Made by a program: the position numbers and the translations under genes
Shown: positions 1-64,000 of the stretch, one piece after another
Layout of the letters: the number at the start of each line of letters is the position of its first letter
Position numbering within the stretch: position 1 is the first letter of the stretch
DNA from: a virus
IMG/VR virus record: IMGVR_UViG_3300027816_000056
Length of the DNA stretch: 64,000 bases
Strand: one strand, 5' to 3'
Notes under the pieces: model-generated
Databases searched by the model: none
Told to the model about the DNA's origin: nothing
Seen by the model: the letters and a program-made list of their open reading frames with translations, nothing else

Positions 1-40
1 CAATAGTAATGCTGTTGCAATCAATAAAAATGTTTTCATG

Positions 41-232
41 TTATTGTGTTTTAAACCATTTGTTGTAGGCTTGTTCATTACGAATGGCACGAGGACGAAC
101 TGATTCAGCCGACCCGGTGCCTTTCATAATGCGTTCATATGCAGCTTTCATATCTATTGGTTTCTTGTTTTGATATGGTACATGTTCTTTGTGTTCATTG
201 TCAAAGTTCATGTTGGGCCGCATTGCTGTCAT
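41..232 (-). CDS. hypothetical protein
   Basis: 63-aa ORF on the coding strand, packed with neighbours. Confidence 0.55.
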   Translation of the reverse strand: MTAMRPNMNFDNEHKEHVPYQNKKPIDMKAAYERIMKGTGSAESVRPRAIRNEQAYNKWFKTQ

Positions 233-251
233 ATTAAATAGTCATCTTAGA

Positions 252-611
252 TTATTTCGTTAACGAAATTATAAACGAATTAATTCCTTCAGCATCATCA
301 CTTGTCAAATAAAGATATGTTACAAATCCATTATCATCTGTAATTATCCAATAGTTATCTCCTTGTGTATCGATACCCTTTGGATTGCTAATATCTAATC
401 CATACTGGTTAAGAATTTCTTGTAATTTAAATTTAACTTTTTTAGTTTCATCATAAAAAAACATTTGGTTGTTGTACATTTTATCGTTAACTACATACCA
501 AAATCCTACTGGAACTTCTTTCATTGATTTATCTGTCGTAATGACACCTACCTGAGCATTTGATGCCAATGATGCAATAGATAATGCTACTGTTAAAATG
601 ATTCTTTTCAT
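252..611 (-). CDS. secreted hypothetical protein (signal peptide)
   Basis: Start re-assigned to MKRIILTVALSIASLASNAQ, a Bacteroidota-type signal peptide ending A-x-A|Q. Confidence 0.65.
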   Translation of the reverse strand: MKRIILTVALSIASLASNAQVGVITTDKSMKEVPVGFWYVVNDKMYNNQMFFYDETKKVKFKLQEILNQYGLDISNPKGIDTQGDNYWIITDDNGFVTYLYLTSDDAEGINSFIISLTK

Positions 612-630
612 GTATATTGATTTTAAATTA

Positions 631-897
631 TTACTTTTTCTTAAAAAATCTGTCAAAATATTCAATGTATGCATTGCGCCAGAATCCTAACAACGGAAGC
701 CAACAAAACATTGACAATACCCATATCACAAATACTGTGCCTAATCCATCTCGTTCAACTGTAACAACTAGGCTCGCAATTGCTGCAGATATTCCTACTA
801 CTGTAATAGCAAATGACATTGCCATTGCTAATACTTCTTTAAATATTTGTTTCAACGCTGTCTTCATTGTTTTGTTTGTTTGTTTGTTCATACTCAT
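631..897 (-). CDS. small membrane protein
   Basis: Two hydrophobic segments; start may be the downstream MKTALKQ. Confidence 0.6.
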   Translation of the reverse strand: MSMNKQTNKTMKTALKQIFKEVLAMAMSFAITVVGISAAIASLVVTVERDGLGTVFVIWVLSMFCWLPLLGFWRNAYIEYFDRFFKKK

Positions 898-1174
898 ATC
901 TATTTACTATTAAATCTCGTTGCATTCGGCTTCGTGTGCTCGTTTTGGATTGTACAAAATGGTATTCAGTTTCCAATTCTTCCGTAGTCATAAAAGCAAT
1001 CTCACGTTGCGTAGGTGTCATAAAATCCCTAGGATCCATCGTTTGTGATAACTGCTTAATCATTGCATCGAGCATCTCTTGTTCTGACATTTCGGTGTTT
1101 GTCTGTTCTGTCATATATGTTAAATTAAAGGTTACATGTATTTTCGGCAACATTGCCATATAATAGAGAATCAA
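839..1174 (-). CDS. hypothetical protein
   Basis: ORF track; likely true start MTEQTNTEM (~1114). Confidence 0.55.
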   Translation of the reverse strand: MILYYMAMLPKIHVTFNLTYMTEQTNTEMSEQEMLDAMIKQLSQTMDPRDFMTPTQREIAFMTTEELETEYHFVQSKTSTRSRMQRDLIVNRYEYEQTNKQNNEDSVETNI

Positions 1175-1340
1175 TCTCTCTTGTTAATCGTTCATTTTCT
1201 TGTTCTAAGTCTCGGATATATACACTATCTGTAACTATCTCAACGGTATGTGTATTCATAACTGTTTGATGTCCAATCAAGTAACCACAAAGAGCAGCAA
1301 CTCCTAAGAAAAAAAGTATAACGGCAAATTTTATATTCAT
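1125..1340 (-). CDS. membrane-anchored coiled-coil protein
   Basis: N-terminal TM followed by short heptad stretch. Confidence 0.55.
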   Translation of the reverse strand: MNIKFAVILFFLGVAALCGYLIGHQTVMNTHTVEIVTDSVYIRDLEQENERLTREIDSLLYGNVAENTCNL

Positions 1341-1343
1341 ATC

Positions 1344-1616
1344 TTATTTATTACATTTTAAAGCAAACTGATCAATTGATTTAATTCCACATGTACATGT
1401 CCGTGTTGCACTATCAAAGTTACAATTGGGACGTGTGGATAATTTAGTTTGAATCCATACATGTTGTTCAGATTCAATTGGTGATGTTCTACCCTCAGGA
1501 TATACCGTACGGGCAATACGCAAACGTGGTGCTTCTGGTTGTTTAACTTTACACAACATACCTAAGTGGCGAAGCGTAATAAGAAAGTGTGTTTTAAGAT
1601 TTCTTTTTCTTTTCAT
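1344..1616 (-). CDS. hypothetical protein
   Basis: ORF just downstream of promoter motif at 1632-1660. Confidence 0.55.
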   Translation of the reverse strand: MKRKRNLKTHFLITLRHLGMLCKVKQPEAPRLRIARTVYPEGRTSPIESEQHVWIQTKLSTRPNCNFDSATRTCTCGIKSIDQFALKCNK

Positions 1617-1631
1617 AGCTCTTTTTTCTTT

Positions 1632-1660
1632 AATATAAGAAATAAAAAGAAAAGATCCAA
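1632..1660 (-). promoter_or_regulatory. class A phage promoter (TTGGAT-N17-TATATT)
   Basis: Same motif and 17-nt spacing recur in many intergenic gaps. Confidence 0.65.
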
Positions 1661-1677
1661 CCGGCCTGGATGATTAT

Positions 1678-2016
1678 TTAATCTTTAAGTATTTGTTTCT
1701 TTTTGAACTTTTCAAAGTCAAAGTATGTATCGATAAGCTTATCAATGCGGCTATCCGTATATGATATATCGTGTCGATGATTTGCTTCAATTGCATCATA
1801 TATCTTGCGTTCCGTATGAGCAATTTGGTTTGATATGGTTTGTTCAACCATGTTGATGTCCCTGCTTAATTCTCGTTCGTCATCCTCGAGCCGACGCTTA
1901 AGTTTTAACACGTCTTTAGCTAAAGCTGTTACCTTAAGTATTCCTACAACGGTTACGATCGCTAAAAAGAAAACGACCATCGTAACAATACCTATAGCAA
2001 ATGATTCTAGATTCAT
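1678..2016 (-). CDS. membrane-anchored coiled-coil protein
   Basis: N-terminal TM, coiled coil, SYTDSRIDKL motif. Confidence 0.6.
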   Translation of the reverse strand: MNLESFAIGIVTMVVFFLAIVTVVGILKVTALAKDVLKLKRRLEDDERELSRDINMVEQTISNQIAHTERKIYDAIEANHRHDISYTDSRIDKLIDTYFDFEKFKKKQILKD

Positions 2017-2054
2017 ATTGTTTCTCCTTGTTTAATCCGGGCCGGATTGAATCA

Positions 2055-2621
2055 TTAGTCCCACCATCTTTCAATGTGTTGAGATATTATTTTAAAAAGT
2101 AATTTGCGAGAACGTTCTTGATTGTCTAAAGCAATTTCCATTGCAATCAATTGTCGATCTCGGTCAAATGCCGGACGTTGAAATCTATTTAGTTTGCCTG
2201 ATAGAGCTCGTTTGTATTGTTTAGGATACAATGCAAAATAAGTATCCAAATCATCATTTAACAATTTGGATTCCATACTATACCATTTATTGGTGTCATC
2301 TGTTGCAACAAACTCATATGATTCTTTAATATAATCCAAGTATTCCATATGATATAGATCATCTTGTTGTATTTTAATTAATCTAGCACATAGCAACATT
2401 CGTTCAGCATCACGTTTTGCTTCAACGTGCCTGTCTTTGTTACCAATATAATATGCCTGATTTTCAAGTTTAACACGAAGAATTTCATATATAAAGTATG
2501 CATCCCAGTCTCTATCTTTCCATATGGTAGGAAACCATCGCCATAGATTTCGTATGCCTTGCTTGAAGTCTTTTAAAAAATAACGTCCCTTAAAACGCCA
2601 CCAAGATTTGATTCTATTCAT
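2055..2621 (-). CDS. conserved phage hypothetical protein
   Basis: WFPTIWKDRDWD and C-terminal WWD motifs typical of a widespread phage family. Confidence 0.7.
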   Translation of the reverse strand: MNRIKSWWRFKGRYFLKDFKQGIRNLWRWFPTIWKDRDWDAYFIYEILRVKLENQAYYIGNKDRHVEAKRDAERMLLCARLIKIQQDDLYHMEYLDYIKESYEFVATDDTNKWYSMESKLLNDDLDTYFALYPKQYKRALSGKLNRFQRPAFDRDRQLIAMEIALDNQERSRKLLFKIISQHIERWWD

Positions 2622-2622
2622 A

Positions 2623-2865
2623 TCAGTCTAAACTAAGTCCACTATCACTTTTTAATTCGTGAAGCATCTCTCTAACTTTTTCAACAGCTTCATATGCATC
2701 ACCTGTTAGTTTGTCATTGTATTTTAACTGAGATCTTAAATGCTGATCTAGTTCCCATACTAACATTTTCCATTTCCATCCGTTGATGGCTGACTCCATA
2801 TCTTCTCTTTCTTCGTTGGTGTCAAATTCTATAGTTACCTTTGCCATATTATCTATTTTTTTCAT
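2623..2865 (-). CDS. hypothetical protein
   Basis: 80-aa ORF tightly packed with neighbours. Confidence 0.6.
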   Translation of the reverse strand: MKKIDNMAKVTIEFDTNEEREDMESAINGWKWKMLVWELDQHLRSQLKYNDKLTGDAYEAVEKVREMLHELKSDSGLSLD

Positions 2866-2868
2866 TAT

Positions 2869-3054
2869 TTATGATAAGAATTTTAGTTCAAAAATCCAAG
2901 CATTTACTGCAGATTCTTTTGGTATTGTAACGGTACCAAAAAAGCGTCGAAATATTCTAGCATATTTTTTTGGTAGTTTGATTAGTTTTAAATCTCCTGA
3001 TTCGGTTTCTACCCATAGATTTAATTTAGATTTGCTGAATTTAATTTTTTTCAT
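2869..3054 (-). CDS. hypothetical protein
   Basis: 61-aa ORF filling the gap between genes. Confidence 0.5.
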   Translation of the reverse strand: MKKIKFSKSKLNLWVETESGDLKLIKLPKKYARIFRRFFGTVTIPKESAVNAWIFELKFLS

Positions 3055-3061
3055 TTTATTC

Positions 3062-3814
3062 TTATTTAAAGGTTATTTCATTTGTAACGTTGTCCCACTC
3101 AAAATTCCATGGAAGGTGTGCGTATGAATATCTTTCATTCAATACAGATGCATTGAAGAAATGTGTATGGCCGTTAAAGTAATGTCCCCAACTGCCATGT
3201 ATGTGACCAAATACATGAATCTTAGGACGTATTTCATCTACTCGATATCTAAGCATTTCACAGCCTACACGTGTAGTAGATCCTCCTGGAATATCCAAAT
3301 AACCAAATGGAGGACCATGTGTGATTAAAATATCGGTGTTGTCTGAAATTGCATCCCAACGTGCTTTCATTTCCTCACCGTTGCGTGGCAAGTTGAATGC
3401 CCAATTGTAAAATTCTGGTTGCCACGGTGAACCATATATGCGAACGTTATCTTCTGGATGTTCTCCATTAGGTCCATCATAATATATTCCCATCCAATCA
3501 TCTTGCAAATATTCAATTGTTTTGTATCCAGTAAGTATTCCTTTAGCCCACTCCGGTTCCATTTCCATTATGCGGTCATGATTACCAGCAATAAATACTT
3601 TGGTATCGTAATTATCTATTTCATCAAACCACCGGAAAAATTCAACAGCTTCTGTTTGATGATATCCACTGCTCATAAAATCACCCGCATGGATAAGAAT
3701 ATCTCCACCCGGCAACTCTAACGGCTGATTGCTGTTACGAATAGATTTATTAGTAACAATATGATCGTGTTTAGTATGAGTATCTGATATTAATGAAACT
3801 TTAAACTTTGCCAT
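3062..3814 (-). CDS. metallophosphoesterase (calcineurin-like, MPPED/239FB type)
   Basis: SDTH, HAGD, GNHD, THGPP and GHIH motifs. Confidence 0.9.
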   Translation of the reverse strand: MAKFKVSLISDTHTKHDHIVTNKSIRNSNQPLELPGGDILIHAGDFMSSGYHQTEAVEFFRWFDEIDNYDTKVFIAGNHDRIMEMEPEWAKGILTGYKTIEYLQDDWMGIYYDGPNGEHPEDNVRIYGSPWQPEFYNWAFNLPRNGEEMKARWDAISDNTDILITHGPPFGYLDIPGGSTTRVGCEMLRYRVDEIRPKIHVFGHIHGSWGHYFNGHTHFFNASVLNERYSYAHLPWNFEWDNVTNEITFK

Positions 3815-4130
3815 CGTTTGCTATATATAACGTATAATCTGAATTTTTTGTTTTAAATGTTATGATGCGTTGATCTTCAACTTGTTCATCACTAATAATT
3901 TCTGTGATAGGTGTCGTGAGCCAAGTATACTGGAATCGCTGCGGATCAATCATAACACTGAATCCAACTTGTGGTTCTTCATGTAGTTGTTTTGCTCTAC
4001 TACCTAATTCTTCTCCGCCCCACTCTACAAATTTGACTTGTGAGCCTAGATGTGTTTCACCATTGCTCTTTACCAATTTTATATTTGATATCGGAATATC
4101 TATATTAATTTTAACTTGATCAATTTTCAT
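3801..4130 (-). CDS. hypothetical protein
   Basis: YTWLTTPITEI...FKTKNSDY; coupled to neighbours. Confidence 0.6.
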   Translation of the reverse strand: MKIDQVKINIDIPISNIKLVKSNGETHLGSQVKFVEWGGEELGSRAKQLHEEPQVGFSVMIDPQRFQYTWLTTPITEIISDEQVEDQRIITFKTKNSDYTLYIANDGKV

Positions 4131-4133
4131 AAC

Positions 4134-4652
4134 TTATCTGTTTAGTCCCAACTCTTTAAGACTCTTTGGTGTGTAATTAACATGTTCGCAGGATACACAA
4201 ATGTATCGACGATCTACTTGTTTAAATATGGGAATACCAAACAAAGTAAAATCTCGTTCAACTGATTTATTATGTATGTGGCCGTGTATGTTGTATTTAA
4301 CTCGATAATCCATCTCCATAGGATGTACCGGACAATGTGATAGGAAAATACCTTTGTATTGTATCATACCGGCTACGGATTCAACATGCTCAAGTAATTT
4401 TCTTGTGTGAGCTGCTCGATCGTGATTTCCTAGCACTACAATCTTTCGTCCATTAAGCTGATCCAATATATCATAATCAGCCTTTTCCATTGTTATATCA
4501 CCTAAAATATAGGTAGTATCGCGTTTATGTACAGTTCGATTCCATGTTTCTACAATATGTGCATCATGTTCAGCTACTGAAGTGAATCCTCTCCATTTAG
4601 CTACATTCTCATGACCGAAGTGCAAGTCTGCTATGAAACGTACTGTACTCAT
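4134..4652 (-). CDS. calcineurin-like phosphoesterase
   Basis: ADLHFGH, LGD, GNHD, SHCP, HGHIH; start re-assigned to MSTVRF just after promoter 4662-4690. Confidence 0.88.
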   Translation of the reverse strand: MSTVRFIADLHFGHENVAKWRGFTSVAEHDAHIVETWNRTVHKRDTTYILGDITMEKADYDILDQLNGRKIVVLGNHDRAAHTRKLLEHVESVAGMIQYKGIFLSHCPVHPMEMDYRVKYNIHGHIHNKSVERDFTLFGIPIFKQVDRRYICVSCEHVNYTPKSLKELGLNR

Positions 4653-4661
4653 TTTTTCTTT

Positions 4662-4690
4662 AATATAAGAAATAAAAGGGATCAATCCAA
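4662..4690 (-). promoter_or_regulatory. class A phage promoter (TTGGAT-N17-TATATT)
   Basis: Recurrent motif with exact 17-nt spacer. Confidence 0.65.
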
Positions 4691-4703
4691 ATAAATAACA
4701 AGT

Positions 4704-4971
4704 TATTAGAGTGACAAGGAACATAGCCAATGTTAACGACACAGTCAATGTCAAAGGCCTTCCTTGCTGCAAAGACAACGACAAAAACTAAGTCTCGGTT
4801 TGTTAGCCAATTATCCTAACCGGAGAAAGGTAACCTGTCTAACCGTTGAGTTCTATCTCAGTTTTTAAAATTTGCAAGGAAGCGATAAGATCATGACGCG
4901 AAGGTATCCCTCGCCAAAATGTAGTTATACAATATCTTGCTATATCATCATAAAACCTCATCACCCTAATA
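4704..4971 (-). ncRNA. putative ~270-nt rod-like structured RNA with NTTGNC hexamer repeats
   Basis: Nested long-range stems: 4961-4971/4704-4714 (11 bp, 1 GU), 4874-4882/4759-4767 (9 bp), 4857-4866/4783-4792 (10 bp, 1 GU), plus inner hairpins; GU pairs favour the minus strand. Confidence 0.65.
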
Positions 4972-5014
4972 CAAAAAGAAAGGGTTTCGGCTTGTGCTTC
5001 TACCCTCGCTTACC

Positions 5015-5929
5015 TTATTCTTTTGTGATAAACATATCAATTACAGGCTGAAACCTTTCCGGTACCTGGATACGCCATGCGGCAATATCATTGATTTGTT
5101 TTTCTAGTTGTTCTTGAAATTCGAATCTAGCTTTCTTTTCAGCCGCATACCATTGTTCTTTTAAAGAATCATACTCAGTACGAACAACGTTGTTATGTGC
5201 AATTGCTGTAGCTTGTGTTTCTGCATTTGTACGAGCAATACGAGCATTCTCAGCCGTAACAAGATTTTTAACTTTGGCTTTGAAATAGTTAACGCGTTGT
5301 TCATATTCACGATGCTGTTTTGCCAATGTTTCGTGAAGCAAAGCCAATCCTGCGGCAGTATGATGACAATGAACTTCCACCGGAGTCTTCTCTCCATCTT
5401 TCACAGTAATCCATTCTAATGCTTGAATCTTAGGCAACTCTTTGCGAAGCTGATCCAATTCACCACCTTTATGAATAAACTGACCAATATGACTTGCATA
5501 GGCTTCAACTTCCAAGTATTCATTATACTCAGCAGTTGTTAGTTGATTCCATCCCCATGATTCATCCACATCTTCCAAAACATCATTAAACATTAAATCT
5601 CCACATTTTGGAAATTCTGCTTGGTCCGAATAATCAAACGGCTTGTTACGTGTTTCTTTGATCATTTCATCTTTTGCACGGATATTCTCCATAAGGAATG
5701 CCTGTGTGGCACTCAATCGAGCTTTCTCATTAAGTAGTTCAACAACTGATGCCGGCATTGGATTAGCAATTTGCTGAGTATACGTTTTGCCGTTAACGGT
5801 TACCGTCTTTGATGCATTGTTAATTACTGACAATTGATCCTTAATATCACGCACTCTTTGATTGCAAAGATTGCTTACTGATTGAGCTTGTGAAAGAGAT
5901 AATCCGGTTGTTGCTAATGAATGTTTCAT
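5015..5929 (-). CDS. alpha-helical coiled-coil protein of unknown function
   Basis: 304-aa ORF with own promoter (5962-5990); EAYASHIGQFIH motif; long heptad C-terminus. Confidence 0.8.
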   Translation of the reverse strand: MKHSLATTGLSLSQAQSVSNLCNQRVRDIKDQLSVINNASKTVTVNGKTYTQQIANPMPASVVELLNEKARLSATQAFLMENIRAKDEMIKETRNKPFDYSDQAEFPKCGDLMFNDVLEDVDESWGWNQLTTAEYNEYLEVEAYASHIGQFIHKGGELDQLRKELPKIQALEWITVKDGEKTPVEVHCHHTAAGLALLHETLAKQHREYEQRVNYFKAKVKNLVTAENARIARTNAETQATAIAHNNVVRTEYDSLKEQWYAAEKKARFEFQEQLEKQINDIAAWRIQVPERFQPVIDMFITKE

Positions 5930-5961
5930 GTTTTTCCTTGTTTAAATGTTTAACTTAATTA

Positions 5962-5990
5962 ATAATAAGATACTTAATTCTAATTTCCAA
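5962..5990 (-). promoter_or_regulatory. class A phage promoter (TTGGAA-N17-TATTAT)
   Basis: Recurrent motif, 17-nt spacer. Confidence 0.6.
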
Positions 5991-6011
5991 ATGTTTTTTA
6001 AACTTTTTTTG

Positions 6012-6097
6012 TAGTCAGGACAGGATTCGAACCTGTGACCTCTGAAAATCCTGATTGGTTACAGCATATCATGCTCTGACCTCTGAGCTACCTGACT
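6012..6097 (-). tRNA. atypical tRNA-like RNA (possible GTA/Tyr loop on an irregular arm)
   Basis: AGTCAGG/CCTGACT acceptor, GCTC/GAGC D-stem, ACAGG-TTCGAAT-CCTGT T-arm; bulged anticodon arm with CTGTAAC loop. Confidence 0.55.
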
Positions 6098-6102
6098 ATA
6101 TT

Positions 6103-6196
6103 GAGGATGAGAAGTCCTCTGTGTTCCGTACAGGTATTACATGCATTACTGCAATCAGCTTAGTACATTCTTTATCCTTTCTCAAGGGAGAACACA
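6103..6196 (-). ncRNA. putative structured RNA with loop-mediated pseudoknot
   Basis: TGTGTTC/GAACACA stem, TGCA-GTAA-TGCA GNRA hairpin, GAGGA-CTTCTCA-TCCTC hairpin whose loop is complementary to internal TGAGAA. Confidence 0.5.
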
Positions 6197-6200
6197 TTTC

Positions 6201-6301
6201 GTAGTTATAATATCCTAAACTCTCATCAGTAGCCCATATCATCTACTGTTTGTTATGGGTTTAATCTATTAGGACAAGCCCCATCTCTTTATTACAACCA
6301 C
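6201..6301 (-). ncRNA. putative structured RNA containing an H-type pseudoknot
   Basis: 11-bp closing stem (2 GU), TCCTAA/TTAGGA stem, interleaved CCCATA/TATGGG and CAGTAG/CTACTG pairings. Confidence 0.5.
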
Positions 6302-6304
6302 TAG

Positions 6305-6424
6305 TAGTCAGGCAAGGATTCGAACCTTGAACGCTGTTTTTAACTCAGCCTCTCCAAAAAGGATAGCGTCTACCATATCAAGCACATACTATTACTCTTT
6401 GTACTATCATTCCGCCACCTGACT
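6305..6424 (-). tRNA. atypical class-II (Leu-like) tRNA-like RNA with ~35-nt D-loop insertion and no normal anticodon loop
   Basis: AGTCAGG/CCTGACT acceptor; TGGCGGAAT...GGTAGACGC Leu-type D arm; GCTG/CAGC variable arm; CAAGG-TTCGAAT-CCTTG T-arm. Confidence 0.55.
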
Positions 6425-6432
6425 TTAAAATA

Positions 6433-6507
6433 TAAGGCTGAGATTTTATCCTTCGAGATGGGAAGGGCTTATCTCAATTAAGCCTTGCCTATTATACCAG
6501 CGCCTTA
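6433..6507 (-). ncRNA. putative structured spacer RNA
   Basis: TAAGGC/GCCTTA closing stem; GGCTT/AAGCC hairpin whose loop TGAGAT can pair with downstream ATCTCA. Confidence 0.4.
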
Positions 6508-6514
6508 CGTGTTA

Positions 6515-6600
6515 TAGTCAGGACAGGACTCGAACCTGCATCTCCCCTAACCCGTTGCCATGACGGGTCTCAGGGTACTTCGCCTTTCAGACACCTGACT
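6515..6600 (-). tRNA. atypical tRNA-like RNA with extended anticodon arm (loop CATGGCA, nominal TGG/Pro)
   Basis: AGTCAGG/CCTGACT acceptor; CCCTGA/TTAGGG plus CCCGT/ACGGG double-length arm; GCAGG-TTCGAGT-CCTGT T-arm. Confidence 0.55.
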
Positions 6601-6667
6601 ATTTCTTCGGGGAGTACTCATGAGCTTAGGCATCACGCATCACACTCAATTCGCCTCCCGTCTTATG

Positions 6668-6739
6668 CGCGACCCCAAGGACTCGAACCCTGACTAATGG
6701 ATTTGGAATCCATCGTGCTACCAATTACACCAGAGAAGC
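6668..6739 (-). tRNA. tRNA-Trp(CCA)
   Basis: ATGGA-TTCCAAA-TCCAT anticodon arm, normal D/T arms, G73; two mismatches in acceptor stem. Confidence 0.75.
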
Positions 6740-6743
6740 AAAT

Positions 6744-6867
6744 AAAAACATTCAGAGGCCAAACGGGGTCAAAACATTGGGCTATTTTTTCCTTAGCTTT
6801 CCTATTTCTAGAGCTTCGGACTCCGTTCCTTTTCCCAACTTACGACCTTTTACGCGTGAATGTTTTT
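6744..6867 (-). ncRNA. putative structured spacer RNA
   Basis: Perfect 11-bp terminal stem AAAAACATTCA/TGAATGTTTTT; inner GGTC/GACC, TTGGG/CCCAA and CTA-GAAA-TAG tetraloop. Confidence 0.5.
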
Positions 6868-6868
6868 G

Positions 6869-6946
6869 TAGTCAGGACAGGATTCGAACCTGTGATAGAC
6901 GCTCTTTAGAGTCCGCTATCTTGGCAGCCAATTACACCACCTGACT
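6869..6946 (-). tRNA. atypical tRNA-like RNA (long anticodon arm, no variable loop)
   Basis: AGTCAGG/CCTGACT acceptor; GATAG/CTATC arm enclosing CGGACTCTAAAGAGCGT; ACAGG-TTCGAAT-CCTGT T-arm. Confidence 0.5.
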
Positions 6947-6952
6947 AATATT

Positions 6953-7161
6953 ATTACCTGTCCCCAAGTGAAATAAAGAATAGGTTGCCCCATTATCTTC
7001 AATTAGATAAGTCCACTTTTTTCTTTATCATCCAATAGACATAACATGTTACTTGGTTTGTGTTAGTGAGGCTCTGCGGCGCCATGAGTTTAATTATGTT
7101 AAATTTGGCAGTTCTCTCTGCTCCCACAGTTTTTATCACTTGTCTACCTTCAGCAGGTAAT
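6953..7161 (-). ncRNA. putative ~210-nt structured RNA
   Basis: ATTACCTG/CAGGTAAT closing stem; CCAAGT/ACTTGG, ATAAAGAA/TTCTTTAT, TTATCT/AGATAA and GCAG/CTGC inner stems; no ORF in the track. Confidence 0.45.
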
Positions 7162-7182
7162 GTTTTCAAAGAACGTTTCTAG

Positions 7183-7255
7183 TAGCGGAGGCCGGACTCG
7201 AACCGACGATCCTAGCTTATGAGACTAGGCGGATAACCATCTTCCACACTCCGCG
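7183..7255 (-). tRNA. tRNA-Met(CAT), initiator-like
   Basis: CTCATAA loop; C1:U72 mismatch as in fMet tRNAs; canonical T-arm. Confidence 0.85.
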
Positions 7256-7261
7256 ATATTG

Positions 7262-7333
7262 TATTCCGTACGAGATTCGAACTCGTGCCTCTGCTTAGAA
7301 AGAGCAGCGTGTTAACCACTTCACTAACGGAAC
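7262..7333 (-). tRNA. tRNA-Glu(TTC)
   Basis: Clean cloverleaf GTTCCGT/ACGGAAT; CTGCT-CTTTCTA-AGCAG anticodon arm. Confidence 0.85.
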
Positions 7334-7343
7334 ATAAACAAAA

Positions 7344-7586
7344 TTATTTTAAAATAACTTCACCTTCCATTACACCCCAAGACGAATGTTCACGGAAATG
7401 ATTAACATCATTAATGGTATCGAGAGTCAATACCCACATTTCATCGCCTTTCCATGTAACATTGAGTAACACTTCATTTCGTTTCAATGTGATGTTTTCT
7501 GTACCACCCCATGAACGTGCTCTGCTGTTATCCGTACAACTAGTTGCTGCAATTAAAATTGCTACTGTTAAAATTAATTTTTTCAT
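7344..7586 (-). CDS. small lipoprotein
   Basis: Lipobox-like AATSC after hydrophobic signal; ARSWGG...VTWK motif common in phages. Confidence 0.75.
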   Translation of the reverse strand: MKKLILTVAILIAATSCTDNSRARSWGGTENITLKRNEVLLNVTWKGDEMWVLTLDTINDVNHFREHSSWGVMEGEVILK

Positions 7587-7606
7587 TTCTTTATTTTTAT
7601 ACTATA

Positions 7607-7635
7607 AATATAAGAAATAAAATGTAAAGATCCAA
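7607..7635 (-). promoter_or_regulatory. class A promoter likely driving the lipoprotein and tRNA array
   Basis: TTGGAT-N17-TATATT(TA). Confidence 0.65.
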
Positions 7636-7638
7636 CCG

Positions 7639-8202
7639 TTATCTAACAATTGTTACATGTCCATGTGCTGTGTATTTAGCATCGGTGTATTTGTCTCCGA
7701 ACCATATAATCCACGTATATACGCCGTCTGAGCATAATTTCCCTGCGTATACGCCATCCCAAGTTGCTTCAGCATCATAAGATTCCCATATGGTTTCACC
7801 CCAACGATTCACTAATATTAGATGAAATTGATACGGATTAAATCCAGATGTAAATACCGGTCCCCACGTATTGTTTATTTCATCTCCATCCGGAGTAAAT
7901 GTGTTTGGCACCCAATACAATAAAGGATCACATTGTTTAACAGTTATTGTATATGTTATCGGATCACTCGGACAATTCAAAGCATAATGTGTTGCTGTGA
8001 TAATGTATATGCCAGTGTCAGACCAAGTTAATGATATTGGGTTACCATAATAATATGCACCATCTACTTGCCATTCCGTTTCACCGGGTAAATCGGCTTC
8101 TGCAGAATAAACATATGTTTGTGGTTGATCATTACATAATGTAATTATCTGTTGTGCTGATGACACATTGCAAACTAACAATATGAATAATAACAGTCTC
8201 AT
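7639..8202 (-). CDS. secreted protein with gliding-motility-associated (T9SS type B / CHU_C) C-terminal domain
   Basis: Signal peptide MRLLLFILL...SAQQ; PNTFTPDGDEINNTW, NRWGE, WDG, DGVYTW, GHVTIVR. Confidence 0.85.
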   Translation of the reverse strand: MRLLLFILLVCNVSSAQQIITLCNDQPQTYVYSAEADLPGETEWQVDGAYYYGNPISLTWSDTGIYIITATHYALNCPSDPITYTITVKQCDPLLYWVPNTFTPDGDEINNTWGPVFTSGFNPYQFHLILVNRWGETIWESYDAEATWDGVYAGKLCSDGVYTWIIWFGDKYTDAKYTAHGHVTIVR

Positions 8203-8768
8203 TAGTTGTGGGATATTGGTGATAGAGTTGGAGTTGGGTTTACTACGACACTTGTCGTTGCAGTGAAAGTACATCCAGCTTGAGTGACAGTGTAGGTTAG
8301 TGGCCATGTACCAGCACCAGCAACGCCTGGACAAAAAGTATTTCCTACTACGCCTGTGCCTGTTAATACGCCACCTGCAGGACTAGTTACAACATTCACA
8401 CACGCATCTGTAACACAAAATGGTCCTAATGCTGTGATGCTTGGAACAATCTGCAAAATCAATACGTTTAGTGTGGATGCTGGAGAATTGCAACCATTAC
8501 CGGTTGATGCTACAACTGATACAGCATTTGTTATTAGGCCAGGTGCAGCTGCTGACCAATTGACTCCAATCTGGTTTGTGCCTTGTCCCGATGTAATAAC
8601 ACCTGGAGCAGCAACGGTCCATGTATATGTTACGCCTGGAGTATTAGTGACTTGATAAATTGATCCTGGTGTTTGATAGCAAACGGTATCCGGATTAATA
8701 GTTGTAAACTGCGTATACGCCGTCGTACATGCAACTAAGCTCAATAATAATAATAATAGTTTTTTCAT
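8202..8768 (-). CDS. secreted PKD/Ig-like beta-sandwich protein
   Basis: Signal peptide; YTWTV...GQGTNQIGVNW; ends ISHN. Confidence 0.8.
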   Translation of the reverse strand: MKKLLLLLLSLVACTTAYTQFTTINPDTVCYQTPGSIYQVTNTPGVTYTWTVAAPGVITSGQGTNQIGVNWSAAAPGLITNAVSVVASTGNGCNSPASTLNVLILQIVPSITALGPFCVTDACVNVVTSPAGGVLTGTGVVGNTFCPGVAGAGTWPLTYTVTQAGCTFTATTSVVVNPTPTLSPISHN

Positions 8769-8772
8769 AACG

Positions 8773-9354
8773 TTAATTGTGTGATATAGCTCCTACACTA
8801 GGAAGCTGTGGGTTAATATTTCCGTTAAATACTGCAAAAGGTGTAGCTCCGTCACAACTAGTACTATTCCAACTTCCCCACAAACCATCTGATCCTGGAG
8901 TTACTGATATAGCTAAACTTTGAGGTGTACATCCCTGCGCTACTGTAAGTGTTACACAAAAAGTCCATGTGCATGCTCCAGAATCACCAAAATCATTTGC
9001 TGGATTGCCATCCGTAGTTAAATCAAAAAAGTATCCAGGCCCAACGACACCTACCGGAGTATTAACTGAATTCAACCAGATCCATTGTCCTCCAGATGCA
9101 TTACCTCCACAATTAGCAGGAGCTGTTTGTGGCGTTACGGATGCCCAACCAGGTCCTAGTGTTAAATCAAATCCTTCGATCCAATTGCTACCTGCCTGTG
9201 AATAACCCGTCATCGTGTAACACATGGTTACTACTTGTCCTGGCAAATATTGATTACCTACCGGGGGAGGTGTTAATGTAAATGATTGCGCACCATTACA
9301 TTGGGCTAACGCAGTGCCATATAACAATGTAAATATTAGCAATAACTTCTTCAT
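8773..9354 (-). CDS. secreted Cys/Gly-rich beta protein
   Basis: Signal peptide ALAQ; DGNPANDFGD Ca-loop-like motif; ends ISHN. Confidence 0.75.
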   Translation of the reverse strand: MKKLLLIFTLLYGTALAQCNGAQSFTLTPPPVGNQYLPGQVVTMCYTMTGYSQAGSNWIEGFDLTLGPGWASVTPQTAPANCGGNASGGQWIWLNSVNTPVGVVGPGYFFDLTTDGNPANDFGDSGACTWTFCVTLTVAQGCTPQSLAISVTPGSDGLWGSWNSTSCDGATPFAVFNGNINPQLPSVGAISHN

Positions 9355-9371
9355 ATATTAATATATATTAA

Positions 9372-9773
9372 TTATTTAGATTCTAACATCCTACCGACAC
9401 GAGCACGTGCCTTTTCCCCTAATGGTATCGGATGTCCTTCTTCATCTATATGCACAAAGGTAATATTGGTCTTTAGCACTACAATTTGTTTGCCTGTATA
9501 TACATTATGAGCACGTGCTTCCATGTAGATGTTTATAGAACTATTTCCTATTTTGCTAGGATATCCGTAAACCTTTAATAATTGTCCTTCTCGTGCCGGC
9601 TTTTCAAAGTTGCATTGATCAATTGAAACCGTTACCATACGGGGTGTATCGCATAGTTGCATTGCATAGCCTGCAGCTGCTGTGTCGATCCATGAAAGAA
9701 GTTTTCCACCAAAAAGATTTCCATGAAACCCTAAATCAGATTTTTTAATTAGATGTGTACTCAGCAATTCCAT
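9372..9773 (-). CDS. acyl-CoA thioesterase (HotDog fold, YciA-like)
   Basis: DLGFHGNLFGGKLLSWID and VTVSID motifs. Confidence 0.85.
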   Translation of the reverse strand: MELLSTHLIKKSDLGFHGNLFGGKLLSWIDTAAAGYAMQLCDTPRMVTVSIDQCNFEKPAREGQLLKVYGYPSKIGNSSINIYMEARAHNVYTGKQIVVLKTNITFVHIDEEGHPIPLGEKARARVGRMLESK

Positions 9774-10078
9774 TATCTGCCTACAATTGTAAGTGGAATG
9801 CCAACTGTAAACACTAGGCTACCAGATACAATAGCCCATGTTCTAGGTTGTGCATAAACCGGTTTTAATTGTGTAGTTGATGATCCTTCATAGATTTGTT
9901 GTGTTAACATTCCTGCTACAATAAAAGCAGCTCCACCTATTAACATGGCAGGACCAGTTCTAAATTCTGTTTTACGAGACTTTGGTAAATTCAATTTGAA
10001 ATACTGTCTAGGCGGTGCCATTTGTGAAAAGACATTTGTAGAAAGTGTTAGCGCTAACAATAAAATTAATTTTTTCAT
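9773..10078 (-). CDS. membrane protein
   Basis: Signal peptide plus two hydrophobic segments. Confidence 0.65.
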   Translation of the reverse strand: MKKLILLLALTLSTNVFSQMAPPRQYFKLNLPKSRKTEFRTGPAMLIGGAAFIVAGMLTQQIYEGSSTTQLKPVYAQPRTWAIVSGSLVFTVGIPLTIVGR

Positions 10079-10138
10079 GATTTTCTCATTAAATATAAAA
10101 TATATTTTAGTAACTTGTATCTTAATCTGTATAACATA

Positions 10139-11170
10139 TTAATTGCTTAAAGGTGCTTTAATTGTTGGGTGTGATTGATAATCTCTAACCTCAAAGTCCT
10201 CAGACTTAATGTAATCGATCTGTTCAATTACTCCAGCATCCGGATTCCAAAATTCATCATTAATAACTAATTTAGGTAACGGGTATGGTTCTCTGTTTAA
10301 CTGTTCTTTTGCTTGTTCAATGTGATTCAAATACAAATGTGTATCACCTAAGTTACCAATCAATTCATCAGGAACCATATTAACTTCTTTAGCTATGATT
10401 TCGAGAAGAAGACCATAAGAAGCAATATTGAACGGTAAACCTAAGAATACGTCCACTGAACGTTGATTCCACATTAAAGAAATTGCTCTTTTTGGGATAT
10501 TATACCAACTAAAATTATCTTTTGGCAATTCATATTCATCCCATTTATCAGGATACGTTTTCTTAAAGTATTCAACTCTTTCATCAAAACTCAATTCTCT
10601 TGTATAAACTTGAAATCCATAATGACAAGGTGGAAGTGTCATCGAATCCAATTCACCTACATTCCAAGCTGAAACCATCAATCGTCTTGAGTCTGGGTTT
10701 GTTTTGAGGTCACGGATTAGGTTTGCGATTTGGTCTATTTGTTTATCTAAATCACGGCTAACATTCTGTACCCAACCTCTCCATTGCTTACCATACACAG
10801 GTCCAAGGTCACCCCAATGCTTTGCTCGTAAAGAATCATTTTTTATTGTATCAATAAACTCCATGATTGATAATGGATTGTCGGTCGTACTTTTGTATTT
10901 TTTATAAGCATCACCATCCCAAATGTGACAATCATTATCAACAAGAAACTTTATATTAGTATCACCACGTAAGAACCATAACAATTCTGTTACAATTCCT
11001 TTCCAATACATCTTCTTTGTTGTGAGTAGCGGAAATCCTTCTGACATTTTGTGGCGGATCTGTCTTCCGAACGTTGATAGCGTTCCTGTGCCAGTACGAT
11101 CCTCCTTGCGAACACCATTGTCTAGGATGTCTTGTAGGAGTGCTTGGTATTGTTTATCTATGTTATTCAT
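10139..11170 (-). CDS. thyA: thymidylate synthase
   Basis: DRTGTGT, ELLWFL, LPPCH, QRSVDVFLGLPFNIASY, HLYLNH. Confidence 0.97.
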   Translation of the reverse strand: MNNIDKQYQALLQDILDNGVRKEDRTGTGTLSTFGRQIRHKMSEGFPLLTTKKMYWKGIVTELLWFLRGDTNIKFLVDNDCHIWDGDAYKKYKSTTDNPLSIMEFIDTIKNDSLRAKHWGDLGPVYGKQWRGWVQNVSRDLDKQIDQIANLIRDLKTNPDSRRLMVSAWNVGELDSMTLPPCHYGFQVYTRELSFDERVEYFKKTYPDKWDEYELPKDNFSWYNIPKRAISLMWNQRSVDVFLGLPFNIASYGLLLEIIAKEVNMVPDELIGNLGDTHLYLNHIEQAKEQLNREPYPLPKLVINDEFWNPDAGVIEQIDYIKSEDFEVRDYQSHPTIKAPLSN

Positions 11171-11460
11171 AACCCAATTTCTTTTAATTGATCGGGTGTT
11201 AATTTTGTGATTGGTTGTACTTTACTTACATCGGGTGTAGTATCTGCTAACCACATTTCTTTAGCTGATGTAGGTGCTTTAGATGGCGTAACTCTTTTAA
11301 GTGGTTCTTTCTTAAAAAGATAACCTGATAAATCGGTGTATTTTAATAATTCACTATCACCTTCAATAGTCGTTGTTCCATTCAATACTTTAACCATTGC
11401 AATCTTGTAACCAAATTTATTGGTTAACCATTTAATGAATTTAACGTGTAGTCTGTTCAT
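11167..11460 (-). CDS. hypothetical protein
   Basis: ORF overlapping thyA start by 4 nt. Confidence 0.55.
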   Translation of the reverse strand: MNRLHVKFIKWLTNKFGYKIAMVKVLNGTTTIEGDSELLKYTDLSGYLFKKEPLKRVTPSKAPTSAKEMWLADTTPDVSKVQPITKLTPDQLKEIGL

Positions 11461-11602
11461 TTAGTAACTCTTTTAATCGTTTAATCTCTGCAATTACATC
11501 ATCACCTAATTCAATCTTGGACATCATTGATAAGTCCACAACTTGTGAGTACAGTAAGTCAATTAATTCTTGTTGTACCTTGATTATTTCCTGTTCATTC
11601 AT
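11441..11602 (-). CDS. small hypothetical protein (53 aa, not in ORF track)
   Basis: Hand translation MNEQEIIKVQQELIDLLYSQVVDLSMMSKIELGDDVIAEIKRLKELLNEQTTR fills the gap. Confidence 0.55.
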   Translation of the reverse strand: MNEQEIIKVQQELIDLLYSQVVDLSMMSKIELGDDVIAEIKRLKELLNEQTTR

Positions 11603-11888
11603 CTTCCAATCCATCCATTAAAGTTACATCCCAATCTGATAATTCATTGGTTTCAATTATTTTAAAAATCTTGTCCTGAATCTCCTGTATAGTTGTCTCA
11701 TCAACTTCCCCAGCATTAAAGCACTCAAACTGAATACCTTTATCGTCATTACGATTCTCAGCAATAGTGAGCACATGGTAATCTTTGAGCTTTGTTTGCA
11801 GATCTCTTCCTACATGTTCTAGCTGTGCTCGTTGCTGTTCGTCGTTTATGCGTACTGGGATCTTTACTATGAATATTGGTTTAGCCAT
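11595..11888 (-). CDS. hypothetical protein
   Basis: 97-aa ORF in operon. Confidence 0.6.
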   Translation of the reverse strand: MAKPIFIVKIPVRINDEQQRAQLEHVGRDLQTKLKDYHVLTIAENRNDDKGIQFECFNAGEVDETTIQEIQDKIFKIIETNELSDWDVTLMDGLEDE

Positions 11889-11890
11889 AT

Positions 11891-12595
11891 TTACAAAGGT
11901 GTATATTTAAAGTCTTGTATAATAAAATCAGATACCGGAGGTGACATTCTATCTACTTCTTCTGTCACTCCATTGTTCAGTATCACATTCATCTTAGTAG
12001 CAGCCAATTGTTTTAAAATATTAGCATCCGTTACAGTTCTTACCAATCGACCATCATAACGAAATTCTACAACATCTGGTTTCCATGTTACTGAATAAGT
12101 AATAAAATGCTTTGCTGGGTTTCGAAATCCAAACCAATGTGTCTTACCTTTAATCATTTTGTTTTGCGAATCCTTTGTATAATGTACATTGGTTTGCACA
12201 TTCCAAAATCCTGCAGGATTAAGTAGTCTAGGTTTAAAGTAATTTCCACGTGAATCAGAATAGGCTTCAAAAACATCTATCTCAGGCGGCCATGTATCCC
12301 AACTCCACATCCAGAAAGCCGGCCACAAGTTTTCTCCCTCAGGTAATTTTGCTGTTACACTGAATGTGCCGAATCCAAAACGTTCTGTGCATGAAACTAA
12401 TCCAACACCTACCCAAGCAACTTGTTTGGTTTCGGTAAAATACTTTGGATTGTATTTTGTAGTTAAATGCATTGCATCATCAGCATCCACACTCACACAT
12501 GATGCATCATACCACCAATGTGATTTTTCGTGATGTACTTGTCCCCAACGCTCTTGCGGAATCCAATCATAACCTTTCCATGTAATTGTTTTCAT
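11891..12595 (-). CDS. glycoside hydrolase family 16
   Basis: LWPAFWM and catalytic EIDVFE motif. Confidence 0.85.
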   Translation of the reverse strand: MKTITWKGYDWIPQERWGQVHHEKSHWWYDASCVSVDADDAMHLTTKYNPKYFTETKQVAWVGVGLVSCTERFGFGTFSVTAKLPEGENLWPAFWMWSWDTWPPEIDVFEAYSDSRGNYFKPRLLNPAGFWNVQTNVHYTKDSQNKMIKGKTHWFGFRNPAKHFITYSVTWKPDVVEFRYDGRLVRTVTDANILKQLAATKMNVILNNGVTEEVDRMSPPVSDFIIQDFKYTPL

Positions 12596-12694
12596 ACTAT
12601 CCTTTGCTATACTTTTTTCTTAAATATTCAGCGTAAGCAACTCTTCGATTGGATTTGACAAACAAGAATCCAAAATGCAATTCAAACCATCGTA

Positions 12695-12919
12695 TCATAA
12701 TACTATTCCTTTTACTTGTTCGTGTTGTGATCTGAATTCCTCTCTAACACTTTCAGTTAGTTCATGTGGTCCATAATACCATTCAGTATGCCAATTCAAA
12801 CTAATATCTTTAACATTTGAAATTTTAGCATAATGAAATCCGCCTTCATATCCAGTAACGAATACATGTAACTCAGGATCCAACAAACTTAGTTGTTCTA
12901 TCAATTCTCGAACTGTCAT
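12695..12919 (-). CDS. hypothetical protein
   Basis: MTVRELIEQL...GYEGG phage family pattern. Confidence 0.65.
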   Translation of the reverse strand: MTVRELIEQLSLLDPELHVFVTGYEGGFHYAKISNVKDISLNWHTEWYYGPHELTESVREEFRSQHEQVKGIVL

Positions 12920-13182
12920 TTGATCAAATGTTTTTCAAATAAATTAATCAAAGCCTGTACTTCTTCAAATTTATGGAAACGAATAGGATCTTCTGTATTG
13001 AATACTTCAATGTACCAGTTATCATCCTTTCCGCTTTCTTGTGAATCTGATGAAATAAAGGATAATCCTTTAGTAATGTCATGATAATAATAATATTCAT
13101 AACCAGTATTACCTCTACTGTCATCCCACTCATCATAGATTTCTTTTTGAAATCCTAGCAGTTGTACTTCCTTTTCTGTCAT
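12916..13182 (-). CDS. hypothetical protein
   Basis: 4-nt overlap coupling with neighbour. Confidence 0.6.
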   Translation of the reverse strand: MTEKEVQLLGFQKEIYDEWDDSRGNTGYEYYYYHDITKGLSFISSDSQESGKDDNWYIEVFNTEDPIRFHKFEEVQALINLFEKHLIK

Positions 13183-13198
13183 AACCTATTATATGAAA

Positions 13199-13435
13199 TT
13201 ATTCCACAATTTCAAAATCTATATCCGGAACTGTTTCGCAAAACATGAAATGTGTCTGTGTTCGCAATACATGATCAGCACCACACCATTGCATGTATTG
13301 TTGCACATGCTGCATATCAGGTTGTTCTTCTAACTTAGGTGCAAAGTAATGTATCGGCTTTTGTCGCAACACAACGTATGCAGAATCTCCGTGTTTGTAT
13401 ACTGGTATCATCTGGTATAACTTTGGAACACACAA
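13199..13435 (-). CDS. hypothetical protein
   Basis: ORF in operon; likely start MIPVYK. Confidence 0.55.
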   Translation of the reverse strand: MCVPKLYQMIPVYKHGDSAYVVLRQKPIHYFAPKLEEQPDMQHVQQYMQWCGADHVLRTQTHFMFCETVPDIDFEIVE

Positions 13436-13749
13436 ACAAATTCTAAATTGGTATCCATCATGTCGTTGTATACACGATGATATGCTCCTGCAGGAATCAA
13501 TACAATATCTCCTGCTCTTACACTTAACATGCTTTCTGTGTTCTCATGATCCAATTGCATCCTACCCGATCCAGACATGAAAAAGTATACTTCTTCTAAT
13601 CCTTCATGGCTATGACCACCCGTTCTTTGCAACGGATATAGTATAGTTTTAGATAATGTCAAGTTATTCAATAATTTATTGTCTATTACTTGATATACTT
13701 CGGTGTCACGTATTATTTCTCCACCGATATCTTCTTTATTTACTTTCAT
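13408..13749 (-). CDS. cupin domain protein
   Basis: HSHEGLEEVYFF and GDIVLIPAGAYH cupin motifs. Confidence 0.85.
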   Translation of the reverse strand: MKVNKEDIGGEIIRDTEVYQVIDNKLLNNLTLSKTILYPLQRTGGHSHEGLEEVYFFMSGSGRMQLDHENTESMLSVRAGDIVLIPAGAYHRVYNDMMDTNLEFVCVFQSYTR

Positions 13750-13769
13750 TGTAACCTCGTTAAACGTTC

Positions 13770-13999
13770 TTATTTAGTGCAATCTTCATATCCTAGTACT
13801 ATTGCATCTGATATATCCAATTTGGGATTTTCTTTCATGTGTCGTAATGCATATGTAACTGTTGGAATCAATACTCCAAAATCCTCTGCTTCATGCAGAA
13901 TAAATTCCACAATGTCCATAGACCGATGGATATCTTCCACCGGCCTACGACGTTTTTTACTAGTTAATTTTTTGAGCTTGTCAAACAATCGCTGTTCCA

Positions 14000-14000
<1 letters not shown>
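13770..14000 (-). CDS. hypothetical protein
   Basis: Translationally coupled to groEL stop. Confidence 0.55.
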
Positions 14001-15646
<1,646 letters not shown>

Positions 15647-15659
15647 TTAATATAAATAT

Positions 15660-17684
15660 TTACTTAACCATTTCCAAGAATTTTGAGTTCATTGTTTTTG
15701 CAATGTCTCGCATATCACTCGGATCAATAAACTTTGCATCCGGACCATACATTATATGAAAGTTTTCTTTAGAACTTCCACCATAATGCTCGGTTTTTAT
15801 GAAATAACTAATAACATTGATACCTGATTCGCGGAATAGATTAACAATGCGACGTGTAAATTCAATGCCATTGTATTGATGATGACCTCCGGATACTGGA
15901 GTGGGTTCACCATCTGAATAATTAATAAAAATCAATTCATCACCTTTAGCATCTGCCTTAAGATCTTTTTCAATACTTTTGAATGCAATTCCTTCTGGAG
16001 TACAACCAAATGTGCTTAAGAATTTGAAATAAGTTTTAATCTTATTCATTTTGTCATGAGCCGAATCATATGCATACATCGTGACACATTTTTCTCGACT
16101 GCTATTAAGATTATCAGTACCTCGAAGAGATATTTGTACTCGGATTCCCGTTGTCATTGATGCTGCCTGAGCAATTGCAACGGCGCTAAGTATAGCTTGA
16201 TGAAACTTATTTCCAGCCATCGAGCCTGATGCATCGATTGAAATATGAATAAAATAATTTTTATATCTGTCAGTTACGATTCTATGAAATACATTTACAT
16301 TTTCATATCCCAATTGAGATACCAATCTTCTATCAATTTTACCCGCAGTAAGTCTTGTAGATTTAAGACTTCGATCCGAATTTCTTAGTTGCAATTTAGA
16401 TCCTAAACGTCTACCTAACAATATTCCTTGTTGCACGGCATCATCCATTGCTTTGATATATCTAGTTCTATAATTATCTGATGATATAGATAAATTTTCT
16501 TGCAATACAGCTGAGGAATGATGTTGAAATAGTTCTGGTAAGTTGTCTATGATTGCCGGAGTTAACTTTTTAATTACAACCGTTGTTACCGGGCATTCAT
16601 CACCTTTTGGTCCTGTTGCAACATCGCGTGTCTCGGTACCAGATTCTTTTATGGCATCTACTAGCTGTTTGTCTTGCTTTGACAACTTACCCGTTTTCTT
16701 TGCATTACCTTTAATGAATTCACGTTGTGCTTCAATGGCTTTTTCTAGTTTAGCTAACTCCTTATCCGATAATTGAGATGTTTTAATATCTCCGGGTTGA
16801 TCTGCACCAATTGGATCACCACTATCTGAAGCTTCACCATCACCGTCAGGTCCTTCTTCTCCAGAAAAATTACCACCAGCTTTATTCATTTTAACTTCTT
16901 GTTCTGCCTCGGCATCTTTAATTGCAGCTTTCAAAATTTTGTATACGTCACACGCAACTTCCAACGCATCTGTGGTTGTTTTTAATCTACTAATTGATTT
17001 CAAATCAATCAAATTCCATATGTTTCGCAAATCCTTTAAGGTATCTAATTGACGATTAGGATTAGTAAAATTAATAATATGGAACATGTAACAATCCATA
17101 TTCTCTTCGCATTTTTCTCCTGCAAGAAGAGCTTTATCAATAATCTTATCATTGAAGTATTTGTCATACATTGCTTCATAATACACACGGTATCCTGGAG
17201 CATTGGTATATACTTTATAATCAATGCGACGATCTTCAATCCAATTCAACAAATCTTTAATGACAGCAAAGTCTTCTTCAGTCATATCCATATTCGGATC
17301 CATCCCTCGCAAACGAATGGCATTTGCAAATGGACTATTACTCAATCGAGTAGCCCCAGCAAATAAAGAAAAGTCTGTGAATGCAATATGTGATCCTTCA
17401 TGCAATGCCAATCCTACTGCAGGATCGAAATTTTTATCTTCCAACTTGGTACCAATAACAACACGCTCGCCATCAGTGTAGCTGTTATCATTGCTTTGAA
17501 ATACTACTGGTATTTGTTTGCCTGTAACAATGTTAACAAAATTACCAATGGCACGTTGAGCCGCAGCCAATTTAGTATAATCAACGTTATTGTTTTCTTT
17601 GAATGAAACATCAAAATCTTGCCCCAGCCAGAAGCTTGATGCTGCAGTGTTATAAAAGCCTTTAAACCCTAGATTCTTTTGCAT
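15660..17684 (-). CDS. VWA-domain protein with N-terminal HExxH domain (CobT-like partner of MoxR ATPase)
   Basis: LHEGSH and IEDRRID N-terminal motifs; acidic linker; MIDAS DASGSM...T...SDG. Confidence 0.85.
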   Translation of the reverse strand: MQKNLGFKGFYNTAASSFWLGQDFDVSFKENNNVDYTKLAAAQRAIGNFVNIVTGKQIPVVFQSNDNSYTDGERVVIGTKLEDKNFDPAVGLALHEGSHIAFTDFSLFAGATRLSNSPFANAIRLRGMDPNMDMTEEDFAVIKDLLNWIEDRRIDYKVYTNAPGYRVYYEAMYDKYFNDKIIDKALLAGEKCEENMDCYMFHIINFTNPNRQLDTLKDLRNIWNLIDLKSISRLKTTTDALEVACDVYKILKAAIKDAEAEQEVKMNKAGGNFSGEEGPDGDGEASDSGDPIGADQPGDIKTSQLSDKELAKLEKAIEAQREFIKGNAKKTGKLSKQDKQLVDAIKESGTETRDVATGPKGDECPVTTVVIKKLTPAIIDNLPELFQHHSSAVLQENLSISSDNYRTRYIKAMDDAVQQGILLGRRLGSKLQLRNSDRSLKSTRLTAGKIDRRLVSQLGYENVNVFHRIVTDRYKNYFIHISIDASGSMAGNKFHQAILSAVAIAQAASMTTGIRVQISLRGTDNLNSSREKCVTMYAYDSAHDKMNKIKTYFKFLSTFGCTPEGIAFKSIEKDLKADAKGDELIFINYSDGEPTPVSGGHHQYNGIEFTRRIVNLFRESGINVISYFIKTEHYGGSSKENFHIMYGPDAKFIDPSDMRDIAKTMNSKFLEMVK

Positions 17685-17706
17685 ATCTCAATTATTTTAT
17701 ATTATA

Positions 17707-17735
17707 AATATAAGAAATTATTCAGTACGATCCAA
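17707..17735 (-). promoter_or_regulatory. class A promoter
   Basis: TTGGAT-N17-TATATT. Confidence 0.6.
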
Positions 17736-17745
17736 CCAAAATGCA

Positions 17746-17787
17746 TAAAAAAGAGGGCAATTGATTAAACAATTTACCCCCTTCTTT
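17746..17787 (-). terminator. possible intrinsic terminator after AAA gene
   Basis: Minus-strand GGGGTAAATTG/CAATTGCCCTC imperfect hairpin followed by T-run. Confidence 0.4.
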
Positions 17788-17804
17788 GAGCTATGAAAAA
17801 GATC

Positions 17805-18941
17805 TTAAAATGGAATGTTATCGTGATCATTAACTTCACCGGTATTGAAAATGTCTTTCTCAGCCGTTGCCATATGCTTTTGAATGATTTGTTTCACAAA
17901 GGTTCTTTCCGAATCGGTACCACCTGATGCATCAAAAAACGGAAGGATTGCTACCTCAGCTGCTTCTCCCAAATCAAACCCATCACTCAACAATTCACAT
18001 ACACGAACTGTCATACGGGTTGATATCATGGTAGACAACTTGCCAGTTTCACTTCTCCATTCTTTACGTGTAGCATCCGCAATGTCTGCTACTGCATGAA
18101 TAAGATCGGCTGATACTTTGTCACCATATCGTTTTGTCAAAAGAATTTCTTCCTGTTCTACTGATAAAATATCTACTTCAATGATTTCAAAACGATCCAT
18201 CAATGCACGATCCAATACCCGTGTCGATGTATATTCGGTACCAATGTTTGCAGTTGCAATAAAGGATACTCCCGGAGCTACATGAATGGTAGGAGCACTA
18301 ATATCTTCATCCAATCTCAAGTAGCGTTGACCTTCATCTAACACTGTCATAAGAATGTTCCAAGCTTCAGGATGCGCACGAGATAACTCATCTAGCAAAA
18401 TAACTGCATTCTCTGTTTGAATTGCTTTTACAAATGCAGACTCATCAAAGGTTGTCTGACCATCTTTGAAATGCGTGTTACCAATAAGCGTTGCTCTAGG
18501 ATCTTGAGTAGCACCCAAGTTAAAATAAAAGAAAGGACGATTGGTTGCTATCGGCAATGCCTTTGCTGCTTGTGTCTTACCACAACCTGCAGGACCAACC
18601 ATCATGATGTTTTTACCTCGAACTGCTGATCGTACCAGATACTTCCATTTAATATCAGACATCTCCAAGTCCCTAGGTTTAATCTTAGGAGCATTGGTAA
18701 TCAATGCTAATACTGGATCTGCATCCTTAACTGGTTGTGATGTGGGAATAACAGGTTCTGTGGGAATTTCTGACATATCTACTTGTCGTGCTCTACCTGT
18801 GTCTTGATCGAATGCTAAGGCTTTGCCATTCTTTATTGCTGCCTTAATCATAATGTCACGGAACAATGCAGTGATGTCATTACCTGTTCCAACTTCAATG
18901 ACTTGATTGCCATTAATAATACCAAACGTTTTTCTTTTCAT
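17805..18941 (-). CDS. MoxR/CobS-like AAA+ ATPase
   Basis: GPAGCGKT Walker A, ILLDELSR Walker B, ATAN, LDRALMDRF. Confidence 0.92.
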   Translation of the reverse strand: MKRKTFGIINGNQVIEVGTGNDITALFRDIMIKAAIKNGKALAFDQDTGRARQVDMSEIPTEPVIPTSQPVKDADPVLALITNAPKIKPRDLEMSDIKWKYLVRSAVRGKNIMMVGPAGCGKTQAAKALPIATNRPFFYFNLGATQDPRATLIGNTHFKDGQTTFDESAFVKAIQTENAVILLDELSRAHPEAWNILMTVLDEGQRYLRLDEDISAPTIHVAPGVSFIATANIGTEYTSTRVLDRALMDRFEIIEVDILSVEQEEILLTKRYGDKVSADLIHAVADIADATRKEWRSETGKLSTMISTRMTVRVCELLSDGFDLGEAAEVAILPFFDASGGTDSERTFVKQIIQKHMATAEKDIFNTGEVNDHDNIPF

Positions 18942-18963
18942 AACTCATTATTTTTATACTTTA

Positions 18964-18992
18964 AATATAATAAATAAATTGTTACGATCCAA
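18964..18992 (-). promoter_or_regulatory. class A promoter
   Basis: TTGGAT-N17-TATATT. Confidence 0.6.
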
Positions 18993-18993
18993 C

Positions 18994-20091
18994 CTATTTG
19001 ATGATTTTTTTCATGGTACCATCATCATAAATTTCAATATACATACCGGCCGGCAGATTTATATATGATTCTGATACTTCTTGTCCCGTTGAGTTTAATA
19101 GTCTAACAATCTTTTTGAGTTGTTGTTGATTGTTGATTGCAATCGGTCCGTAAAGATCATATTGACCATCTTTATCTACTTGAATGAGACGATAATAATT
19201 AATTGCATGTTCAAAGTCGTTATCAACAAACACATATGAAAGTAATTCCTGACTGTTACCTGCAGCAGGTTTCAAACCAATAACATCATTTTCTGTGAAT
19301 TCTCCGGTAATAGATCGTTCTACTATATAATAATCTGAATTATGTTCTGTTGCTGTTTTCCATGTAAGCACGTTGCCATCTTTTGTGTTGAAACCTTCAA
19401 ACGAAATCAATTCAACCGGCAGTGGTATCAACTCTATCAACTCTATGTTATCTAACCACCACTCCTCACCAGCAGAATTAATTCTGCAAAGAATGTCAAC
19501 TGCTACTTGTGTAATGCCGGCAGGAAGATTCAATGTGATAAATGTTGGCCCGGTAGTTGTTATGCCTGCAGGTGCTTGGTATACATCTCCCGTTGGAGCT
19601 GCTGAATTAGTGAATATGCCGTTTGCTGTATGTGTTACAACTCCAGTAGAAGTATATGGCCATTGTGCATTGCCGTTTCCAGTAATCCTTAGTTCAGATA
19701 CATAAGTTATTTCACCATCGGTGGATACTTGCACATCTACAAAATCTGCTACATCAACTCCTCTAGATGTTGCTGTTGAGTTTGAAAACGTATAAGATGC
19801 TAATCGAAATTTAAGTTGATATGACCTGGTAGGATTCAGTCCCGTTACGTTAGGTAGCACATACCAATCTTGTTCAACTGCAGATGTCCCAGTTCCCGAT
19901 CCGTATATTACTGCACTTTGTGTGGGACTAACTGAAGCATTTGTAAACCATCCGGCAGTCGCTGCTGGTGTCCACCAACCTGCAAAAATATACATTGGCC
20001 CTGAGGTTTCCATGTTATCAAAATCAATAACTGTTTGAGTGCGACCCAAACTGCTTATGATTAATGCTAAGAATAGTACTAGTTTATTCAT
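18994..20091 (-). CDS. secreted Bacteroidota-type protein with LPVEL Ig-like and T9SS-like C-terminal domain
   Basis: Signal MNKLVLFLALII; LPVELISFEG...LTWKTATEHNSDYYIVERS...YYRLIQVDKDG; GQEV...GMYIEIYDDGTMKK. Confidence 0.8.
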   Translation of the reverse strand: MNKLVLFLALIISSLGRTQTVIDFDNMETSGPMYIFAGWWTPAATAGWFTNASVSPTQSAVIYGSGTGTSAVEQDWYVLPNVTGLNPTRSYQLKFRLASYTFSNSTATSRGVDVADFVDVQVSTDGEITYVSELRITGNGNAQWPYTSTGVVTHTANGIFTNSAAPTGDVYQAPAGITTTGPTFITLNLPAGITQVAVDILCRINSAGEEWWLDNIELIELIPLPVELISFEGFNTKDGNVLTWKTATEHNSDYYIVERSITGEFTENDVIGLKPAAGNSQELLSYVFVDNDFEHAINYYRLIQVDKDGQYDLYGPIAINNQQQLKKIVRLLNSTGQEVSESYINLPAGMYIEIYDDGTMKKIIK

Positions 20092-20269
20092 ATGATTTGT
20101 GTTTGTGTTTTGTTTTTCGAGTATATGTCCGTTTGGATTGTTCTGTTCTGCTAACAAAACGGCCGTCAAAGAAACCTTGTTGTTTTTGTGAGTCTCGGGT
20201 AGCTCCTAGGTTAATCTTCAGAATCTGATTGTTCATAACGTGACATGGTTTGTTGAAATGCAATTTCAT
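20084..20269 (-). CDS. small basic protein
   Basis: QQGFFDGRF...YTRKTKHK; likely start MNNQ. Confidence 0.55.
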   Translation of the reverse strand: MKLHFNKPCHVMNNQILKINLGATRDSQKQQGFFDGRFVSRTEQSKRTYTRKTKHKHKSYE

Positions 20270-20420
20270 ATGCTTCAGCTAAATCATACGGATGATTGTG
20301 TTTGATCTGATCTACAGTTTCAAATACTTCTCGATGTATGCCATATGCATACGCTTCCATCATGATTTCTTCAATACGATCTGCCATTTCCATATTCCCA
20401 TTATAATAAAAAACAATCAA
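20211..20420 (-). CDS. hypothetical protein
   Basis: ORF with promoter-like TTGGTT-N17-TATAAT at 20400-20428; likely start MEMADR. Confidence 0.5.
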   Translation of the reverse strand: MIVFYYNGNMEMADRIEEIMMEAYAYGIHREVFETVDQIKHNHPYDLAEAYEIAFQQTMSRYEQSDSED

Positions 20421-20429
20421 ATAACCAAA

Positions 20430-21149
20430 TTACCATTTTCTACATGACCAATATCTTGCTTTCCATCTAGGTCCTGGAGTATCACAACGATGTCTAGCTC
20501 TGAATGAACGTCTACGTGCTGGATTGCTTTTACGTATTCTCATATTAGGGTCACCAAAGTTAACCTTTACAACGTTACCTTTGTCATTCTTAACGTAGAC
20601 TTTGAATTTCTTGACATCACCTCGCATTGGTTTGCCTAACTTAACACTACGTCCTTGGTATTCTGCTTCTGTCAGAACTCCCAATTTTCCTGCTTTGATA
20701 TCTTCTAACATTGCAACCGCACATTCGTTGCACACTGTCATTTCTTCCATAGATTCCTTTGTTTTATTTCCCCAATTCGCCGCGCCTACATTGCGACATT
20801 TTGATAATGCTAATGATCCGTAAGCAGATGGCCATACATCATATCTTGCTTTTACTTTGTGATAACATGCATCTCGTTTAGCTTTTTTCTTTTCATCAAT
20901 TACAGCTTCAGCTTTTGGAGTACGATCACCCATACCAACACGACGTTTTTGACGTACTAGAGCTTCTTTCTCTTTTTTGTCAAATGAACTCCAAGTTTTA
21001 GGAGTGTCTTTAGATACTTTACGTGAAGGTCGACATTTCTTAACACCTTTTGTTTCGGCACTACCACAAGGACGTCCATGTTGGTCTGTCCATTTTTCTT
21101 TTACCCAACGATGCAAGTCTTCTGATAATAATGTTTTCAATTTTGTCAC
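20430..21149 (-). CDS. basic modular protein, probable head-packaged polyprotein
   Basis: LKTLLSE leader; three basic Cys-containing modules separated by [LI]-x-E sites. Confidence 0.7.
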   Translation of the reverse strand: MTKLKTLLSEDLHRWVKEKWTDQHGRPCGSAETKGVKKCRPSRKVSKDTPKTWSSFDKKEKEALVRQKRRVGMGDRTPKAEAVIDEKKKAKRDACYHKVKARYDVWPSAYGSLALSKCRNVGAANWGNKTKESMEEMTVCNECAVAMLEDIKAGKLGVLTEAEYQGRSVKLGKPMRGDVKKFKVYVKNDKGNVVKVNFGDPNMRIRKSNPARRRSFRARHRCDTPGPRWKARYWSCRKW

Positions 21150-21895
21150 TACAACTCCTGCCGTATACCTAATTTAGGAAGGTATTGTCTCCATGTATTT
21201 ATTATTTGTTCTTTTTCTTGTGTAGACATAGTGCCATTAGTCACCCATTTACTTAAATAATTATCTACAACTTGTTTAAATGGCTGTTTTGATTTTTTAG
21301 CTTTGAAATAAAGACCTTGAATCATAGCCGGAGTTTCTTTTGGCAACGTAAAATATTTTGACGGAGGTAATGCCCCCATTTCTATTTTTTTACGTAGCGG
21401 CATATCCGATTTAATGTATTTACTTGATATAGTGTTCCAACCAGATTGTGTTACATGTTCAATTTCATGACGTAGTATATCACGTAATTCTGTTGCAACT
21501 TCATTTAAAACTTTTGGATAATCTGCTGGATCTAATTCAAACCGAACTTCTATTAACGGTAAGTCATCTGAGTCTCGCTTTGTTTCATTGTAAGCATCTC
21601 CACCATATCGAAAATCATTTAACCCTTTAATCCATTGAACTTTTAAAGTTAAATAAAATTCTAATGGAATAGTTACGTTCTCAACTTCTTCAAAATATAC
21701 TTCTGGAAAATTATTATCGTCAATGTTTGGCGCATCTGATGTAGATTCAAAATAAATACGTTTACCAGCAAATTCGCCTTTAGGATCTTGCACACAACTA
21801 ATGCTGTCTTTAACTACTGCTAATAGCTTACGTGATAACTCAGTTACCAAGCTATCATATCGTCCTTCTACTATAATTTTCTTGAGTGATATCAT
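21149..21895 (-). CDS. HExxH zinc-metallopeptidase-like protein with LKxIIxE leader
   Basis: LRHEIEHVTQ plus downstream E; MISLKKIIVEG. Confidence 0.65.
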   Translation of the reverse strand: MISLKKIIVEGRYDSLVTELSRKLLAVVKDSISCVQDPKGEFAGKRIYFESTSDAPNIDDNNFPEVYFEEVENVTIPLEFYLTLKVQWIKGLNDFRYGGDAYNETKRDSDDLPLIEVRFELDPADYPKVLNEVATELRDILRHEIEHVTQSGWNTISSKYIKSDMPLRKKIEMGALPPSKYFTLPKETPAMIQGLYFKAKKSKQPFKQVVDNYLSKWVTNGTMSTQEKEQIINTWRQYLPKLGIRQEL

Positions 21896-21907
21896 TTTAA
21901 ATAAATA

Positions 21908-22459
21908 TCAACCTAGTTGGTTATAGTTCCAAAAATGTTCTTTGTCTTTGTTGAAAGGATTGCCGGATTGTTGATAGTAACAATTCAAGCAAAGCATTTG
22001 CAAATTTTCTATGCGATGATTGGTTTCATCTCCATCCATATGATCTAATAGTAATGGTACCGTATCATCTGTAACTCTGCGTTCTGCATATCCACAACAT
22101 GCACACGCTTCTGGCATTATGTTCAAGGCCAATATGCGATTACGTAGCTTCCATGTAGGATAGTTTGGATATTCTCCGGAAAGTATTTTGTCTATTGCAT
22201 ATGGCCCTGATGTTGCTTTTGCAGTATCTTTTGGAATACCTACCCCGGCCTGATTGGTATGCAAATCATACAATGTTTTCCCGGTTTCGGAATCAACATA
22301 CATCTTAGCATATTTCTTCCAGGTATCAAAAGATATTTTTAAGAAGCGTGCTGCTTCGGCATTTGATTTAGTATTTGCAATTGCATATCGTATATCCGAC
22401 TCGGGAAGATTAAAAGATTCCCTGCCTCGACCATACACATATTTGTATTGCATTGACAT
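21908..22459 (-). CDS. HNH endonuclease with N-terminal HTH-like region
   Basis: CACC...LDHMDGDETNHRIENLQMLCLNC. Confidence 0.75.
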   Translation of the reverse strand: MSMQYKYVYGRGRESFNLPESDIRYAIANTKSNAEAARFLKISFDTWKKYAKMYVDSETGKTLYDLHTNQAGVGIPKDTAKATSGPYAIDKILSGEYPNYPTWKLRNRILALNIMPEACACCGYAERRVTDDTVPLLLDHMDGDETNHRIENLQMLCLNCYYQQSGNPFNKDKEHFWNYNQLG

Positions 22460-22460
22460 A

Positions 22461-22847
22461 TCAATATACTCCTTTTTTGCGAAGTTCCATTACTGCGTGA
22501 CGCGGCATTACTTTGTTTTCCCACATGGCTCGCATCTCTGGTTTTAATTTGCTGGTAAAGTCTATGAATGTTTGAGGATAAACACCGCTTTTGCGTTTAA
22601 CTTCATCATACCAAGTTGAATAACATGAATACTCTTCATCAAAACGATCAGCATCCGTACGATTCTCCCAATATTCAATTTGATCTTTTAATGGCCACAA
22701 TTCTAATGGAACATTAGGATCCTTTCTACGTCCAGGAAGTTTCGGATGTTGCTTGGCTTTATTGTTGTTTTTTGTGATGAATTTGTCCATTAAATTAACG
22801 GAACGATCCTTTGCTGATTCACCGGTGTATACTGATCTTTTACCCAT
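22461..22847 (-). CDS. hypothetical protein
   Basis: 128-aa ORF in operon. Confidence 0.6.
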   Translation of the reverse strand: MGKRSVYTGESAKDRSVNLMDKFITKNNNKAKQHPKLPGRRKDPNVPLELWPLKDQIEYWENRTDADRFDEEYSCYSTWYDEVKRKSGVYPQTFIDFTSKLKPEMRAMWENKVMPRHAVMELRKKGVY

Positions 22848-22850
22848 AAC

Positions 22851-23024
22851 TTATTTTGTTTTTTCTGCTAATATAACTAATTTTCTCCAAGCATCCTCTG
22901 CTTGATATACATATTTTTTAAATTTAACTACATCCCGATCGATTCGTGCAGCTTCTGCTCGTTTTAGATTTCTATGATATTTTGCATGTAGAAATCCAAT
23001 TCGTATTTTTCTTATCCAATTCAT
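22851..23024 (-). CDS. small basic hypothetical protein (57 aa, not in ORF track)
   Basis: Hand translation MNWIRKIRIGFLHAKYHRNLKRAEAARIDRDVVKFKKYVYQAEDAWRKLVILAEKTK; ATGA overlap with clpS stop. Confidence 0.6.
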   Translation of the reverse strand: MNWIRKIRIGFLHAKYHRNLKRAEAARIDRDVVKFKKYVYQAEDAWRKLVILAEKTK

Positions 23025-23287
23025 AATGATTTATACTTTGTAACAATTGCATTTAGTCCATCTTCAACTAATTCACTGCATATGTCCGTGCATAGATCGT
23101 AATCATCTACAAACACAGAACATTGTTTAACATTGTGTGTAATTAAAGCAGATTGTATGGCTTGAAAATAATTATGTCCACAGATTTCAATCAAACATTC
23201 AATAACATGATCAAATGTGTTTACGTTGTCATCAATCAATACTACTTGATATTGACCCCTTTTCTTCGTTGATTTTTTCTTTGACAT
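23021..23287 (-). CDS. clpS: ATP-dependent Clp protease adaptor ClpS
   Basis: YQVVLIDDNVNTFDHVIECLIEIC...QSALITH, Bacteroidota-like ClpS pattern. Confidence 0.8.
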   Translation of the reverse strand: MSKKKSTKKRGQYQVVLIDDNVNTFDHVIECLIEICGHNYFQAIQSALITHNVKQCSVFVDDYDLCTDICSELVEDGLNAIVTKYKSL

Positions 23288-23462
23288 CTCTGATGATTGC
23301 GGCTTGTTCCCAAAACTCATTTTCTTTTGCATAATTTAGTGAATCAGTTAGAAAACGTATTTTTCTATCAATATCCCAACGTTCTGGCCATTGCCATTTG
23401 TTGGTGGCCATTATGTTAATGGATTTGACAAATACGTTATCTATAAAATTCTTTGTTTCCAT
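23232..23462 (-). CDS. small protein with UVR (UvrB/C)-like motif
   Basis: AKENEFWEQAAIIRD resembles A-x-x-x-E-x-Y/F-E-x-A-A-x-x-R-D. Confidence 0.55.
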   Translation of the reverse strand: METKNFIDNVFVKSINIMATNKWQWPERWDIDRKIRFLTDSLNYAKENEFWEQAAIIRDVKEKINEEKGSISSSID

Positions 23463-23468
23463 ATTACA

Positions 23469-23497
23469 ATAATATGTAAATTCATTAACTTATCCAA
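23469..23497 (-). promoter_or_regulatory. class A promoter
   Basis: TTGGAT-N17-TATTAT. Confidence 0.55.
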
Positions 23498-23498
23498 G

Positions 23499-24404
23499 TT
23501 ATATTTTTATTTTTTGACCATCACGAATCTTGTCTGGATCTAATCCCGGATTCTTTTTTTGTATAGCAGATATAGTTGTTTTATATTTATTTGCAATCTG
23601 CGTTAATGTATCTCCGGGTTGTACTACGTAGTATGCTTCATTTTCTGTAGTTACAACATCATTTCGTACGTATCCAATTTCTCCAGTAGACAATTTTATT
23701 TGGTACCATGTTTTTGCGTCTTCCCCAGTTACAACTGATTTTACTACGCCAACTGGATTTGGATATTTAATAGTTGTTAGTAAATTATCAAATATTCCGG
23801 CATCTACTACTGCTTCTTCACGTACATTAACATATCCATTTTTCTTTAGTGCATACACTGTTTTACCGATAGCATCTTTAAGATCACTTGTAGATTTTTT
23901 TGTTGATTTGGTTAATGCAGTAAATACATTATGTGCTGCAATTCTTCTTGTAGGTAAACTATCAGTTAATTCTCCAGCTCCGGGTCGTTCACTAAATTTA
24001 GCAAATCCTTCAGCTCTGTCTTGTACGGTTTTTCCGTGACGCATAGCTTTAGAAAATTGATTAGCTTCATATGAATATTCGCCATTATATGCATCTAATA
24101 ATTCGTATTTAATAAAATCTAGTTGCAAATTAAAATCCGACCACGGACGACTTTTTTGTTTTGCAAATTTAAGAAGAGCTTTTTTTCTGTCACCTAACCA
24201 TTGCAACAATCCAATTGCTCCGATACTATTTTCAGCTGAAGGATTAAATGTAGACTCTGCCCACATATTTCCTACAATAGCTGCAGCTTGCTCTTTTGTG
24301 AATCCACGACTTTCAAGTTGTTTTGCTATTGATAATCCTTTATCCAGCCATTGACCTTTCAATGGACCATTTCCCTCATTTAACAATGATTTTAAACGTA
24401 TCAT
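23499..24404 (-). CDS. phage tail-type lysozyme with SH3-like and LysM domains
   Basis: AAAIVGNMWAES...GLLQW...Q.DFI.YEL...ERP; WYQI...GYV; YVVQPGDTLTQIA...NPGLDPDKIRDGQKIKI. Confidence 0.88.
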   Translation of the reverse strand: MIRLKSLLNEGNGPLKGQWLDKGLSIAKQLESRGFTKEQAAAIVGNMWAESTFNPSAENSIGAIGLLQWLGDRKKALLKFAKQKSRPWSDFNLQLDFIKYELLDAYNGEYSYEANQFSKAMRHGKTVQDRAEGFAKFSERPGAGELTDSLPTRRIAAHNVFTALTKSTKKSTSDLKDAIGKTVYALKKNGYVNVREEAVVDAGIFDNLLTTIKYPNPVGVVKSVVTGEDAKTWYQIKLSTGEIGYVRNDVVTTENEAYYVVQPGDTLTQIANKYKTTISAIQKKNPGLDPDKIRDGQKIKI

Positions 24405-24427
24405 GTATATTTTCTTTTAAATAAATA

Positions 24428-25090
24428 TCACAACGTTGGAATCAATTTATAAGATTTTTGACCAAATAACAACATGGATCTGAAATCAGCTTGTTGAAAT
24501 GCATCTAAAGATCCTTTTGATAATCGATTGAATCTTTTAATAACTGATATTATTTCATTCCAATCTGTATTGCGCAATACGTTTTCTACATAATCCACAT
24601 CGATAAGCATATCTTGCACATTGTTATAATCCCATTCAATATGAACTACTGGCTGTACCCTATCTTCAGTTAAATAATCAATACATAAATCTAAACCACA
24701 TTTAAAACTAGTACTTAATATACGTAATAGTTCCGGACGTTGTTTTGCGTATTGTTTTACTTGGTTAGCTGCATCTCCGGATAAAGGATATCTAAAAACA
24801 AACTGACTATGATCTAGAATTAATTCAGATGATTCATTTTGTGTTAACCATGGCTGAATAATTGCATGAGCGCCTTTTGCAGCATCTCCATCTTTATACC
24901 ATGTAGTATCATGTTCTAATATGATATCATTATGTGCGTAATATGCTTGTTCAATTTCATTTAAATCAAAACCTTCGTGGTCAACATGACACGTACTATT
25001 TAGTAATACATGCTCTGCTATATCAGTTGGTAACGGTTTTGAAATTTGAATGTTTGCATAACTTGGTTTAAATACGTTATAACTTAACAT
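24428..25090 (-). CDS. conserved phage hypothetical protein
   Basis: 220-aa ORF coupled to upstream gene. Confidence 0.65.
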   Translation of the reverse strand: MLSYNVFKPSYANIQISKPLPTDIAEHVLLNSTCHVDHEGFDLNEIEQAYYAHNDIILEHDTTWYKDGDAAKGAHAIIQPWLTQNESSELILDHSQFVFRYPLSGDAANQVKQYAKQRPELLRILSTSFKCGLDLCIDYLTEDRVQPVVHIEWDYNNVQDMLIDVDYVENVLRNTDWNEIISVIKRFNRLSKGSLDAFQQADFRSMLLFGQKSYKLIPTL

Positions 25091-25488
25091 TACATCATGT
25101 TTTTTATAATATTTGCAAAATTGGTTTTTGAATTATTAAAGTCAGAATCTGAATCATCAAACAATTTAGTTTCATATGAATTTTTGTTGCGTGTTATTAA
25201 ACAAACCGTAGCATCAAATTGCTCCAATCCATTTAACAGATACACAATTCCAAAGTATGCATACTTATCACATACTTTAGCAACAAATTCTGCTTTAGAA
25301 AATATTAGTTTCAATGTACCTAAATCTTCAATAGGTGCACAAAATACATGTTCTTTATTTTTTAGGCCTAAATATGAAAATTTGGGAGATGTTTTCATTT
25401 GTTTTGAAAACTCTTGAAAAAATGGTTTTGCCAATTGTTTAGGATCAACAACGTCCCCTTCGGATAATATTTGTTTTAGATTTATCAT
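25090..25488 (-). CDS. hypothetical protein with LKxILxE leader
   Basis: MINLKQILSEG. Confidence 0.6.
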   Translation of the reverse strand: MINLKQILSEGDVVDPKQLAKPFFQEFSKQMKTSPKFSYLGLKNKEHVFCAPIEDLGTLKLIFSKAEFVAKVCDKYAYFGIVYLLNGLEQFDATVCLITRNKNSYETKLFDDSDSDFNNSKTNFANIIKNMM

Positions 25489-25904
25489 TTTGTTAGATCC
25501 TTGTCGTCAAGTGCTCCTCCAGTTACCCAAGCAGTGCAACTACGAGTACCGGCACATTTAAAATGTAAAAAATTGCAATAACCTAAATCAGCCTTTTCTA
25601 TAGTAGCCATAGCATCAATATTTTTTTCGTCACCCTCAATACCTTTAGCCATACACTTCCACATCTTGTCTGAAACATCAAAAGCTGCACAGTTACCACA
25701 TTTCATTGTTTTTGCTGTAGCTTCATCTATTTTCCAACGTTTAGCAGCATCTTTCCAATATGTACCTGGTTTATCTGGATTTGCTGGTCCATAATAATAT
25801 TCATCAATTGCATGTTGTCTATTTTTTAGATTAACATGTATATCTTGTGTTGCAACAGGACATCCGGTTTTAGCTTCAATTAAAAGATGTTTAAGTTTTT
25901 CCAT
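25485..25904 (-). CDS. Cys-rich putative metal-binding protein with LKxLLxE leader
   Basis: MEKLKHLLIEA; CGNC...GYC...C...CTAW. Confidence 0.7.
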   Translation of the reverse strand: MEKLKHLLIEAKTGCPVATQDIHVNLKNRQHAIDEYYYGPANPDKPGTYWKDAAKRWKIDEATAKTMKCGNCAAFDVSDKMWKCMAKGIEGDEKNIDAMATIEKADLGYCNFLHFKCAGTRSCTAWVTGGALDDKDLTK

Positions 25905-26377
25905 TACTTCTTATGTTTAAAATATTGAACTTGTCGCTCTCTGTTTTCAGCTCCGGAACGAGTATCATATGTTCCTAAGTTTCGTCCTGAATGACTATAC
26001 AATCGATAACCATCTTTTACTTTGCGTATGATTTCTCGAATAAAATTTTTCATTTTGTCTGGACTATCCAATGTTACGGGAACAAATGCTGGTTGTGAAT
26101 TATATGCATCATTGCCACCATATAATGCTGAAGAACGTGTTTGCATTTGATTCATAATGAATGCCCCAACTTCTTCTACATCATCTTTGGATGTTGCAAT
26201 ATGATCTACTGCCCAACCATGCCCTGCGGATAGCATTCGATCTACTTGCTGCGGATCCATTTGAAGCATAGCATCAACAGATTTTTTAATGGTTTTAAGA
26301 TTCTCAAAAAACATGTAGTTACGAGTTTCGCTATGATCCATGTTTGAATTGCATCCGCATTCGTTCAATGATTTCAT
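25904..26377 (-). CDS. modular hypothetical protein
   Basis: Start MKSLNEC just after ATATTTAT motif; C-terminal GRNLGTY...RERQVQYFKH module. Confidence 0.65.
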   Translation of the reverse strand: MKSLNECGCNSNMDHSETRNYMFFENLKTIKKSVDAMLQMDPQQVDRMLSAGHGWAVDHIATSKDDVEEVGAFIMNQMQTRSSALYGGNDAYNSQPAFVPVTLDSPDKMKNFIREIIRKVKDGYRLYSHSGRNLGTYDTRSGAENRERQVQYFKHKK

Positions 26378-26399
26378 TGTATCCTTTAATATAAATATA

Positions 26400-26597
26400 T
26401 TATCGTTTAGTATCGTTTCGTTTCTTATATATTGGCCAATTACGTGTTTTTTCATTCAACCATTCAGCTCGATCATCACATCCACAATCTTCATCTAGTA
26501 TCTGTGCGATGCGTTTTGCAAGTTGATCTAAACCCGTTGCAGCAGTTATTTTTTTGATGTCGTCACCTAAACCTTTACTTTGCATATATTGATCCAT
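26400..26597 (-). CDS. small conserved phage protein
   Basis: SKGLGDDIKKIT...DCGCDDRAEWLN pattern. Confidence 0.65.
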   Translation of the reverse strand: MDQYMQSKGLGDDIKKITAATGLDQLAKRIAQILDEDCGCDDRAEWLNEKTRNWPIYKKRNDTKR

Positions 26598-27930
26598 TGT
26601 TCATTCTATTTTTCAATTGCATAATCATGGTCTGCCATTGAGCTGTATGTGGTATTTCAAACACATTACGTCCTGGAAACTGATAATCGTGTTCTGGAGC
26701 CATCATGAGCATATGGCCTGTATCATCAATTCCCATTACCGGATGTGCTACTTGTTTCATTGTTATACAACCATCTGTTGTTGAAATCATTGTGCATCGT
26801 CCTGGGTGTTTCCATTGTCCCATTGGATCTGTTACTGCATCTGTTTTGCGTATGATTTCAGCCCAACCAGCTTCATCTAGTATTTTTTGTTTGTTTACAT
26901 GTGCTGCTAATGCTTCTACAACTTCTTTTTCGTGTTTCTTTTGAAATGAAGAAGGCAAAATGTATTTATCCATTTTCAAAGCTTTTGCTAACAATGCAAC
27001 AAGACTCCCACCAGGTGTAACAGCCATTGTAGTTAGACCTAACAACTTGACTACATCTTTCATTTGATTGCGAACAAACAACCATTCTTCCGAATTTAAT
27101 TTTTCTCCATTAATGTGTTGAAGTAGCATTTTCAAAGCTTGTTTAGTCTCTGCAGACTCTGTACGCATTGCTGATGCAAACTGTTTTATTTTATCTTTGG
27201 TTTTATGTATGATTGATGAGTCATCGGCTTCATTTACAACATGTTCTACAGACAATTGGCCAATTGTTACTTTTTGTTCCAATCGATTTAAACGTTCTAA
27301 ATAACCTTTATTACGAAGATGTTTGTATGCCATGTTTTCTACTGAATATTCTCCTTCGGCTTCTAGACCCGTTTGTCGCAAATGACGAAGTCGTTGTTTG
27401 ATATGTTCAATTCGCTGTTGTATGTTCGGATCTGATTCTTTCAATGAATCAATCTCATATTCATATGGCTCTGCCTTTTGTTGTATAGCTTCATCATCAA
27501 TTGAAACTGTATCAGCACTTGGTTTATGCAACCATTTACCTCGCATCACTGAATATACTCCTACGGTTGAATGTAAATTTTCATTGGAATCCTGTGCATA
27601 CAATTCAATGTTCATGCCTTTGTATGTTAAAGGATGCGTCATGTTCCATATGCTTTTTTTGGCGTGCATATAATTTTTAACTAGATGCAGATTATCACCA
27701 GCTTTAAGATAATCAACCACAACATGTAAATCTATGTCACTATGTTCCGTCCAATTGTAATTAGCACTACTACCTATAATGATAACATCTTTAATATCAC
27801 ATTTGGTTTCTAGGAAATCATGAAATGCTTTTGCGATTTTCATAAAGCCGACACGAAGCTTGGGACGAAGTTTATCGCCTATCCAAAGTTTTGGATTGAG
27901 AGTGCTTTGTGTTTGATATTCTTGTAGCAT
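26575..27930 (-). CDS. Pol-beta-superfamily nucleotidyltransferase fused to LETM1-like and C-terminal domains
   Basis: IIIGSSANYNW...SDIDLH...ELY catalytic motifs; QMKDVVKLL...PGGS...ILPSSF segment. Confidence 0.75.
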   Translation of the reverse strand: MLQEYQTQSTLNPKLWIGDKLRPKLRVGFMKIAKAFHDFLETKCDIKDVIIIGSSANYNWTEHSDIDLHVVVDYLKAGDNLHLVKNYMHAKKSIWNMTHPLTYKGMNIELYAQDSNENLHSTVGVYSVMRGKWLHKPSADTVSIDDEAIQQKAEPYEYEIDSLKESDPNIQQRIEHIKQRLRHLRQTGLEAEGEYSVENMAYKHLRNKGYLERLNRLEQKVTIGQLSVEHVVNEADDSSIIHKTKDKIKQFASAMRTESAETKQALKMLLQHINGEKLNSEEWLFVRNQMKDVVKLLGLTTMAVTPGGSLVALLAKALKMDKYILPSSFQKKHEKEVVEALAAHVNKQKILDEAGWAEIIRKTDAVTDPMGQWKHPGRCTMISTTDGCITMKQVAHPVMGIDDTGHMLMMAPEHDYQFPGRNVFEIPHTAQWQTMIMQLKNRMNNGSIYAK

Positions 27931-27945
27931 TTATAATAAATATTG

Positions 27946-28293
27946 TTACTTCCAAAAGAGTTGTATCATTAGTAGTATGAATGCTAACAACAAAGATACA
28001 GCCGTTTTCATGTTAATAGCTTCATCTCGAAACAGCCAAGTCATAATAGCAAATATTGTAATTCCAGTAACAAATGAAACAAATCTTCCAGGCCAAAAAA
28101 CACCGCCAAATCCTTCTACAGCAAAGCGGGTTGCCTCCATAAACAGCCAAGTAATAGGAATTCCTAATGCAATTAATGCCCATTTCCATTTTACTGCCCA
28201 TGGCCACAATAATGGTCCGTTGGTTTGAATCCAAACAATGCCCTGTCCCAACAAGAAAATTGCTATGGATAATAGTATGTATTTATAGTTCAT
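27946..28293 (-). CDS. multi-pass membrane protein
   Basis: Four hydrophobic helices. Confidence 0.7.
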   Translation of the reverse strand: MNYKYILLSIAIFLLGQGIVWIQTNGPLLWPWAVKWKWALIALGIPITWLFMEATRFAVEGFGGVFWPGRFVSFVTGITIFAIMTWLFRDEAINMKTAVSLLLAFILLMIQLFWK

Positions 28294-28328
28294 ACTATGA
28301 ATATATAAAAAAATGCATGATATTCAAA

Positions 28329-28904
28329 TCATTTATCGGATTTTTCGGATGCATACTTAACACCCATTATAGTACCAATTATACTAAATGCATTGGTTAA
28401 CAAGATGCCAAACATGTTACTCCAGGTAGATCCGATGATTTGCGTGTCTTTATCGGCAAATAAGGCAACCATGTAAATAGTTGTAGTTATGAATCCAACT
28501 CCTATTATGATTATGAGAGACACTTTTACTATGAGATTGATTAATTCAAACTGAGTACGTTTCTGCATCATGTCCAAATCATCCATTGCAGCATCCCGGG
28601 CCTTCTCAGCATCACAACGTGATTGTTCTGCAGAATCCAATGCTTCTTGCAATTCTACCATTAGTTGTTGATTGGCTTGTTGAGATTCTACCAACTCTTT
28701 GTTTTGTGTTTGAATTTGTTTGGTTATTTCTAAACGTTTGCGACGATTGTCTTTGTCTTTATCACTACATGTTTGCAGATACGTTGCAAACTCAGAATCA
28801 TCTGATGAGTCTATCATTCTAATGATGTTTCCTTCGAGTCCTATACCACGCTTTTGATATAACTCTTTTAATTTTTGTTTTGTATCCTGATCAAATTTTA
28901 TCAT
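28329..28904 (-). CDS. coiled-coil protein with two C-terminal TM helices
   Basis: Long heptad region then two TMs; ATGA overlap with receiver gene. Confidence 0.75.
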   Translation of the reverse strand: MIKFDQDTKQKLKELYQKRGIGLEGNIIRMIDSSDDSEFATYLQTCSDKDKDNRRKRLEITKQIQTQNKELVESQQANQQLMVELQEALDSAEQSRCDAEKARDAAMDDLDMMQKRTQFELINLIVKVSLIIIIGVGFITTTIYMVALFADKDTQIIGSTWSNMFGILLTNAFSIIGTIMGVKYASEKSDK

Positions 28905-29338
28905 CTATATACTTTAAAAGGAGCCGTTCTAGTTTGATAACGTTGATAGTCATTCCGGAATTCTTCTAGTCTCGGCTCAATTTCATCTGATTTGATTATC
29001 CAGAACTGAGCTCCAGCTGTTTGTGCTTTTGTTTGTTCTGTTGCTTCATCTGAGGATGATATAATTCCGATTACTACGTGATTACCGTATTCAAAATTAA
29101 TTTTGCGTATCAATTCAATTCCGTCAAAACTAGATCCAATAATATTTAAATCTACAAATACGCAAGCCGGTTTTTCTTCAACCAATCCGTTTTCAAACCA
29201 ATTTTTAAACATTCGTTCTGCTTCGTCTGAACTATTAATTGCTTGCAACGATAATGTTATATCCAACAAACTACAAGCATCTTCAAATACTAAGTGAAAC
29301 AAATCTTCATCATCTACTAATAAAATTGATTCAATCAT
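28901..29338 (-). CDS. stand-alone response regulator receiver (CheY-like)
   Basis: ILLVDDE, VFVDLN (phospho-Asp), DGIELIRKI, IISSS, IIK. Confidence 0.9.
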   Translation of the reverse strand: MIESILLVDDEDLFHLVFEDACSLLDITLSLQAINSSDEAERMFKNWFENGLVEEKPACVFVDLNIIGSSFDGIELIRKINFEYGNHVVIGIISSSDEATEQTKAQTAGAQFWIIKSDEIEPRLEEFRNDYQRYQTRTAPFKVYR

Positions 29339-31145
29339 TCCCAGTTCCTAATTTAATTTTAATTTTTGTTCCTATTTCATTTTTATCACAACTTATTTTA
29401 AATCCATGTTCTGTTAATATTGCTACACATATGTTTAATCCTAAACCAGTACCTGTTTCTTTTTGTCCGGGTTTTCTGGTATATGGTTTAGACAGATGAT
29501 TGAATTCGTCTTGAGTCAAGCCTCGTCCATTGTCTTGTATAACTACATCACCATTTTCTATATATATCTTCACAAACTTAGTTGAGCTATCATTGTACTT
29601 CAATCCGTTACGAATCAAGTTATCAACCGCAGTGCAAAATAATGGTTCATTTACATCTGCATTGCCAAGATCTTCTAGTATAACTTGACTTTTGTATGAT
29701 GTTGAAGTCAAATAAGATTCTAGTATTTGTTTCAAGTCACATGTAGTTTTATTAAGTACTACGTCTTTTTTAACTAGGTTGGTAAATTCATATACTCCTT
29801 TATAAACTTTTTGAGTATGAGTCAATCCTTCTTTTATCATTTTTAAAGGAGCTTCTAATTTTAAATTTTTTATAGTATCATCAGTTAATCTTCGTTCTAG
29901 AGAATTTACACCACGTGGGATATACGTGTTGATTCCAGAATGCATATCATGTCGCAGAATCTTTGCTGCATGTTCTAAGTATGTATTTTGTTTTTCTATT
30001 TCTTGTGCACTTTTTACAACATCAGTAACATCGTATCGAATTGAAGTAAATCCTTGCAATTGGCCTTTTTCATCAAACTCAGCTTTAATATAAGAATCTA
30101 CCCAATACAATTCTCCGGACTTGTTTTTATTGGTAACTACACCATTCCATATTTTACGTTGCCGCAATACAGTATCATACATATCCTGCCAATATTCTCT
30201 GTTATGATATCCCGAATTAACTATTCGATGATCTTGACCCATAGCTTCATCGGCAGTCCAACCCGATACTTGCTGAAACTTTTCATTTACATAAGTTATT
30301 CGTCCTTTAGCATCTGTTTTGCTAACAAGCACTGATGAATCTACAAATTGTTCAAATTCATTGAAACGATTCTTTTGTTTTAATATCACAGATTCTTTAT
30401 AAGCCACTCTTTTTCTCAAGGCAATATATGATATCAACAAGATTAAAACTGCAATTACAGCACCCGTTGATACCAAATAACGGTATAAAGTTTGGCGTTC
30501 TGTTTTTAATATGGATGTTTGTTTCTTTAAAACGTTTTCTTTGACAGTTAAATCTATAACATGCTTTTCTTTTTCTAAATGATCTATGGTTTTGTCTTTT
30601 GCATCAATGACATCTTTACTTGCTTTGTTTTTTACAAGTACAGCACGTTCTGTTGTTAATTTTTGAATTTGTTTATCAATACGTTCTGCTAATTGTTTGA
30701 TTTGTGTTTCATTGAGTTGATCATAACTGTCTGGAATACTTTCTAGAAACTTAGCATCTTGTTGCAAACTTTTCAATTGTTCTGCAGTTGCATCAGAAAT
30801 CTCTGGAGTCAGTTGTTTTACAATTGTTTCGGGTTGAATCTCTACAACTTCAACATATGTTTTGGCTTTATACAAATACCAATCCGCTGCATCATACATT
30901 TCTCGATTGTAAAATGCAATTGCAATCTCTCTGCAGAGTTTAGCATTCTTTTTAGTAATAGGTTTGTTTGGAGTAGTTAAAAACTCCGGATCTAATTGTT
31001 CAATCAATCCGGTTATGTATGCATCTTCAGGACATAAAGGTATGCCTTGATCCCATGTAGTTTCTACATGTTGTTCGTGATCGAAGTGCTGTGCGATAAC
31101 TGTATATGGTAGTAACAATAAAGCTAATATGATTTTAAACTTCAT
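29331..31145 (-). CDS. membrane-bound PAS sensor histidine kinase
   Basis: Signal peptide, periplasmic helical region, TM, PAS (TDAKGRITYVN...GELYWV), H-box LRHDM, N-box NLIRNGLKYN, DNGRG, GTGLGL. Confidence 0.92.
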   Translation of the reverse strand: MKFKIILALLLLPYTVIAQHFDHEQHVETTWDQGIPLCPEDAYITGLIEQLDPEFLTTPNKPITKKNAKLCREIAIAFYNREMYDAADWYLYKAKTYVEVVEIQPETIVKQLTPEISDATAEQLKSLQQDAKFLESIPDSYDQLNETQIKQLAERIDKQIQKLTTERAVLVKNKASKDVIDAKDKTIDHLEKEKHVIDLTVKENVLKKQTSILKTERQTLYRYLVSTGAVIAVLILLISYIALRKRVAYKESVILKQKNRFNEFEQFVDSSVLVSKTDAKGRITYVNEKFQQVSGWTADEAMGQDHRIVNSGYHNREYWQDMYDTVLRQRKIWNGVVTNKNKSGELYWVDSYIKAEFDEKGQLQGFTSIRYDVTDVVKSAQEIEKQNTYLEHAAKILRHDMHSGINTYIPRGVNSLERRLTDDTIKNLKLEAPLKMIKEGLTHTQKVYKGVYEFTNLVKKDVVLNKTTCDLKQILESYLTSTSYKSQVILEDLGNADVNEPLFCTAVDNLIRNGLKYNDSSTKFVKIYIENGDVVIQDNGRGLTQDEFNHLSKPYTRKPGQKETGTGLGLNICVAILTEHGFKISCDKNEIGTKIKIKLGTGND

Positions 31146-31162
31146 GTTACTACCATAATCTA

Positions 31163-31621
31163 TTAGTAAGGTTTATAAACAGTTTTGCCGCCAGATTTAA
31201 CAGCTTTTAGGATTTGTTTGCGTTGACGTCCTTTTGATTCATATGATACATGAACCCAATCTGGATTTTTATCTGTTCCGAATTCCCAAATAAGCTGATC
31301 AAATTCTAGATTGTCTTTGATGAAGTTGAATACTTCGGCATTTGTGATATCTGTTCCATCCATATCAATATCAATTGCTTCACCGGAACAATGTTGTGAA
31401 GATGAACTTCCTCCGACAGCTTTGTTAAGAGCTGCACTTCTGTAGCCTGATGAAATGTGAATTGGCTTTCCAAAATGTTCTCGAATTGGTTGGAATACTT
31501 TTTCAGCTAATAGTTTGAAATTCTCAATATGCTCTAGTGTTGGCATATTGCTAATACCTTTACGTTTCGCAGTTTCACTTCGCATAACTTCTGCTAAAAC
31601 TAAATTTTTACTCAATTGCAT
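31163..31621 (-). CDS. peptidase M15A endolysin
   Basis: ISSGYRS...SQHCSGEAIDI...WVHVSY. Confidence 0.9.
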   Translation of the reverse strand: MQLSKNLVLAEVMRSETAKRKGISNMPTLEHIENFKLLAEKVFQPIREHFGKPIHISSGYRSAALNKAVGGSSSSQHCSGEAIDIDMDGTDITNAEVFNFIKDNLEFDQLIWEFGTDKNPDWVHVSYESKGRQRKQILKAVKSGGKTVYKPY

Positions 31622-31624
31622 AAA

Positions 31625-32086
31625 TTAATCCTTTTTAAAATATAAATTTGCTTCCGCTTCTCTACGTCTTACTAATCCTTTAAGTGTTTTACCACCAGCT
31701 TTGACCCATTTCATGAATTCATCGCGAATGGTTTCATCTTGCGGATTAGCATTAACTTTTTTCAATAGTGTTGATGATTTTAAATTTGCTGGGCCTAAGT
31801 TGTAAGCAAATGACACTAATGCATCAAATTGATTTTGATTGATATCATCTCGGCAATATGAATCAACATAGCGTTCAAAACTTGCTAACATGCTCTGTAA
31901 TAGTTCGGTTCCTTTTGTCTCAGTAATTACAGCATCAGTCATTGTTACTTTTTTACCATCTGGGTAAAATGTAGCACCATATCCTATTGTAGGAATACCT
32001 GCAGGACATTTATATGGTGCTCCTCTAAATCCTTCGAATGTTTTGATTAGTTCAATACCACCGGTACCTGTTTTTGTTATTTTCAT
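31625..32086 (-). CDS. GH24 lysozyme (endolysin)
   Basis: FEG...YKCPAGIPTIGYG, QFDALVSFAYNLG, GLVRRREAE. Confidence 0.93.
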   Translation of the reverse strand: MKITKTGTGGIELIKTFEGFRGAPYKCPAGIPTIGYGATFYPDGKKVTMTDAVITETKGTELLQSMLASFERYVDSYCRDDINQNQFDALVSFAYNLGPANLKSSTLLKKVNANPQDETIRDEFMKWVKAGGKTLKGLVRRREAEANLYFKKD

Positions 32087-32102
32087 GACTTGTTACTTGT
32101 AT

Positions 32103-32321
32103 TTATTTTTTTAATAGAAATTTTTCAGCAACATTGCCGGCAATGCAAATAATTACAATGGTTTTAACTGCATCTACTAGATCTGTAGATGGTTTAACAG
32201 ATTCATGAGAATATGAATTCAACAACATTGTAACGGCAATAAATAAAAATCCAATAAATGCAATAACTCGTTTGATAGATGTATCTCCGCCAGTAAACAT
32301 TTCTGTAATAAATTTTTTCAT
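32103..32321 (-). CDS. putative holin
   Basis: 72 aa, two TMs, basic C-terminus, directly upstream of endolysins. Confidence 0.7.
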   Translation of the reverse strand: MKKFITEMFTGGDTSIKRVIAFIGFLFIAVTMLLNSYSHESVKPSTDLVDAVKTIVIICIAGNVAEKFLLKK

Positions 32322-32345
32322 GTAGCTCCTAATATACTTTCAAGT

Positions 32346-32353
32346 ATAAATAT
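32346..32353 (-). promoter_or_regulatory. class B (putative late) promoter element ATATTTAT
   Basis: Same octamer just upstream of ORFs at 15652, 21901, 24421, 26391, 27936, 50203 and 63154. Confidence 0.5.
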
Positions 32354-32377
32354 CAACTACAAACAAATAACAGAAAA

Positions 32378-33286
32378 CTAAATACCTAAATCTTTTTTAT
32401 ATTGTTTGATCCATGTCGGTAAATCTCCAACAGGATTCCATCCTAAGATGTTACGAGCTTTTGTATTATCTGCTAATGTTTCTTTAGGCTCGATTCTAGG
32501 ATATCCATACGTTTTTTCCCCACCCATCATATCAGCTACCTCATTAACTGAATAGTTTTTTCCGTTTCCAATGTTAAAAACTTCTCCATTTAACGGGTCG
32601 ATGTATGTAGCTGCTAACCAATTAGCTTGTACTACATCATCTACGTATGTAAAATCTCTTCGTTGTTCTCCATCATTTGTAATAGTTAGCGGCAATCCAT
32701 CTAACATTTGTTTTGCAAATATTCCCATTACTAAACAATAAGCTCCTTCAGTTGCCATTCGATTTCCATATACATTGAAATAACGAAGAGATACCGTATC
32801 TAATCCGTATACCTGACTAAACATTTTACAATATTGTTCTCCGATTAATTTTTGAAGACCATATGGAGATAATGGATTGGTACCATGAGTTTCGGGTGTC
32901 GGAAATTGTGTAGCATCTCCATATGCCGATGACGATGCACTATATACAACTCGTTTAACACCAGCTCGATGTGCTGCTAACAATACTTTAAGTGTACCTT
33001 GAACGTTTACCGTATTAAATGTAATGGGATCTTCTATAGATGGTTGCACCCGAGCCATAGCGGCAAAATGAAAAACAAAATCTACTTCATTGAATATATC
33101 AGTTAATTCATCAACATCGATTTTTGCTAAATCTTTGTTATAAAATTTTGCTAGATTATTTATGTTTTCTGCTTTACCCGTAGATAAGTTATCAATTACA
33201 ATTACATGACATCCTCGTTGTAACAAATAATCAGTCATATTTGAGCCTATAAATCCAGCCCCACCGGTTACTACTACTTTTTGCAT
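32378..33286 (-). CDS. NAD-dependent nucleotide-sugar epimerase (GalE/WbpP-like)
   Basis: TGGAGFIG, SSSAYG, YGLQK, RYFNVYG. Confidence 0.92.
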   Translation of the reverse strand: MQKVVVTGGAGFIGSNMTDYLLQRGCHVIVIDNLSTGKAENINNLAKFYNKDLAKIDVDELTDIFNEVDFVFHFAAMARVQPSIEDPITFNTVNVQGTLKVLLAAHRAGVKRVVYSASSSAYGDATQFPTPETHGTNPLSPYGLQKLIGEQYCKMFSQVYGLDTVSLRYFNVYGNRMATEGAYCLVMGIFAKQMLDGLPLTITNDGEQRRDFTYVDDVVQANWLAATYIDPLNGEVFNIGNGKNYSVNEVADMMGGEKTYGYPRIEPKETLADNTKARNILGWNPVGDLPTWIKQYKKDLGI

Positions 33287-34476
33287 ATTATTAAATCTTT
33301 CTCATATGTTTCTAAATGATTAATTGTTATGTTTAATGTTCCTAATTGAAATGATCCTATTTCTCCGGATTGTTGAATAATTTCAGCAAGTTGCTGAATA
33401 TACATATAATCTTGATTACTCATTCGATTGCTATCTATTTCTACTACAATATCATTTTCTGACATAGGATCATTAAAACCAATACAAAATACTCGTTTAG
33501 TCAAATCAAATGTAGTATTAGATTGTTCCCGTTCAATATAATCTGCAGTTAAAACTTGCATATCATCATCAATATAAATTCTATCACACCATGGTTCTAA
33601 AAGTTCTAATAATGAAGCAGTACATGATTTGACTCGAAATGCAATGTTATATTTTGGCGGAATAATAGGTTTCATTAATTCATCATGTTTGCAAAAATGA
33701 CCCCATTTACGTATAAAATTACGCGTTGAACGTAAATTTTGAGCTTCCCATTCCGAACTGTTAGTTCCGGGAGTTGTTAGTGTTGGATTGAATCTACTAC
33801 CCCTGCAAGTCATATGATATACACAACCTTTCCATGTTTGTATAAATTTAACACCATTTAATTGAAAACGATTAAATATATCTGAATCTTCTTTAGACTG
33901 TGGTGCATATAATGTATCATGTCCTTTGATTTCTTGGAAATCTGATTTCATAAATGCCCATGGCGCAAATACTCCTTCTGTAACATGATTTCCTTTTAAC
34001 GGGTGACAATTAGTAAACCATTGTAAAAATGCAACTTCATTAAAGTTTTCAGGTTCAATTCCCCAATCAGCTAATACTTTTTCAGGACCGTCTGGATGTA
34101 ATGGTGGTTCAATCCTAGTTAACGAAACAATGCGTTTTGTACCAATATGTTTTTCAATTGCATCTAATGCGCCTGGACATAGATACATATCAGCATGATA
34201 TATGATACATATATCGTGTGTTGCAACCTCATTAACTAATCGGTCATATAATATAGTATGACCAAGTCTGTTAGGGCCTTCATTTCGTATAGCTTTAAAA
34301 TTTGTATCTTTATCCATCATTTCAAGACACCATTCCCATGTATCATCTTTATCACTGAAATCATCAGCAACGCAAATTTCTACTTCATGTTTACCTTGAT
34401 TTTTTCTAATTGCATCATAAGACCATTTAAGATACTTTAAATTGTTCCTGGAAGGTTGTATAAAACTTATTTTCAT
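33274..34476 (-). CDS. glycosyltransferase family 2
   Basis: VADDFS, HADM, EDSD, YH motifs; start MKISFIQP. Confidence 0.8.
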   Translation of the reverse strand: MKISFIQPSRNNLKYLKWSYDAIRKNQGKHEVEICVADDFSDKDDTWEWCLEMMDKDTNFKAIRNEGPNRLGHTILYDRLVNEVATHDICIIYHADMYLCPGALDAIEKHIGTKRIVSLTRIEPPLHPDGPEKVLADWGIEPENFNEVAFLQWFTNCHPLKGNHVTEGVFAPWAFMKSDFQEIKGHDTLYAPQSKEDSDIFNRFQLNGVKFIQTWKGCVYHMTCRGSRFNPTLTTPGTNSSEWEAQNLRSTRNFIRKWGHFCKHDELMKPIIPPKYNIAFRVKSCTASLLELLEPWCDRIYIDDDMQVLTADYIEREQSNTTFDLTKRVFCIGFNDPMSENDIVVEIDSNRMSNQDYMYIQQLAEIIQQSGEIGSFQLGTLNITINHLETYEKDLIICKK

Positions 34477-35365
34477 GATATTTTTCTTTGTATAATTTTT
34501 TTGTTGTATTACTACAATATAAGTAAAATTCTTCATCTATCCTAAGTTTTTGCGCAATCATTCTAGCAGATTGTAAATCTCCTAGTTCAACTGTTAAATC
34601 TGGATGAAGTTGTTCTTGTGTATCTAATCCTCGATAACCAATGCATGGAATTCCTAGATATGAACAATTTAGGGCAAAGGTACCCGCGGCATGAGTTCGC
34701 ATTAAATGTATGCCGTATTTAAATTTATTAAGTGACTGAATCCAGGTTGTCCAATTCATATACGGAAAATGATTTAATAGCTGATCTTCATGTGACTGTT
34801 TTCTCCCCATCGATGGTGCCCATACAGTATTATCTAATTCTTGAGCAATCATATATGAATCAAAACCACTATACCATGAAACAAAATTACCTCCAATAAT
34901 AACACCGCTACGATCGATTACATCTAACTGGCCAACAGCATCCTCAATCATTAAAGATGGTAAAACACGAACATCTGGATGTGTCGTTAATCCTTGATAA
35001 TATTTACGATCGGATTCATTATGAGTAAAAATAATATCTGCACTAGTTAATGTGTTAAAATACCAAATTTGTTGATGTAATGGATAATCCTGCCAAAGCC
35101 AGTTAGGACCTTCTTGCATTATAGCTACTTGTTTACAAACCATTCGTAGTTTGTTAATATCAAATTCTGGATTGTTTTTTGGAATAATAACAATTCCTAA
35201 ATCAAATACCGGACTTTCGATATACTCAGTAGACTCCATTGCATGTTTAATATTAAAATGTTCTGCATCTAACGCACACATCCATGCAAATTCAGTTCTC
35301 ATATTATCATGGGTTCTGGAAATCTTCCCGTGGAAGCCCATCTCAGTAAAAAATGCTATTTTCAT
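34427..35365 (-). CDS. GT-B fold glycosyltransferase-like protein
   Basis: AAGTFALNCSYLGIPCIG C-terminal GT-B motif. Confidence 0.65.
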   Translation of the reverse strand: MKIAFFTEMGFHGKISRTHDNMRTEFAWMCALDAEHFNIKHAMESTEYIESPVFDLGIVIIPKNNPEFDINKLRMVCKQVAIMQEGPNWLWQDYPLHQQIWYFNTLTSADIIFTHNESDRKYYQGLTTHPDVRVLPSLMIEDAVGQLDVIDRSGVIIGGNFVSWYSGFDSYMIAQELDNTVWAPSMGRKQSHEDQLLNHFPYMNWTTWIQSLNKFKYGIHLMRTHAAGTFALNCSYLGIPCIGYRGLDTQEQLHPDLTVELGDLQSARMIAQKLRIDEEFYLYCSNTTKKLYKEKYHENKFYTTFQEQFKVS

Positions 35366-35910
35366 ACAACTCGTTTTAGCACACTAAGACCAGGAAATTC
35401 TTCGATAACTAAATCAATTGTCCAATTTTCATTTAAAGACAGAAAATCATTCATAGCAGAATTTACTCCTGGGAACTTGATAATATCATGCATAATAATA
35501 TACTGTTTAACATCGCCTTCGAATAAATTTAATTCTTTTAAAACATGCGCATATGTATGCAACCCATCAATAAATAATAAATCTACATTAGATATGCGCA
35601 TTTTATGAGAAGATTTTTCCTCAAGAATTAGTTCAATTTTATTTGCATTACAAATTTCTTGATAATCCTTTAATTTAGGTTTAGCTCGATCGAATGATAT
35701 ATCGCATAATGTAATTTTACTAGGATTTGACTTTAACCATGCCCATGATGATATCATAGTTTCTACGCCAATTTCTACAATATGGCCGCCTTCGCATTTT
35801 TTTCCATATTGATATAATATATCCATTAAATGATGTATATATCTACTTTCGGGTGTTGTATGAAGTTTACACTGATCAAAATATTCATTAATTAATTCAA
35901 TTTGTTTCAT
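35362..35910 (-). CDS. class I SAM methyltransferase (Methyltransf_24-like)
   Basis: VEIGV, DLLFIDGLHTY, IIMHD. Confidence 0.8.
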   Translation of the reverse strand: MKQIELINEYFDQCKLHTTPESRYIHHLMDILYQYGKKCEGGHIVEIGVETMISSWAWLKSNPSKITLCDISFDRAKPKLKDYQEICNANKIELILEEKSSHKMRISNVDLLFIDGLHTYAHVLKELNLFEGDVKQYIIMHDIIKFPGVNSAMNDFLSLNENWTIDLVIEEFPGLSVLKRVV

Positions 35911-35928
35911 ATATATTTACCTTTTTAT

Positions 35929-36558
35929 TTATAATCTATACAATTGTCTTGCTTTGAATTTTTCAACGTATTTAATACCTTTTTTATAACTTTGATAGTT
36001 TAAATGAAATGATTCAAATACAGGACGTTGAAAATACCATCTATCTTTTTGAGAAGTAAAATATTGTAACTGATTAAACTTTTCATCGAATTGATCTGTA
36101 ATATCAACAAACATGTTTGGATACCATGTATCCAAAGTACTAGGCGTTCTATATTCAATGATACTTAGATTTTTAATTCTCGTTAGTGGATATGATAATT
36201 CGTTAACAAATTTATGTTCAAAATGCGAATCGTCTGATGTTGGAATAAATATGCATGCATGTTCATCCGTAATTATTTTTGTCTCAATAAAATTCACCCA
36301 GCCGTCGTGTCCTAATTCATCCATGTAATATGTTTCAGAAAACATTAATGAAACATTTGAATCTACATTTTCCCAAACATTCATAACTTCTTGATGTCTA
36401 GGTCTATCACTCGTTTCATCAAATTGTCCGCCAACTGTCATACAAAAAATATCAAAATGCGTATCTTGATATTTTCTTATCGTACCCATCATTGCATATT
36501 CAACATCATCTGGATGCGGCGCTAAACATAAAACTCTATCAAAATTTAAAAATTTCAT
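35929..36558 (-). CDS. PIG-L/LmbE family de-N-acetylase
   Basis: APHPDDVE and DSHFEH. Confidence 0.85.
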   Translation of the reverse strand: MKFLNFDRVLCLAPHPDDVEYAMMGTIRKYQDTHFDIFCMTVGGQFDETSDRPRHQEVMNVWENVDSNVSLMFSETYYMDELGHDGWVNFIETKIITDEHACIFIPTSDDSHFEHKFVNELSYPLTRIKNLSIIEYRTPSTLDTWYPNMFVDITDQFDEKFNQLQYFTSQKDRWYFQRPVFESFHLNYQSYKKGIKYVEKFKARQLYRL

Positions 36559-37625
36559 TAAACTACCTCAAAATACGTATCATCAATTGCTTGTTCGGAT
36601 AAAATATCATTCATCCAAAATACACATATCAAATCATCATTACCAACATTGGTTAAATTGTGAGTATAATATGGCGGCATATCGATAACTTTATTGTCCG
36701 AATCTTTTATATTATAAGAAATAATTTTATTACTACCAATCTTTCGCATTTCAATCTTTGCATGTCCTTGTACTATACAAAAACGTTCAACTCGTTTTGT
36801 ATGAAAATGGTTTCCTCGAGTTACGTTAGGTTTTGTAGTCGAATAAAATATTTGTCCTTGTTCTTTCGAAATAACTAATTCTTTTAATTCACCCCGATTA
36901 TCTTCTATATGTTTAACATCAAATACAGGATTCATAATATATGATCGAAATGTTGTAAACATATTCAATTCAAATTCACTTTGAAATTTTGGTATTTTGC
37001 CTGTTTGAATATATGATAAAAAATTAGTCAACATTTCGGTAACGATGCCTATTGATGACATAACATCAAACTCAACATCAAATCGATGACCTAAAATTAT
37101 TTCATGAATTTGTTTGCATAAATTTTCTACATATAACAACGATATTGGATTATCTATAACATTAATTTTTTTATCTTGTATTAAAGAATCGCATAGCGTT
37201 GCAATAAATGAATTGTAATTTGGTTTACAAAATGGGCCATATATGTTCGGCAGTTTAATTGAAATAAAATTGTTATTTTTTGCCCATTTTGCGAATTGTT
37301 CTTTATTGTTTCTACGCCATTTGCCATATACATTATCTGCATCTTCATGAATCGATGATGTATAGATAACCAATGGCTGTGTTTGAATACTATCTAATGC
37401 TGAAATTAAATCGGTTGTACTTTGAATATTATTGTTGTATAATTCATTCTCATCTCCGCGATTTTTTTCTGCCATATGGATAATGACGTCGCATTTTTTT
37501 AAATTATGCAAATCTGCAAATAAATTCCTTTGCAATTGAATTACTTCAATATCTGTACATTTGTATTTAAAATATACATTTAAATGATATGAAATAAAAC
37601 CAGATCCATTTAATCCAATAATCAT
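36558..37625 (-). CDS. CapF/WbjC(FnlB)-like SDR-cupin nucleotide-sugar epimerase/reductase
   Basis: LPNIYGPFCKPNYNS, DNRG, RGNHFHTKRVERF, YTHNLTN. Confidence 0.85.
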   Translation of the reverse strand: MIIGLNGSGFISYHLNVYFKYKCTDIEVIQLQRNLFADLHNLKKCDVIIHMAEKNRGDENELYNNNIQSTTDLISALDSIQTQPLVIYTSSIHEDADNVYGKWRRNNKEQFAKWAKNNNFISIKLPNIYGPFCKPNYNSFIATLCDSLIQDKKINVIDNPISLLYVENLCKQIHEIILGHRFDVEFDVMSSIGIVTEMLTNFLSYIQTGKIPKFQSEFELNMFTTFRSYIMNPVFDVKHIEDNRGELKELVISKEQGQIFYSTTKPNVTRGNHFHTKRVERFCIVQGHAKIEMRKIGSNKIISYNIKDSDNKVIDMPPYYTHNLTNVGNDDLICVFWMNDILSEQAIDDTYFEVV

Positions 37626-38572
37626 ATTGTAATATTATTTTTCTTAAAAAAATTAGCAACATTATTTGTTACATGATATTGTGAACTAAACGGTAACTTT
37701 CCATAATCTTCATTACGTTTTTGAAATCCAATTAGATAATAATCTCCAGAATCTTCCGTACGTTGCCATTCTATTTCACTGATCATTTCTTCATGTAGTT
37801 TTTCTCCATCTCGAATTGGAATTTTATGAAATGCAATATCTGGTTTGCCGCATGCTTCTGCAATTGCTTTAACTAAATCCATTATGTTTAATGATTCAAT
37901 TTTTGGTATTGCAATTTTTCCGTGAGAGGTTGGATGATTGTATGCCCATTCTACTAAATTAATAGCTTGATCTAATGTCAATAAAAACCGAGTCATTTTG
38001 GTATCAGTGATTGGTAAAGATTCAACACCATCTTCGATCATCTTTTTAAATACTGGAATAATTGATCCGGTTGAATTTAAAACATTTCCATATCTTGCTA
38101 ATACTACTTTGATATCTGTTTGTTGTTTTGCAAATTCTACATATAATTGTTCTGCAATTGCTTTAGACATACCATATACATTTACCGGCTTACATGCTTT
38201 ATCTGTTGATATAAAAATTACCGTTTCTATTTTATGTGTACTCTCTTGAATAACATCTAATAAGTTTTGATGTCCATTAATGTTTACTTCAACCGATTCA
38301 TATGGATTTGCTTGGCATACCCAAACTGTTTTAACTGCTGCAGTGTTGATAACAATTTGTGGTTTGAATTCTTGAAATGATCTAGCAATTGACTGTTTGT
38401 CTTTAACATCTCCCAGTTTATATGTCACATTTGGAAATTCTAAACGCATTGCTTCTTGTTTATGTTCATTTCTAGATAACACCATAATATCGTTATTTTG
38501 ATAGTATCGTCTTACTAAATTGCTGCCCAATGCGCCTGTGCCACCGATAATTAAAATTCTTTTGTTTTTCAT
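37622..38572 (-). CDS. UDP-GlcNAc 4,6-dehydratase (CapE/FnlA/PseB-like)
   Basis: GGTGALG, STDKACKPVNVYGMSK, RYGNVLNSTGS, GEKLHE. Confidence 0.9.
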   Translation of the reverse strand: MKNKRILIIGGTGALGSNLVRRYYQNNDIMVLSRNEHKQEAMRLEFPNVTYKLGDVKDKQSIARSFQEFKPQIVINTAAVKTVWVCQANPYESVEVNINGHQNLLDVIQESTHKIETVIFISTDKACKPVNVYGMSKAIAEQLYVEFAKQQTDIKVVLARYGNVLNSTGSIIPVFKKMIEDGVESLPITDTKMTRFLLTLDQAINLVEWAYNHPTSHGKIAIPKIESLNIMDLVKAIAEACGKPDIAFHKIPIRDGEKLHEEMISEIEWQRTEDSGDYYLIGFQKRNEDYGKLPFSSQYHVTNNVANFFKKNNITI

Positions 38573-38904
38573 ATTTCTTCGATCCTTTTTGCTTTATCAT
38601 CTATTACTAAATCAAAATGTGGTTTTTCGTCTCCGCATTTTAATTCATGAAATTTACATTTCCAATCATTTAATTGTTTCAGCGTAAATTCTTTATAATC
38701 TACACCCGAAACTGCACCTCGAGCTGTCCAATATATTATCTTCCATCCCGCATCATATAATGCATTAATTTTATCGATATGATGCTGAATTGGTTGTGCT
38801 AAATCATATCGACGAATATCTGGATAATGACATATAGTTTCATCGATATCAACTAATGCAATTTGTTGCGTTTTTGAATATGGGGTTGATTCATAAAATT
38901 TCAT
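38569..38904 (-). CDS. HAD-family phosphatase (capsule-cluster type)
   Basis: DIDETI, WTARG, KP...IDDK. Confidence 0.8.
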   Translation of the reverse strand: MKFYESTPYSKTQQIALVDIDETICHYPDIRRYDLAQPIQHHIDKINALYDAGWKIIYWTARGAVSGVDYKEFTLKQLNDWKCKFHELKCGDEKPHFDLVIDDKAKRIEEI

Positions 38905-39830
38905 ACGTATATAACATTTTTTACAAAGTTACCACTCGAAAATGGATCTTTTCTAATCTTGCCCTCGTTGATACCGCCATGATTAGATCCATATCGTTTG
39001 TTACCTAAAATATATGTTTTTGAAAATCTAGTAGACCATAAGTTCATACCAGTTTCATTTCCAACATTAAGTATTGCTTTTGATTTCAAATACATTTGTT
39101 CTCTAATTGATAACTGTAATTGTTTAACTTCTACAACACTGTTTAAATAATTCAATGATGTATCTTGAATAGGACGTTCGCCATAATAAAACCAATTCAA
39201 TTCATTATCAATAACATCAATTAAAACTTGTTCGTCTGATGTTGTTCCAAAGGTAGATGATACTGAAACATATGCATATGGTTTGTTATTCCAATATGTT
39301 TCGATGATATCATTGCCTTTTTTTATTTCGGCATCGTTAAAAAATATATCCGGATTACTATCTTGCATTTCAGAATCTTCAAATTGCCAAAATTTCAACA
39401 TTTGTTCGACTAATGGTATTTTTGAATTATCTAAATCATATATTCGATAATGATCGTGAAATATTTCTCCGTTATAGCTATCAATAAATGCGTCTACGTA
39501 TGGATTATTTTTAAAGATGTCTAAGGTTATGTTAGAGCAATCATACACGCCATAGCCCCACGTATTTAGCATCTCGCCAAATATAGAACGCAACATTTTA
39601 GGAGACGGAACATATACTTTGCAATTTGGATATTTTTGTTTTAATAAACGTGGCATTGCTGATATTACAGCCCAATCGCCTATACCATGACACGTTCGCA
39701 TTACAACAAATTCTTGTGCATCAAGATATTCATCGGGAATTGCGTATGCATTGTTTTTATTAAATCCTATTTTGCTAACTTCTCCTAAAGATGAAAGTTG
39801 ATTGTTATATATTCTAAAAAAATGTGCCAT
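38901..39830 (-). CDS. GT9 (heptosyltransferase)-like glycosyltransferase
   Basis: HGIGD...PRLLKQKYPN, NNPYVD, VGNETG. Confidence 0.7.
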   Translation of the reverse strand: MAHFFRIYNNQLSSLGEVSKIGFNKNNAYAIPDEYLDAQEFVVMRTCHGIGDWAVISAMPRLLKQKYPNCKVYVPSPKMLRSIFGEMLNTWGYGVYDCSNITLDIFKNNPYVDAFIDSYNGEIFHDHYRIYDLDNSKIPLVEQMLKFWQFEDSEMQDSNPDIFFNDAEIKKGNDIIETYWNNKPYAYVSVSSTFGTTSDEQVLIDVIDNELNWFYYGERPIQDTSLNYLNSVVEVKQLQLSIREQMYLKSKAILNVGNETGMNLWSTRFSKTYILGNKRYGSNHGGINEGKIRKDPFSSGNFVKNVIYV

Positions 39831-40750
39831 TATAATACAATCTCATTAAAATATCTAACTACGGTTATTTCTTTTGGTTGATTGATAGTTATTGAAGCGC
39901 CGCTAAAATATTCTAACATCATTTCGGGAATATTAACTGAAGCTAATGTACTAAAAATTAAACCGCCACCAAATCTAGGATTAATTTCTAAAAAATAATA
40001 TTGCCCACCTTGTTCCTTTAGTTGGATACACGCCGGGCCTTTTATATTTAAATGCATACATATACGAGCACATTCATTTAAAATTTCATGATTATTAACA
40101 ATTCGTCCCTTAGTAGATATTCCAGCTTTTGTTTGAATTCGTTCGCGAACAATTCCTGTTAACATATTGGATGCTTCATCACATAATACATCAACTGAAT
40201 ATTCCGGGCCGTCTATAAATGTTTGAATTATAAATCCTTCGTCTACTTTTGGAAATCCGTTATCGATAATCTGAATATTTCTACTACCACTACCTCTAAT
40301 CGGTTTAATAATTTTTTTACCAGGAAATAATAATTTTGATGTCGACGTTAATGGCAGTTTAAATTTGTCTTTACATAAAGAATAAAATGAATACTTATCT
40401 TGACAAATGTCAATTGTTAATTTGCTCGGTATTAACAAATAAACGCCGGTGGCTCTAATTTGATCTTGAAATTTTGCCATCAATGCTACATCAGAATCGC
40501 CGGTTTGAAATATTACATTAATATTATACTGATTGATTAATTTAAGCAAAGCAGTTAACCATTCCTGTTCATTTGAACTATCTGGCAATGTTTCTCCTTT
40601 TTTTGCTAAAAACAATCCCGCGGCTGTTGGGTCTGAATCTGCAGCAACAATGGCAATATCATCTTTAAATTTACTACATTCTAAAGATTTAATAACACTT
40701 ATTGCGGCAGGTCCTCCCGCATGCGTAACTAATATTCGAAACAATTTCAT
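39830..40750 (-). CDS. ATP-grasp ligase
   Basis: DKY, IIKPIRGSGS, IQTFIDGPEYSVD, EINPRFGGG. Confidence 0.85.
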   Translation of the reverse strand: MKLFRILVTHAGGPAAISVIKSLECSKFKDDIAIVAADSDPTAAGLFLAKKGETLPDSSNEQEWLTALLKLINQYNINVIFQTGDSDVALMAKFQDQIRATGVYLLIPSKLTIDICQDKYSFYSLCKDKFKLPLTSTSKLLFPGKKIIKPIRGSGSRNIQIIDNGFPKVDEGFIIQTFIDGPEYSVDVLCDEASNMLTGIVRERIQTKAGISTKGRIVNNHEILNECARICMHLNIKGPACIQLKEQGGQYYFLEINPRFGGGLIFSTLASVNIPEMMLEYFSGASITINQPKEITVVRYFNEIVL

Positions 40751-40772
40751 ATATTCTTATTATGTATATTTT

Positions 40773-42977
40773 TTAAATAGATTCCAAGTGTTTTAATAAG
40801 TTACTAGGCTTATATGTTGCATTATGTTTTAACATTATATCTTCTTGATTATAATCATATACGCTTTCTAGATCGATTAAACTATATTGACCATTTTCCA
40901 ATTGAATTATATTCTGGGGAACTAAATCATAGTAAATTTTATTTCGTTTTTTGCAATTATCTAAAACAGCTTTCATAAAATGCGTTGGAATTTTATCAAA
41001 ATCAAAATCATTATCTGCAATAGTTTTGCCCTCTTTCATAACATAACCAATTAAGACATTACCATCATAAATTAATTTATCTAAAGCCGGTACTACTCCA
41101 TTAAAAAGTCCTGATTCTATTGCATTTTGAAAATTTTGTAATCTACAATATTCTGGGTGAAATATTTTGATAAATGTTTTTGATACTGCATCGTAGTAAA
41201 TAGTACGGCCGTGATTAATGCCGTCTACTATGCGATTATATTTATCTTTTATTAGTTTGAAGTTTTGAAATTCTAAATCAATCAATTGAACTTTATCAAC
41301 ATATGTAACGCCCCATTTATAAAACTCAATATTGAATGGATATCCCTTGTGGCTGCCAGATTCGAAAAACATTTTAATATTGTTCCAATCATTAACATCC
41401 CTATTAGAATTAGTTATATTTTTTCTTGAAAAATAAAATCTAGGTTCTAGAAATTTATAACCATTTATTTCTATACAATAATTTTGTAAAATATCATCAT
41501 CACTCGTTGCACCGAATTTCATAAATTTGGCATAATCTTTTGGAAATACTTCTACATTATCGGGAAACTTAATATTTTGCTCTCTGAGTTTAGATGATAT
41601 GATTATATCTAAATCATCATTATCTCGAATACCCATTGCACTTAATATTGAACTTTGCGTTAAACAATATTCATTTTTATCTATTCCCAATTCATCTAAT
41701 TGTTTTAATAGATGTATTTTTGAAGTTACTGGTTTGACTCGATGAACTCCGTCTATTTTTGTAGGAGTATCATATATCTTTGATGTTTCAATATAAAATG
41801 GAATATATTTTTCTCCTCGAACAAGTCGGCCAATCATTGCATACGCTCGATGATAACTATGTTTTATAAATCCATTATCAAATTCAACTGGATTTTCTTT
41901 AAGAAACGTTTCAATTTCCGAATCAGTCATACTGTCTAAAGAGTTGTAATATTCTTCAGTCATTTTATCCCAACCCAAATCATGATGATTTGCAACATTT
42001 TTACGAAATCCAGCAATCATACAGTTATAATATTGCCAATTATTTGGTTCTAGATTTGGCTTACTGGCAGTTTTCCAATAGTTAACTATCTCTCGTACTG
42101 TTTTTAGTTTACCATTAAGATTTAATATTTGTTTACTAATTCCACCATTCGCTACTTCCATATTCATGAAGTATTCTGAACTAATAGGACTATATTTAGG
42201 CAGTTCCTGTACAGATACATTTAATTCATTATATGTTCGTTCTAACCAATATGCAACGTGCCTAGGATTCTGTGGTATTGCATTAAAATGATATACCCAT
42301 CCAGCATTTATAAAATGTAATTCATCGGTAAACCATGAGTGACCTGGAATATGTAATAAATTTTTTCGAAACAAATCTTGCAGATTATAGCATTCTGGTA
42401 AATAATTAACATCAACATTGAATAACTGTGTTAAATAATTAATAATAGTCTGATCCGTACCGGCTTTAATTTGTTCGTTTAATTGATTAATAGTTTCAAT
42501 ATGTTGTAAATAGAAATTTTTAACTTTATCATAAAACGGTTTATGTGCTTTATTTGTTATTTGAAACCCCCCATTAAAATATTTCCATGTTTTAATTTTA
42601 GGCTGATCTGGAAATAATGCATCTCCCCATCTTTGAATACTTCTTGTTGTCCATTCATAACATCCATTATTTACTACTACACTAAACTTTCCATTAGTTT
42701 CATTAAAAAAATTAGGAGCATCTGGATGTATAATAGTATCAGCATCTACAATTAAAACTTGGTCGTATTCAATTCCATTATGTTCTAATATATCATGTAC
42801 CCAATATCGCTGTAATGTGACTTTAAGATAGTTTGGATCGGATATAACATCTTTCCATTCAATTAATGTAACATTGTTTCGATCGCACCATGTTTGCCAA
42901 CTTTTAACCGAATAATGATATGGTTGATTTCTATCATTACCTAAATCTACATTAGGTATAAAAACTATATTTTTCAT
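40773..42977 (-). CDS. multidomain protein: GT8-like glycosyltransferase, NTase-like and kinase-like domains
   Basis: VDADT, YFNGG, TDQT, YHF; GIRDNDDLDII; YYDLVPQNII...LIDLES. Confidence 0.7.
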   Translation of the reverse strand: MKNIVFIPNVDLGNDRNQPYHYSVKSWQTWCDRNNVTLIEWKDVISDPNYLKVTLQRYWVHDILEHNGIEYDQVLIVDADTIIHPDAPNFFNETNGKFSVVVNNGCYEWTTRSIQRWGDALFPDQPKIKTWKYFNGGFQITNKAHKPFYDKVKNFYLQHIETINQLNEQIKAGTDQTIINYLTQLFNVDVNYLPECYNLQDLFRKNLLHIPGHSWFTDELHFINAGWVYHFNAIPQNPRHVAYWLERTYNELNVSVQELPKYSPISSEYFMNMEVANGGISKQILNLNGKLKTVREIVNYWKTASKPNLEPNNWQYYNCMIAGFRKNVANHHDLGWDKMTEEYYNSLDSMTDSEIETFLKENPVEFDNGFIKHSYHRAYAMIGRLVRGEKYIPFYIETSKIYDTPTKIDGVHRVKPVTSKIHLLKQLDELGIDKNEYCLTQSSILSAMGIRDNDDLDIIISSKLREQNIKFPDNVEVFPKDYAKFMKFGATSDDDILQNYCIEINGYKFLEPRFYFSRKNITNSNRDVNDWNNIKMFFESGSHKGYPFNIEFYKWGVTYVDKVQLIDLEFQNFKLIKDKYNRIVDGINHGRTIYYDAVSKTFIKIFHPEYCRLQNFQNAIESGLFNGVVPALDKLIYDGNVLIGYVMKEGKTIADNDFDFDKIPTHFMKAVLDNCKKRNKIYYDLVPQNIIQLENGQYSLIDLESVYDYNQEDIMLKHNATYKPSNLLKHLESI

Positions 42978-43693
42978 GAATTTTGTTTTACTCCATCAAA
43001 TTCGGATATAATTACTTCATTCGGAATGTAACATTTTAATTCTGCAAATCTTGCCATCCCGTTATTAAAATCATAATATCCTTCGTAACAATTTGGTTTT
43101 CGTTTATCTCGAATTGGTATGTCATGAACACATTGATCAATGTTCAGAATAAATTCAGTTAAACGATCTCGATACCATGGTGTTTTATACACGGCATCGG
43201 TACTTAATCTTTTATGTGGTGCATGTTTACCTAAATATGAATATCCATATTTTAATTTTTTATATCCAGGTGATTTATTTGTATTATATGGGGTGTATCC
43301 ATCAATATATTCTTGTAGTAGATATTTTTCTAGCTTTGTTAATAACATGTAGTCATAATCTAATTCAACAAATTCATAAATACGATTATATACCTGGTCT
43401 TTAGATACATGTATTTGCGTATCTTCACATAAAAAAATCACATATGGAGTTGTTACTTGATTAACTAATGATAACGTAACAGGTGCCCATTCTTCTGATA
43501 AATCATTATAAAAATTTAATTTTGAAATATGTTTTTTATATAATGAGTAAACTTCTTCTAAATTAATTGTTGAATTATAATTTACAAAAAATTCAACATC
43601 ACTAAAAACTTTTCCAATCGTTGGTAGTTGTTTTTGTAATACCTGCAACCGTTCTGGCTTAGTACATATAAAATTCTGAACTATCGAAATCAT
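42974..43693 (-). CDS. putative GT-A glycosyltransferase
   Basis: VTTPYVIFLCED DxD-like region; position in cluster. Confidence 0.5.
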   Translation of the reverse strand: MISIVQNFICTKPERLQVLQKQLPTIGKVFSDVEFFVNYNSTINLEEVYSLYKKHISKLNFYNDLSEEWAPVTLSLVNQVTTPYVIFLCEDTQIHVSKDQVYNRIYEFVELDYDYMLLTKLEKYLLQEYIDGYTPYNTNKSPGYKKLKYGYSYLGKHAPHKRLSTDAVYKTPWYRDRLTEFILNIDQCVHDIPIRDKRKPNCYEGYYDFNNGMARFAELKCYIPNEVIISEFDGVKQNS

Positions 43694-44664
43694 TTGTTAT
43701 ACACCTTTTGCCAAAATTCGATCATTTCATCCATCATTTTTTCAAATGTATATGTCGGAGTCCAACCTAATTCTGTTTTAATTTTTGTACAATCTCCTTT
43801 GAGATACGGTAACTCTTCTGGACGTAAAAACTTTTGATTCTGTATCACATAATCTCTATAATCTAATCTCAACTTACCAAACACATACTCACACATATCT
43901 CGTACCGATCTAGTTTCCTCAGTCGCAACAACCCAATCACCTGGTTTATCTTGTTGTAGAATGAGATGCATTGCTCTTACATAATCGTAAGAATGTCCCC
44001 AATCACGATAAGCATCCATATTACCTAATTCCAATTTATCTTGCAATCCTAAACTAATTAAAACTGCGGCTTTGACAACTTTATTTGTTACGAAATTAGA
44101 ACCACGTCTAGGTGACTCATGATTAAATAGAATACCATTAGATGCATGTAAGTTATATGCGTTTCTATAATTTCGTACAATATTATATGCAAATACTTTA
44201 CTACATCCATATGGCGACACTGGAGTCATTGGTGTTGTTTCTCGTTGAAATCCATCGGCGTCTACAGAACTGCCAAACATCTCAGATGATGATGCTTGAT
44301 AAAATTTTGCTATTGGACATGCATTTCTATAAGCTTCCAATATATTCAGAACCCCCAATCCATTTGTTTGAATTGTAAATTGAGGTATGTCAAAACTAAT
44401 ACGAACATGGCTTTGAGCTGCAAGATTATAAATTTCATCTGGTTGTATTTTTGCTAATAAATGTTCTAAGCTACTTTGATCTAATAAATCGCCGTAATAT
44501 GTATAAATTGTATCGTCTAGATGTGATATTCTAGATTCTTGATGTTCTGGAGTAGAATTTCTTCTTACAATTCCATGGACTTCATATCCAATTGAATGTA
44601 AATATTCTGCTAAATATGAACCATCTTGTCCGGCGATTCCTGTGATAAACGCTTTTTTTTTCAT
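43690..44664 (-). CDS. gmd: GDP-mannose 4,6-dehydratase
   Basis: ITGIAGQDGSYL, NLAAQSHV, QASSSE, NHESPRRG, RDWG. Confidence 0.95.
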   Translation of the reverse strand: MKKKAFITGIAGQDGSYLAEYLHSIGYEVHGIVRRNSTPEHQESRISHLDDTIYTYYGDLLDQSSLEHLLAKIQPDEIYNLAAQSHVRISFDIPQFTIQTNGLGVLNILEAYRNACPIAKFYQASSSEMFGSSVDADGFQRETTPMTPVSPYGCSKVFAYNIVRNYRNAYNLHASNGILFNHESPRRGSNFVTNKVVKAAVLISLGLQDKLELGNMDAYRDWGHSYDYVRAMHLILQQDKPGDWVVATEETRSVRDMCEYVFGKLRLDYRDYVIQNQKFLRPEELPYLKGDCTKIKTELGWTPTYTFEKMMDEMIEFWQKVYNK

Positions 44665-45248
44665 TTAAAAATTTCCATTTGTGTTAAATCGGGCCAATCA
44701 GTTGAAACCCATTGTTTTGGTTTTGTTTGTATTGCTGTATCTAATTTGTCTAAACCCAATTGAGCGGTTTCTGGTGTCATATAGTAATGATATCCGTATG
44801 TTTGAACATTTTGTACTCGCCATGGAATATTCGGCAGTCTACCATCATATGACATTTTTTTTAACTGTATAGCTGCAGCTTTGTTATCAGTTAATATCAT
44901 TCCACCGCGTCCTAAACTTAAATGTTTTTGATATTGAAATGATAAACTCATATATGTCCGTGGGATGTAACTATCTGCAGACCACAAAACTGCTGCATCA
45001 ATAACAGAATCTGTTAAATAATAGTAATCAACCCAATCTTCTGTTCGCCATTCCAAATCAATTAATAATTTATTTGCTAAAAATGGAATTGATAAATATG
45101 TATTTTTTGGAACACTTATACTATCTGCATTTGTATATCGCAGACATAATTCAACACCGTGAGTACAAGAATCAACTGCAATCGCATATGGAGCTCCAAA
45201 AAACTTAGCAATGCTATTTTCAAAATCCGTTACGGTATTAAAATTCAT
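44661..45248 (-). CDS. short DegT/DnrJ-family PLP aminotransferase
   Basis: AIAVDSCTHG, IDAA, SFQYQKHL...GGMI; only 195 aa. Confidence 0.75.
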   Translation of the reverse strand: MNFNTVTDFENSIAKFFGAPYAIAVDSCTHGVELCLRYTNADSISVPKNTYLSIPFLANKLLIDLEWRTEDWVDYYYLTDSVIDAAVLWSADSYIPRTYMSLSFQYQKHLSLGRGGMILTDNKAAAIQLKKMSYDGRLPNIPWRVQNVQTYGYHYYMTPETAQLGLDKLDTAIQTKPKQWVSTDWPDLTQMEIFK

Positions 45249-45787
45249 TTTGTTGCCTCCACATTCAAACTAATTAATAATCCATTTTCTTTATCCATAT
45301 GTGGATAATATGCTTGAGAATGATCATCATATTGTGCATGATCTGTCTTTTTCCAATTATAATGAATTATATTGTAAAATCCTAATGATTCTAATAATTC
45401 CTTTAAAGAGTTAAAATCATATACTGTTTTATGGTAAATGGTTGCATTGCCCATGGGCATTTGACCGAATAATGGTCCTAATATTTTATTTATATCATTC
45501 GTATCTTGATATACCCACATTAATTTTAAGAAATCTGGAACTGCTAATCTTAATGTTCCGCTGGGACGTAAAACGCGATACCATTCTTGCAATACCGTTT
45601 TTATTTCTGTTCTATCAAAATATTCTATAACATGTGATGCGTAAATAACATCAACAATTCCATCATTAAATGGTAATTTTGTTATATCATTAAATTGTAA
45701 ATGTGAATAATCTCCGCCGTCAATATGAATCCAATCTGAACCGAAGTCGCGCCATCCGCAGCCTAAATGTAATTTAATCGTTTGCAT
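45245..45787 (-). CDS. SAM methyltransferase (type 11)
   Basis: LHLGCG, YASHVIEY, RVLRPSG...VPD. Confidence 0.85.
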   Translation of the reverse strand: MQTIKLHLGCGWRDFGSDWIHIDGGDYSHLQFNDITKLPFNDGIVDVIYASHVIEYFDRTEIKTVLQEWYRVLRPSGTLRLAVPDFLKLMWVYQDTNDINKILGPLFGQMPMGNATIYHKTVYDFNSLKELLESLGFYNIIHYNWKKTDHAQYDDHSQAYYPHMDKENGLLISLNVEATK

Positions 45788-46355
45788 ATAATGTAATTAA
45801 ATTTAATTTTATATTTTCTTTTTCCCAAGCAACATCGGCATAAGCAAATCCCAATGATTGTAATTTATTTATTAGATCATTATGTTGATCACTCGTTATA
45901 TTAGTTATTTTACCTAAATGAAATTCTACAAATAAATCATTAATATATTCTAAACAATTGTTAGATAACATATGGTTTAATAATTCATATTCAGCACCTT
46001 CTATATCAATTTTTAAAATAATATAATCATCCTTATCAAAATTATCTGTAATAAATTTACATACATCTAAACACTCCGTTTCGATAAATCGATCTTGTTT
46101 AATATTGGTAATTTTAGATGAATTGATGGTACTAGCAAATGATTCACTACCTAAATAAAATTTTACAACGCCATCGCGAATCCAAGCAGCTTTTTTATAA
46201 AAATTAACACCATTAAAATTTTTAAATGATTTAAAATTACTTGGATCTGGTTCAAATGCATGAATCTCATATTCAGCCGAATCTGGTATTAAATCATAAA
46301 AAAATTTAACTGATTGTCCTTTGTTAAATCCTAAATCTATAAAAATTTTTTTCAT
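45774..46355 (-). CDS. FkbM-family methyltransferase
   Basis: FIDLGFNKG, AFEP, LKIDIEGAEY, VEFH. Confidence 0.85.
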   Translation of the reverse strand: MKKIFIDLGFNKGQSVKFFYDLIPDSAEYEIHAFEPDPSNFKSFKNFNGVNFYKKAAWIRDGVVKFYLGSESFASTINSSKITNIKQDRFIETECLDVCKFITDNFDKDDYIILKIDIEGAEYELLNHMLSNNCLEYINDLFVEFHLGKITNITSDQHNDLINKLQSLGFAYADVAWEKENIKLNLITLYAND

Positions 46356-46762
46356 ATAAATGTTTTATCTAATTGTTGACCTTCATATGGTCCTGTTTTA
46401 TATTCATATACTAATGTATTATCTTCTAAAATTTCATACGTATGACCACCTTGCAATGTAAATGAAGCATCACCTGTATATAATATTGGAGTTGCAATAA
46501 TTTGATCATCGATATCATAAAAAATGCATTTTACACTTCCATGAATTACAATCCAACTTTCCTGAGCAATTATATTACGATTACGTTCTTTCCATATATG
46601 TTTATGTGGAGCAAATGTTTTACCCTTTTCCATATTGAGCAAAGAACATTGTATAAATTGATTGTCTGGAACTACTTCAGTTCTACCCGGACTTAAATCT
46701 TCTTTTCGTACTATTATATGTAATAATATATCTGAATCAATATTACTATAAATTTTTTCCAT
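46352..46762 (-). CDS. WbuC-like cupin
   Basis: PHKH...QE...GGH...YEYKTGPY. Confidence 0.75.
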   Translation of the reverse strand: MEKIYSNIDSDILLHIIVRKEDLSPGRTEVVPDNQFIQCSLLNMEKGKTFAPHKHIWKERNRNIIAQESWIVIHGSVKCIFYDIDDQIIATPILYTGDASFTLQGGHTYEILEDNTLVYEYKTGPYEGQQLDKTFI

Positions 46763-47409
46763 TATAACGTTTCGTAATATGAATTTTGTTTTTCTTGTCG
46801 TTCGATTGTCTTTGGATGATATAAAGAATAATCTTCTTCCATTGGTAGCTGTGCATATTGCTTGAATCCTGTTAATACTTCATGTACTCGATTCTTCCAG
46901 GTAACTGTACCATCGTTACGATATATTCTCCACTGATAATCCGGCCAATTCACCCATCCTTCGGAATTTACATTCCAATTCCATTTCATTGCGTGTTCCT
47001 CAGTTAATCCATCAACTGTATTAACGCGTGGCACTAAATACACATCAACATCTGGATTGCTTTGTAATATTGTTGGCAATGATTCTAATATCGGAGTGCA
47101 TGGAATTTCGTCAGCGTCAATTTGAAAAATATAATCACCGGTGCATTGTTGTGTTAAATGATTTTTAAATGCAGCAAAATCATTGTTTAGTGGATAAAAT
47201 ATAACTCGTACGTTGCCTTGCTCATTATGTTTCATAATATATCCAAAGACCTCACGTTTATCTTGTGTTTGCGTATTCAATTCATCTAGATTCAAATCCA
47301 TTTGAACTACAATCTCATCTTGCGGTCTTTTATGTTCTAAAAGAAATGTAATGAGTCTTTGTATTTCAACGAACTCATTGCATACCGTCAGTGCGTAACT
47401 TATTTTCAT
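46762..47409 (-). CDS. glycosyltransferase family 2
   Basis: DFAAFKN, FQIDADE, PDYQWRIY, VHE. Confidence 0.85.
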   Translation of the reverse strand: MKISYALTVCNEFVEIQRLITFLLEHKRPQDEIVVQMDLNLDELNTQTQDKREVFGYIMKHNEQGNVRVIFYPLNNDFAAFKNHLTQQCTGDYIFQIDADEIPCTPILESLPTILQSNPDVDVYLVPRVNTVDGLTEEHAMKWNWNVNSEGWVNWPDYQWRIYRNDGTVTWKNRVHEVLTGFKQYAQLPMEEDYSLYHPKTIERQEKQNSYYETL

Positions 47410-48689
47410 GCTTCAATCTTTTTTAATTTTGGCAATGTAATCTTTGGAGCTTCAGTTTCGACCCGTTTCAGTTTAGGAAGTTGAAGTTGAATTTGTTGTG
47501 GAACTGATTGCAATGATGAATCAACATGTTCTAATACTTGTTTATATGTTTCTGCAATTGCAGTTTTTGTAAATGTGCTATTAACAAAATATCGTTGACG
47601 TTTTGCTAAATCCATCCATTTTTTATAATTTTTGCGAACTTCTTGCATCATCTTTCCAGCATATTTATAATCTGGAGTAAACCATTTAGCTTCTTTAATT
47701 AAAAATGGATTCTGTGCAGATGCATGAATTGGAGTCAATCCTCCTGGCAATGCACAAATAAAATCTTTCTTTAAAAAGTCGGCTTGTCCAGAATAATGTG
47801 GAGCTATAATTGGTTTACCTGTAGTTGAGAATTCTAATAATGGTCTACCAAATCCTTCTGCTTTAGTAAATGATATCATGGCTTTAACTTTAGGATGATT
47901 GTACATGGCATTCATTTCAAAATCTGCTAATTCTCCATGCACAAGATACACATTGGGAAGTTTAGCCGATCCAAAGTTTTCTCGAATCTGCAAAATACGT
48001 GATTCAATTTCCATTCTATCCATGATGCTATACGTAGCACCACTTGTTTTTAATATGAGAGCTGGTTGATCTTTAGTGTTTTTAAATGTATCAAAGAAGC
48101 AGTGTACTAATCCAGAAAGATTCTTTCGGTCTTCACCTAATGATCCTTGCAACCAATGTCCTACCGATAAGAATGCCCAAGATTCTTTAATTTCATCTAG
48201 CAGCGGAAACGGAATATCTGCTTTGTTGTTATATACAACTTCATTGAAATATTCTGGTACAACTTCTATTCGTGTTGTTAGTGGTAAATTTTGTTGTTTT
48301 GCGGTATTTTCAAATACTTCTTTAGTAAAGTTACTAGGAACTATTACCAATTGCATTTTATTTAAATTTTCAATCCATTCTTTAGGACATACATCGCCTT
48401 CTGTTCCTGCAGTCACTCCTATATTATATTTGCCAACCGGTTGCAATTCATTAGGAACTGATATTTGCACCCAAACATCTGGTTGTTCTGTTAATGGTAA
48501 CGGAATAATTCTTCGCATCCATTCCGGAGATAACGGATATGTCATTGGAGTTCCGCCCCACGGCAATGAAACTAATTTAACATCCCATGAATCTCCTCGT
48601 TGTTCTATAATATTGCTAATTACTTCTCGTGCATGATGCCCGTAACCGCTTTGTGTTGCTACGGGACTTGCTATAACTATTTTTCTCAT
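47406..48689 (-). CDS. glycosyltransferase family 4-like
   Basis: SGYG, RKN, EGFGRPLLE. Confidence 0.85.
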   Translation of the reverse strand: MRKIVIASPVATQSGYGHHAREVISNIIEQRGDSWDVKLVSLPWGGTPMTYPLSPEWMRRIIPLPLTEQPDVWVQISVPNELQPVGKYNIGVTAGTEGDVCPKEWIENLNKMQLVIVPSNFTKEVFENTAKQQNLPLTTRIEVVPEYFNEVVYNNKADIPFPLLDEIKESWAFLSVGHWLQGSLGEDRKNLSGLVHCFFDTFKNTKDQPALILKTSGATYSIMDRMEIESRILQIRENFGSAKLPNVYLVHGELADFEMNAMYNHPKVKAMISFTKAEGFGRPLLEFSTTGKPIIAPHYSGQADFLKKDFICALPGGLTPIHASAQNPFLIKEAKWFTPDYKYAGKMMQEVRKNYKKWMDLAKRQRYFVNSTFTKTAIAETYKQVLEHVDSSLQSVPQQIQLQLPKLKRVETEAPKITLPKLKKIEA

Positions 48690-50179
48690 TGTGCTACTAT
48701 TCCTGTTCGTTCATAAACTCGTTCTTCTACTCGATGCAATGTGTATGATGGTCTTGATTCTTTTTTAATTGAAAATAAATAGTTAAACATTTCAATCATT
48801 TTGTTACCCATCGATTCTGCAGTCAATCCGTATTGCATGCACCATACTCTTCCGCAAATTCCAGATGACTCTCTCACTTCAGGATCCATATCATACCAAT
48901 AACGAATTGCATCGGCTACATCTTCAAAACTTACTCGATCATCAAAGATATATGGTGTTGCTGGTGATCCTTGTAATGATCTATTGGTTGGAAATACTGG
49001 TTTTGCCCAACTTCCATGTTTCTTAAACTTACCGGTATGATTTGTTGCAAATTCACCATTGAAACGAATCCATTCTCCATTTTCATCTTGAAAACCACAT
49101 TGATCTTGCAATCCACCAGTTACATTGTTAATTATTGGAGTACCTGATAGCATCGCTTCGGTTGAACTTAATCCCCATCCTTCGTTGCTACCAATATTAA
49201 CTACAACATCAGCTACATTGTACATTGCATTAAGATCTTGTGAAGATAATTTTTGTTCTGAAAACAATATTTTACAATTTGGTGCTAATGCCTTTGCTAC
49301 TGCACGAAGATCCGTTCCATTTTCATCAATTGCTTGAGTATGCATTAATAATGCAACACGACTCTGTTGTTCTGCTGGTAACTGATCTACAAAATGTTTG
49401 AATGCAATAACTAAATCACCTGGTTGCTTCCTTCTAATATTTCGATTGTTCCAAAATACTACAAAATCTACGCCGTTACGTGTTTTAATGCGTTCATACA
49501 TTTGCTTGTATGTTTCATCGGTTTTTGGTAACGGCTTAAACATGTTGTGATTCAATCCGTGCGGCACAAATCCGGTAACTACTTGATTCCATTTAAGATC
49601 TGCAGGAGCTGAATCTCCATCATCATAATCTACAACCCCAAATCCGTTCTGTTTAAGCACTTCTCTGTGAATATTATCAGATTGCTTACTAATGCCCATA
49701 ATCATATCACAACTGCCGTAAAAAGGGGCGTTCCACATTGGATACGGCAAATCATCCCAAATAGAATAATACGTAATTGGAACACCAAACGTTGTTTTAA
49801 TTTCATGTTCTAGTTGATACAACCAAGTCCAGTAACGAGGATCTGTAAAGTGAAGAATTGCATCGGGACGTTCTTGATTCAAAATTGCAAACAAGATGTT
49901 TCTGTCTCCATATCCATTCCATGGAATCAATTTAACTGACGCATCTTGTATGCCAGTTTCTCGAGCAATTTCTTGAGACAAATCAAATGCTTTGCCGGCA
50001 TCTGGATGATTGATTGCTGCACCTAATTGCACCCAATCAAATTCCTTAACGGTGTTTAAAATAATTTCTTTGCTAACTGTTCCAATTCCAGATGGAAGAC
50101 GGAAATCATCTGCTAATAATAGAATTTTCTTTTTTGCAGGACGGTTAGGATCAATTTTTCTTAATTTTGGTAACTCCAT
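48686..50179 (-). CDS. glycosyltransferase family 4-like
   Basis: SGIG, PHG, NRNIRRK, NEGWGLSSTEAM. Confidence 0.87.
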   Translation of the reverse strand: MELPKLRKIDPNRPAKKKILLLADDFRLPSGIGTVSKEIILNTVKEFDWVQLGAAINHPDAGKAFDLSQEIARETGIQDASVKLIPWNGYGDRNILFAILNQERPDAILHFTDPRYWTWLYQLEHEIKTTFGVPITYYSIWDDLPYPMWNAPFYGSCDMIMGISKQSDNIHREVLKQNGFGVVDYDDGDSAPADLKWNQVVTGFVPHGLNHNMFKPLPKTDETYKQMYERIKTRNGVDFVVFWNNRNIRRKQPGDLVIAFKHFVDQLPAEQQSRVALLMHTQAIDENGTDLRAVAKALAPNCKILFSEQKLSSQDLNAMYNVADVVVNIGSNEGWGLSSTEAMLSGTPIINNVTGGLQDQCGFQDENGEWIRFNGEFATNHTGKFKKHGSWAKPVFPTNRSLQGSPATPYIFDDRVSFEDVADAIRYWYDMDPEVRESSGICGRVWCMQYGLTAESMGNKMIEMFNYLFSIKKESRPSYTLHRVEERVYERTGIVAQ

Positions 50180-50202
50180 TTATTATTCCTTATAACTTTA
50201 TT

Positions 50203-50210
50203 ATAAATAT
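50203..50210 (-). promoter_or_regulatory. class B promoter element ATATTTAT upstream of sugar cluster
   Basis: Recurrent octamer ~24 nt upstream of first GT. Confidence 0.45.
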
Positions 50211-50212
50211 GA

Positions 50213-50617
50213 TTAACCTAATATTACTACCGGTTTTTCTAGTTTCTTTACGGTATTGTATGCTGTCTTTAAAACTGGATCTAATGCAGTTTCATTGGTC
50301 ATAATCATCATGTAATCGCAATGCTGTGCAATGAGTTTCATGCGATGATGAAGTTGGCTGAAATGATATGGTTTGCCGTAATATGTTTCTGGCATTGCTG
50401 AGTATAAATTATATCCAGAAAATGACGGATTGAATTCTCGATACTGCATACCAAATTCTAATGCATATTTTCTAACCATGCTGTTAGCACCTTCATTTCC
50501 TCCGGCACCTATGACCGTTAACTCTTCTGGAAACTTGCGTTTCAACATTTGCAAAGTTTCTTGCACTTTGCGTTTATTCTGCCAACCAGTATTTCCAATT
50601 ACTGCTACTTTTGTCAT
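50213..50617 (-). CDS. SLOG-superfamily (YspA/DUF2493-like) protein
   Basis: KVAVIG, GAGGNEGAN...YA, final KLEKPV. Confidence 0.6.
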   Translation of the reverse strand: MTKVAVIGNTGWQNKRKVQETLQMLKRKFPEELTVIGAGGNEGANSMVRKYALEFGMQYREFNPSFSGYNLYSAMPETYYGKPYHFSQLHHRMKLIAQHCDYMMIMTNETALDPVLKTAYNTVKKLEKPVVILG

Positions 50618-50829
50618 ATTGTTTTCTCGTATAAGAATTTGACACCTTTTGGCATATGACCGTATGCAATTCGAAGCATACCTTCTAACAAGGCTCTATT
50701 TTCTTTACCGTTAGGATCATCATGATTTGTTAGCAATGTATATTCACACTTCTGCCATCCAACATATGGAGCACGTTTTTGTATTTCAAATCCGTATACA
50801 AAAGTATGTTTATGTTTATATGCTATCAT
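50614..50829 (-). CDS. hypothetical protein
   Basis: Coupled ORF. Confidence 0.55.
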   Translation of the reverse strand: MIAYKHKHTFVYGFEIQKRAPYVGWQKCEYTLLTNHDDPNGKENRALLEGMLRIAYGHMPKGVKFLYEKTI

Positions 50830-50836
50830 ACTACTA

Positions 50837-51805
50837 TTATAATGATTTATCCGTACGAATCCTATTTTCTCGGGGACAATTTACATAATCAGTTTTAAAT
50901 GGACAATACTTGCAATTCTTATCACCTTTGCCAGCAACAGCTTCATATTGTCTATCTGCTAACTTGTTGCCGTCTGCATCAAAGCAATGATCAATAAAAT
51001 TGTCAATATGTTTTTGTACTTTGCGTTGAGTTACTGTGCCTGCTGCAGGTCGTAACAATTGGATGCGTTTCTGAGGAAACATTGATTCTTCAACAAGTTT
51101 GCGTTTAACTATGAAAAACTCAACTACAATGTTTTCTTTAGGGACGCCAAACTGACGTGAAAAATAATTCTTATAGGCAACTAGTTGTGCCATTTTCAAA
51201 GAATCTGACTTTTGATATTTATTCCAACCACTTCGGCTTGTTTTGATATCGTATATATGAATTGTATTGGTAGGTACATGACGCAAAACTAAATCAATAA
51301 AGCCGTACCAATATACCGAAGAATTTGTCTCTGATGCCGGTTCGCAAAGTTCTAATTCAATTCCAACCAATTCCCAATCCTTTGTCGAGAAGTATTGTTT
51401 GCGACGTTTCTTGAACCAATCTAATATAGCAACACCATCTTCTAAATATTCTGCCATTTGCAACGGATTGGAAAAATGTTCTCCGTTAGATTCATCAACA
51501 CGTCGTTTGTATTCTTCTCGAAGCTTGTTTGTTAGAATGCTACGGAAATCCAATGCATCTGCACGTTTAACTGAATCTGTATACATTACGGTTAAATAAT
51601 GTTGCAATGTTTCGTGAAAAGCCGTACCAAAGCAAGTTTCTATGCTAGATTGAAATGGAGCTAATCCATCAATATATGCAAGTTTCCATGACAACGGACA
51701 ACGTTCAAACATGGACCATTGTGAATAAGATATCTTACGAGGAACTGATGTAGCATCACGTAATGATAACGTATAGATAGGATTAATATAGTTTCCAGAT
51801 TTCAT
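50837..51805 (-). CDS. PD-(D/E)XK nuclease (RecB/Cas4-like)
   Basis: SYSQ...CP, GTAFHE, E, GFIDLV, YDIKT, QL..Y, CKYCPF. Confidence 0.85.
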   Translation of the reverse strand: MKSGNYINPIYTLSLRDATSVPRKISYSQWSMFERCPLSWKLAYIDGLAPFQSSIETCFGTAFHETLQHYLTVMYTDSVKRADALDFRSILTNKLREEYKRRVDESNGEHFSNPLQMAEYLEDGVAILDWFKKRRKQYFSTKDWELVGIELELCEPASETNSSVYWYGFIDLVLRHVPTNTIHIYDIKTSRSGWNKYQKSDSLKMAQLVAYKNYFSRQFGVPKENIVVEFFIVKRKLVEESMFPQKRIQLLRPAAGTVTQRKVQKHIDNFIDHCFDADGNKLADRQYEAVAGKGDKNCKYCPFKTDYVNCPRENRIRTDKSL

Positions 51806-51811
51806 ACATAT

Positions 51812-51840
51812 AATATATGAAATTATTTTGTAAGATCCAA
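51812..51840 (-). promoter_or_regulatory. class A promoter
   Basis: TTGGAT-N17-TATATT. Confidence 0.55.
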
Positions 51841-52038
51841 ATAATGTTGCCGTTGTTCTTGCAGATAAATATCAATTAAATCTTTTGTTTTGTTAAGATC
51901 TTGTTCAAATGTACCTTTATGTCGGCATCTTACAATGCGTTTAATGATATCAAATTCATAGCTATTAAGTGACCACTCTTCTGCAAATTTATACAAGCTA
52001 TCTTTACCTCTGTAGTGTGATTGTGTGTTTACGCTCAT
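51823..52038 (-). CDS. DUF3310 (SaV-like) protein
   Basis: SHY...IIKRIVRCRHKG...DLNK. Confidence 0.6.
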   Translation of the reverse strand: MSVNTQSHYRGKDSLYKFAEEWSLNSYEFDIIKRIVRCRHKGTFEQDLNKTKDLIDIYLQEQRQHYLDLTK

Positions 52039-52487
52039 TTCTTAACTCCTTTGATCATTGTTTTTATTTCACGTTCAGCATAACCGTATAATGACAGAAG
52101 ACGGGTGCATTGTTCTTGATTTAATAATTCGGCGTAGTCGATTGCTTCGGATTTGCTTACTTGATAATGTTCTGCAATCTGATCAATCAATTTGTCTGAA
52201 TATTTATCGTCTTTTTTACCTTTAACATACTTTGCAAAACCTTTGCTTGTTGGTAGTATTTCATGATAAAGGCGATATGTTTCTCTAGGTCGTAACAATC
52301 CTATTGTATATGTTTGTAACTCATTAACAAGTTCTATCAGATCCTGCCGCATTGATAGCCATCGATTCACAATAAATGGAGAAAACTTTGCCTGATCTGT
52401 TTCAGACCATTTACGCCATTCTTTCTTTTTGTGTGTGACTCCATCAATAAAATCAAAAATTGTTGCACCCTTTTTTTCTTCTGCCAT
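52035..52487 (-). CDS. clamp-loader small subunit (T4 gp62-like)
   Basis: FSPFIVNRWLS...VNE; YQVSKSEAIDY; near gp44-like gene. Confidence 0.7.
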   Translation of the reverse strand: MAEEKKGATIFDFIDGVTHKKKEWRKWSETDQAKFSPFIVNRWLSMRQDLIELVNELQTYTIGLLRPRETYRLYHEILPTSKGFAKYVKGKKDDKYSDKLIDQIAEHYQVSKSEAIDYAELLNQEQCTRLLSLYGYAEREIKTMIKGVKK

Positions 52488-52489
52488 GT

Positions 52490-52702
52490 TTATAGTTTAT
52501 ATTTCTGCTTGTATTTTTCTTCAAATAATTCACCCATACCAATTTCTAAAATAACTGCTGCATCTGGTATGCCTGGTATTTTACGTTCTAACACATCATC
52601 AATGCTTTTGTTTCTCAATGTTTTCATTTTTATTTTTGCATTGCTACGAGCTGATGTTTTGAAAACTAATGTTACATCAGCTTTATGATATGGCACCGAC
52701 AT
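52490..52702 (-). CDS. hypothetical protein
   Basis: Coupled ORF. Confidence 0.55.
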   Translation of the reverse strand: MSVPYHKADVTLVFKTSARSNAKIKMKTLRNKSIDDVLERKIPGIPDAAVILEIGMGELFEEKYKQKYKL

Positions 52703-52923
52703 TATTTTTTCAATTTAATTGGTTGAAACTCTTCCGGAATAGCACCACAATCATCGCATCTAAATACCGGTACTGGTACCATTGTATCTTTGTCTCCGCC
52801 TGTTAGAAACTTTGACACTTTGTTAATTGCCATTACCTGACGAAAATACAATCCGTCACATTCTTTGCATTGTATCGGTTGCATATCATTAGGACCGATA
52901 TTTACATTTAATTTATTACTCAT
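52702..52923 (-). CDS. zinc-ribbon protein
   Basis: CKEC and CDDC pairs. Confidence 0.7.
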   Translation of the reverse strand: MSNKLNVNIGPNDMQPIQCKECDGLYFRQVMAINKVSKFLTGGDKDTMVPVPVFRCDDCGAIPEEFQPIKLKK

Positions 52924-53846
52924 ATTTCTCCTAAAATATTTACAAACATTGCCATTGCATTGATTTCTTTGTCTACTACACTAGCATCTTTAAATTGCGA
53001 CTCTGCAATAATCAATATTACCGGTGCAATATGGCCGTGAGCAAATTCATCTAAGTTATCATATAGAAATGTATACAATGGCGTAAAATCTCGCACTTTG
53101 CTATCCGCAATAATTTGACGAATTTTAGTAAATGCTGCCTTTTTATCTTTGCTATTACGCAGAACATCCAAAATTTCCGTCATGTAATTGGCTTGTATGC
53201 TACTTGTTTTGTCTAATTGCAATACTCCGTTAACTACGGATGCTTGTGCTGCATTAATTGCACGACGAATATCTGGATAAGATGCATTAATGATTGCTGC
53301 TACGTCTTTGATGTCATATCGTATTTCATTTTCTTCAAGTACTTGCACTAATCGCTTTGCTACATCCGTTTTATTGGGTGGAGTTATTGCAAATGTCTGA
53401 CAACGAGATTGAATTGGGTCAATAATCTTTTCAACATAATTACATGTTAAAATGAATCGTGTTGTTTTGCTATAAGTCTCCATTAAATTGCGAAGTGCGG
53501 CTTGAGCATTAGGTGTCAAGTAATCTGCTTCATCTAAAATAATGATTTTCCAACGACGAAATCCAACTGTAGATGCATATCTTTTAATTTTATCTCTAAC
53601 AGCATCCACCGAGTTTTCATCCGATGCATTTATATACATAACATCGGCGTCCACACTAGAGGCAATGATTTTTGCCAACGTGGTCTTCCCAGTTCCAGCT
53701 GTGCCATAAAATAACAAGTGAGGAACGTCGCCATTAGCAATAAATATGCCAACTTTTTCAATGATATGTTCATTTCCTATATATCCTTCTAATGTATCTG
53801 GGCGAAACGATTCTACCCAGAGTGTATTTTCTGTGTTTCCGTACAT
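52920..53846 (-). CDS. clamp-loader ATPase (RFC small subunit / T4 gp44-like)
   Basis: WVESFRP, GTAGTGKT, NASD, LDEAD, QSRC. Confidence 0.93.
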   Translation of the reverse strand: MYGNTENTLWVESFRPDTLEGYIGNEHIIEKVGIFIANGDVPHLLFYGTAGTGKTTLAKIIASSVDADVMYINASDENSVDAVRDKIKRYASTVGFRRWKIIILDEADYLTPNAQAALRNLMETYSKTTRFILTCNYVEKIIDPIQSRCQTFAITPPNKTDVAKRLVQVLEENEIRYDIKDVAAIINASYPDIRRAINAAQASVVNGVLQLDKTSSIQANYMTEILDVLRNSKDKKAAFTKIRQIIADSKVRDFTPLYTFLYDNLDEFAHGHIAPVILIIAESQFKDASVVDKEINAMAMFVNILGEI

Positions 53847-53848
53847 AC

Positions 53849-54274
53849 TTAAATACCTGTTGATCCAAATCCTTTGTCACCTCGTTTAGTTCCGGATAAT
53901 GCTCCGGTAGGCAACCATTCTATATGTTCTACTTTGCAAAGAACCATTTGAGCTATTCGATCTCCTTTTTCAAATTCAACAGCTCTAGGACCATGATTAA
54001 TTAAAATAACTCCTATTTCTCCTCTATAATCACAATCAATAGTGCCTGGAGAATTCAATACAGTGATTCCATGTTTCAATGCCAATCCGCTTCTTGGTCT
54101 AATTTGTATTTCATATCCTTGCGGAATTTCTACATATAATCCGGTGTTAACTAGAATTCTAGTACCCGAATCCAAAAATATGTCCTCGTTGCAACAAATA
54201 TCTAAACCTGCGGATCCCGGAGTCTTATACTGCGGGATCGGATTATTGGATGTGTTTTTTACTGGTACTATCAT
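53849..54274 (-). CDS. dut: dUTPase
   Basis: SAGLD, RPRSGLA, GTIDCDYRGEI, RIAQ, RGDKGFGSTG. Confidence 0.96.
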   Translation of the reverse strand: MIVPVKNTSNNPIPQYKTPGSAGLDICCNEDIFLDSGTRILVNTGLYVEIPQGYEIQIRPRSGLALKHGITVLNSPGTIDCDYRGEIGVILINHGPRAVEFEKGDRIAQMVLCKVEHIEWLPTGALSGTKRGDKGFGSTGI

Positions 54275-54279
54275 AACAA

Positions 54280-54990
54280 TTAATTCTGTAACATTACTAA
54301 CCAATATGTTGAATCAAAATCATTTCCAACAAAATCTATACGAGCTAATCCATCTGGTGATACATGCAACTGACCAGCATCTCCTCGATTTGCTACAAGT
54401 ACTTCTTTCAATTTATCTGCAGAGAAACAAACTGGATCCATATCTGCACCTGGAGTATTGCCTACTTCAAATGTGATGTTGTCTGCATTTACGGTACTAT
54501 AATTAATAATAAAACGAATTACACCACCTTTAACTTGAACTGCAAAGTTTTTAGCATCAGGCAAAGCATTTTTTGCTTTGATAAATTTAGTAATAAACTC
54601 ATCATTAACTGGAATTTGAATTTGATAATCAGGCTCTGCATTGATTGCAGGTACTGCTGGAATGACAGTGGTATCAGCTAACATAAAGGTTGCTTCAGTT
54701 TTTCCTTCGCTGATTTTCATTGCATAGTTTTTACCTGCAGAATCTTTAACATCAATTTCAATATTTTCACCTAGTGCTGATAACATTTTAATTAAGGCGC
54801 CTGTATGATTGATTCCTAATTCGCCTTTCATGAAAGGAGTCGTTTTCCATTGAATTTTACCTACAACGGTTTGATCAATATCAATTAATTCACATCCGAT
54901 TCCTTCGGCATTTTCTTTTAGTTTAACTGCCTCGCAATTACCAGCAAGATAATAACGATTAATTAATGATTGTAATTTGCTTTTTTCCAT
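54280..54990 (-). CDS. DNA polymerase sliding clamp (gp45/PCNA-like)
   Basis: 236 aa, two-domain beta/alpha pattern, lies between polymerase block and clamp loader. Confidence 0.7.
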   Translation of the reverse strand: MEKSKLQSLINRYYLAGNCEAVKLKENAEGIGCELIDIDQTVVGKIQWKTTPFMKGELGINHTGALIKMLSALGENIEIDVKDSAGKNYAMKISEGKTEATFMLADTTVIPAVPAINAEPDYQIQIPVNDEFITKFIKAKNALPDAKNFAVQVKGGVIRFIINYSTVNADNITFEVGNTPGADMDPVCFSADKLKEVLVANRGDAGQLHVSPDGLARIDFVGNDFDSTYWLVMLQN

Positions 54991-55001
54991 TTTTATCCTG
55001 A

Positions 55002-56264
55002 TTAAAATTTAAAGAATTTATTAAAGTTTTCTGCATCGGTAGTTGAAATTGAATCACCTCCGAATTTTTTATATGTTTTAATATACTTTTCGTATACTTG
55101 TGGTGCTGCATCTGGATCTGCAAACATTTCATGCAATGATAAAATCACATCATATAAATCTTTAGGAACTACTGTTTCTAACAATTCAACGTGACTATCA
55201 ACTAATTGATTTATTTCTTTTGCAGCATTCACATACAAATGGGTATTATGAACAACCATTCTAGGCATAGCTTCTTGTGAATATCTATCTAATCCAGCAT
55301 CCGTCTTACCGCCGAGATATTCATATGTAAAATCAGCACAAGCTGGACATCCTAATTGACAAGGTACATGTTGTGTCAAATCAATTCCAGTTACATCACC
55401 CGTTTTGCCTTGTTTGATATGTGACTTACGTCGATACTCAGCATTCTTTGGAAAATACAATTCAGAGAATGTTTGTGTCTTGAAATTTGTTGAATGAAGA
55501 TACGTTCCAAATACTGGATATTGTCCTGGTGATGATGAATCCGTTGTTACTGTAATTCTTCCTCCGTAATGTTTATTCATTAATTTTTGCATTGTTGCTA
55601 AAATAAAGAAATCGGAAATTTTACTAATTCCTAACAAGTGAAGATATTCATTACGAGTTTTTTCAAATTCTCCTTCTTTAAGCATTAATGATAATGCAAA
55701 CATGAAATCAACTAATTTTTGTGGACCACCAATCGCCCATCCTTGAAAATCAAAATGCTTGAATTTATGATACCACCATGTATATTCCTCAGCATTCGAT
55801 CCTTGCAACATATTCAAAAACTTAGTCTTACCGCTTTGATGTTTTTCAAACCAAGCAAAGTTATCATAACTAATATCTGCACATGTTGCAAATTGATTTC
55901 TATATTTAGTTTTAGGTGGTATATCTAAATTTGCTGCAACATCGCTGTTTGCTTCTAACCAATGAAAAATCTTTTCACGAAGTTCATTACTATACGGCAA
56001 AGCACCAGTTGCAATCTGATATCCTCCAGAATCTCCAAATACTAATACATCTTTTTCTAATCCTAGTTGATCTCGAAAATCCATTTTTTTGTAATGATGT
56101 CCTGCCGTAATCAAAAAGTATGGATGTCTCCAATCTTCTGGATAACGAGAGTCAAAAAACTTTACAGGGTCACCATTTGAAAATTTCATATCTTTCTTAA
56201 ATGCAGAAACCATAGATCCTGCAGATAATGATGGAAAGTATATGAATCTTTTAGCTTCGCTCAT
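55002..56264 (-). CDS. tRNA-guanine-transglycosylase-like protein (DpdA-type 7-deazaguanine insertion enzyme)
   Basis: GDSGGYQ, LDIPP, LQG, WAIGG, HLLG, DSSS, C-x3-C-x2-C...HN Zn site. Confidence 0.8.
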   Translation of the reverse strand: MSEAKRFIYFPSLSAGSMVSAFKKDMKFSNGDPVKFFDSRYPEDWRHPYFLITAGHHYKKMDFRDQLGLEKDVLVFGDSGGYQIATGALPYSNELREKIFHWLEANSDVAANLDIPPKTKYRNQFATCADISYDNFAWFEKHQSGKTKFLNMLQGSNAEEYTWWYHKFKHFDFQGWAIGGPQKLVDFMFALSLMLKEGEFEKTRNEYLHLLGISKISDFFILATMQKLMNKHYGGRITVTTDSSSPGQYPVFGTYLHSTNFKTQTFSELYFPKNAEYRRKSHIKQGKTGDVTGIDLTQHVPCQLGCPACADFTYEYLGGKTDAGLDRYSQEAMPRMVVHNTHLYVNAAKEINQLVDSHVELLETVVPKDLYDVILSLHEMFADPDAAPQVYEKYIKTYKKFGGDSISTTDAENFNKFFKF

Positions 56265-57291
56265 TGTATTCCTTTAGTTTATTAATTAATTTTGTTGCTG
56301 AAAAAAAGTTTTTATGTAATGCTGTAACCAGTTGATTAATATTAGTTGTTATATCAGCATTTTCATATTCTAATATTGCTTGAACCACATCATCTATACT
56401 ATTCGCACGTTTAAACATCGGCGAATACATTTCAGTGTATGATAATCTATCTGGCACAATCGGACATGCTCCTGCACAAGCTGATTCATACATTGATATA
56501 CCTAATGTTTCTTGATCTGCAAATGATACTGCAAACTTAGCTCGTCGAAGCAATTCATGATATTCTGGTTTAGTTAAATTCATTTCCATTGCTACACAGA
56601 ATTGATAATGTGCTAATTCTGGACGAGCTGCTAATTCTTGAAATAAGTCTAATCGTTTCTCAGGAGCTATACGGTGCGGAAACACTATGATGTTTTCTTT
56701 TTCTGCCCAAGCTTTTGGTTGAATTATATTTTTGGTATATTCCATTGGCCAGCCCGTACGATGAAATGTTAAATTGAATGATATATCATATGTTTTACTC
56801 ATTAAATCAAAGTGAGCTTGTGTTGCTAACCAATTGAAATCAAATGCAGATATAAATGATTGTTCTGCGTGTCGTATCCACGATTTTCCTCCTACGAGAC
56901 GACCTAAAAAATCATTTGGATCATATGACCCCGCGTGCCATAGTCCGTGCGTTACAACGGGAATATTTAGGAGTTCGCTCATGTATTTTACATTGATAAT
57001 ACCCGGATGCCATGCATCTGTAAAAATAATATGATCTCCTGGCTGAATATGTCCTCGGGTAAACATGTAACTTAAAGAATGAACTTGCTTTGCTTTATAC
57101 ATGTTAGTACCACCAAAATTTAAGAATGCACCTGGAGTGGTTGCTTCTGGAATATTCAAATCTCCCTCTACAACAATTACTTCAAATCCAGCTTCTTCTA
57201 ATAATTTTGGTACATGAGTCTTCCATTCGCAGGTATAACGAGTTGGTACTGATTCTATGTCAACTAAAAATATTCTCATCTTATCTTTCAA
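56251..57291 (-). CDS. GT-B glycosyltransferase
   Basis: FPHRIAPEK and QETLGISMYE motifs. Confidence 0.8.
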   Translation of the reverse strand: MKDKMRIFLVDIESVPTRYTCEWKTHVPKLLEEAGFEVIVVEGDLNIPEATTPGAFLNFGGTNMYKAKQVHSLSYMFTRGHIQPGDHIIFTDAWHPGIINVKYMSELLNIPVVTHGLWHAGSYDPNDFLGRLVGGKSWIRHAEQSFISAFDFNWLATQAHFDLMSKTYDISFNLTFHRTGWPMEYTKNIIQPKAWAEKENIIVFPHRIAPEKRLDLFQELAARPELAHYQFCVAMEMNLTKPEYHELLRRAKFAVSFADQETLGISMYESACAGACPIVPDRLSYTEMYSPMFKRANSIDDVVQAILEYENADITTNINQLVTALHKNFFSATKLINKLKEYNERS

Positions 57292-57631
57292 TTATCGCTC
57301 CATTTTCCCAATCTTCCCAAACTTCTACTTTGTATAATTCTGGAAATTGATCTAATAAAAATTCTCCAATAGCTTCGCATGACATTGCACCAAATTCTAG
57401 TACATTATATGCATCTTTTTCGAAATACATATGAAGATTTCGTTTTATCTCTCGATTTAATAAAATAAATTCTTTGTCTCGATCCGTATGCGTTACATGT
57501 GCATAACATCGAAATCCAAACATGTGTCGATGTCTATCCGATAAGAATGCTACTTCCGGGAACACATCTTTAGCAGCGGGCCAACAATGAAACCCTTCAA
57601 TACTAAATGTTACTACTACGCTGTACTTCAT
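57281..57631 (-). CDS. QueD/PTPS-like T-fold protein
   Basis: GFHCW, HRH, DRDKEF, SCE, VWED pattern. Confidence 0.65.
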   Translation of the reverse strand: MKYSVVVTFSIEGFHCWPAAKDVFPEVAFLSDRHRHMFGFRCYAHVTHTDRDKEFILLNREIKRNLHMYFEKDAYNVLEFGAMSCEAIGEFLLDQFPELYKVEVWEDWENGAIIER

Positions 57632-58019
57632 CTGCAATTAATTGTTTATATTTAGTTGTAGACCAACCATGTGATCTATCAATGTAATGAATAAGAGTAC
57701 CTAAATCTTTACCGGTAAAATCTTTTCCAATGTAATCATCTCCTAGGAAACGAATATCCGGATCAATACCTTTAATAAATTCATAAAGTATTTTTTCCGT
57801 AGAATACGTTATAACTTCATCAATCATTTCTAATGAAAGCAACATTTCTTTACGTTCGGCTACTGATAAGATAGGTTTCATTTTTTCTGGACGTTCGATA
57901 CTAGGATCTTCATGTAACAATACAATCAACCTAGTACAATGTTTTTTACATTCATTAAACATCTTAATATAACCTGGATGTATTACATCAAAGTTACCAG
58001 CAATTACTCCTATTTTCAT
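57603..58019 (-). CDS. cytidylyltransferase (TagD/RfaE-like)
   Basis: GNFDVIHPGY, ER, GDDY, STT. Confidence 0.85.
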   Translation of the reverse strand: MKIGVIAGNFDVIHPGYIKMFNECKKHCTRLIVLLHEDPSIERPEKMKPILSVAERKEMLLSLEMIDEVITYSTEKILYEFIKGIDPDIRFLGDDYIGKDFTGKDLGTLIHYIDRSHGWSTTKYKQLIADEVQRSSNI

Positions 58020-58441
58020 TGTCTATCGAATTTATAATCATCTGGAGTTACTTGTTGCATATTATGCACTGTGGTACAATACAATGAATAATCTGCATAC
58101 ACAACTTTAATACTATCTGTTTTCTTTAGCAATCCAGCATCTTTACAATCCAACATTAATAAGATGTGAGCTCGAATTCTAATCATTGGTGGTATCTTTT
58201 CTAACATACCAGGAGTAACTTCTAATGTTACAAAACTAGTATCAGAAATCATTCTGAATACCATATCCCATCGCTCTTGTTCAATTAACTGCTGTGTAGC
58301 TCCGGAACAAAAATAAACATGTGCTATTTTATTTGCTACAATTTTATCTAATGCCTTTACATCAGCAATAAATAAAGTTTCAATATCGGTAAAGCGACCT
58401 TCTACTTCTTTACCATACCAATGAGTTCTATAACCAATCAT
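58016..58441 (-). CDS. hypothetical protein
   Basis: WYGKEVEG...TLF...YKFD; first gene of the block after promoter TTGGAA-N17-TATAAT (58447-58475). Confidence 0.65.
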   Translation of the reverse strand: MIGYRTHWYGKEVEGRFTDIETLFIADVKALDKIVANKIAHVYFCSGATQQLIEQERWDMVFRMISDTSFVTLEVTPGMLEKIPPMIRIRAHILLMLDCKDAGLLKKTDSIKVVYADYSLYCTTVHNMQQVTPDDYKFDRQ

Positions 58442-58464
58442 ACCATATTATAATAAAATAATTG

Positions 58465-60972
58465 CTATTTTCCAAATGAAAAGAATCGATTTGCATTATT
58501 ATTCTCCGGTAATGCGCCCCATCCCATTGCAGAATAAAAATCATCAAACTTATTGCTTAACTCACTTGAAAACATTTTGTTATGATCAATATACTGTTCT
58601 GCAAAGGCTACAATCTCTGGTGGGTCTTGATAACCTCGTAATGCTATAGTTTCAAAGCCATATGGATTGTTAAGCAAGTAACCCCATTTAATTTTTTCTC
58701 CATCTGATATAGGTAACACATCTGTATTTAATTGTGTTAACATATCATTGAAATTGATTGCAGCTTTAACGTGTGCAGTGGATCCTTTGATATATCCAGA
58801 AAATGGTTTTCGGCCTTTGATATATTTTGACAATTCTTTAACACTTGAATTCTTCATAATATTCAATACTTCTGATTTTTTAATATTACTTTTGAAATCA
58901 TGTATCAATGTAGAAGTTGTTTGCTTGTCTTTGCCTTTAAGAATAAACCACAATGTTTCTTTCATGATCTTTTTAAAGTCAGCCGGAAAACTTGATCTTA
59001 CAACATCTAATCCTTTTATATCCAATTTATCTGTAGGTTTTCCTTCTTTGAAAATAACCCATTGTGCATATCGTTTCTTTGCAATCCATAAACCAGATTT
59101 TGCAATGTATTCCTGCTTAATTTGGAATCTATGTTTTTCGGTATTATGAAATACTTTTGCATATTGATTATACATTGTATTAACAGTGCCTTGAATCTCA
59201 GATGCAATTGCATTTGTTTGTTCAATCATGAATTGTTCATCTTCAACATCGCATCCTGGAAATCTATGTTTGATTAAAGGTTCGCTGCTACAAAAGGTTG
59301 AATCTGTATCCGTGTAAAATGCAAACTCTGCTTTATCTCCAGATGCATTAACAAAATGATCCGTGCCTAATTCTCGTTGATATTGATTATTAATAACACG
59401 ACCAGAAAATTTAATTATGCTTTGCCCTACTGCTGTAATAGCACCTGCATTATCTAGATCATGAAAACGAAATGTTTTTAATCCTAATACTCCATAAAAT
59501 GAATTGAGCAATACTTTTTGCGTTAACTGCAATGCATCATAGAATTTATACTCCTCAGTACCTACTGCAAATGTATCTCGTTTGTCTTTGAATATTACAC
59601 GTTCATCAAACCATTTTTCAAGAATCGTTGGAAGAAATCCGCGTTGATCATTTCTATAGACTGTACCGTTACTTGCAATACTGTAATTATTTTCAACTAA
59701 CCAAGATCTAATATCTGGAATTGTTTTTCCATTCATCGTGACCTGAGTTGCTTCGTCTCGCATCATACATTCCTGATTCCAATTTGATACAACTCCAATT
59801 TTTGTTTCTGGAGATATATTCAATGTCATGATGATACTAGGATACAATGATGTTAAGTCCAAGTCATAGATCCATTTATATAATCCAGGTACCGGTGCTT
59901 TTACATATGCTCCTGCTAATGCATCAGCTATTGTTTCTTCTTCAATGAATCGGAACTGTTTGTTAGGCGCAACTAATCCGTTTCGCTTTAAATCTACAAT
60001 TGCAGCACCATCTAGATATTTAGATGCATAATATACATCTTCATATGGAACGTGACCTTTGTGACAAATTGAACGTGCTAAATTCAACATTTGCAACTTG
60101 TCGTCTAATTCATAAACCAGATCAACGTCAGTCATATTGTAATAAGCAAACTTGTGAATATCTTGTGTAAATAGTGTATCTAAATCACCTTCGTATTCAA
60201 CTTTGCCTCGACCTAATTCAAATTGTGCTACTGTATCTAATCGATAATTAGGAAGTTCTGTATATGTAAAGTTTTTATATAATTTTAAATAATCTAAACT
60301 AGATACACCTAAAATTTTCCACTTACCGGATTTGCTTTGTTCAACTACTCCTGCGGGAGATAATTTTTTAATGGATTGTGCACCTAATACTTTTTTGCAA
60401 CGACCTATCAAATACGGAATATCATATCCATCAGTATTCCAGCCTGTAATTACTGTAGGTTGTATTTCTGCGAATATATTAATAAATCTAGTTAATAAGT
60501 CTCTTTCATCTCGAAATATCTCTAAAGTATAGCCGTCACCTTGTATTTCACGGTCTTTTATGCGGCCTAATTCATCTAAAATTAATACTCGACGATCTTT
60601 GCCGACTTTATCATAGTATGCAATTGAAGTAATTGATGTACGTACATCATCAATTGTACTATAACCATTTTCATCTTTTGCTGTTTCAATGTCAAAAAAG
60701 AAATCTCTATGTCCTTTTGAAGGCTCATCTGATTCATAATACAAATCAATTAGAGTTCTAACTTCTTCATTTAAATCAGATTCATATGATTTAGGATTAT
60801 CTCTGTGATTACCAGCAACACGATCTAATCTAGTGCCGTCTAATGATTGATATTGTCCTTGTGTATTTGGTAAATATCCATATGGTTGAAATGGAAACTT
60901 TTGATGTCCTAATTCATCATCCCAAACGTGCATAATGCCGTTTTTCTTGTCGTAACCTATTGCTTGATACAT
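58465..60972 (-). CDS. DNA polymerase family B
   Basis: FDIET, GWNTDGYD, DLTSLYPSII, KVLLNSFYG, YTDTDS, KKRY. Confidence 0.96.
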   Translation of the reverse strand: MYQAIGYDKKNGIMHVWDDELGHQKFPFQPYGYLPNTQGQYQSLDGTRLDRVAGNHRDNPKSYESDLNEEVRTLIDLYYESDEPSKGHRDFFFDIETAKDENGYSTIDDVRTSITSIAYYDKVGKDRRVLILDELGRIKDREIQGDGYTLEIFRDERDLLTRFINIFAEIQPTVITGWNTDGYDIPYLIGRCKKVLGAQSIKKLSPAGVVEQSKSGKWKILGVSSLDYLKLYKNFTYTELPNYRLDTVAQFELGRGKVEYEGDLDTLFTQDIHKFAYYNMTDVDLVYELDDKLQMLNLARSICHKGHVPYEDVYYASKYLDGAAIVDLKRNGLVAPNKQFRFIEEETIADALAGAYVKAPVPGLYKWIYDLDLTSLYPSIIMTLNISPETKIGVVSNWNQECMMRDEATQVTMNGKTIPDIRSWLVENNYSIASNGTVYRNDQRGFLPTILEKWFDERVIFKDKRDTFAVGTEEYKFYDALQLTQKVLLNSFYGVLGLKTFRFHDLDNAGAITAVGQSIIKFSGRVINNQYQRELGTDHFVNASGDKAEFAFYTDTDSTFCSSEPLIKHRFPGCDVEDEQFMIEQTNAIASEIQGTVNTMYNQYAKVFHNTEKHRFQIKQEYIAKSGLWIAKKRYAQWVIFKEGKPTDKLDIKGLDVVRSSFPADFKKIMKETLWFILKGKDKQTTSTLIHDFKSNIKKSEVLNIMKNSSVKELSKYIKGRKPFSGYIKGSTAHVKAAINFNDMLTQLNTDVLPISDGEKIKWGYLLNNPYGFETIALRGYQDPPEIVAFAEQYIDHNKMFSSELSNKFDDFYSAMGWGALPENNNANRFFSFGK

Positions 60973-61193
60973 TTTTTATTTTTATAGTATCTGATGATAC
61001 CGTATGTGTTTATTGCTATTATAACTAATCCCAGGACCATATGACTAATATTATTTATGTAAATATCATATACAATCCAACCAATATCTCCTACTATCCA
61101 CCAAATCAAAGCAGGAAGAAAATGTCCGCGGGCATTGACAATGAAACCAATCAATACCAATGCCGTGCAGACCCATCCTAATGCTTCAATCAT
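60957..61193 (-). CDS. small PnuC-like membrane protein
   Basis: Three TMs; W..GD..W, INTYG pattern. Confidence 0.5.
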   Translation of the reverse strand: MIEALGWVCTALVLIGFIVNARGHFLPALIWWIVGDIGWIVYDIYINNISHMVLGLVIIAINTYGIIRYYKNKKCIKQ

Positions 61194-61489
61194 GGTTTTG
61201 TGTTTACCATAGCAATCTCATGTTCGCGAACCAATATAAATTCAGCATCTCCCAATTGTACTTTCTTCTGGGATCCTAAATTTCCAGAATATATTTTAAC
61301 TCGATCTCCGGCTTTTACTGTCATTGGTATTTTGTTACCGGTTTGTGTAAACAATCCATCGCCTACCTCCATCACATCACATTCAACATATTCATCCATA
61401 CCTGCCATCATGATGATACCACTCTTTGTTTTTTCTTGTTTTTCTAATTCTTTAAGGAGTACTTGATCTCCAATTGGTTTCCAATTCAT
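61190..61489 (-). CDS. groES: co-chaperonin GroES
   Basis: KPIGDQVLL, KTKSGII, VGDG, VKAGDRV. Confidence 0.88.
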   Translation of the reverse strand: MNWKPIGDQVLLKELEKQEKTKSGIIMMAGMDEYVECDVMEVGDGLFTQTGNKIPMTVKAGDRVKIYSGNLGSQKKVQLGDAEFILVREHEIAMVNTKP

Positions 61490-61500
61490 AACTTTTCCTT

Positions 61501-61749
61501 TTATTTATTATACAAATTTATAACTGTTTCTCGCGTTATATTAGATCCTACTAATCGACCTATTTCTATTCCATTTTTAATTAACAATACGGTTGGTACA
61601 TTACGCACATTCCATGTTTTGCAAGTTTCTGCACTAGAATCTGCATCAATAAATGTAATTGACATTTGAGATTGTAATGATTGCATTACAGGTTTAATCA
61701 TTTTGCAAGGACCGCACCATTCGGCAGTAAAATAAAGTAGTTGTTTCAT
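61501..61749 (-). CDS. trxA: thioredoxin
   Basis: WCGPC and VPT motifs. Confidence 0.9.
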   Translation of the reverse strand: MKQLLYFTAEWCGPCKMIKPVMQSLQSQMSITFIDADSSAETCKTWNVRNVPTVLLIKNGIEIGRLVGSNITRETVINLYNK

Positions 61750-61806
61750 CTTGTTATAACGTAATTAATTTGGTAATTTCCAAATGTTGTTGTTACTGTA
61801 TACATA

Positions 61807-61989
61807 TTATTTTAATTTGCTGATTAATCTGGGAGGGAACCAATCACAAGTATATTCATCCTTAGATACTCTGATTCTTTTCTCCCATAAGTCAATTCCT
61901 TGTACAATACCTTTAATCGAGTGTGATTCATCTATTTTAACTTTAACTACTTCACCCAATCTTAGGTTTTTTATATCATCAACGCTCAT
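61807..61989 (-). CDS. hypothetical protein
   Basis: 60-aa ORF. Confidence 0.5.
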   Translation of the reverse strand: MSVDDIKNLRLGEVVKVKIDESHSIKGIVQGIDLWEKRIRVSKDEYTCDWFPPRLISKLK

Positions 61990-61991
61990 AT

Positions 61992-62348
61992 TTATTTCAA
62001 TTTATTAATATCATTATAATGGATCCCACAATTTCTACAAACTAAGTAATTATCTGTAATCCAACTTGAATGTCCAGGTCCATAAATACCATTACTTTGT
62101 CTTTTAATATGGTGTATCTTATCAGTAGATTTACAAACAGGACATTCAATCTTACTGATTCGTTCTTCTTCTTGTTCTCTTTCTTTTTGTTTTCTTTCCT
62201 GTTCTGCTAATTCTCGTTTTTTCTGATTGGCATACCAATTAGATAAGTCAACTGGGGTGCCTTCAGTTCTTTCAAGTTTAACTCTTTTAGTTTCGTTTTC
62301 CATATCACACACCTCTTTTAGTAAGCATTTTTCTGATTCCATAACCAA
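61992..62348 (-). CDS. zinc-ribbon protein
   Basis: CPVC and CRNC pairs; likely start MENETK. Confidence 0.6.
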   Translation of the reverse strand: MVMESEKCLLKEVCDMENETKRVKLERTEGTPVDLSNWYANQKKRELAEQERKQKEREQEEERISKIECPVCKSTDKIHHIKRQSNGIYGPGHSSWITDNYLVCRNCGIHYNDINKLK

Positions 62349-62449
62349 TTATCTTTTCTTCAAAGGAAATAGAACAAATTTCTACTTTAAATATTTTTCT
62401 TAATATAGGATTAAGGGTTCTTTTAAACCAAGTTGAATGTGATTTCATA

Positions 62450-63139
62450 TTATTTATTATATTTTCTACTATTATTTATTCGTTTTGTCCAAGCTAAATT
62501 TGATGGATCGCAACATTCTCTAACTGTCATTCCTTCTTCAAAACATTTACTACGTGGTTTGATATGATCTAAACTAGGATAATTTTTATCACTAAAATGT
62601 AATGTTAAATTATCTTTTATATATTCGCCATCAATGTAATCATACCCATCCCATGTTTCTAACATCACTTTACGCATTTTTCTAGTATGATAATTGCAAA
62701 CCTTCCAATACTTTTTCCATTCAATGTTTCGTTCATCTACCCACCGTTGAATTAAACCTTTTTCTTTTTTTGTTTGTATCCCTTTTGCAATTGATTCTGG
62801 TGTATTTGAATATATATGCATATTAATCGCTTTTTTATCTAAACCAAATTCTGCAGGATGCAATTTCATATACTGTGAATAACATATATGACTACAAAAT
62901 TTTGACGTATTTGAATTATATACAGTTATCATATTGTTACAAAATTTACATTCCAAAGTTTTATATGATGTTTGTTTAAAATACATTTTTCTGCATTTCG
63001 CACTACACCAATTATTTTTAGCTGTTAATGTTTTTTTATTTCCGGAAATTGTTTCGTAATATGAATTACATACATCACATGTTCTGCCATGTATAAATTT
63101 ATATTTAGTTCCTATTTTTTCTGTACGTACATATGTCAT
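62450..63139 (-). CDS. putative HNH homing endonuclease with N-terminal Zn-binding repeats
   Basis: Two CxxC...CSxxC repeats; SLDHIKP...NLAW...NSRK. Confidence 0.7.
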   Translation of the reverse strand: MTYVRTEKIGTKYKFIHGRTCDVCNSYYETISGNKKTLTAKNNWCSAKCRKMYFKQTSYKTLECKFCNNMITVYNSNTSKFCSHICYSQYMKLHPAEFGLDKKAINMHIYSNTPESIAKGIQTKKEKGLIQRWVDERNIEWKKYWKVCNYHTRKMRKVMLETWDGYDYIDGEYIKDNLTLHFSDKNYPSLDHIKPRSKCFEEGMTVRECCDPSNLAWTKRINNSRKYNK

Positions 63140-63197
63140 AACAATCCTTTATTATAAATATGCAGTATTATATTTCTTTTTCAGTGTCTAATGCAGT

Positions 63198-63986
63198 TTA
63201 CACCCCGCGCTGCGTATTGAAAGCTATTATGTGATCTCTTCCTGTCATGTTATATCCTCGTTCGGCACACATTTCAAATACTATCGGATACATTTTGATT
63301 AATTCTTCTCGAGTATCGCCGGCGGGCATAATATACGTCTTTTCTTTAGGAATTTCTAAAAATTCGCGTGCTTCTTCAATTTCTTTAAGATTCTCTTCAG
63401 TGCCATCCCATACTGGTTTAAAATGATAATCAGAATGAGTGGTTATCATTGCATTCATTGCTGAATAATTCAGCCTAAACTTGTTATGTTGCGCAACCAT
63501 CTTTTCATCCGTAATCGTGCCTTGCGGCGTAGCAACACCCACCCTGGGAACGCTATTGCTAAACTTAGGGCTAAGAGAGATAAGCCCAATAGGATAATCA
63601 GTCTCAATAAAATGCGAGCCTTCAGTTTCAATAGTAATGAGAATATCTCTTTCATGTGCAAAATGTGTTAGTTCGTTAACTAATGCAGGATGCATTGTGG
63701 GAGATCCACCCGTTAACATCATTTCTTTGATATGTGGATTTTTATCATAAATATCAATGATATCATTAAATGTAAATGTGCCTTTTTCTGGGTGAATGCT
63801 AGTGTACCAAGAGTCACACCAACCTCCTTCGCCAAACCAACAACGATGAGTGCAGCCTGTAGTTCTAACTGCAATTGTAGGTCTGCCAAATCGAGATCCT
63901 TCTGATTGTACACAACGATATAATTCTACTATTGGAAGTATTTTCGTGTAATCTGTAATTCTTTTAGAATGGGAGGTCATCGTCAT
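63198..63986 (-). CDS. queE: 7-carboxy-7-deazaguanine synthase (radical SAM)
   Basis: VQSEG, VRTTGC...C...CDS, LTGG, IETEG, SLSPK. Confidence 0.88.
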   Translation of the reverse strand: MTMTSHSKRITDYTKILPIVELYRCVQSEGSRFGRPTIAVRTTGCTHRCWFGEGGWCDSWYTSIHPEKGTFTFNDIIDIYDKNPHIKEMMLTGGSPTMHPALVNELTHFAHERDILITIETEGSHFIETDYPIGLISLSPKFSNSVPRVGVATPQGTITDEKMVAQHNKFRLNYSAMNAMITTHSDYHFKPVWDGTEENLKEIEEAREFLEIPKEKTYIMPAGDTREELIKMYPIVFEMCAERGYNMTGRDHIIAFNTQRGV

Positions 63987-64000
63987 CTTCTATTTTATTT

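What the first reader, a model, noticed from the sequence alone, without database searches (positions are those of the whole stretch)
4704..5990. Coiled-coil protein followed by a ~270-nt rod-shaped RNA bearing hexamer repeats
Seen: a self-contained unit (promoter 5962-5990, 304-aa helical protein, then a non-coding stretch ending at the next promoter). The stretch folds into nested stems of 11, 8, 9 and 10 bp with GU pairs and an apical multiloop. Its 3' arm has a 6-nt periodicity: TTTGTC GTTGTC TTTGCA ... TTTGAC ATTGAC TGTGTC GTTAAC ATTGGC TATGTT (consensus NTTGNC). Inference: periodic motifs on a rod RNA suggest repeated binding sites for an oligomeric protein, so the adjacent protein and this RNA could form an undescribed ribonucleoprotein, decoy/sponge or RNA-antitoxin-like pair. 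I cannot assign it to a named Rfam family.
Basis: partly seen in the sequence, partly recalled or inferred. Interest (0 to 1): 0.8.

Follow-up and report, generated by a model that had tools for sequence, protein, structure and literature searches.

The report
Phage hexamer-track RNA with partner gene
A conserved, folded non-coding RNA of about 300 bases carrying two tracks of six-base U-rich repeats follows an unknown 304-aa gene in every related large phage examined, and some relatives tie it to Ro60/Y-RNA systems, so it is probably an undescribed phage RNA-protein module.

Summary
On the minus strand a 304-aa ORF (5015-5929) is followed by about 300 nt of non-coding, structured sequence (4704-5007).

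The RNA is real:
- Helices P1, P3, P4 and P6 covary (0/500 shuffles).
- The six-base period is non-random (0/5000 shuffles).
- The 3' repeat track aligns without a gap in 52 relatives.

Gene and RNA are strictly linked:
- 78 of 81 sources have it; the 3 misses are truncated contigs.
- 27 of 27 RNA-first hits have the gene upstream.
- There is one copy in each of 5 phage genome records (4 rated complete).
- Seven protein homologues at 23-31% identity keep P1, P3 and both repeat tracks.

The full "rod" is only partly real. Pairing of the 5' arm with the repeats is no better than with swapped or shuffled arms.

There is no Rfam match, and the protein has no Pfam, PDB or fold match.

New leads:
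- A Ro60/TROVE gene abuts the module in three loci, representing two lineages.
- One distant member carries a YrlA-like permuted tRNA mimic (47 bits).

The window copy fails the defining YrlA tests.

Best reading: a Y-RNA-like scaffold RNA working with the co-encoded protein. Binding is untested.

This scan earlier noted similar "protein plus hexamer-repeat plus tRNA-mimic RNA" cassettes (DUF7873) on other DNA. This protein does not match that family in Pfam.

The parts
5962..5991 (-). promoter-like motif TTTGG-N-TYTTATWWT upstream of the 304-aa gene
   Evidence: 3 sites in the window vs 0.5 expected. The same motif precedes the genes that start at 4652 and 17684.
5015..5929 (-). 304-aa protein gene of unknown family (long helices plus two beta-hairpin sheets)
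   Evidence: ORF. 2448 homologues. 431 clusters at 50% identity. AF2 pLDDT 90.8. No Pfam, PDB or fold match.
4980..5007 (-). hairpin H0: stem that differs between relatives, conserved loop (A)AGCACAAGCYGA(U) with a small apical GC/GC stem
   Evidence: loop motif in 38 of 62 distinct loci, and variants keep the shape. The stems differ in sequence.
4970..4979 (-). U-rich tract after H0 (H0 plus this tract looks like a leaky terminator or processing site)
   Evidence: UUUUAUG or UUUUGUA is conserved between H0 and P1.
4956..4971 (-). P1, 5' strand of the closing stem
   Evidence: all 16 pairs show double changes on a sequence-only alignment, 0/500 shuffles; outer pairs e.g. UA:20 / CG:17.
4883..4955 (-). 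variable 5' arm with local hairpin P2 (4895-4915)
   Evidence: sequence and length vary. The hairpin keeps its place but changes sequence. In L208 a YrlA-like tRNA mimic takes this place.
4874..4882 (-). P3, 5' strand
   Evidence: 9 of 9 pairs covary, 99.8% paired.
4860..4865 (-). P4, 5' strand (AAAACU)
   Evidence: 5 of 6 pairs with double changes, 91% paired.
4848..4859 (-). P5 hairpin GAG-AUAGAA-CUC, nearly invariant
   Evidence: the stem never varies, so there is no covariation evidence.
4802..4843 (-). P6 (4835-4843 with 4802-4810) enclosing the variable apical hairpin P7 (4811-4834)
   Evidence: 7 of 11 pairs covary. P7 varies from about 20 to 70 nt.
4790..4801 (-). conserved joining strand J6/4 (AAACCGAGACUU)
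4770..4793 (-). repeat track A: four hexamers ending UAG or UUG (its first units overlap J6/4 and the P4 3' strand at 4784-4789)
   Evidence: kept in homologues down to 23% protein identity.
4759..4767 (-). P3, 3' strand (GCAAGGAAG)
4722..4757 (-). repeat track B: six hexamers of the (G)UCUUUG kind, ending in a CUAU box
   Evidence: gapless in 52 relatives; the period is significant; no specific pairing with the 5' arm.
4704..4719 (-). P1, 3' strand
4662..4691 (-). promoter-like motif of the next gene (a metallophosphoesterase); marks the end of the unit
   Evidence: 39 nt here are 87% identical to 1622-1660.

Best explanation
This is a genuine, widespread and uncatalogued phage non-coding RNA of about 270-305 nt that forms one genetic module with the 304-aa gene in front of it.

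Most likely mechanism:
1. The RNA is made from the gene's own promoter, as the 3' part of that transcript. It lies behind hairpin H0, which may act as a leaky terminator or a processing site.
2. It folds into a closing stem (P1), an inner helix (P3) and a three-way core (P4, P5, P6/P7).
3. It then acts as a Y-RNA-like scaffold. Its two length-fixed tracks of (G)UCUUUG-like hexamers, one on each side of the P3 3' strand, would offer several adjacent landing sites of about 6 nt for a single-strand RNA-binding partner.
4. That partner could be copies of the co-encoded protein, or host OB-fold proteins (cold-shock, S1 or exoribonuclease domains).
5. In some relatives a phage Ro60 would join.

Shown: the RNA structure, the repeats, the gene-RNA linkage, and the Ro60 and tRNA-mimic links in relatives.

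Inferred: co-transcription, all binding, and a role in the phage's tRNA/RNA-repair neighbourhood.
For: Structure:
- Core model R1 gives 95.8% paired cells and 21 of 29 pairs with double changes, with 0/500 shuffles and slid controls at 35-57%.
- P1 covaries on a sequence-only alignment.

Linkage:
- R1 hits 78 of 81 sources, always on the gene's strand and downstream of the gene. The 3 misses are contigs that end within about 200 nt of the gene.
- Elements found by an RNA-only 14-mer all have the gene upstream: 27 of 27 with enough room.
- There is exactly one copy in each of 5 phage genome records, 4 of them rated complete.
- Seven homologues at 23-31% protein identity, including a GC-rich one, keep P1, P3 and both hexamer tracks; most also show a hairpin after the stop codon, and in L204 the element lies about 600 nt downstream of the gene.

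Conservation: the RNA core is 76% identical and the 3' arm 74%, against 67% for the gene's DNA. Track B has no indel in 52 relatives.

Transcription unit: promoter-like motifs bound the unit and none lies between the gene and the RNA.

Y-RNA link:
- A TROVE/Ro60 ORF starts right after the RNA in L031 and L075, and one lies right before the gene in L016. The L016 protein is 37% identical to the L031 one.
- L208 carries a YrlA-like permuted tRNA mimic in the 5' arm: 47.1 bits, E about 1e-9.

Context: same-strand tRNA arrays and two metallophosphoesterases just downstream. This fits the RNA-repair setting described for phage TROVE proteins (PMC7824862).

Repeat unit: it equals the preferred heptamer GTCTTTG/T of B. 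subtilis CspB, and cold-shock domains have six base-binding subsites (PMC1904285, PMC7825780).
Against: - No expression data.
- No binding evidence of any kind. The protein has no recognisable RNA-binding fold or family.
- The window, and the three ~168-kb relatives rated complete, have no Ro60 gene.
- The YrlA Ro-binding motif GNCGAAN0-1G is absent from all 52 elements.
- The window copy has no tRNA-like module.
- Ro60-bearing loci also show separate weak YrlA-like hits nearby that could be the true Y RNAs there.
- Cold-shock domains have low sequence selectivity, so the heptamer match is weak evidence.
- The repeats have an average predicted pairing probability (0.59), so they are not clearly single-stranded.
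- Tight linkage to the gene is equally expected of a cis-acting 3' UTR element.
Confidence: 0.5

Rival explanations
1. A cis-acting 3' UTR element of the 304-aa mRNA. The structured tail would stabilise the message against 3' exonucleases, or would be the site where the protein feeds back on its own mRNA. It would have no trans-acting role.
For: - It always lies directly 3' of the gene, on the same strand, at a fixed distance.
- No promoter-like motif lies between the gene and the RNA.
- H0 plus a U tract sits at the junction.
Against: - About 300 nt with a covarying multi-helix core, invariant loops and a length-fixed repeat track is far more than a stabiliser needs.
- The RNA is at least as conserved as the coding DNA.
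- Relatives attach a tRNA mimic or sit beside Ro60, which are hallmarks of trans-acting Y-like RNAs.
- In several loci about 600-900 nt, in L204 with small ORFs, separate the gene and the RNA.
Confidence: 0.2
2. A bona fide Y RNA. The RNA would be bound by Ro60/Rsr: the host's in this phage, the phage's own in L031, L075 and L016. It would tether Ro60 to an exoribonuclease as in RYPER complexes. The 304-aa protein would be an accessory or unrelated.
For: - A Ro60 gene lies next to the module, on the same strand, in two independent lineages.
- A distant member carries a YrlA-like module.
- The RNA has a closing stem plus large loops.
- Phage Ro60/Y-RNA pairs are known (PMC4201824, PMC12135203).
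Against: - The GNCGAAN0-1G motif is absent in 52 of 52 elements.
- The size is two to three times that of Y RNAs.
- Most phages carrying the RNA lack Ro60.
- Separate weak YrlA-like hits lie next to the phage Ro60 genes.
- Linkage to the 304-aa gene is absolute, while linkage to Ro60 is rare (3 of about 85 loci).
Confidence: 0.15
3. A sponge or decoy, independent of the neighbouring protein. The hexamer tracks would soak up host cold-shock-domain proteins or another U-rich-binding factor, for example a defence or RNA-decay protein.
For: - The unit equals the CspB-preferred GTCTTTG/T (PMC1904285).
- The 6-nt period fits the six subsites of a cold-shock domain (PMC7825780).
- There are nine to ten units per RNA.
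- No cold-shock-domain gene is found in the 5 phage genome records, so a target would be host-encoded.
Against: - Cold-shock domains bind with low specificity.
- This reading does not explain the absolute linkage to the 304-aa gene or the elaborate covarying core.
- No expression level is known.
Confidence: 0.1
4. A DNA-level element (iterons, an origin or a promoter array), or a small coding or leader-peptide region.
For: Repeats with TTG at a fixed spacing resemble iterons or -35-like boxes. Open frames of 15-58 codons occur.
Against: - Compensatory changes in four helices only make sense for RNA.
- G-U pairs and the better fold are on the gene's strand.
- Core lengths fall in all three classes modulo 3.
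- The longest ORF changes strand and position between relatives.
Confidence: 0.03

Closest known systems
YrlA/YrlB-type bacterial and phage Y RNAs with Ro60/Rsr (Rfam RF02553; Chen et al. 2014, PMC4201824; phage phiLo Ro60-Yrl, PMC12135203)
   Same: - A non-coding RNA closed by a 5'/3' stem with large loops.
- It sits among RNA-repair and tRNA genes.
- In three related loci it lies within 100-300 nt of a Ro60/TROVE gene on the same strand.
- One distant member has the T-arm, closed acceptor and D-arm module of YrlA (47 bits).
   Different: - The window copy has no Rfam hit, no tRNA-like module, no GNCGAAN0-1G motif and no Ro60 gene nearby.
- It is about 270-305 nt against 80-130 nt for Y RNAs.
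- Its constant partner is an unrelated 304-aa protein.
- It has two hexamer tracks, which the Y-RNA sources consulted here do not mention.
The 'DUF7873 protein plus hexamer-repeat plus back-to-front tRNA-mimic RNA' cassettes noted earlier by this scan on other phage genomes (unpublished AI notes, e.g. e1-5403208, e1-5402276, e1-5652427)
   Same: - A helical protein gene of unknown function is followed in nearly all relatives by a roughly 300-nt structured RNA with rows of six-base repeats.
- It lies in phages near tRNA genes, mostly without Ro60.
- L208 of this family also has the permuted tRNA mimic.
   Different: - The protein here gives no DUF7873 hit in Pfam, even at E up to 10, and is about 50 residues longer.
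- The window subfamily has a three-way core (P4-P7) instead of a tRNA mimic.
- Homology between the two cassettes was not tested directly, because no DUF7873 sequence or accession was at hand.
TRAP-binding (G/U)AG triplet repeats of the Bacillus trp leader, and HutP UAG repeats (from general knowledge)
   Same: Short U/G-containing triplets (UUG or UAG) repeated at a fixed short spacing on single-stranded RNA, which is the classic signature of an oligomeric RNA-binding protein.
   Different: - No TRAP- or HutP-like gene was seen.
- The repeats sit in a stand-alone structured RNA, not in an attenuator.
- The spacing is exactly 6 nt.
- The two tracks are split by a helix strand.
Protein-sponge RNAs such as CsrB/RsmZ (from general knowledge)
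   Same: A non-coding RNA with many copies of a short protein-binding motif.
   Different: - The motif is U-rich UCUUUG in loops, not GGA in hairpin loops.
- It is strictly linked to one protein gene.
- It is phage-encoded.

Membership tests
YrlA (Rfam RF02553) | Match to the Rfam covariance model at or above the gathering score (69 bits) | tested here: not met
   Window 4500-5200 gives no YrlA hit at E up to 10, and nothing reaches gathering score in the whole window. The distant member L208 reaches 47.1 bits.
YrlA (Rfam RF02553) | tRNA-like module (T-arm, closed acceptor stem, D-arm) | tested here: not met
   Absent from the window element and from the 52 aligned relatives. Present only in L208.
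YrlA / Y RNAs | GNCGAAN0-1G motif near the 5' end, the presumed Ro60 contact (PMC4201824) | tested here: not met
   0 of 52 elements have it. The H0 loop has only GCCGAU, GCUGAU or GCCGAA.
YrlA / Y RNAs | Encoded within 4 kb of a Ro60/TROVE gene on the same strand (PMC4201824) | tested here: not met
   No TROVE in the 64-kb window by tblastn, and none in three ~168-kb relatives rated complete. The feature is met in L031, L075 and L016.
YrlA / Y RNAs | Length of 80-130 nt | tested here: not met
   P1 to P1 spans 268 nt (4704-4971), or about 305 nt with H0.
YrlA / Y RNAs | Physically bound by Ro60 | not testable with these tools
   No RNA-protein prediction tool and no data were at hand.
DUF7873 / tRNA-mimic RNA cassette (earlier notes of this scan) | Partner protein belongs to Pfam DUF7873 | tested here: not met
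   No such hit for the window protein or for 49 family members. Remote homology was not excluded, because no profile-profile comparison was possible.
DUF7873 / tRNA-mimic RNA cassette (earlier notes of this scan) | Downstream RNA with six-base repeats | tested here: met
DUF7873 / tRNA-mimic RNA cassette (earlier notes of this scan) | Circularly permuted tRNA look-alike in the RNA | tested here: not met
   Absent in the window and its close relatives. Present in L208.
Intrinsic terminator (for H0) | GC-containing stem followed directly by a U run | tested here: inconclusive
   A stem of 6 bp or more plus UUUUAUG or UUUUGUA is seen in nearly all loci. The 16-nt conserved loop is atypical, and the scan tool did not call it.
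Any Rfam 15 family (tRNA, 6S, group I intron, tmRNA and others) | Covariance-model match | tested here: not met
   only unrelated hits with E of 0.47 or more.

The most novel reading that the evidence does not exclude
The 304-aa protein and this RNA would be a new phage ribonucleoprotein class. It would be a tRNA-less sister of the 'unknown protein plus hexamer-track plus tRNA-mimic RNA' cassettes. It would represent a Ro60-independent (occasionally Ro60-assisted) counterpart of Y-RNA particles, in which a track of (G)UCUUUG hexamers lines up several copies of a single-strand RNA-binding partner. The purpose would be to redirect host RNA decay or RNA repair, or to counter tRNA-targeting defences during infection.
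Probability: 0.35. Interest if true: 0.85.

Novelty: new variant of a known kind. Interest (0 to 1): 0.75.

Why it matters
Few phage-encoded structured RNAs have a known partner. This gene-RNA pair has several notable properties:
- It is found in hundreds of large environmental phages.
- The RNA is at least as conserved as the protein-coding DNA.
- It has a clean, testable architecture: two fixed-length tracks of a six-base motif held by covarying helices.
- It has evolutionary links to Ro60 and to tRNA-mimicking Y RNAs.

This offers a handle on two questions. One is what Y-RNA-like particles do in phage infection. The other is how they can work without Ro60. It also defines a new protein family with a likely RNA-related role. 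The covariance model built here could seed an Rfam-style family.

Tried and rejected
- blastn of 4000-6100 against 50,697 deposited phage genomes: no match.
- No whole genome is held for the window.
- Self-blast: the RNA is single-copy in the window. Only the downstream promoter region is repeated.
- Tandem Repeats Finder: nothing. The period lies in a motif, not in exact copies.
- Rfam at gathering and E-value thresholds: nothing.
- Protein function: Pfam, PDB sequence search, Foldseek on PDB and BFVD, VIA wide, ESM Atlas by shape and by features gave only uncharacterised homologues or generic helical bundles. The JGI label 'head-tail adaptor' on a few homologues is not backed by any of these searches, and the gene lies among tRNA, thymidylate synthase and GroEL genes.
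- Rod pairing of the 5' arm with track B: rejected by the own-versus-swapped test.
- Coding or leader-peptide reading: rejected.
- Host assignment through genome contigs: only short, probably mis-binned MAG contigs.
- A 21-base degenerate pattern of track B in cellular genomes: besides a phage contig already in hand (L211), 12 hits, all inside membrane-protein coding sequences such as Pedobacter transporter genes. None has an R1 hit, the protein or TROVE, so they are chance or coding matches.
- Cold-shock-domain and RtcB genes in the 5 related phage genome records: none. RNA ligase is present in some, but not adjacent.
- Complex prediction (phage Ro60 with the 304-aa protein of L031) could not be reached in five tries, so no job ran and no verdict exists.
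- The DUF7873 family could not be searched in genomes because its accession was not known.
Full report
WHAT IS THERE

The unit lies on the minus strand.
- A promoter-like motif (5962-5991) precedes a 304-aa ORF (5015-5929).
- The next gene, a metallophosphoesterase, starts at 4652 behind a second copy of the same motif (4662-4691).
- Between them lie about 360 nt with no Rfam match at any threshold.
- A same-strand tRNA array lies just upstream (6011-7333).
- The window is phage DNA of 34% G+C. It carries thymidylate synthase, GroEL and T9SS-type cargo genes that point to a Bacteroidota host.

The minus-strand fold of 4704-4985 is a long nested structure: -79.9 kcal/mol, z = -3.56, 0/200 shuffles.

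The six-base period is real. Read in one register, the 3' arm has 8 of 13 units ending in U[U/A]G or GUG. No dinucleotide shuffle out of 5000 reaches more than 6.

IS IT CONSERVED?

The 304-aa protein has 2448 homologues, on contigs of up to about 430 kb, and 431 clusters at 50% identity.

In 80 viral loci fetched through the protein, blastn already found the downstream non-coding DNA at 70-90% identity, although the proteins are only 50-58% identical.

A covariance model of the core (R1: 127 positions, 29 pairs) gave these results:
- It hit 78 of 81 sources, always downstream of the gene on its strand.
- The three misses are contigs that end within about 200 nt of the gene.
- On the resulting alignment 95.8% of cells pair, and 21 of 29 pairs show changes on both sides. 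No shuffle out of 500 reaches the observed values, and slid controls pair at 35-57%.
- P3 covaries at 9 of 9 pairs, P6 at 7 of 11 and P4 at 5 of 6. P5 is invariant.

That alignment was fitted to the model. However, RNAalifold on a plain MAFFT alignment independently recovered P6 and the outer stem P1. P1 counted on that alignment shows double changes at all 16 pairs (0/500 shuffles), for example UA:20 against CG:17 at one pair.

THE REVERSE TEST

Starting from an RNA-only 14-mer, 28 true elements were confirmed by R1. All 27 with enough upstream DNA have the protein gene immediately 5' on the same strand. Five phage genome records, four of them rated complete, each hold exactly one copy.

DEEP CONSERVATION

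Seven contigs encode protein homologues at only 23-31% identity (L204, L205, L208, L216-L219). One of them is GC-rich. All carry downstream a closing stem, a P3-like helix and two tracks of YUUUG-type hexamers flanking the P3 3' strand; most also have a hairpin after the stop codon, and in L204 the element sits about 600 nt downstream. They lack the P5-P7 core. So the deeply conserved features are P1, P3 and the two tracks. The three-way core is specific to one subfamily.

Track B (about 42 nt) aligns without a single indel in 52 relatives. The RNA core (76%) and the 3' arm (74%) are at least as conserved as the gene's DNA (67%). The 5' arm is at background (62%).

WHAT IS NOT REAL

The continuous rod is not supported.
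- The interaction energy between each 5' arm and its own track B (-4.3 kcal/mol) is no better than with arms swapped between phages (-4.8) or shuffled (-5.9).
- The predicted pairing probability of the tracks (0.59-0.60) equals the element's average. P3 is at 0.91.
- The tracks are therefore best seen as loosely paired or open strands held between P1 and P3.

A coding reading is excluded. The longest ORF varies from 15 to 58 codons and changes strand and position between relatives. Core lengths fall in all classes modulo 3.

Hairpin H0 (4980-5007) lies right after the stop codon. Its stem differs in sequence between relatives. Its loop, (A)AGCACAAGCYGA(U), is conserved, with a tiny apical stem. 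A U-rich tract follows. It looks like a leaky terminator or a processing or binding site. No promoter-like motif lies between the gene and the RNA, so co-transcription is the simplest inference. This is not shown.

WHAT IS IT?

The protein gives no clue.
- Its AF2 model is confident (pLDDT 90.8): long helices plus two beta-hairpin sheets.
- It has no Pfam, PDB-sequence, Foldseek, VIA or Atlas match beyond uncharacterised homologues.

The relatives do give clues.
- In L208 the 5' arm carries, in place of the simple hairpin P2, a circularly permuted tRNA-like domain (T-arm, closed acceptor stem, D-arm). It matches Rfam YrlA at 47.1 bits, E about 1e-9, below the gathering score of 69.
- In a 434-kb jumbo phage with terminal repeats (L031) and a 208-kb contig (L075), a 526-aa TROVE/Ro60 ORF starts right after the RNA.
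- In L016 a TROVE plus vWA_Ro60 ORF only 37% identical to that one lies right before the 304-aa gene.
- Bacterial and phage Y RNAs are defined by such adjacency to Ro60 (PMC4201824). Phage Ro60-Y-RNA particles that recruit host PNPase have been described (PMC12135203). TROVE proteins in jumbo phages are placed in RNA-repair contexts together with phosphoesterases (PMC7824862). The window has two metallophosphoesterases directly downstream.

The window's RNA nevertheless fails every sequence-level test for YrlA:
- no Rfam hit;
- no tRNA module;
- no GNCGAAN0-1G motif in any of 52 elements;
- no Ro60 in the window or in three ~168-kb relatives rated complete;
- two to three times the usual length.

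Ro60-bearing loci also contain separate weak YrlA-like hits that may be their canonical Y RNAs.

I therefore say that it probably works like a Y RNA (a scaffold RNA in an RNA-metabolism particle). I do not say that it is a member of that family.

THE REPEATS

The best-conserved unit, (G)UCUUUG(A), equals the preferred heptamer GTCTTTG/T of B. subtilis CspB. Cold-shock domains have six base-binding subsites (PMC1904285, PMC7825780). That fits the 6-nt period and the idea of side-by-side OB-fold binding. Such domains have low specificity, however, and the five related phage genome records encode none. This is a lead, not a finding.

EARLIER NOTES OF THIS SCAN

After I had reached the YrlA/Ro60 link, a word search showed that the scan has noted 'DUF7873 protein plus hexamer-repeat plus back-to-front tRNA-mimic RNA' cassettes in at least eight other phage genomes. 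The present module looks like a sister of those. The layout is the same, and L208 even has the tRNA mimic. But the protein gives no DUF7873 hit, and the window subfamily has replaced the tRNA mimic by a three-way core. I could not test homology between the two protein families.

VERDICT

- A real structured phage non-coding RNA, absent from Rfam 15: very likely (about 0.9).
- A functional module with the 304-aa gene: very likely.
- A trans-acting Y-RNA-like scaffold whose hexamer tracks bind the partner protein or host OB-fold proteins: my best explanation, at about 0.5.
- A purely cis-acting 3' UTR element is the main rival.

Expression and binding remain untested here.

Noticed in passing
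L208:1396-1522: A circularly permuted tRNA-like domain (3' half, closed acceptor stem, then 5' half with D-arm) sits inside the 5' arm of the homologous RNA. It matches Rfam YrlA at 47 bits. Its string GAGCACAAGCCGAUAA resembles the conserved H0 loop of the window family.
   Followed up: partly
L031:3833-5413, L075:3835-5415, L016:638-2263: Phage-encoded Ro60/TROVE (plus vWA) genes lie directly beside the protein-RNA module. One lies downstream of the RNA and the other upstream of the gene. The two kinds are only 37% identical.
   Followed up: partly
L016:492-577 and L031:2136-2218: Extra weak YrlA-like hits (33 and 32 bits, tRNA-like part only) lie next to the Ro60-bearing modules. They could be canonical Y RNAs, or artefacts of neighbouring tRNA genes.
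   Followed up: no
L038:2343-2420 and L070:2174-2251: ARAGORN calls a tRNA with anticodon UUA (reads the UAA stop) within about 100-330 nt upstream of the 304-aa gene in two relatives. These may be suppressor tRNAs.
   Followed up: no
window 4662-4691, 5962-5991, 17707-17740 (minus strand): A shared promoter-like motif, TTTGG-N14-22-TYTTATWWT, lies about 10-30 nt before three start codons. In addition, 39 nt at 4652-4690 are 87% identical to 1622-1660.
   Followed up: partly
window 6515-6600 and 6869-6946 (minus strand): Rfam scores two further tRNA-like elements (36.6 and 31.4 bits) that ARAGORN does not call.
   Followed up: no
window 3062-3814 and 4134-4652 (minus strand): Two metallophosphoesterase genes (PHROG 1649 and 547), with a small unknown gene between them, lie directly downstream of the RNA. 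This is a plausible RNA-end-healing context.
   Followed up: no
L008:3802-5784 and window 7639-8334: Phage genes ending in a CHU_C / type B T9SS sorting domain. They point to a Bacteroidota host.
   Followed up: no
L221, L223, L228, L229, L231 (Arachidicoccus and Pedobacter genomes): The degenerate track-B pattern also matches inside a conserved membrane-transporter coding sequence (codons for ...VFGLGFVLAFGYW...). This is a reminder that such hexamer periodicity can arise from hydrophobic coding sequence.
   Followed up: yes

Follow-up and report, generated by a model that had tools for sequence, protein, structure and literature searches.

A large family of tRNA-shaped RNAs with a nearly invariant acceptor stem and hypervariable inserts in phage tRNA arrays

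RESULTS

Four tRNA-frame elements in a phage tRNA array

The window, i.e., the whole 64,000-nucleotide stretch of IMG/VR virus record IMGVR_UViG_3300027816_000056 that we analyzed, carries a tRNA array in which canonical tRNA genes are accompanied by four tRNA-frame elements (E1 to E4) and a structured spacer RNA:

6012–6097, minus strand: E1, tRNA-frame element, 86 nt
6098–6205, minus strand: conserved structured spacer RNA, directly upstream of E1
6305–6424, minus strand: E2, tRNA-frame element, 120 nt
6515–6600, minus strand: E3, tRNA-frame element, 86 nt
6667–6739, minus strand: canonical tRNA-Trp(CCA) of the same array (ARAGORN; Rfam, 51 bits)
6869–6946, minus strand: E4, tRNA-frame element, 78 nt
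7182–7255, minus strand: canonical tRNA-Met(CAU) at the array head (ARAGORN and Rfam)
7261–7333, minus strand: canonical tRNA-Glu(UUC) at the array head (ARAGORN and Rfam)
7346–7339: TAATTTTG, which we take from its sequence to be a candidate Bacteroidota -7 promoter motif, TAnnTTTG

The plus strand of the window is the reverse complement of the elements. In their own direction, all four read 5'-AGUCAGG...CCUGACU-A-3', a 7-bp acceptor stem followed by the discriminator A73, and have a canonical T arm, (A/G/C)(C/A)AGG-UUCGA(A/G)U-CCU(G/U)(U/G), with a 5-bp stem and a UUCRANU loop. None has the anticodon arm of 5 bp and 7 nt with U33 and a purine at position 37, and no Leu anticodon (NAG or NAA) was found in a 7-nt loop of any of them. 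The window contains 11 copies of AGTCAGG, versus an expected 2.6 ± 1.6, and 9 of these 11 copies fall inside the cluster. With filters off, a covariance model of the scaffold scored the elements at 55 to 69 bits (E values of 1e-13 to 1e-16); across the 64 kb, nothing else scored above the three true tRNAs. A chance origin of the four-element pattern is excluded.

The Rfam tRNA model (RF00005; gathering threshold, 29 bits) gave 50.2 bits for E1, 36.6 for E3, and 31.4 for E4 and did not match E2; its alignments place local inserts of 30 nt (E1), 26 nt (E3), and 12 nt (E4) at the anticodon arm. Known RNA families matched in the Rfam scans were tRNA and phage tmRNA only. ARAGORN called only one of the four, E1, and its assignment, "Ile(gat) at position 28," is nonsensical. 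We also considered allo-tRNAs, whose 12-bp branch is split 8/4 or 9/3 (PMC5389517), and rejected them, as the acceptor/T branch is split 7/5 in E1 to E4.

These data bear out the original prediction of four RNAs with a common acceptor stem, A73, and intact T arms at these positions, and add that they lie on the minus strand. Its description of four different noncanonical centers agrees with the folds and with the Rfam inserts of E1, E3, and E4, and its view that the RNAs are nondecoding is supported.

Centers differ between paralogues and are kept among orthologues

The anticodon/variable-arm region and sometimes the D loop serve as the insertion site, which holds another folded module in every paralogue. 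In E1 (scaffold-model score, 63.6 bits), a 30-nt interrupted stem of ∼8 bp with an 8-nt loop and an invariant 17-nt core, GCUGUAACCAAUCAGGA, takes the place of the anticodon arm; the tRNA core is of class I type, with the D arm GCUC/GAGC and the V loop AGGUC. E3 (55.2 bits) also has a class I core, with the V loop AGAUG, and an arm of ∼11 bp (4 bp, an internal loop, and 7 bp) capped by a 7-nt loop, CAUGGCA, that lacks U33. E2 (55.7 bits) combines a Leu-like D arm and the T stem CAAGG/CCUUG with a 34-nt insertion within the D loop, between U16 and G18; its center consists of a 3- to 4-bp hairpin and a 4- to 7-bp hairpin with a 9-nt loop, GCUG-AGUUAAAAA-CAGC. The 27-nt arm of E4 (68.9 bits), GAUAGCGGACUCUAAAGAGCGUCUAUC, is an interrupted 10-bp stem (5+2+3) with the tetraloop UAAA and directly adjoins the T stem, leaving neither a variable loop nor a free position 48.

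Orthologues in other phages exist for three of the four elements (E1, E2, and E4). Those of E1 lie at loci L072, L239, L241, L248, and L251 (identical), as well as L247 and L245, the last with a covarying outer stem in which UGA/UCA becomes CGG/CCG. The E2 center recurs at L077:7082–7190, L142:8032–8140, and L143:5247–5355, with compensatory changes at acceptor pairs 3:70 and 6:67 and another D-loop hairpin. An element at L027 has the D-loop insertion in common with E2 and an unrelated center. The modules thus recombine: E2 and L027 have a common D-loop insert with other centers, and E2 and L077 have a common center with other D-loop inserts. E4 has orthologues at L078, L146, L148, and L144, among which one loop base of the arm varies and the rest is invariant; the acceptor of L144 is ACUCAUG/CAUGAGU. 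For E3, scans of viral sequences with a 15-mer and of metagenomes with a 17-mer returned chance matches only.

A large family with hypervariable inserts

A 22-nt pattern of the 3' half (T arm plus acceptor) was present in at least 120 viral contigs, as many as 6 times in a single one, and a GTDB scan found the 3'-half pattern in 21 contigs of metagenome-assembled genomes (MAGs) and in no isolate genome; a generic scan found up to 7 elements per locus. The interpretation given in the original prediction is supported in part. Its view of nondecoding RNAs that have not simply decayed is borne out: orthologues keep the aberrant centers, and acceptor and flanking stems change only by compensation. 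It missed the main point, a family that extends beyond the phage of the window.

We assembled 231 elements, 213 of them unique, with lengths of 69 to 191 nt (median, 103). The unique elements fall into 181 unrelated center clusters, 160 of which are singletons, and centers are conserved within orthologue groups, with covarying stems (E1, E2, E4, and other groups). The folding energy of the centers alone is modest (mean z, -0.71; n = 193). Inserts measure 13 to 140 nt and match no Rfam intron or ribozyme family; a group I intron in a tRNA gene, which would need at least 200 nt and a group I core, was rejected on these grounds. The family consensus has A73, A14, the A15:U48 Levitt pair, G18G19, and A20a; A14, A15, G18, and U48 are conserved across the family, a tRNA-Leu-type 5' region is present in 157 of the 213 members, and A73 is present in 200. 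A few members fit a cloverleaf; L051:13031–13101 resembles a normal tRNA-Lys(UUU).

No convincing motif common to 164 center representatives was found; the top k-mers were D-arm leftovers, with AUGGU and UAAGG weakly enriched. Antisense targets of the payloads within the window were limited to 11- to 12-mers, at chance level. All-against-all clustering of 2,204 open reading frames (ORFs) gave no protein family present in more than 14 of 141 loci, and the top families were ordinary phage genes (DUF932, terminase, metallophosphatase, ParB-methylase, ERF, and T5orf172). The Pol-beta-like NTase of the window is a weak match, below the Pfam cutoffs.

Among sequenced phages, blastn with the whole cluster returned tRNA-Trp matches only. 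A 35-nt 3'-frame probe gave near matches only in the Tenacibaculum phages pT24 and Gundel_1; pT24 has three nondecoding tRNA-like genes, two annotated "tRNA-Undet" and one "tRNA-Pro," with other or degenerate acceptors. A full-text literature search found no description of the family, and Fremin et al. 2023 mention just unnamed tRNA-like candidates in IMG/VR (PMC10690425). The shared stem is not local to the phage of the window but marks a huge family with hypervariable inserts.

Scaffold pairing and the acceptor tag

In the scaffold alignment, which had been fitted to the model, 98.1% of cells are paired, versus ∼35% in slid controls, and 13 of 15 scaffold pairs show compensatory change, matched by 0 of 500 shuffles. 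Across the family, the scaffold therefore evolves under selection for RNA structure. The acceptor tag is exact or nearly so in 181 of 218 odd tRNA-shaped elements versus 21 of 178 ARAGORN-normal tRNAs of the same loci. The apparent invariance of the tag is inflated, since the pattern used to retrieve the loci specifies the acceptor strand on the 3' side. Orthologues found through their centers carry the compensated acceptors AGCCAAG, AGUCAAG, and ACUCAUG; therefore, the exact tag is not obligatory.

Mimicry of a host tRNA was rejected: the acceptor occurs in no tRNA of 401 genomes from the phylum of a carrier MAG, where the search gave 2 non-tRNA chance matches (controls were similar), and no tRNA with an AGUCAGG acceptor was found in three carrier MAGs. 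By these searches, the tag was not copied from a host tRNA. The idea that the 3' half of a host tRNA acts as an attP core was likewise dismissed, as the GTDB scan returned whole elements on MAG contigs only.

Array context and processing signals

All elements are co-oriented within tRNA arrays, and their leaders and trailers agree with those of the true tRNAs of the same arrays (U at -1, C74, and no encoded CCA). Across the family, position +1 is C in 97% and position -1 is U in 86% of cases, and the trailer is A-rich; among true tRNAs of the same loci, C74 is present in 216 of 235, and CCA is not encoded. Spacers of 66 to 235 nt separate the units. The spacer RNA upstream of E1 has a closing stem, GUGUU/AACAC, and two hairpins, CCUU-GAGA-AAGG and GAGGA-CUUCUCA-UCCUC; its orthologues, L069:374–480 and L030:3343–3435, each lie directly upstream of an AGUCAGG element. 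Long minus-strand ORFs are uninterrupted across the window under code 11.

DISCUSSION

Relation to known tRNA-shaped RNAs

That phage tRNA clusters contain additional stable RNAs, namely T4 RNA C and RNA D, has been known for 50 years. These two RNAs (species 1 and species 2) are small stable products of the T4 tRNA cluster, encoded within the array in the same orientation as the tRNAs, as in our family, and their role is still unknown (PMC3014915). We read the 3' 92 nt of T4 rnaC as a tRNA-like domain that has no anticodon arm and includes the 7-bp acceptor ACGGAAC/GUUUCGU, A73, and the T arm CCGGG-UUCGAAU-CCCGG. The window array, known from sequence alone, resembles that of T4 in having non-tRNA RNA genes with a tRNA-like acceptor/T domain. 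T4 differs in that it has a single tRNA-like RNA with a 5' extension rather than a paralogue set on one acceptor tag, and no hypervariable-insert family has been described around rnaC. Homology was not detected: the scaffold model scored rnaC at 19.1 bits and did not match rnaD, and five of the eight true T4 tRNAs scored 20 to 30 bits, above rnaC. T4 RNA C and RNA D are nevertheless the closest published relatives.

Other systems have individual features in common with the family. Engineered tRNA scaffolds, as described in PMC3753655 and PMC3401473, keep the acceptor, T, and D arms and carry a structured RNA grafted at the anticodon arm, and the cell processes and stabilizes the cargo like a tRNA; these are laboratory designs, whereas the phage family is natural and carries cargo in the D loop as well. 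Bacterial and phage YrlA-type Y RNAs are described as binding Ro60/Rsr and as having a tRNA-like domain that mimics the T and D arms, with a nondecoding helix at the place of the anticodon arm (PMC4201824). No Y RNA family was found in the Rfam scan of the window at E ≤ 10. In YrlA, the Ro60-binding stem contains both RNA ends and a loop closes the acceptor-like helix, whereas in our family the RNA ends form the acceptor stem. In the tRNA-miRNA units of murine gammaherpesvirus, a tRNA-shaped unit recruits processing enzymes. A tRNA-shaped unit that recruits RNase P or RNase Z is likewise described as defining the RNA ends in mascRNA/MALAT1 (PMC11693755). Both belong to another domain of life with other machinery, and their cargo lies beside the tRNA-like unit, whereas that of the phage family lies inside it.

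The consensus frame of the family resembles class II tRNA-Leu (RF00005) in its D arm, GGCGGAAUUGGUAGACGC, with a 3-bp D stem, A14, A15:U48, A73, and the T arm, and the class II core of tRNA-Leu naturally takes a large extra arm. The elements differ from tRNA-Leu in lacking the 5-bp/7-nt anticodon arm and a Leu anticodon and in an acceptor that is absent from the searched host genomes.

Nondecoding RNAs on a tagged tRNA frame

Our preferred reading, held with middling confidence, is that the four elements are working nondecoding RNAs built on a tRNA frame, with their function carried by the variable arms. The frame (AGUCAGG/CCUGACU plus A73, the T arm, a D arm with G18G19, and usually the class II core A14/A15:U48) is predicted to fold as a tRNA elbow. 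Given this tRNA-like fold, the host tRNA pathway would mature the RNAs from a polycistronic array transcript: RNase P would generate the 5' end, trimming would leave C74 as the last nucleotide, and the 3' terminus would be finished by the CCA-adding enzyme. The frame would also give the RNAs tRNA-like stability; we infer both maturation and stability from tRNA likeness only. The modules would then be the functional payload, probably sites that bind proteins or other RNAs. The near-invariant acceptor sets the nondecoders apart from the true tRNAs of the array, which suggests that a shared factor may read the tag.

It is highly improbable that the elements are decaying tRNA duplicates, tRNAs with short introns, or odd decoders such as suppressors or four-base readers. 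The few members that fit a cloverleaf, the CUCUAAA of E4, and the 8-nt loop of E1 are compatible with such an origin, but aberrant arms are kept among orthologues, the arms are 3 to 6 bp too long to reach a codon, E3 has no U33, the CUA of E4 sits in the stem and tetraloop, long minus-strand ORFs stay open across the window under code 11, and the size of the inserts and their lack of an intron or ribozyme match argue against introns. The units might instead serve as processing punctuation only, letting RNase P and 3' nucleases free the spacer RNAs between them; the spacing of the units and the shared leader and trailer signals fit, as does the finding that at least one spacer, placed directly upstream of an AGUCAGG element, is kept as a structured RNA in three phages. 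Any tRNA would do for this purpose, however, and the tag, the conserved centers, and the 181 different inserts would stay unexplained, so we consider punctuation alone very unlikely.

In E. coli, leucine identity consists of A73, A15:U48, G18G19, and A20a, and the anticodon and long variable arm of tRNA-Leu are dispensable, constructs without both still being charged (Giege & Eriani 2023, PMC9976931). The RNAs could accordingly be tRNA-Leu mimics that are charged by LeuRS and act through the leucyl ester or through LeuRS/EF-Tu binding, as amino acid donors outside the ribosome or as sponges or regulators. The prevalence of Leu-type 5' regions and A73, the conserved A14, A15, G18G19, and U48, and an encoded C74 without CCA, as in true tRNAs, speak for this idea. 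On the other hand, E1 and E3 have class I D arms and V loops, E2 has the whole identity set but with 34 nt between U16 and G18, E4 has no free position 48, the identity rules are those of E. coli and may differ for a Bacteroidota LeuRS, and the loci show no associated gene for a transferase. A leucyl ester as the whole function would also leave the conservation of each different center unexplained. We rate this account as unlikely; as a prediction from sequence, an aminoacyl donor role is plausible only for the Leu-like members (E2, partly E4, and the 157 of 213). Alternatively, the RNAs could be decoys or sponges, in which the frame titrates tRNA-attacking defenses, e.g., anticodon nucleases, acceptor-end toxins, or tail-cleaving nucleases. 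Phage tRNAs are described as countering tRNA-targeting defenses (PMC10264068), and the many copies per array and the invariant acceptor/T half are in line with titration. Yet the centers have no anticodon-like loop in common (ARAGORN "anticodons" are scattered and include 2- and 4-nt calls), the absence of the acceptor from the searched host genomes makes the frame a poor mimic of any single host tRNA, and a frame-only decoy needs no orthologue-conserved centers. Decoys are, in our estimate, slightly less likely still.

Extending the reading of working nondecoding RNAs, we offer a tentative possibility: freshwater Bacteroidota phages may keep a modular RNA display platform, in which one tagged frame, matured by the host and perhaps leucylated, presents hundreds of modules that are swapped by recombination at frame segments. 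Each module would bind its own host or rival target, e.g., a defense protein, and a dedicated reader of the tag would bar the RNAs from translation.

Implications

The elements belong to a very large, previously undescribed family in one environmental phage group, with hundreds of inserts on a nearly invariant tRNA frame. The family reveals a design rule, a constant tagged tRNA frame plus an insert that is hypervariable but kept among orthologues, and turns the anecdote of T4 RNA C and RNA D into an analyzable and testable system; it also parallels, in nature, the engineered tRNA scaffold. For annotation, it is a caution that many phage tRNA calls typed oddly or as "tRNA-Undet" are not decoders. 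Because the consensus frame carries the nucleotides of anticodon-independent leucine identity, it offers a test case for charged tRNA mimics outside translation, and if the inserts bind host factors, they would constitute a new class of phage RNA effectors.

An RNA gene array in a large phage genome

The window comes from a large phage genome (GC content, ∼34%) with all of its long ORFs on the minus strand. GroEL, thymidylate synthase, and a family-B DNA polymerase are encoded here, and a CHU_C type IX secretion domain, found in a neighboring gene, points to a Bacteroidota host. An RNA gene array at 6012-7333 (minus strand) comprises, in the order of transcription, tRNA-Glu(UUC), tRNA-Met(CAU), a 235-nt spacer, E4, a 129-nt spacer, tRNA-Trp(CCA), a 66-nt spacer, E3, a 90-nt spacer, E2, a 207-nt spacer, and E1, where E1 to E4 are tRNA-like elements:

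6012-6097, minus strand, tRNA-like element E1
6305-6424, minus strand, tRNA-like element E2
6515-6600, minus strand, tRNA-like element E3
6869-6946, minus strand, tRNA-like element E4

The coordinates in the original prediction were exact, and the strand is minus. Each element starts with AGUCAGG, ends with CCUGACU-A, and has a canonical T arm before the 3' strand; the predicted folds agree with the four different noncanonical centers that had been described. The window contains 11 copies of AGTCAGG versus 2.6 expected, and a scaffold covariance model, run over the 64 kb with filters off, found only E1 to E4, at 55 to 69 bits. E1, E3, and E4 pass the Rfam tRNA model only with the anticodon arm skipped as a local insert, E2 fails it, and the proposed ARAGORN check made a sole call, E1, with an impossible anticodon position. 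Thus, the elements are not chance matches. Besides tRNA, no Rfam family matches them.

A sigma-70 scan yielded nothing meaningful, and no intrinsic terminator was found. Directly upstream of tRNA-Glu, TAATTTTG (7339-7346, minus strand) fits the Bacteroidota -7 promoter motif, TAnnTTTG; a promoter there would place the entire array in a single transcription unit. In three phages, an AGUCAGG element is directly preceded on its 5' side by a conserved structured RNA of ∼105 nt (window 6098-6205, minus strand; L069:374-480; L030:3343-3435; L numbers denote loci fetched from other contigs or phages). This RNA could extend the tRNA-like RNA at its 5' end, as happens in T4 rnaC, or could be an independent RNA that RNase P sets free.

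Family size and distribution

The pattern search proposed for other phages, carried out with the 22-nt 3' half GGTTCGARTCCTNNCCTGACTA, hit at least 120 contigs in IMG/VR, many of them repeatedly. Among prokaryotes (185,579 species, one genome each), only 21 contigs match, all from metagenome-assembled genomes (MAGs) and each with a complete element; the family therefore moves with phage DNA rather than representing a host tRNA. Many of these contigs have Bacteroidota labels, although neither MAG nor IMG/VR contigs prove a host, and several are from lakes, streams, or wastewater. A host tRNA origin of the acceptor was also considered: no tRNA-sized stretch with it is present in 401 genomes sampled from the phylum of one carrier MAG, where the scan returned two non-tRNA chance matches, not above the reversed-pattern control.

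The fetched loci contain 231 elements (213 unique) of 69 to 191 nt (median, 103 nt), up to seven per locus. Because retrieval used exact patterns, element and contig counts are lower bounds and the invariance of the acceptor tag, AGUCAGG/CCUGACU, is overestimated. The elements are always co-oriented within tRNA arrays, which in some cases include a phage tmRNA along with dozens of normal tRNAs. Such tmRNA genes lie inside very large arrays with tagged elements at L088:5724-6218 (Rfam, 68.5 bits) and L064:4975-5349 (53.3 bits).

The flanks of family elements are like those of true tRNAs from the same loci: U precedes 86% of the former and 70% of the latter at position -1, C74 is encoded in 97% and in 216/235, respectively, and both have an A-rich trailer. 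CCA is encoded in 6/231 elements and never in the true tRNAs. Together with co-orientation, this likeness suggests that the RNAs are matured as tRNAs are, given the established behavior of RNase P, 3' trimming, and the CCA-adding enzyme.

Selection on the frame and distribution of its tag

The consensus frame reads AGUCAGG-U8-G9-GCGG-AAU(U)GG-UAGA-CGC, then the center, then (A/U)-U48-ACAGG-UUCGAAU-CCUGU-CCUGACU-A73. Its D arm and core are of the class II tRNA-Leu type; a minority, including E1, have a class I D arm and an AGGUC variable loop, and the E2 group has its own T stem, CAAGG/CCUUG. In an alignment of 132 distinct sequences, itself fitted to the model, 98.1% of scaffold cells are paired versus ∼35% with partners slid, compensatory change is seen at 13 of 15 pairs, and 0/500 shuffles reached the observed values.

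The tag, exact or within 3 of 14 bases, is present in 181/218 tRNA-shaped non-normal elements and in 21/178 ARAGORN-normal tRNAs, a contrast inflated because the loci were chosen for one tagged element, although it survives subtraction of one such element per locus. Each of E1 to E4 is closer to orthologs in other phages than to the other window paralogs, but the acceptor is identical in all four. This pattern speaks for selection by a common factor that reads the acceptor stem, not for recent duplication. Compensated variants in some orthologs show a preference for the exact sequence but no strict requirement.

Centers are diverse but conserved within ortholog groups

The 213 unique elements fall into 181 center clusters, 160 of them singletons, and no motif common to the centers was found by comparing them. 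Within groups, the E4 27-nt arm varies at only a single loop base among five distinct sequences, including one with an acceptor altered at two pairs (ACUCAUG/CAUGAGU); both E2 center hairpins are kept in three contigs, with acceptor pairs 3:70 and 6:67 compensated; and the E1 17-nt core is invariant, with an outer stem that covaries in L245. Other groups, judged by eye, show similar conservation, and centers fold somewhat better than dinucleotide shuffles (mean z, -0.71; n = 193). Conservation of the centers and selection on scaffold pairing rule out simple decay, as originally predicted. The patterns argue that the centers carry function and do not drift freely around a frame that alone matters. 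In addition, modules recombine among elements: E2 shares its D-loop insertion with L027, in which the center is unrelated, and its center with L077, in which the D-loop hairpin differs.

Several centers contain a second T-arm-like hairpin (e.g., GGUUCGAUCCC or CCCGUUCGAGUCGGG), giving some members two T-loop modules. In one subfamily, a conserved body, (A)GCGUAAUGAGG..GG..CC..UCC...GGUUGC, takes the place of the D arm and the anticodon arm, both on the AGUCAGG frame and in members with other acceptors (GGCUAGG, AGUCGAG); a 40-nt insertion is present in some members. A second tRNA-shaped family of 156 to 176 nt shows the opposite pattern: its long center (...GGCAGACAYMCCCACTCGTCT..GGGCGCTGA...GGGTTGACCACAAAGCCGGCT...) is conserved, and free covariation is seen in its acceptor stems (UGUCAGG, UGUAGAG, UGUAAGG, UGACAGG); the discriminator base is G. 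Rfam offered no name for this family.

Loci with variant architectures
Second T-arm-like hairpin: L039:3721-3808, L023:359-448, L048:5644-5731, L070:5526-5647, L110:727-839, L146:5130-5276, L104:291-416, L027:484-643, L129:2961-3079
GCGUAAUGAGG subfamily: L076:313-387, L024:964-1041, L113:3567-3652, L045:5884-5958, L029:1483-1562, L002:9713-9833, L009:8548-8627
156- to 176-nt family: L013:587-742, L108:836-992, L044:5302-5469, L061:12256-12431

Possible functions and known counterparts

The most economical mechanism would be the engineered tRNA scaffold in natural form, in which the frame would secure RNA processing and stability and the inserted arms would be the working parts, with putative binding partners. 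No protein family accompanying the elements was found among ORFs of the loci, and no antisense match within the window. A serious rival is leucylation by the host LeuRS: the E. coli identity set (A73, A15:U48, G18G19, A20a) lies exactly within the consensus frame, and the E. coli enzyme still charges constructs that lack the anticodon and variable arms (PMC9976931). Against this reading, E1 and E3 lack the Leu-like character, and the conserved centers would not be explained by charging alone. Readings of the family as decoys, as punctuation only, as pseudogenes, or as odd decoders are weaker than the scaffold and leucylation readings.

Among published cases, T4 RNA C/D come closest; their roles have yet to be established (PMC3014915), and they lack sequence homology to the family. 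The 3' 92 nt of T4 rnaC (NC_000866, 1910-2001, minus strand), its 3' two-thirds, fold into a tRNA-like domain that has an acceptor and a T arm but no anticodon arm; a ∼46-nt 5' extension is retained in the annotated rnaC (species 1 RNA). In full-text literature searches, no account of a tagged frame carrying hypervariable inserts came up; tRNA-like candidates in IMG/VR, left unnamed, are listed in one survey (PMC10690425). The new aspects are that a single frame is shared and that the inserts are diverse on this scale.

Tenacibaculum phage pT24 (LC168164.1, 3285-4242), a cultured Bacteroidota jumbo phage, has three analogous nondecoding tRNA-like genes. Two of them form a duplicated pair with the annotation "tRNA-Undet"; the third, labeled "tRNA-Pro," has a T arm identical to that of the family and a degenerate acceptor. 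Long structured spacers separate the tRNA-like genes in this region, which also contains an amber-suppressor-like tRNA (anticodon CUA). pT24 could serve as an experimental model.

Follow-up and report, generated by a model that had tools for sequence, protein, structure and literature searches.

In the lysis inhibition of phage T4, the antiholins RI, which is periplasmic, and RIII, which is cytoplasmic, act on the holin T, which they bind from either side of the membrane, and the signal is superinfection. S68 of phage 21 exemplifies the class II holins and pinholins, which are two-TM hairpins. Single-domain response regulators, for instance CheY with FliM and DivK with DivL in Caulobacter, act by protein contact, and in the cellular LytSR system the multi-TM sensor LytS reports on membrane or cell energetics while LytR, with its LytTR DNA-binding output, exerts transcriptional control. 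This two-component system, together with the holin-like proteins LrgAB/CidAB, has been described in staphylococci and Bacillus (PMC2996381, PMC5717393). MmoS, Aer and NifL are redox sensors with FAD-binding PAS domains (PDB 3EWK, 8DIK, 2GJ3; PMC9668731).

We report a lysis unit with its own two-component system in a window of 64,000 nucleotides (IMG/VR record IMGVR_UViG_3300027816_000056), the whole stretch of DNA that was analysed, from a large uncultured phage whose host is probably a member of the Bacteroidota. The minus-strand unit runs from one ATATTTAT element to the next. Its first three genes encode a 2-TM holin-like protein (o72), a GH24 lysozyme and an M15 peptidase; there follow, in order, those for a histidine kinase with a PAS domain (HK), a response regulator that stands alone (RR), the coiled-coil 2-TM protein cc2TM and a 4-TM protein (TM115; Table 1). 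The preliminary description of this DNA had claimed a complete two-component system within the lysis cassette, which the gene content bears out: the six genes that it listed as a tight run all lie where it placed them, with gaps of 16 (o72/GH24), 3 (GH24/M15) and 17 nt (M15/HK) and overlaps of 8 (HK stop/RR start) and 4 nt (RR/cc2TM). The run starts at ATATTTAT as described, but it does not end at cc2TM, which is followed by TM115. Reasoning from the sequences, we lean towards a phosphorelay in which a phage-only membrane protein serves as the output and gates the membrane step of lysis. Because related phages keep the HK-RR-cc2TM trio beside lysis enzymes, its carriers probably time lysis from the internal state of the host.

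Table 1. Features of the lysis unit and its flanking elements (coordinates of the window)
Feature	Coordinates	Strand	Basis or reading
ATATTTAT upstream element	32346..32353	-	candidate late-type phage promoter at the head of the unit
o72, 72 aa, 2 TM, basic C-terminus; candidate class II holin	32103..32321	-	hydropathy and context
GH24 phage lysozyme (endolysin)	31625..32086	-	PF00959 E 2.5e-44; phrog_7 endolysin E 1.2e-54
M15 peptidase (second endolysin-type enzyme)	31163..31621	-	PF08291 E 2.3e-22; phrog_894 endolysin E 4.6e-42
HK, sensor histidine kinase, 604 aa	29331..31145	-	PAS and HATPase_c matches
HK aa 22-218, predicted extracytoplasmic region, lineage-specific	30492..31082	-	hydropathy
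HK aa 267-379, cytoplasmic PAS, MmoS/Aer/NifL FAD type	30009..30347	-	PDB matches
HK aa 385-604, DHp (phospho-accepting H399) and catalytic ATP-binding domain	29334..29993	-	alignment A2
RR, single-domain response regulator, 145 aa, acceptor D63 (codon 29150-29152)	28901..29338	-	PF00072, PDB receivers
cc2TM, coiled-coil 2-TM protein	28329..28904	-	ORF position
cc2TM aa 1-36, small input domain at the N-terminus; candidate phospho-RR docking site	28797..28904	-	AF2 pLDDT 90.6
cc2TM aa 37-115, long coiled-coil 'signalling' helix that runs on into TM1	28560..28796	-	AF2
cc2TM aa 116-188, TM hairpin	28341..28559	-	alignments A1, A4; hydropathy
TM115, 115 aa, about 4 TM; last gene of the unit	27946..28293	-	hydropathy
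Next ATATTTAT element	27936..27943	-	marks where the next unit, with a nucleotidyltransferase gene, begins

Like LytSR, the locus couples a two-component system with murein hydrolase activity and with membrane proteins that resemble holins or antiholins, and its sensor, too, would report on energetic state; unlike LytSR, it is phage-borne, has a PAS sensor and an RR that lacks an output domain, and would presumably exert control by protein contact. At the sequence level cc2TM, which has no Pfam match, is unrelated to LrgA and CidA. With T4 RI and RIII it would share, in the scheme proposed here, a phage-encoded and signal-dependent control of holin triggering, although T4 lysis inhibition uses no phosphorylation, kinase or receiver; a comparison of cc2TM and RR with PHROGs for T4-type similarity gave no match beyond generic receivers, for RR. 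We found no published description of the module in the literature.

The kinase has at least 40 viral relatives. Its H, N and G boxes had been called intact and are invariant across 10 relatives (H399 in RHDMHSGIN, N513, DxGxG at 538-542 and GxGxG at 565-569); the NTYLEHAAKILRHDMHSGINTY block is nearly invariant, and N513, D538-G542 and G565-G569 are invariant, in alignment A2. A periplasmic sensor region is also predicted, as had been suggested, the hydropathy profile placing about 200 residues outside the cytoplasm, after an N-terminal signal-like stretch (aa 1-21) and before a TM segment at aa 219-249. This region is missing from nine of the 10 aligned relatives, and the sole resemblance to it is in a second HK of locus L001 (31% identity), most relatives being anchored by two TM segments without a loop, carrying a GAF domain or lacking membrane segments. 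The idea of a periplasmic cue as the general signal therefore has to be given up, the long periplasmic region being limited to this phage and the one L001 kinase.

The conserved sensor, which adjoins the kinase core, is, judging from PDB matches, the cytoplasmic PAS domain, apparently of the FAD redox type in this window; a different PAS subtype stands beside the core in part of the family. Here the PAS domain resembles MmoS PAS-A (3EWK, E 7e-30) and Aer (8DIK, E 2.7e-17), NifL (2GJ3) also being matched, and S271, H306, N339 and R370 align with the FAD-pocket residues T18, H53, N85 and R115 of Aer, such that the equivalent of T18 is Ser and the other three are kept. FAD binding by the domain is predicted on this basis, from sequence. 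The outputs of MmoS, Aer and NifL (methane monooxygenase regulation, chemotaxis and nif control) differ from that of the kinase.

As the preliminary description had read it, the receiver keeps the DD pair, the phospho-Asp, the Ser and the Lys; across 11 homologues, with a mean column identity of 79%, none of D9, D10, D63, S94 and K116 varies. It scores 29.0 bits against PF00072, just under the Pfam cut-off of 30.2, and matches the PDB receivers 4ZYL and 3ILH. Like CheY and DivK, it is a stand-alone receiver whose phosphorylated form, as proposed here, would bind a target; unlike theirs, that target would be a new small N-domain followed by a long helix and a TM hairpin, in the setting of a phage lysis cassette.

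In the AF2 model, aa 37-149 of cc2TM form one helix, and the length of the coiled coil differs by about 35 aa between relatives. TM2 is near-invariant, with a small/polar face of T170, N171, S174, G177, T178 and G181 (alignments A1, A4). The protein is like class II holins and pinholins in its two-TM hairpin, N-in/C-in topology, small/polar TM2 face and position beside endolysin genes, and unlike them in the cytoplasmic N-domain and coiled coil of about 115 aa. Hole formation is putative: searches of Pfam, PHROGs and NCBIfam linked cc2TM to no family of holins or antiholins, no solved fold matched it, and the conservation of TM2 goes far beyond what holins usually show, which could reflect binding to a conserved host membrane partner. 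A predicted complex of the receiver and the 2-TM protein, suggested earlier as a check, was weakly supported when RR was folded with cc2TM(1-100), at 0.59 against 0.00 for the best control, with a partner pLDDT of at least 79 and at least 20% of contacts shared between runs. In calibration, 58 of 80 solved complexes reached the mark, as did 2 of 110 mismatched pairs, and few passes fell at 0.60 or less.

The block is found in at least 503 IMG/VR contigs, and the trio is retained across viral genomes with almost no other genes in common. Clustered at 50% identity, the 7126 database proteins of the cc2TM family form 266 groups; the Atlas clusters nearest to it are entirely (100%) viral, 185,579 species genomes yielded the block in only 8 MAG contigs, and a search of GenBank phages found no carrier. 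RR lies immediately upstream of cc2TM in 121 of the 125 N-domain-type loci having upstream sequence, and three of the four exceptions are ORF-calling artefacts.

Two rearranged forms bear on the role of cc2TM. Proteins of PAS-PAS-cc-2TM, PAS-cc-2TM and GAF-cc-2TM architecture occur at loci without HK or RR (5/5), still adjoining GH19, GH24 or holin-like genes, and in some phages such sensor-to-2TM fusions thus stand in for HK and RR, in agreement with the earlier proposal of the 2-TM protein as effector. In cellular contigs of Bacteroidota type, the cc2TM N-domain heads a HisKA-HATPase_c protein directly after an RR gene whose product is 65-71% identical to the phage RR (61-72% for the cellular Bacteroidota RRs lying upstream of such a kinase), in the order HK-RR-[N-domain-HisKA-HATPase_c]-HTH_18, which recalls DivK controlling the kinase-like DivL. 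Because of the fusions and of this cellular kinase, cc2TM is, by its domain architecture, the output of the relay, and its N-domain is likely to be the predicted RR dock.

The linkage of the two-component genes to lysis genes, on which the original suggestion depended, holds up, 31 of 51 non-redundant phage groups having a peptidoglycan hydrolase no more than 1 kb from the block. The density of such genes is 4.18 per 10 kb over this distance and 0-0.31 per 10 kb beyond 2 kb, an enrichment of about 20-fold within 1 kb (odds ratio 17.9, p=6e-13, 51 groups that are not phylogenetically independent). The linked hydrolases come from four unrelated families (GH19/PG_binding_1, GH24, M15 and Amidase_2), in gene orders and orientations that vary between phages; M15 genes, for example, also adjoin the trio in L074, L078 and L090. 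About 15 of the 51 groups have no recognisable lysis gene inside the fetched flanks; in one such case, L048, topoisomerase II comes after the trio. In several phages (L133, L139), no membrane protein other than cc2TM and HK was detected close to the endolysin genes, from which it is possible that cc2TM is itself a holin.

We infer phosphotransfer, receiver docking, a redox signal and an effect on lysis timing in the following scheme. The kinase would sense the state of the infected cell, redox or respiratory, mainly through its FAD-type PAS domain, and in this phage the extra periplasmic region may give a second input. Autophosphorylation on H399 would be followed by transfer of phosphate to D63, phospho-RR would dock on the small N-terminal domain of cc2TM, and the change would pass along the coiled-coil helix of roughly 80 residues into TM1, switching the conserved hairpin between inert and active states. 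The active hairpin might be the membrane lesion itself, as a gated holin, or might promote or block the 72-aa holin, and its state would thereby set when GH24 and M15 reach the wall.

The trio might instead serve host physiology, which we regard as unlikely: by binding or mimicking some component of the host inner membrane (one of respiration, of transport or of a proton-motive-force-driven machine), cc2TM would tune membrane energetics and keep the infected cell productive, and the trio would lie near lysis genes only since late membrane-protein genes cluster. Near-invariance of TM2 and the periplasmic loop in very different phages, as for a conserved host partner, the redox/energy-type PAS and the groups without a nearby lysis gene would all suit such a role. 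The enrichment, however, is specific to peptidoglycan hydrolases, decays within 1-2 kb and holds for unrelated families in both orientations, and the sensor-2TM fusions likewise lie in lysis cassettes. A sensor of superinfection or competition, analogous to lysis inhibition and in line with the periplasmic cue of the preliminary description, would respond to a second infection or a damaged envelope by delaying lysis or keeping rival phages out. It has the T4 precedent of signal-dependent delay and the extracytoplasmic region of this kinase in its favour; we think it distinctly improbable, given that nearly all HK relatives do without a periplasmic region (being soluble, loop-less 2-TM or cytoplasmic GAF/PAS proteins), that the fusions use cytoplasmic sensors, and that we found neither RI or RIII similarity nor a PADLOC match.

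Just as improbable, in our estimation, is cross-talk, in which RR would hijack a host N-domain kinase and the AraC-type regulator downstream, reprogramming host transcription, with cc2TM as a membrane sink or anchor. The cellular gene order and the extraordinary conservation of RR are what one would expect of it, but phages carry their own N-domain protein directly after RR, the fusions drop RR altogether and retain the 2TM part, and the cellular system occurs in just a handful of MAG contigs. That the trio, derived from a cellular two-component system, is a moron that hitch-hikes or decays and plays no part in the phage life cycle is hardly credible when every catalytic and acceptor residue is invariant, the three genes are translationally coupled and the block persists in so many otherwise dissimilar viral contigs.

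The remaining genes and the boundaries of the unit call for brief comment. The holin label previously given to o72 fits its shape (TM segments at aa 14-38 and 47-70) and context, but finds no support in Pfam, PHROG or NCBIfam, where it has zero family matches; its homologues (cluster c3) adjoin GH24, GH19-like or Amidase_2 genes in other phages. The presence of this separate holin-like gene in the window counts against the role proposed here for cc2TM. TM115, also without a family match in Pfam, PHROG or NCBIfam, is confined to close relatives (cluster c30, L041-L044 type only). No terminator-like sites were found on the minus strand inside the unit. The window holds 21 copies of ATATTTAT against 17.4 expected, a number not above chance; their placement relative to starts is non-random, with nine of the 15 minus-strand copies sitting within 40 nt upstream of a start codon, the top score of 56 same-composition 8-mers (mean 1.55).

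The signalling genes of the window belong to the same tightly packed unit as its lysis genes, on the minus strand that carries every gene of the 64-kb window. Six genes lie here, as reported in the preliminary description, and encode a 2-TM holin-like protein (o72), a GH24 lysozyme, an M15 peptidase, a PAS histidine kinase (HK), a stand-alone receiver (RR) and a coiled-coil 2-TM protein (cc2TM); from o72 to cc2TM the first three junctions are gaps of 16, 3 and 17 nt and the last two are overlaps, of 8 and 4 nt, and no terminator-like sites were seen on the minus strand inside the unit. The gene that closes the unit encodes TM115, a protein without a family match that is kept in the closest relatives only (L041-L044). 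The phage is large and AT-rich, with a B-family DNA polymerase, GroEL, thymidylate synthase, four tRNAs and a long glycosyltransferase block.

Positions of the genes of the unit, of promoter-like elements in the window and of the cellular version
Feature	Position	Strand	Remarks
o72, 72 aa, 2 TM	32103-32321	-	no family match
GH24 lysozyme	31625-32086	-	PF00959, E 2.5e-44
M15 peptidase	31163-31621	-	PF08291, E 2.3e-22
HK, 604 aa	29331-31145	-	PAS and HATPase_c
RR, 145 aa	28901-29338	-	PF00072, 29.0 bits, slightly below the gathering cut-off of 30.2
cc2TM, 191 aa	28329-28904	-	no family match
TM115, 115 aa, about 4 TM segments, last gene of the unit	27946-28293	-	after cc2TM, before the next ATATTTAT (27936-27943)
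ATATTTAT(A/T)(A/T)TAAA-like elements	63154-63161, 50203-50210, 27936-27943, 26391-26398, 24421-24428, 21901-21908, 17704-17711, 7604-7611		
Cellular Bacteroidota-type version	L056:179-3855; L061:4100-7481		HK, 143-aa RR, N-domain-coiled coil-HisKA-HATPase_c; HTH_18 next in L056

Both signalling proteins retain the residues of a phosphorelay. The intact H, N and G boxes described for HK are borne out by an alignment of 10 homologues, in which the block NTYLEHAAKILRHDMHSGINTY (containing H399), N513, DNGRG (538-542) and GTGLG (565-569) are invariant, and the surroundings of H399, RHDMHSGIN, agree with the pattern H-E/D-L/M-x-S/T-P/G-L/I. The ATP-binding domain matches PF02518 (E 1.2e-13); the DHp region is atypical, since none of the Pfam HisKA families matches HK at E<=0.01 and the PAS and HATPase_c models alone do so. 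RR is unusually conserved, with a mean column identity of 79% among 11 homologues from otherwise unrelated genomes, all of which share the paired aspartates, phospho-acceptor, serine and lysine to which attention had been drawn (D9, D10, D63, S94 and K116). It aligns with the solved receivers 4ZYL and 3ILH, its relatives carry PF00072 in precomputed tables, and it has no output domain: past the receiver (aa 5-117) comes a conserved tail of some 25 aa that matches no family. HK is predicted to autophosphorylate and to pass the phosphate to RR.

HK, RR and cc2TM adjoin one another in constant order wherever a contig extends. An automatic ORF call placed RR immediately upstream of cc2TM at 121 of 125 loci; of the four exceptions, three are ORF-calling artefacts. 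Most relatives have flanking genes without detectable similarity to the window, and the trio appears to be a mobile, phage-borne block. GenBank phages yielded no relative of the 5-kb region, HK, RR or cc2TM, and merely generic PAS/ATPase matches of HK to Aer-like genes; IMG/VR yielded at least 40 loci when scanned with HK and at least 503 contigs when scanned with an alignment of cc2TM. A collection of 5.8 billion proteins holds 7126 members of the cc2TM family at E<=1e-3, in 266 clusters at 50% identity of which none is informatively named, and the closest Atlas clusters are 100% viral and likewise unnamed. Among 185,579 species genomes cc2TM was found on 8 MAG contigs only, which are scattered over phyla and look like mis-binned phage contigs. 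The hosts are probably Bacteroidota, because one relative encodes a T9SS sorting domain and because the cellular RR and HK homologues sit in Bacteroidetes MAGs, in one case on a 967-kb contig.

Our first expectation, that GH24 and M15 would accompany the trio, was not borne out: the neighbouring hydrolase differs by lineage. Close relatives read o72, GH24, a PG_binding_1 protein, a Phage_holin_4_1-like protein, HK, RR, cc2TM and a 4-TM protein; a distant lineage reads GH19, a 65-aa gene, HK, RR, cc2TM, an o72-like gene on the opposite strand and Amidase_2; and in the L019 type the trio is followed by two spanin-like genes, a GH19-like enzyme, an o72 homologue and the portal. The neighbouring enzyme is PG_binding_1+Amidase_2 in L064 and PG_binding_1+GH19 in L065, and several other loci have a divergently transcribed GH19, or M15 with a holin-like 4-TM protein. 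Linkage was therefore tested as enrichment at the level of the family, with the GH19/PG_binding_1 and GH24 assignments of clustered neighbours checked against Pfam. Grouping at 85% cc2TM identity reduced 139 loci to 53 groups, 2 cellular and 51 phage. A recognisable hydrolase lies within 1 kb of the block in 31 of the 51 phage groups and within 4 kb in 34, counts that are lower bounds given the limited seed set used for detection; about 15 phage groups have no lysis gene within the fetched flanks. Hydrolase density per 10 kb falls from 4.18 in the first kb to 0.73 in the second and 0-0.31 at 2-6 kb, and the odds ratio for the first kb against 2-6 kb is 17.9 (p=6e-13) over the 51 phage groups, which are not independent. 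Homologues of the two-component genes thus do not show the general lack of linkage to lysis genes that the preliminary description had named as fatal to its proposal. In L065 a patatin-like phospholipase gene (3695-4687) lies between HK and RR, adjoining the PG_binding_1-GH19 enzyme, and might be a lipid-degrading lysis accessory. In L003, a lineage with no recognisable endolysin nearby, cc2TM is directly followed by the gene of a 533-aa ankyrin-repeat protein with a weakly adenylate/guanylate-cyclase-like C-terminus (10159-11760).

An AlphaFold2 model of cc2TM, built on a 34-sequence alignment (pLDDT 90.6), has a small N-terminal domain (N-domain, aa 1-36) and a single helix (aa 37-149) that continues into TM1, and then, after a short loop, TM2 (aa 155-188); a Foldseek search of the PDB with this model returned nothing at E<=0.001. 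TM2 and the loop are near-invariant, TM2 having a small or polar face (T170, N171, S174, G177, T178, G181), and the coiled coil differs in length by about 35 residues among relatives. In some phages the N-domain is replaced by one or two PAS domains or by a GAF, fused straight onto the coiled coil and hairpin (for example L051-L054, P0185, P0188 and P0164); HK and RR are absent from all five such loci (5/5), which still adjoin GH19, GH24, glucosaminidase or holin-like genes. Contigs of cellular type instead join the N-domain and coiled coil to HisKA-HATPase_c, in a gene directly after an RR 65-71% identical to that of the phages, and read HK-RR-[N-domain-kinase]-HTH_18; this arrangement points to a kinase-RR-kinase cascade, with the second kinase under the control of a single-domain RR. 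Taken together, the sensor fusions and the cellular kinase fusion indicate a general plan of input domain, signalling helix and output, in which the TM hairpin would be the phage output and the N-domain occupies the usual place of a sensor domain. One further fusion, of the N-domain to FecCD (P0201), was judged a chimeric assembly and set aside.

Since the N-domain always follows an RR gene, it is a likely candidate for the docking site of phosphorylated RR. Prediction of an RR-2TM complex, a check proposed in the preliminary description, gave 0.59 for RR with cc2TM(1-100) against 0.00 for the best control; the partner had a pLDDT of at least 79, and at least 20% of contacts were shared between runs. 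In calibration the mark was reached by 58 of the 80 solved complexes and by 2 of the 110 mismatched pairs, with few passes at <=0.60. We take this as weak support for contact between RR and cc2TM, mildly positive given the genomic prior. If so, the N-domain would be a new dock for single-domain response regulators, common to phage effectors and cellular kinases. Identification of cc2TM as a spanin was rejected: by its charge distribution the N-terminal coiled coil lies on the cytoplasmic side, and relatives have separate spanin-like pairs (neighbour clusters c6 and c5 for the L019 type, and for L002 a lipobox protein). Candidate pairs of this kind lie between trio and endolysin at L019:9237-10027 and L002:7209-7900; each combines a protein that has an N-terminal TM segment and a coiled coil with a protein that bears a signal or lipobox, and they have no family matches.

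As to the input, the window's HK is predicted to have a signal-like N-terminal segment and a TM segment (aa 219-249) with about 200 extracytoplasmic residues between them, in keeping with the periplasmic sensor originally proposed. The N-termini of the family are widely divergent: most relatives have a 2-TM anchor without a loop, L045 and L002 have no membrane segment, L006 and L065 have an extra GAF domain, L041 and L048 have a second PAS domain, and a long extracytoplasmic region is otherwise found only in the second HK of L001. The sole sensor part common to the family is the PAS domain adjoining the kinase core, so that the general cue should be intracellular; a further input, specific to the lineage, may come from the periplasmic region, which does not stand as the general sensor. 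In the window this PAS matches the FAD-binding PAS-A of MmoS (3EWK, E 7e-30), Aer (8DIK, E 2.7e-17) and NifL (2GJ3, E 7e-11), and its S271, H306, N339 and R370 correspond to T18, H53, N85 and R115 of Aer, positions that line the flavin pocket (PMC9668731). By overall sequence and by these pocket residues it belongs with the FAD-type PAS domains of MmoS, Aer and NifL; it is predicted to bind FAD and to signal in a redox-dependent manner, and redox or respiratory state is the most likely cue for the window's phage. In some members of the family the kinase-adjoining position is taken by a second PAS subtype, marked by GKHHxxF, which occurs also in the fusions. Tandem HK duplicates with differing sensor parts precede a single RR-cc2TM pair at L001:233-3368, at L048:3923-7500 and in L140 and L145, which suggests several inputs to one output. 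A YceI-like gene lies immediately upstream of HK in two phage contigs (L037:7270-7791; L065:1303-1833) and also upstream of HK in a cellular contig with the N-domain-kinase.

The reading that we prefer, and rate a little above even, joins these elements in one chain. Sensing by the FAD-type PAS would lead to phosphorylation of H399 and then of D63; phosphorylated RR would dock on the N-domain of cc2TM; a switch of the TM hairpin, borne along the helix, would follow; and the hairpin would control the membrane lesion through which GH24 and M15 are released. Of the earlier proposal of signal-controlled lysis, the link to lysis genes is upheld and the periplasmic region as general sensor is not. 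The hairpin may itself be the holin, or may regulate o72. The genomic context of a holin is found for o72, with its two TM segments directly upstream of GH24, and for cc2TM, with its TM hairpin and the enrichment of hydrolase genes within 1 kb of its block; searches of Pfam, PHROGs, NCBIfam and PADLOC placed neither in a described family and gave no holin match. A neighbour protein of the relatives (cluster c14) weakly matches the phrog_199 holin and TIGR01593. Near the endolysin genes of some phages (L133, L139) no membrane protein was detected besides cc2TM and HK, which favours cc2TM as a gated holin. That cc2TM is itself a holin, and that the phage kinase, reading host redox or energy state through its flavin PAS, gates the lethal lesion via the receiver, we regard as a tentative possibility. 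Were it true, very abundant uncultured Bacteroidota phages of fresh and marine waters would set their lysis time by host physiology in place of a fixed holin clock, sister phages driving the same hairpin by a fused PAS or GAF.

Other roles were weighed against the chain from PAS to lesion. Manipulation of the host membrane by the trio seems unlikely beside hydrolase genes that cluster so closely around the block. A sensor of superinfection or competition is more improbable still, the extracytoplasmic region being confined to so few kinases, and we give no better chances to cross-talk of RR with a host N-domain-kinase, for which the cellular loci supply a possible partner and the phage loci their own N-domain. 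With order and catalytic residues so constant, a functionless passenger is the least credible of all. A role in defence or anti-defence was discarded, as o72, HK, RR, cc2TM and TM115 match no PADLOC model.

The nearest functional analogue, and no more than that, is LytSR with LrgAB/CidAB (PMC2996381, PMC5717393), where holin-like proteins are coupled to a two-component system. Unlike LytSR, the window's HK has a PAS and no LytS domain, and RR lacks a DNA-binding (LytTR) domain. LytSR is, moreover, a cellular system acting through transcription. Phage precedent for signal-controlled holin timing comes from RI and RIII of T4, which, in contrast to the proposed relay, exert control without phosphorylation, and CheY-FliM and DivK-DivL are examples of single-domain receivers that act by contact. 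In a full-text literature search no account of a phage HK-RR pair within a lysis cassette came up, and what appears new here is the union of a two-component relay, a lysis cassette and a new effector family, widespread in uncultured phages. Lysis timing, on which phage fitness depends, is thought to be mostly a matter of the holin 'clock', T4-type lysis inhibition being the classic exception. If real, a phage phosphorelay that acts on the membrane step at which cells are lysed would be a new viral readout of host physiology before killing. The trio occurs in hundreds of uncultured phages, whose hosts probably belong to an ecologically dominant bacterial phylum, and whether burst timing in nature responds to redox or energy state can be tested directly. 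A hairpin apparently driven by RR, PAS or GAF in different phages is also attractive for engineering signal-controlled lysis.

A scan for sigma-70 promoters found fewer sites than in shuffled sequence and was hence uninformative. The 8-mer ATATTTAT occurs 21 times in the window against 17.4 expected, so is not over-represented overall; nine of its 15 minus-strand copies lie within 40 nt upstream of a start codon, the highest count for any of the 56 8-mers of its composition (mean 1.55). A candidate phage promoter is a reasonable reading of it. Elements resembling ATATTTAT(A/T)(A/T)TAAA lie 10-30 nt upstream of many gene starts in the window and are probably the phage's own promoter motif, dividing the window into units. 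The unit that follows opens with the gene of a 451-aa Pol-beta-type nucleotidyltransferase (phrog_36119; 26575-27930), which weakly matches PADLOC models of candidate systems (PDC-S09).
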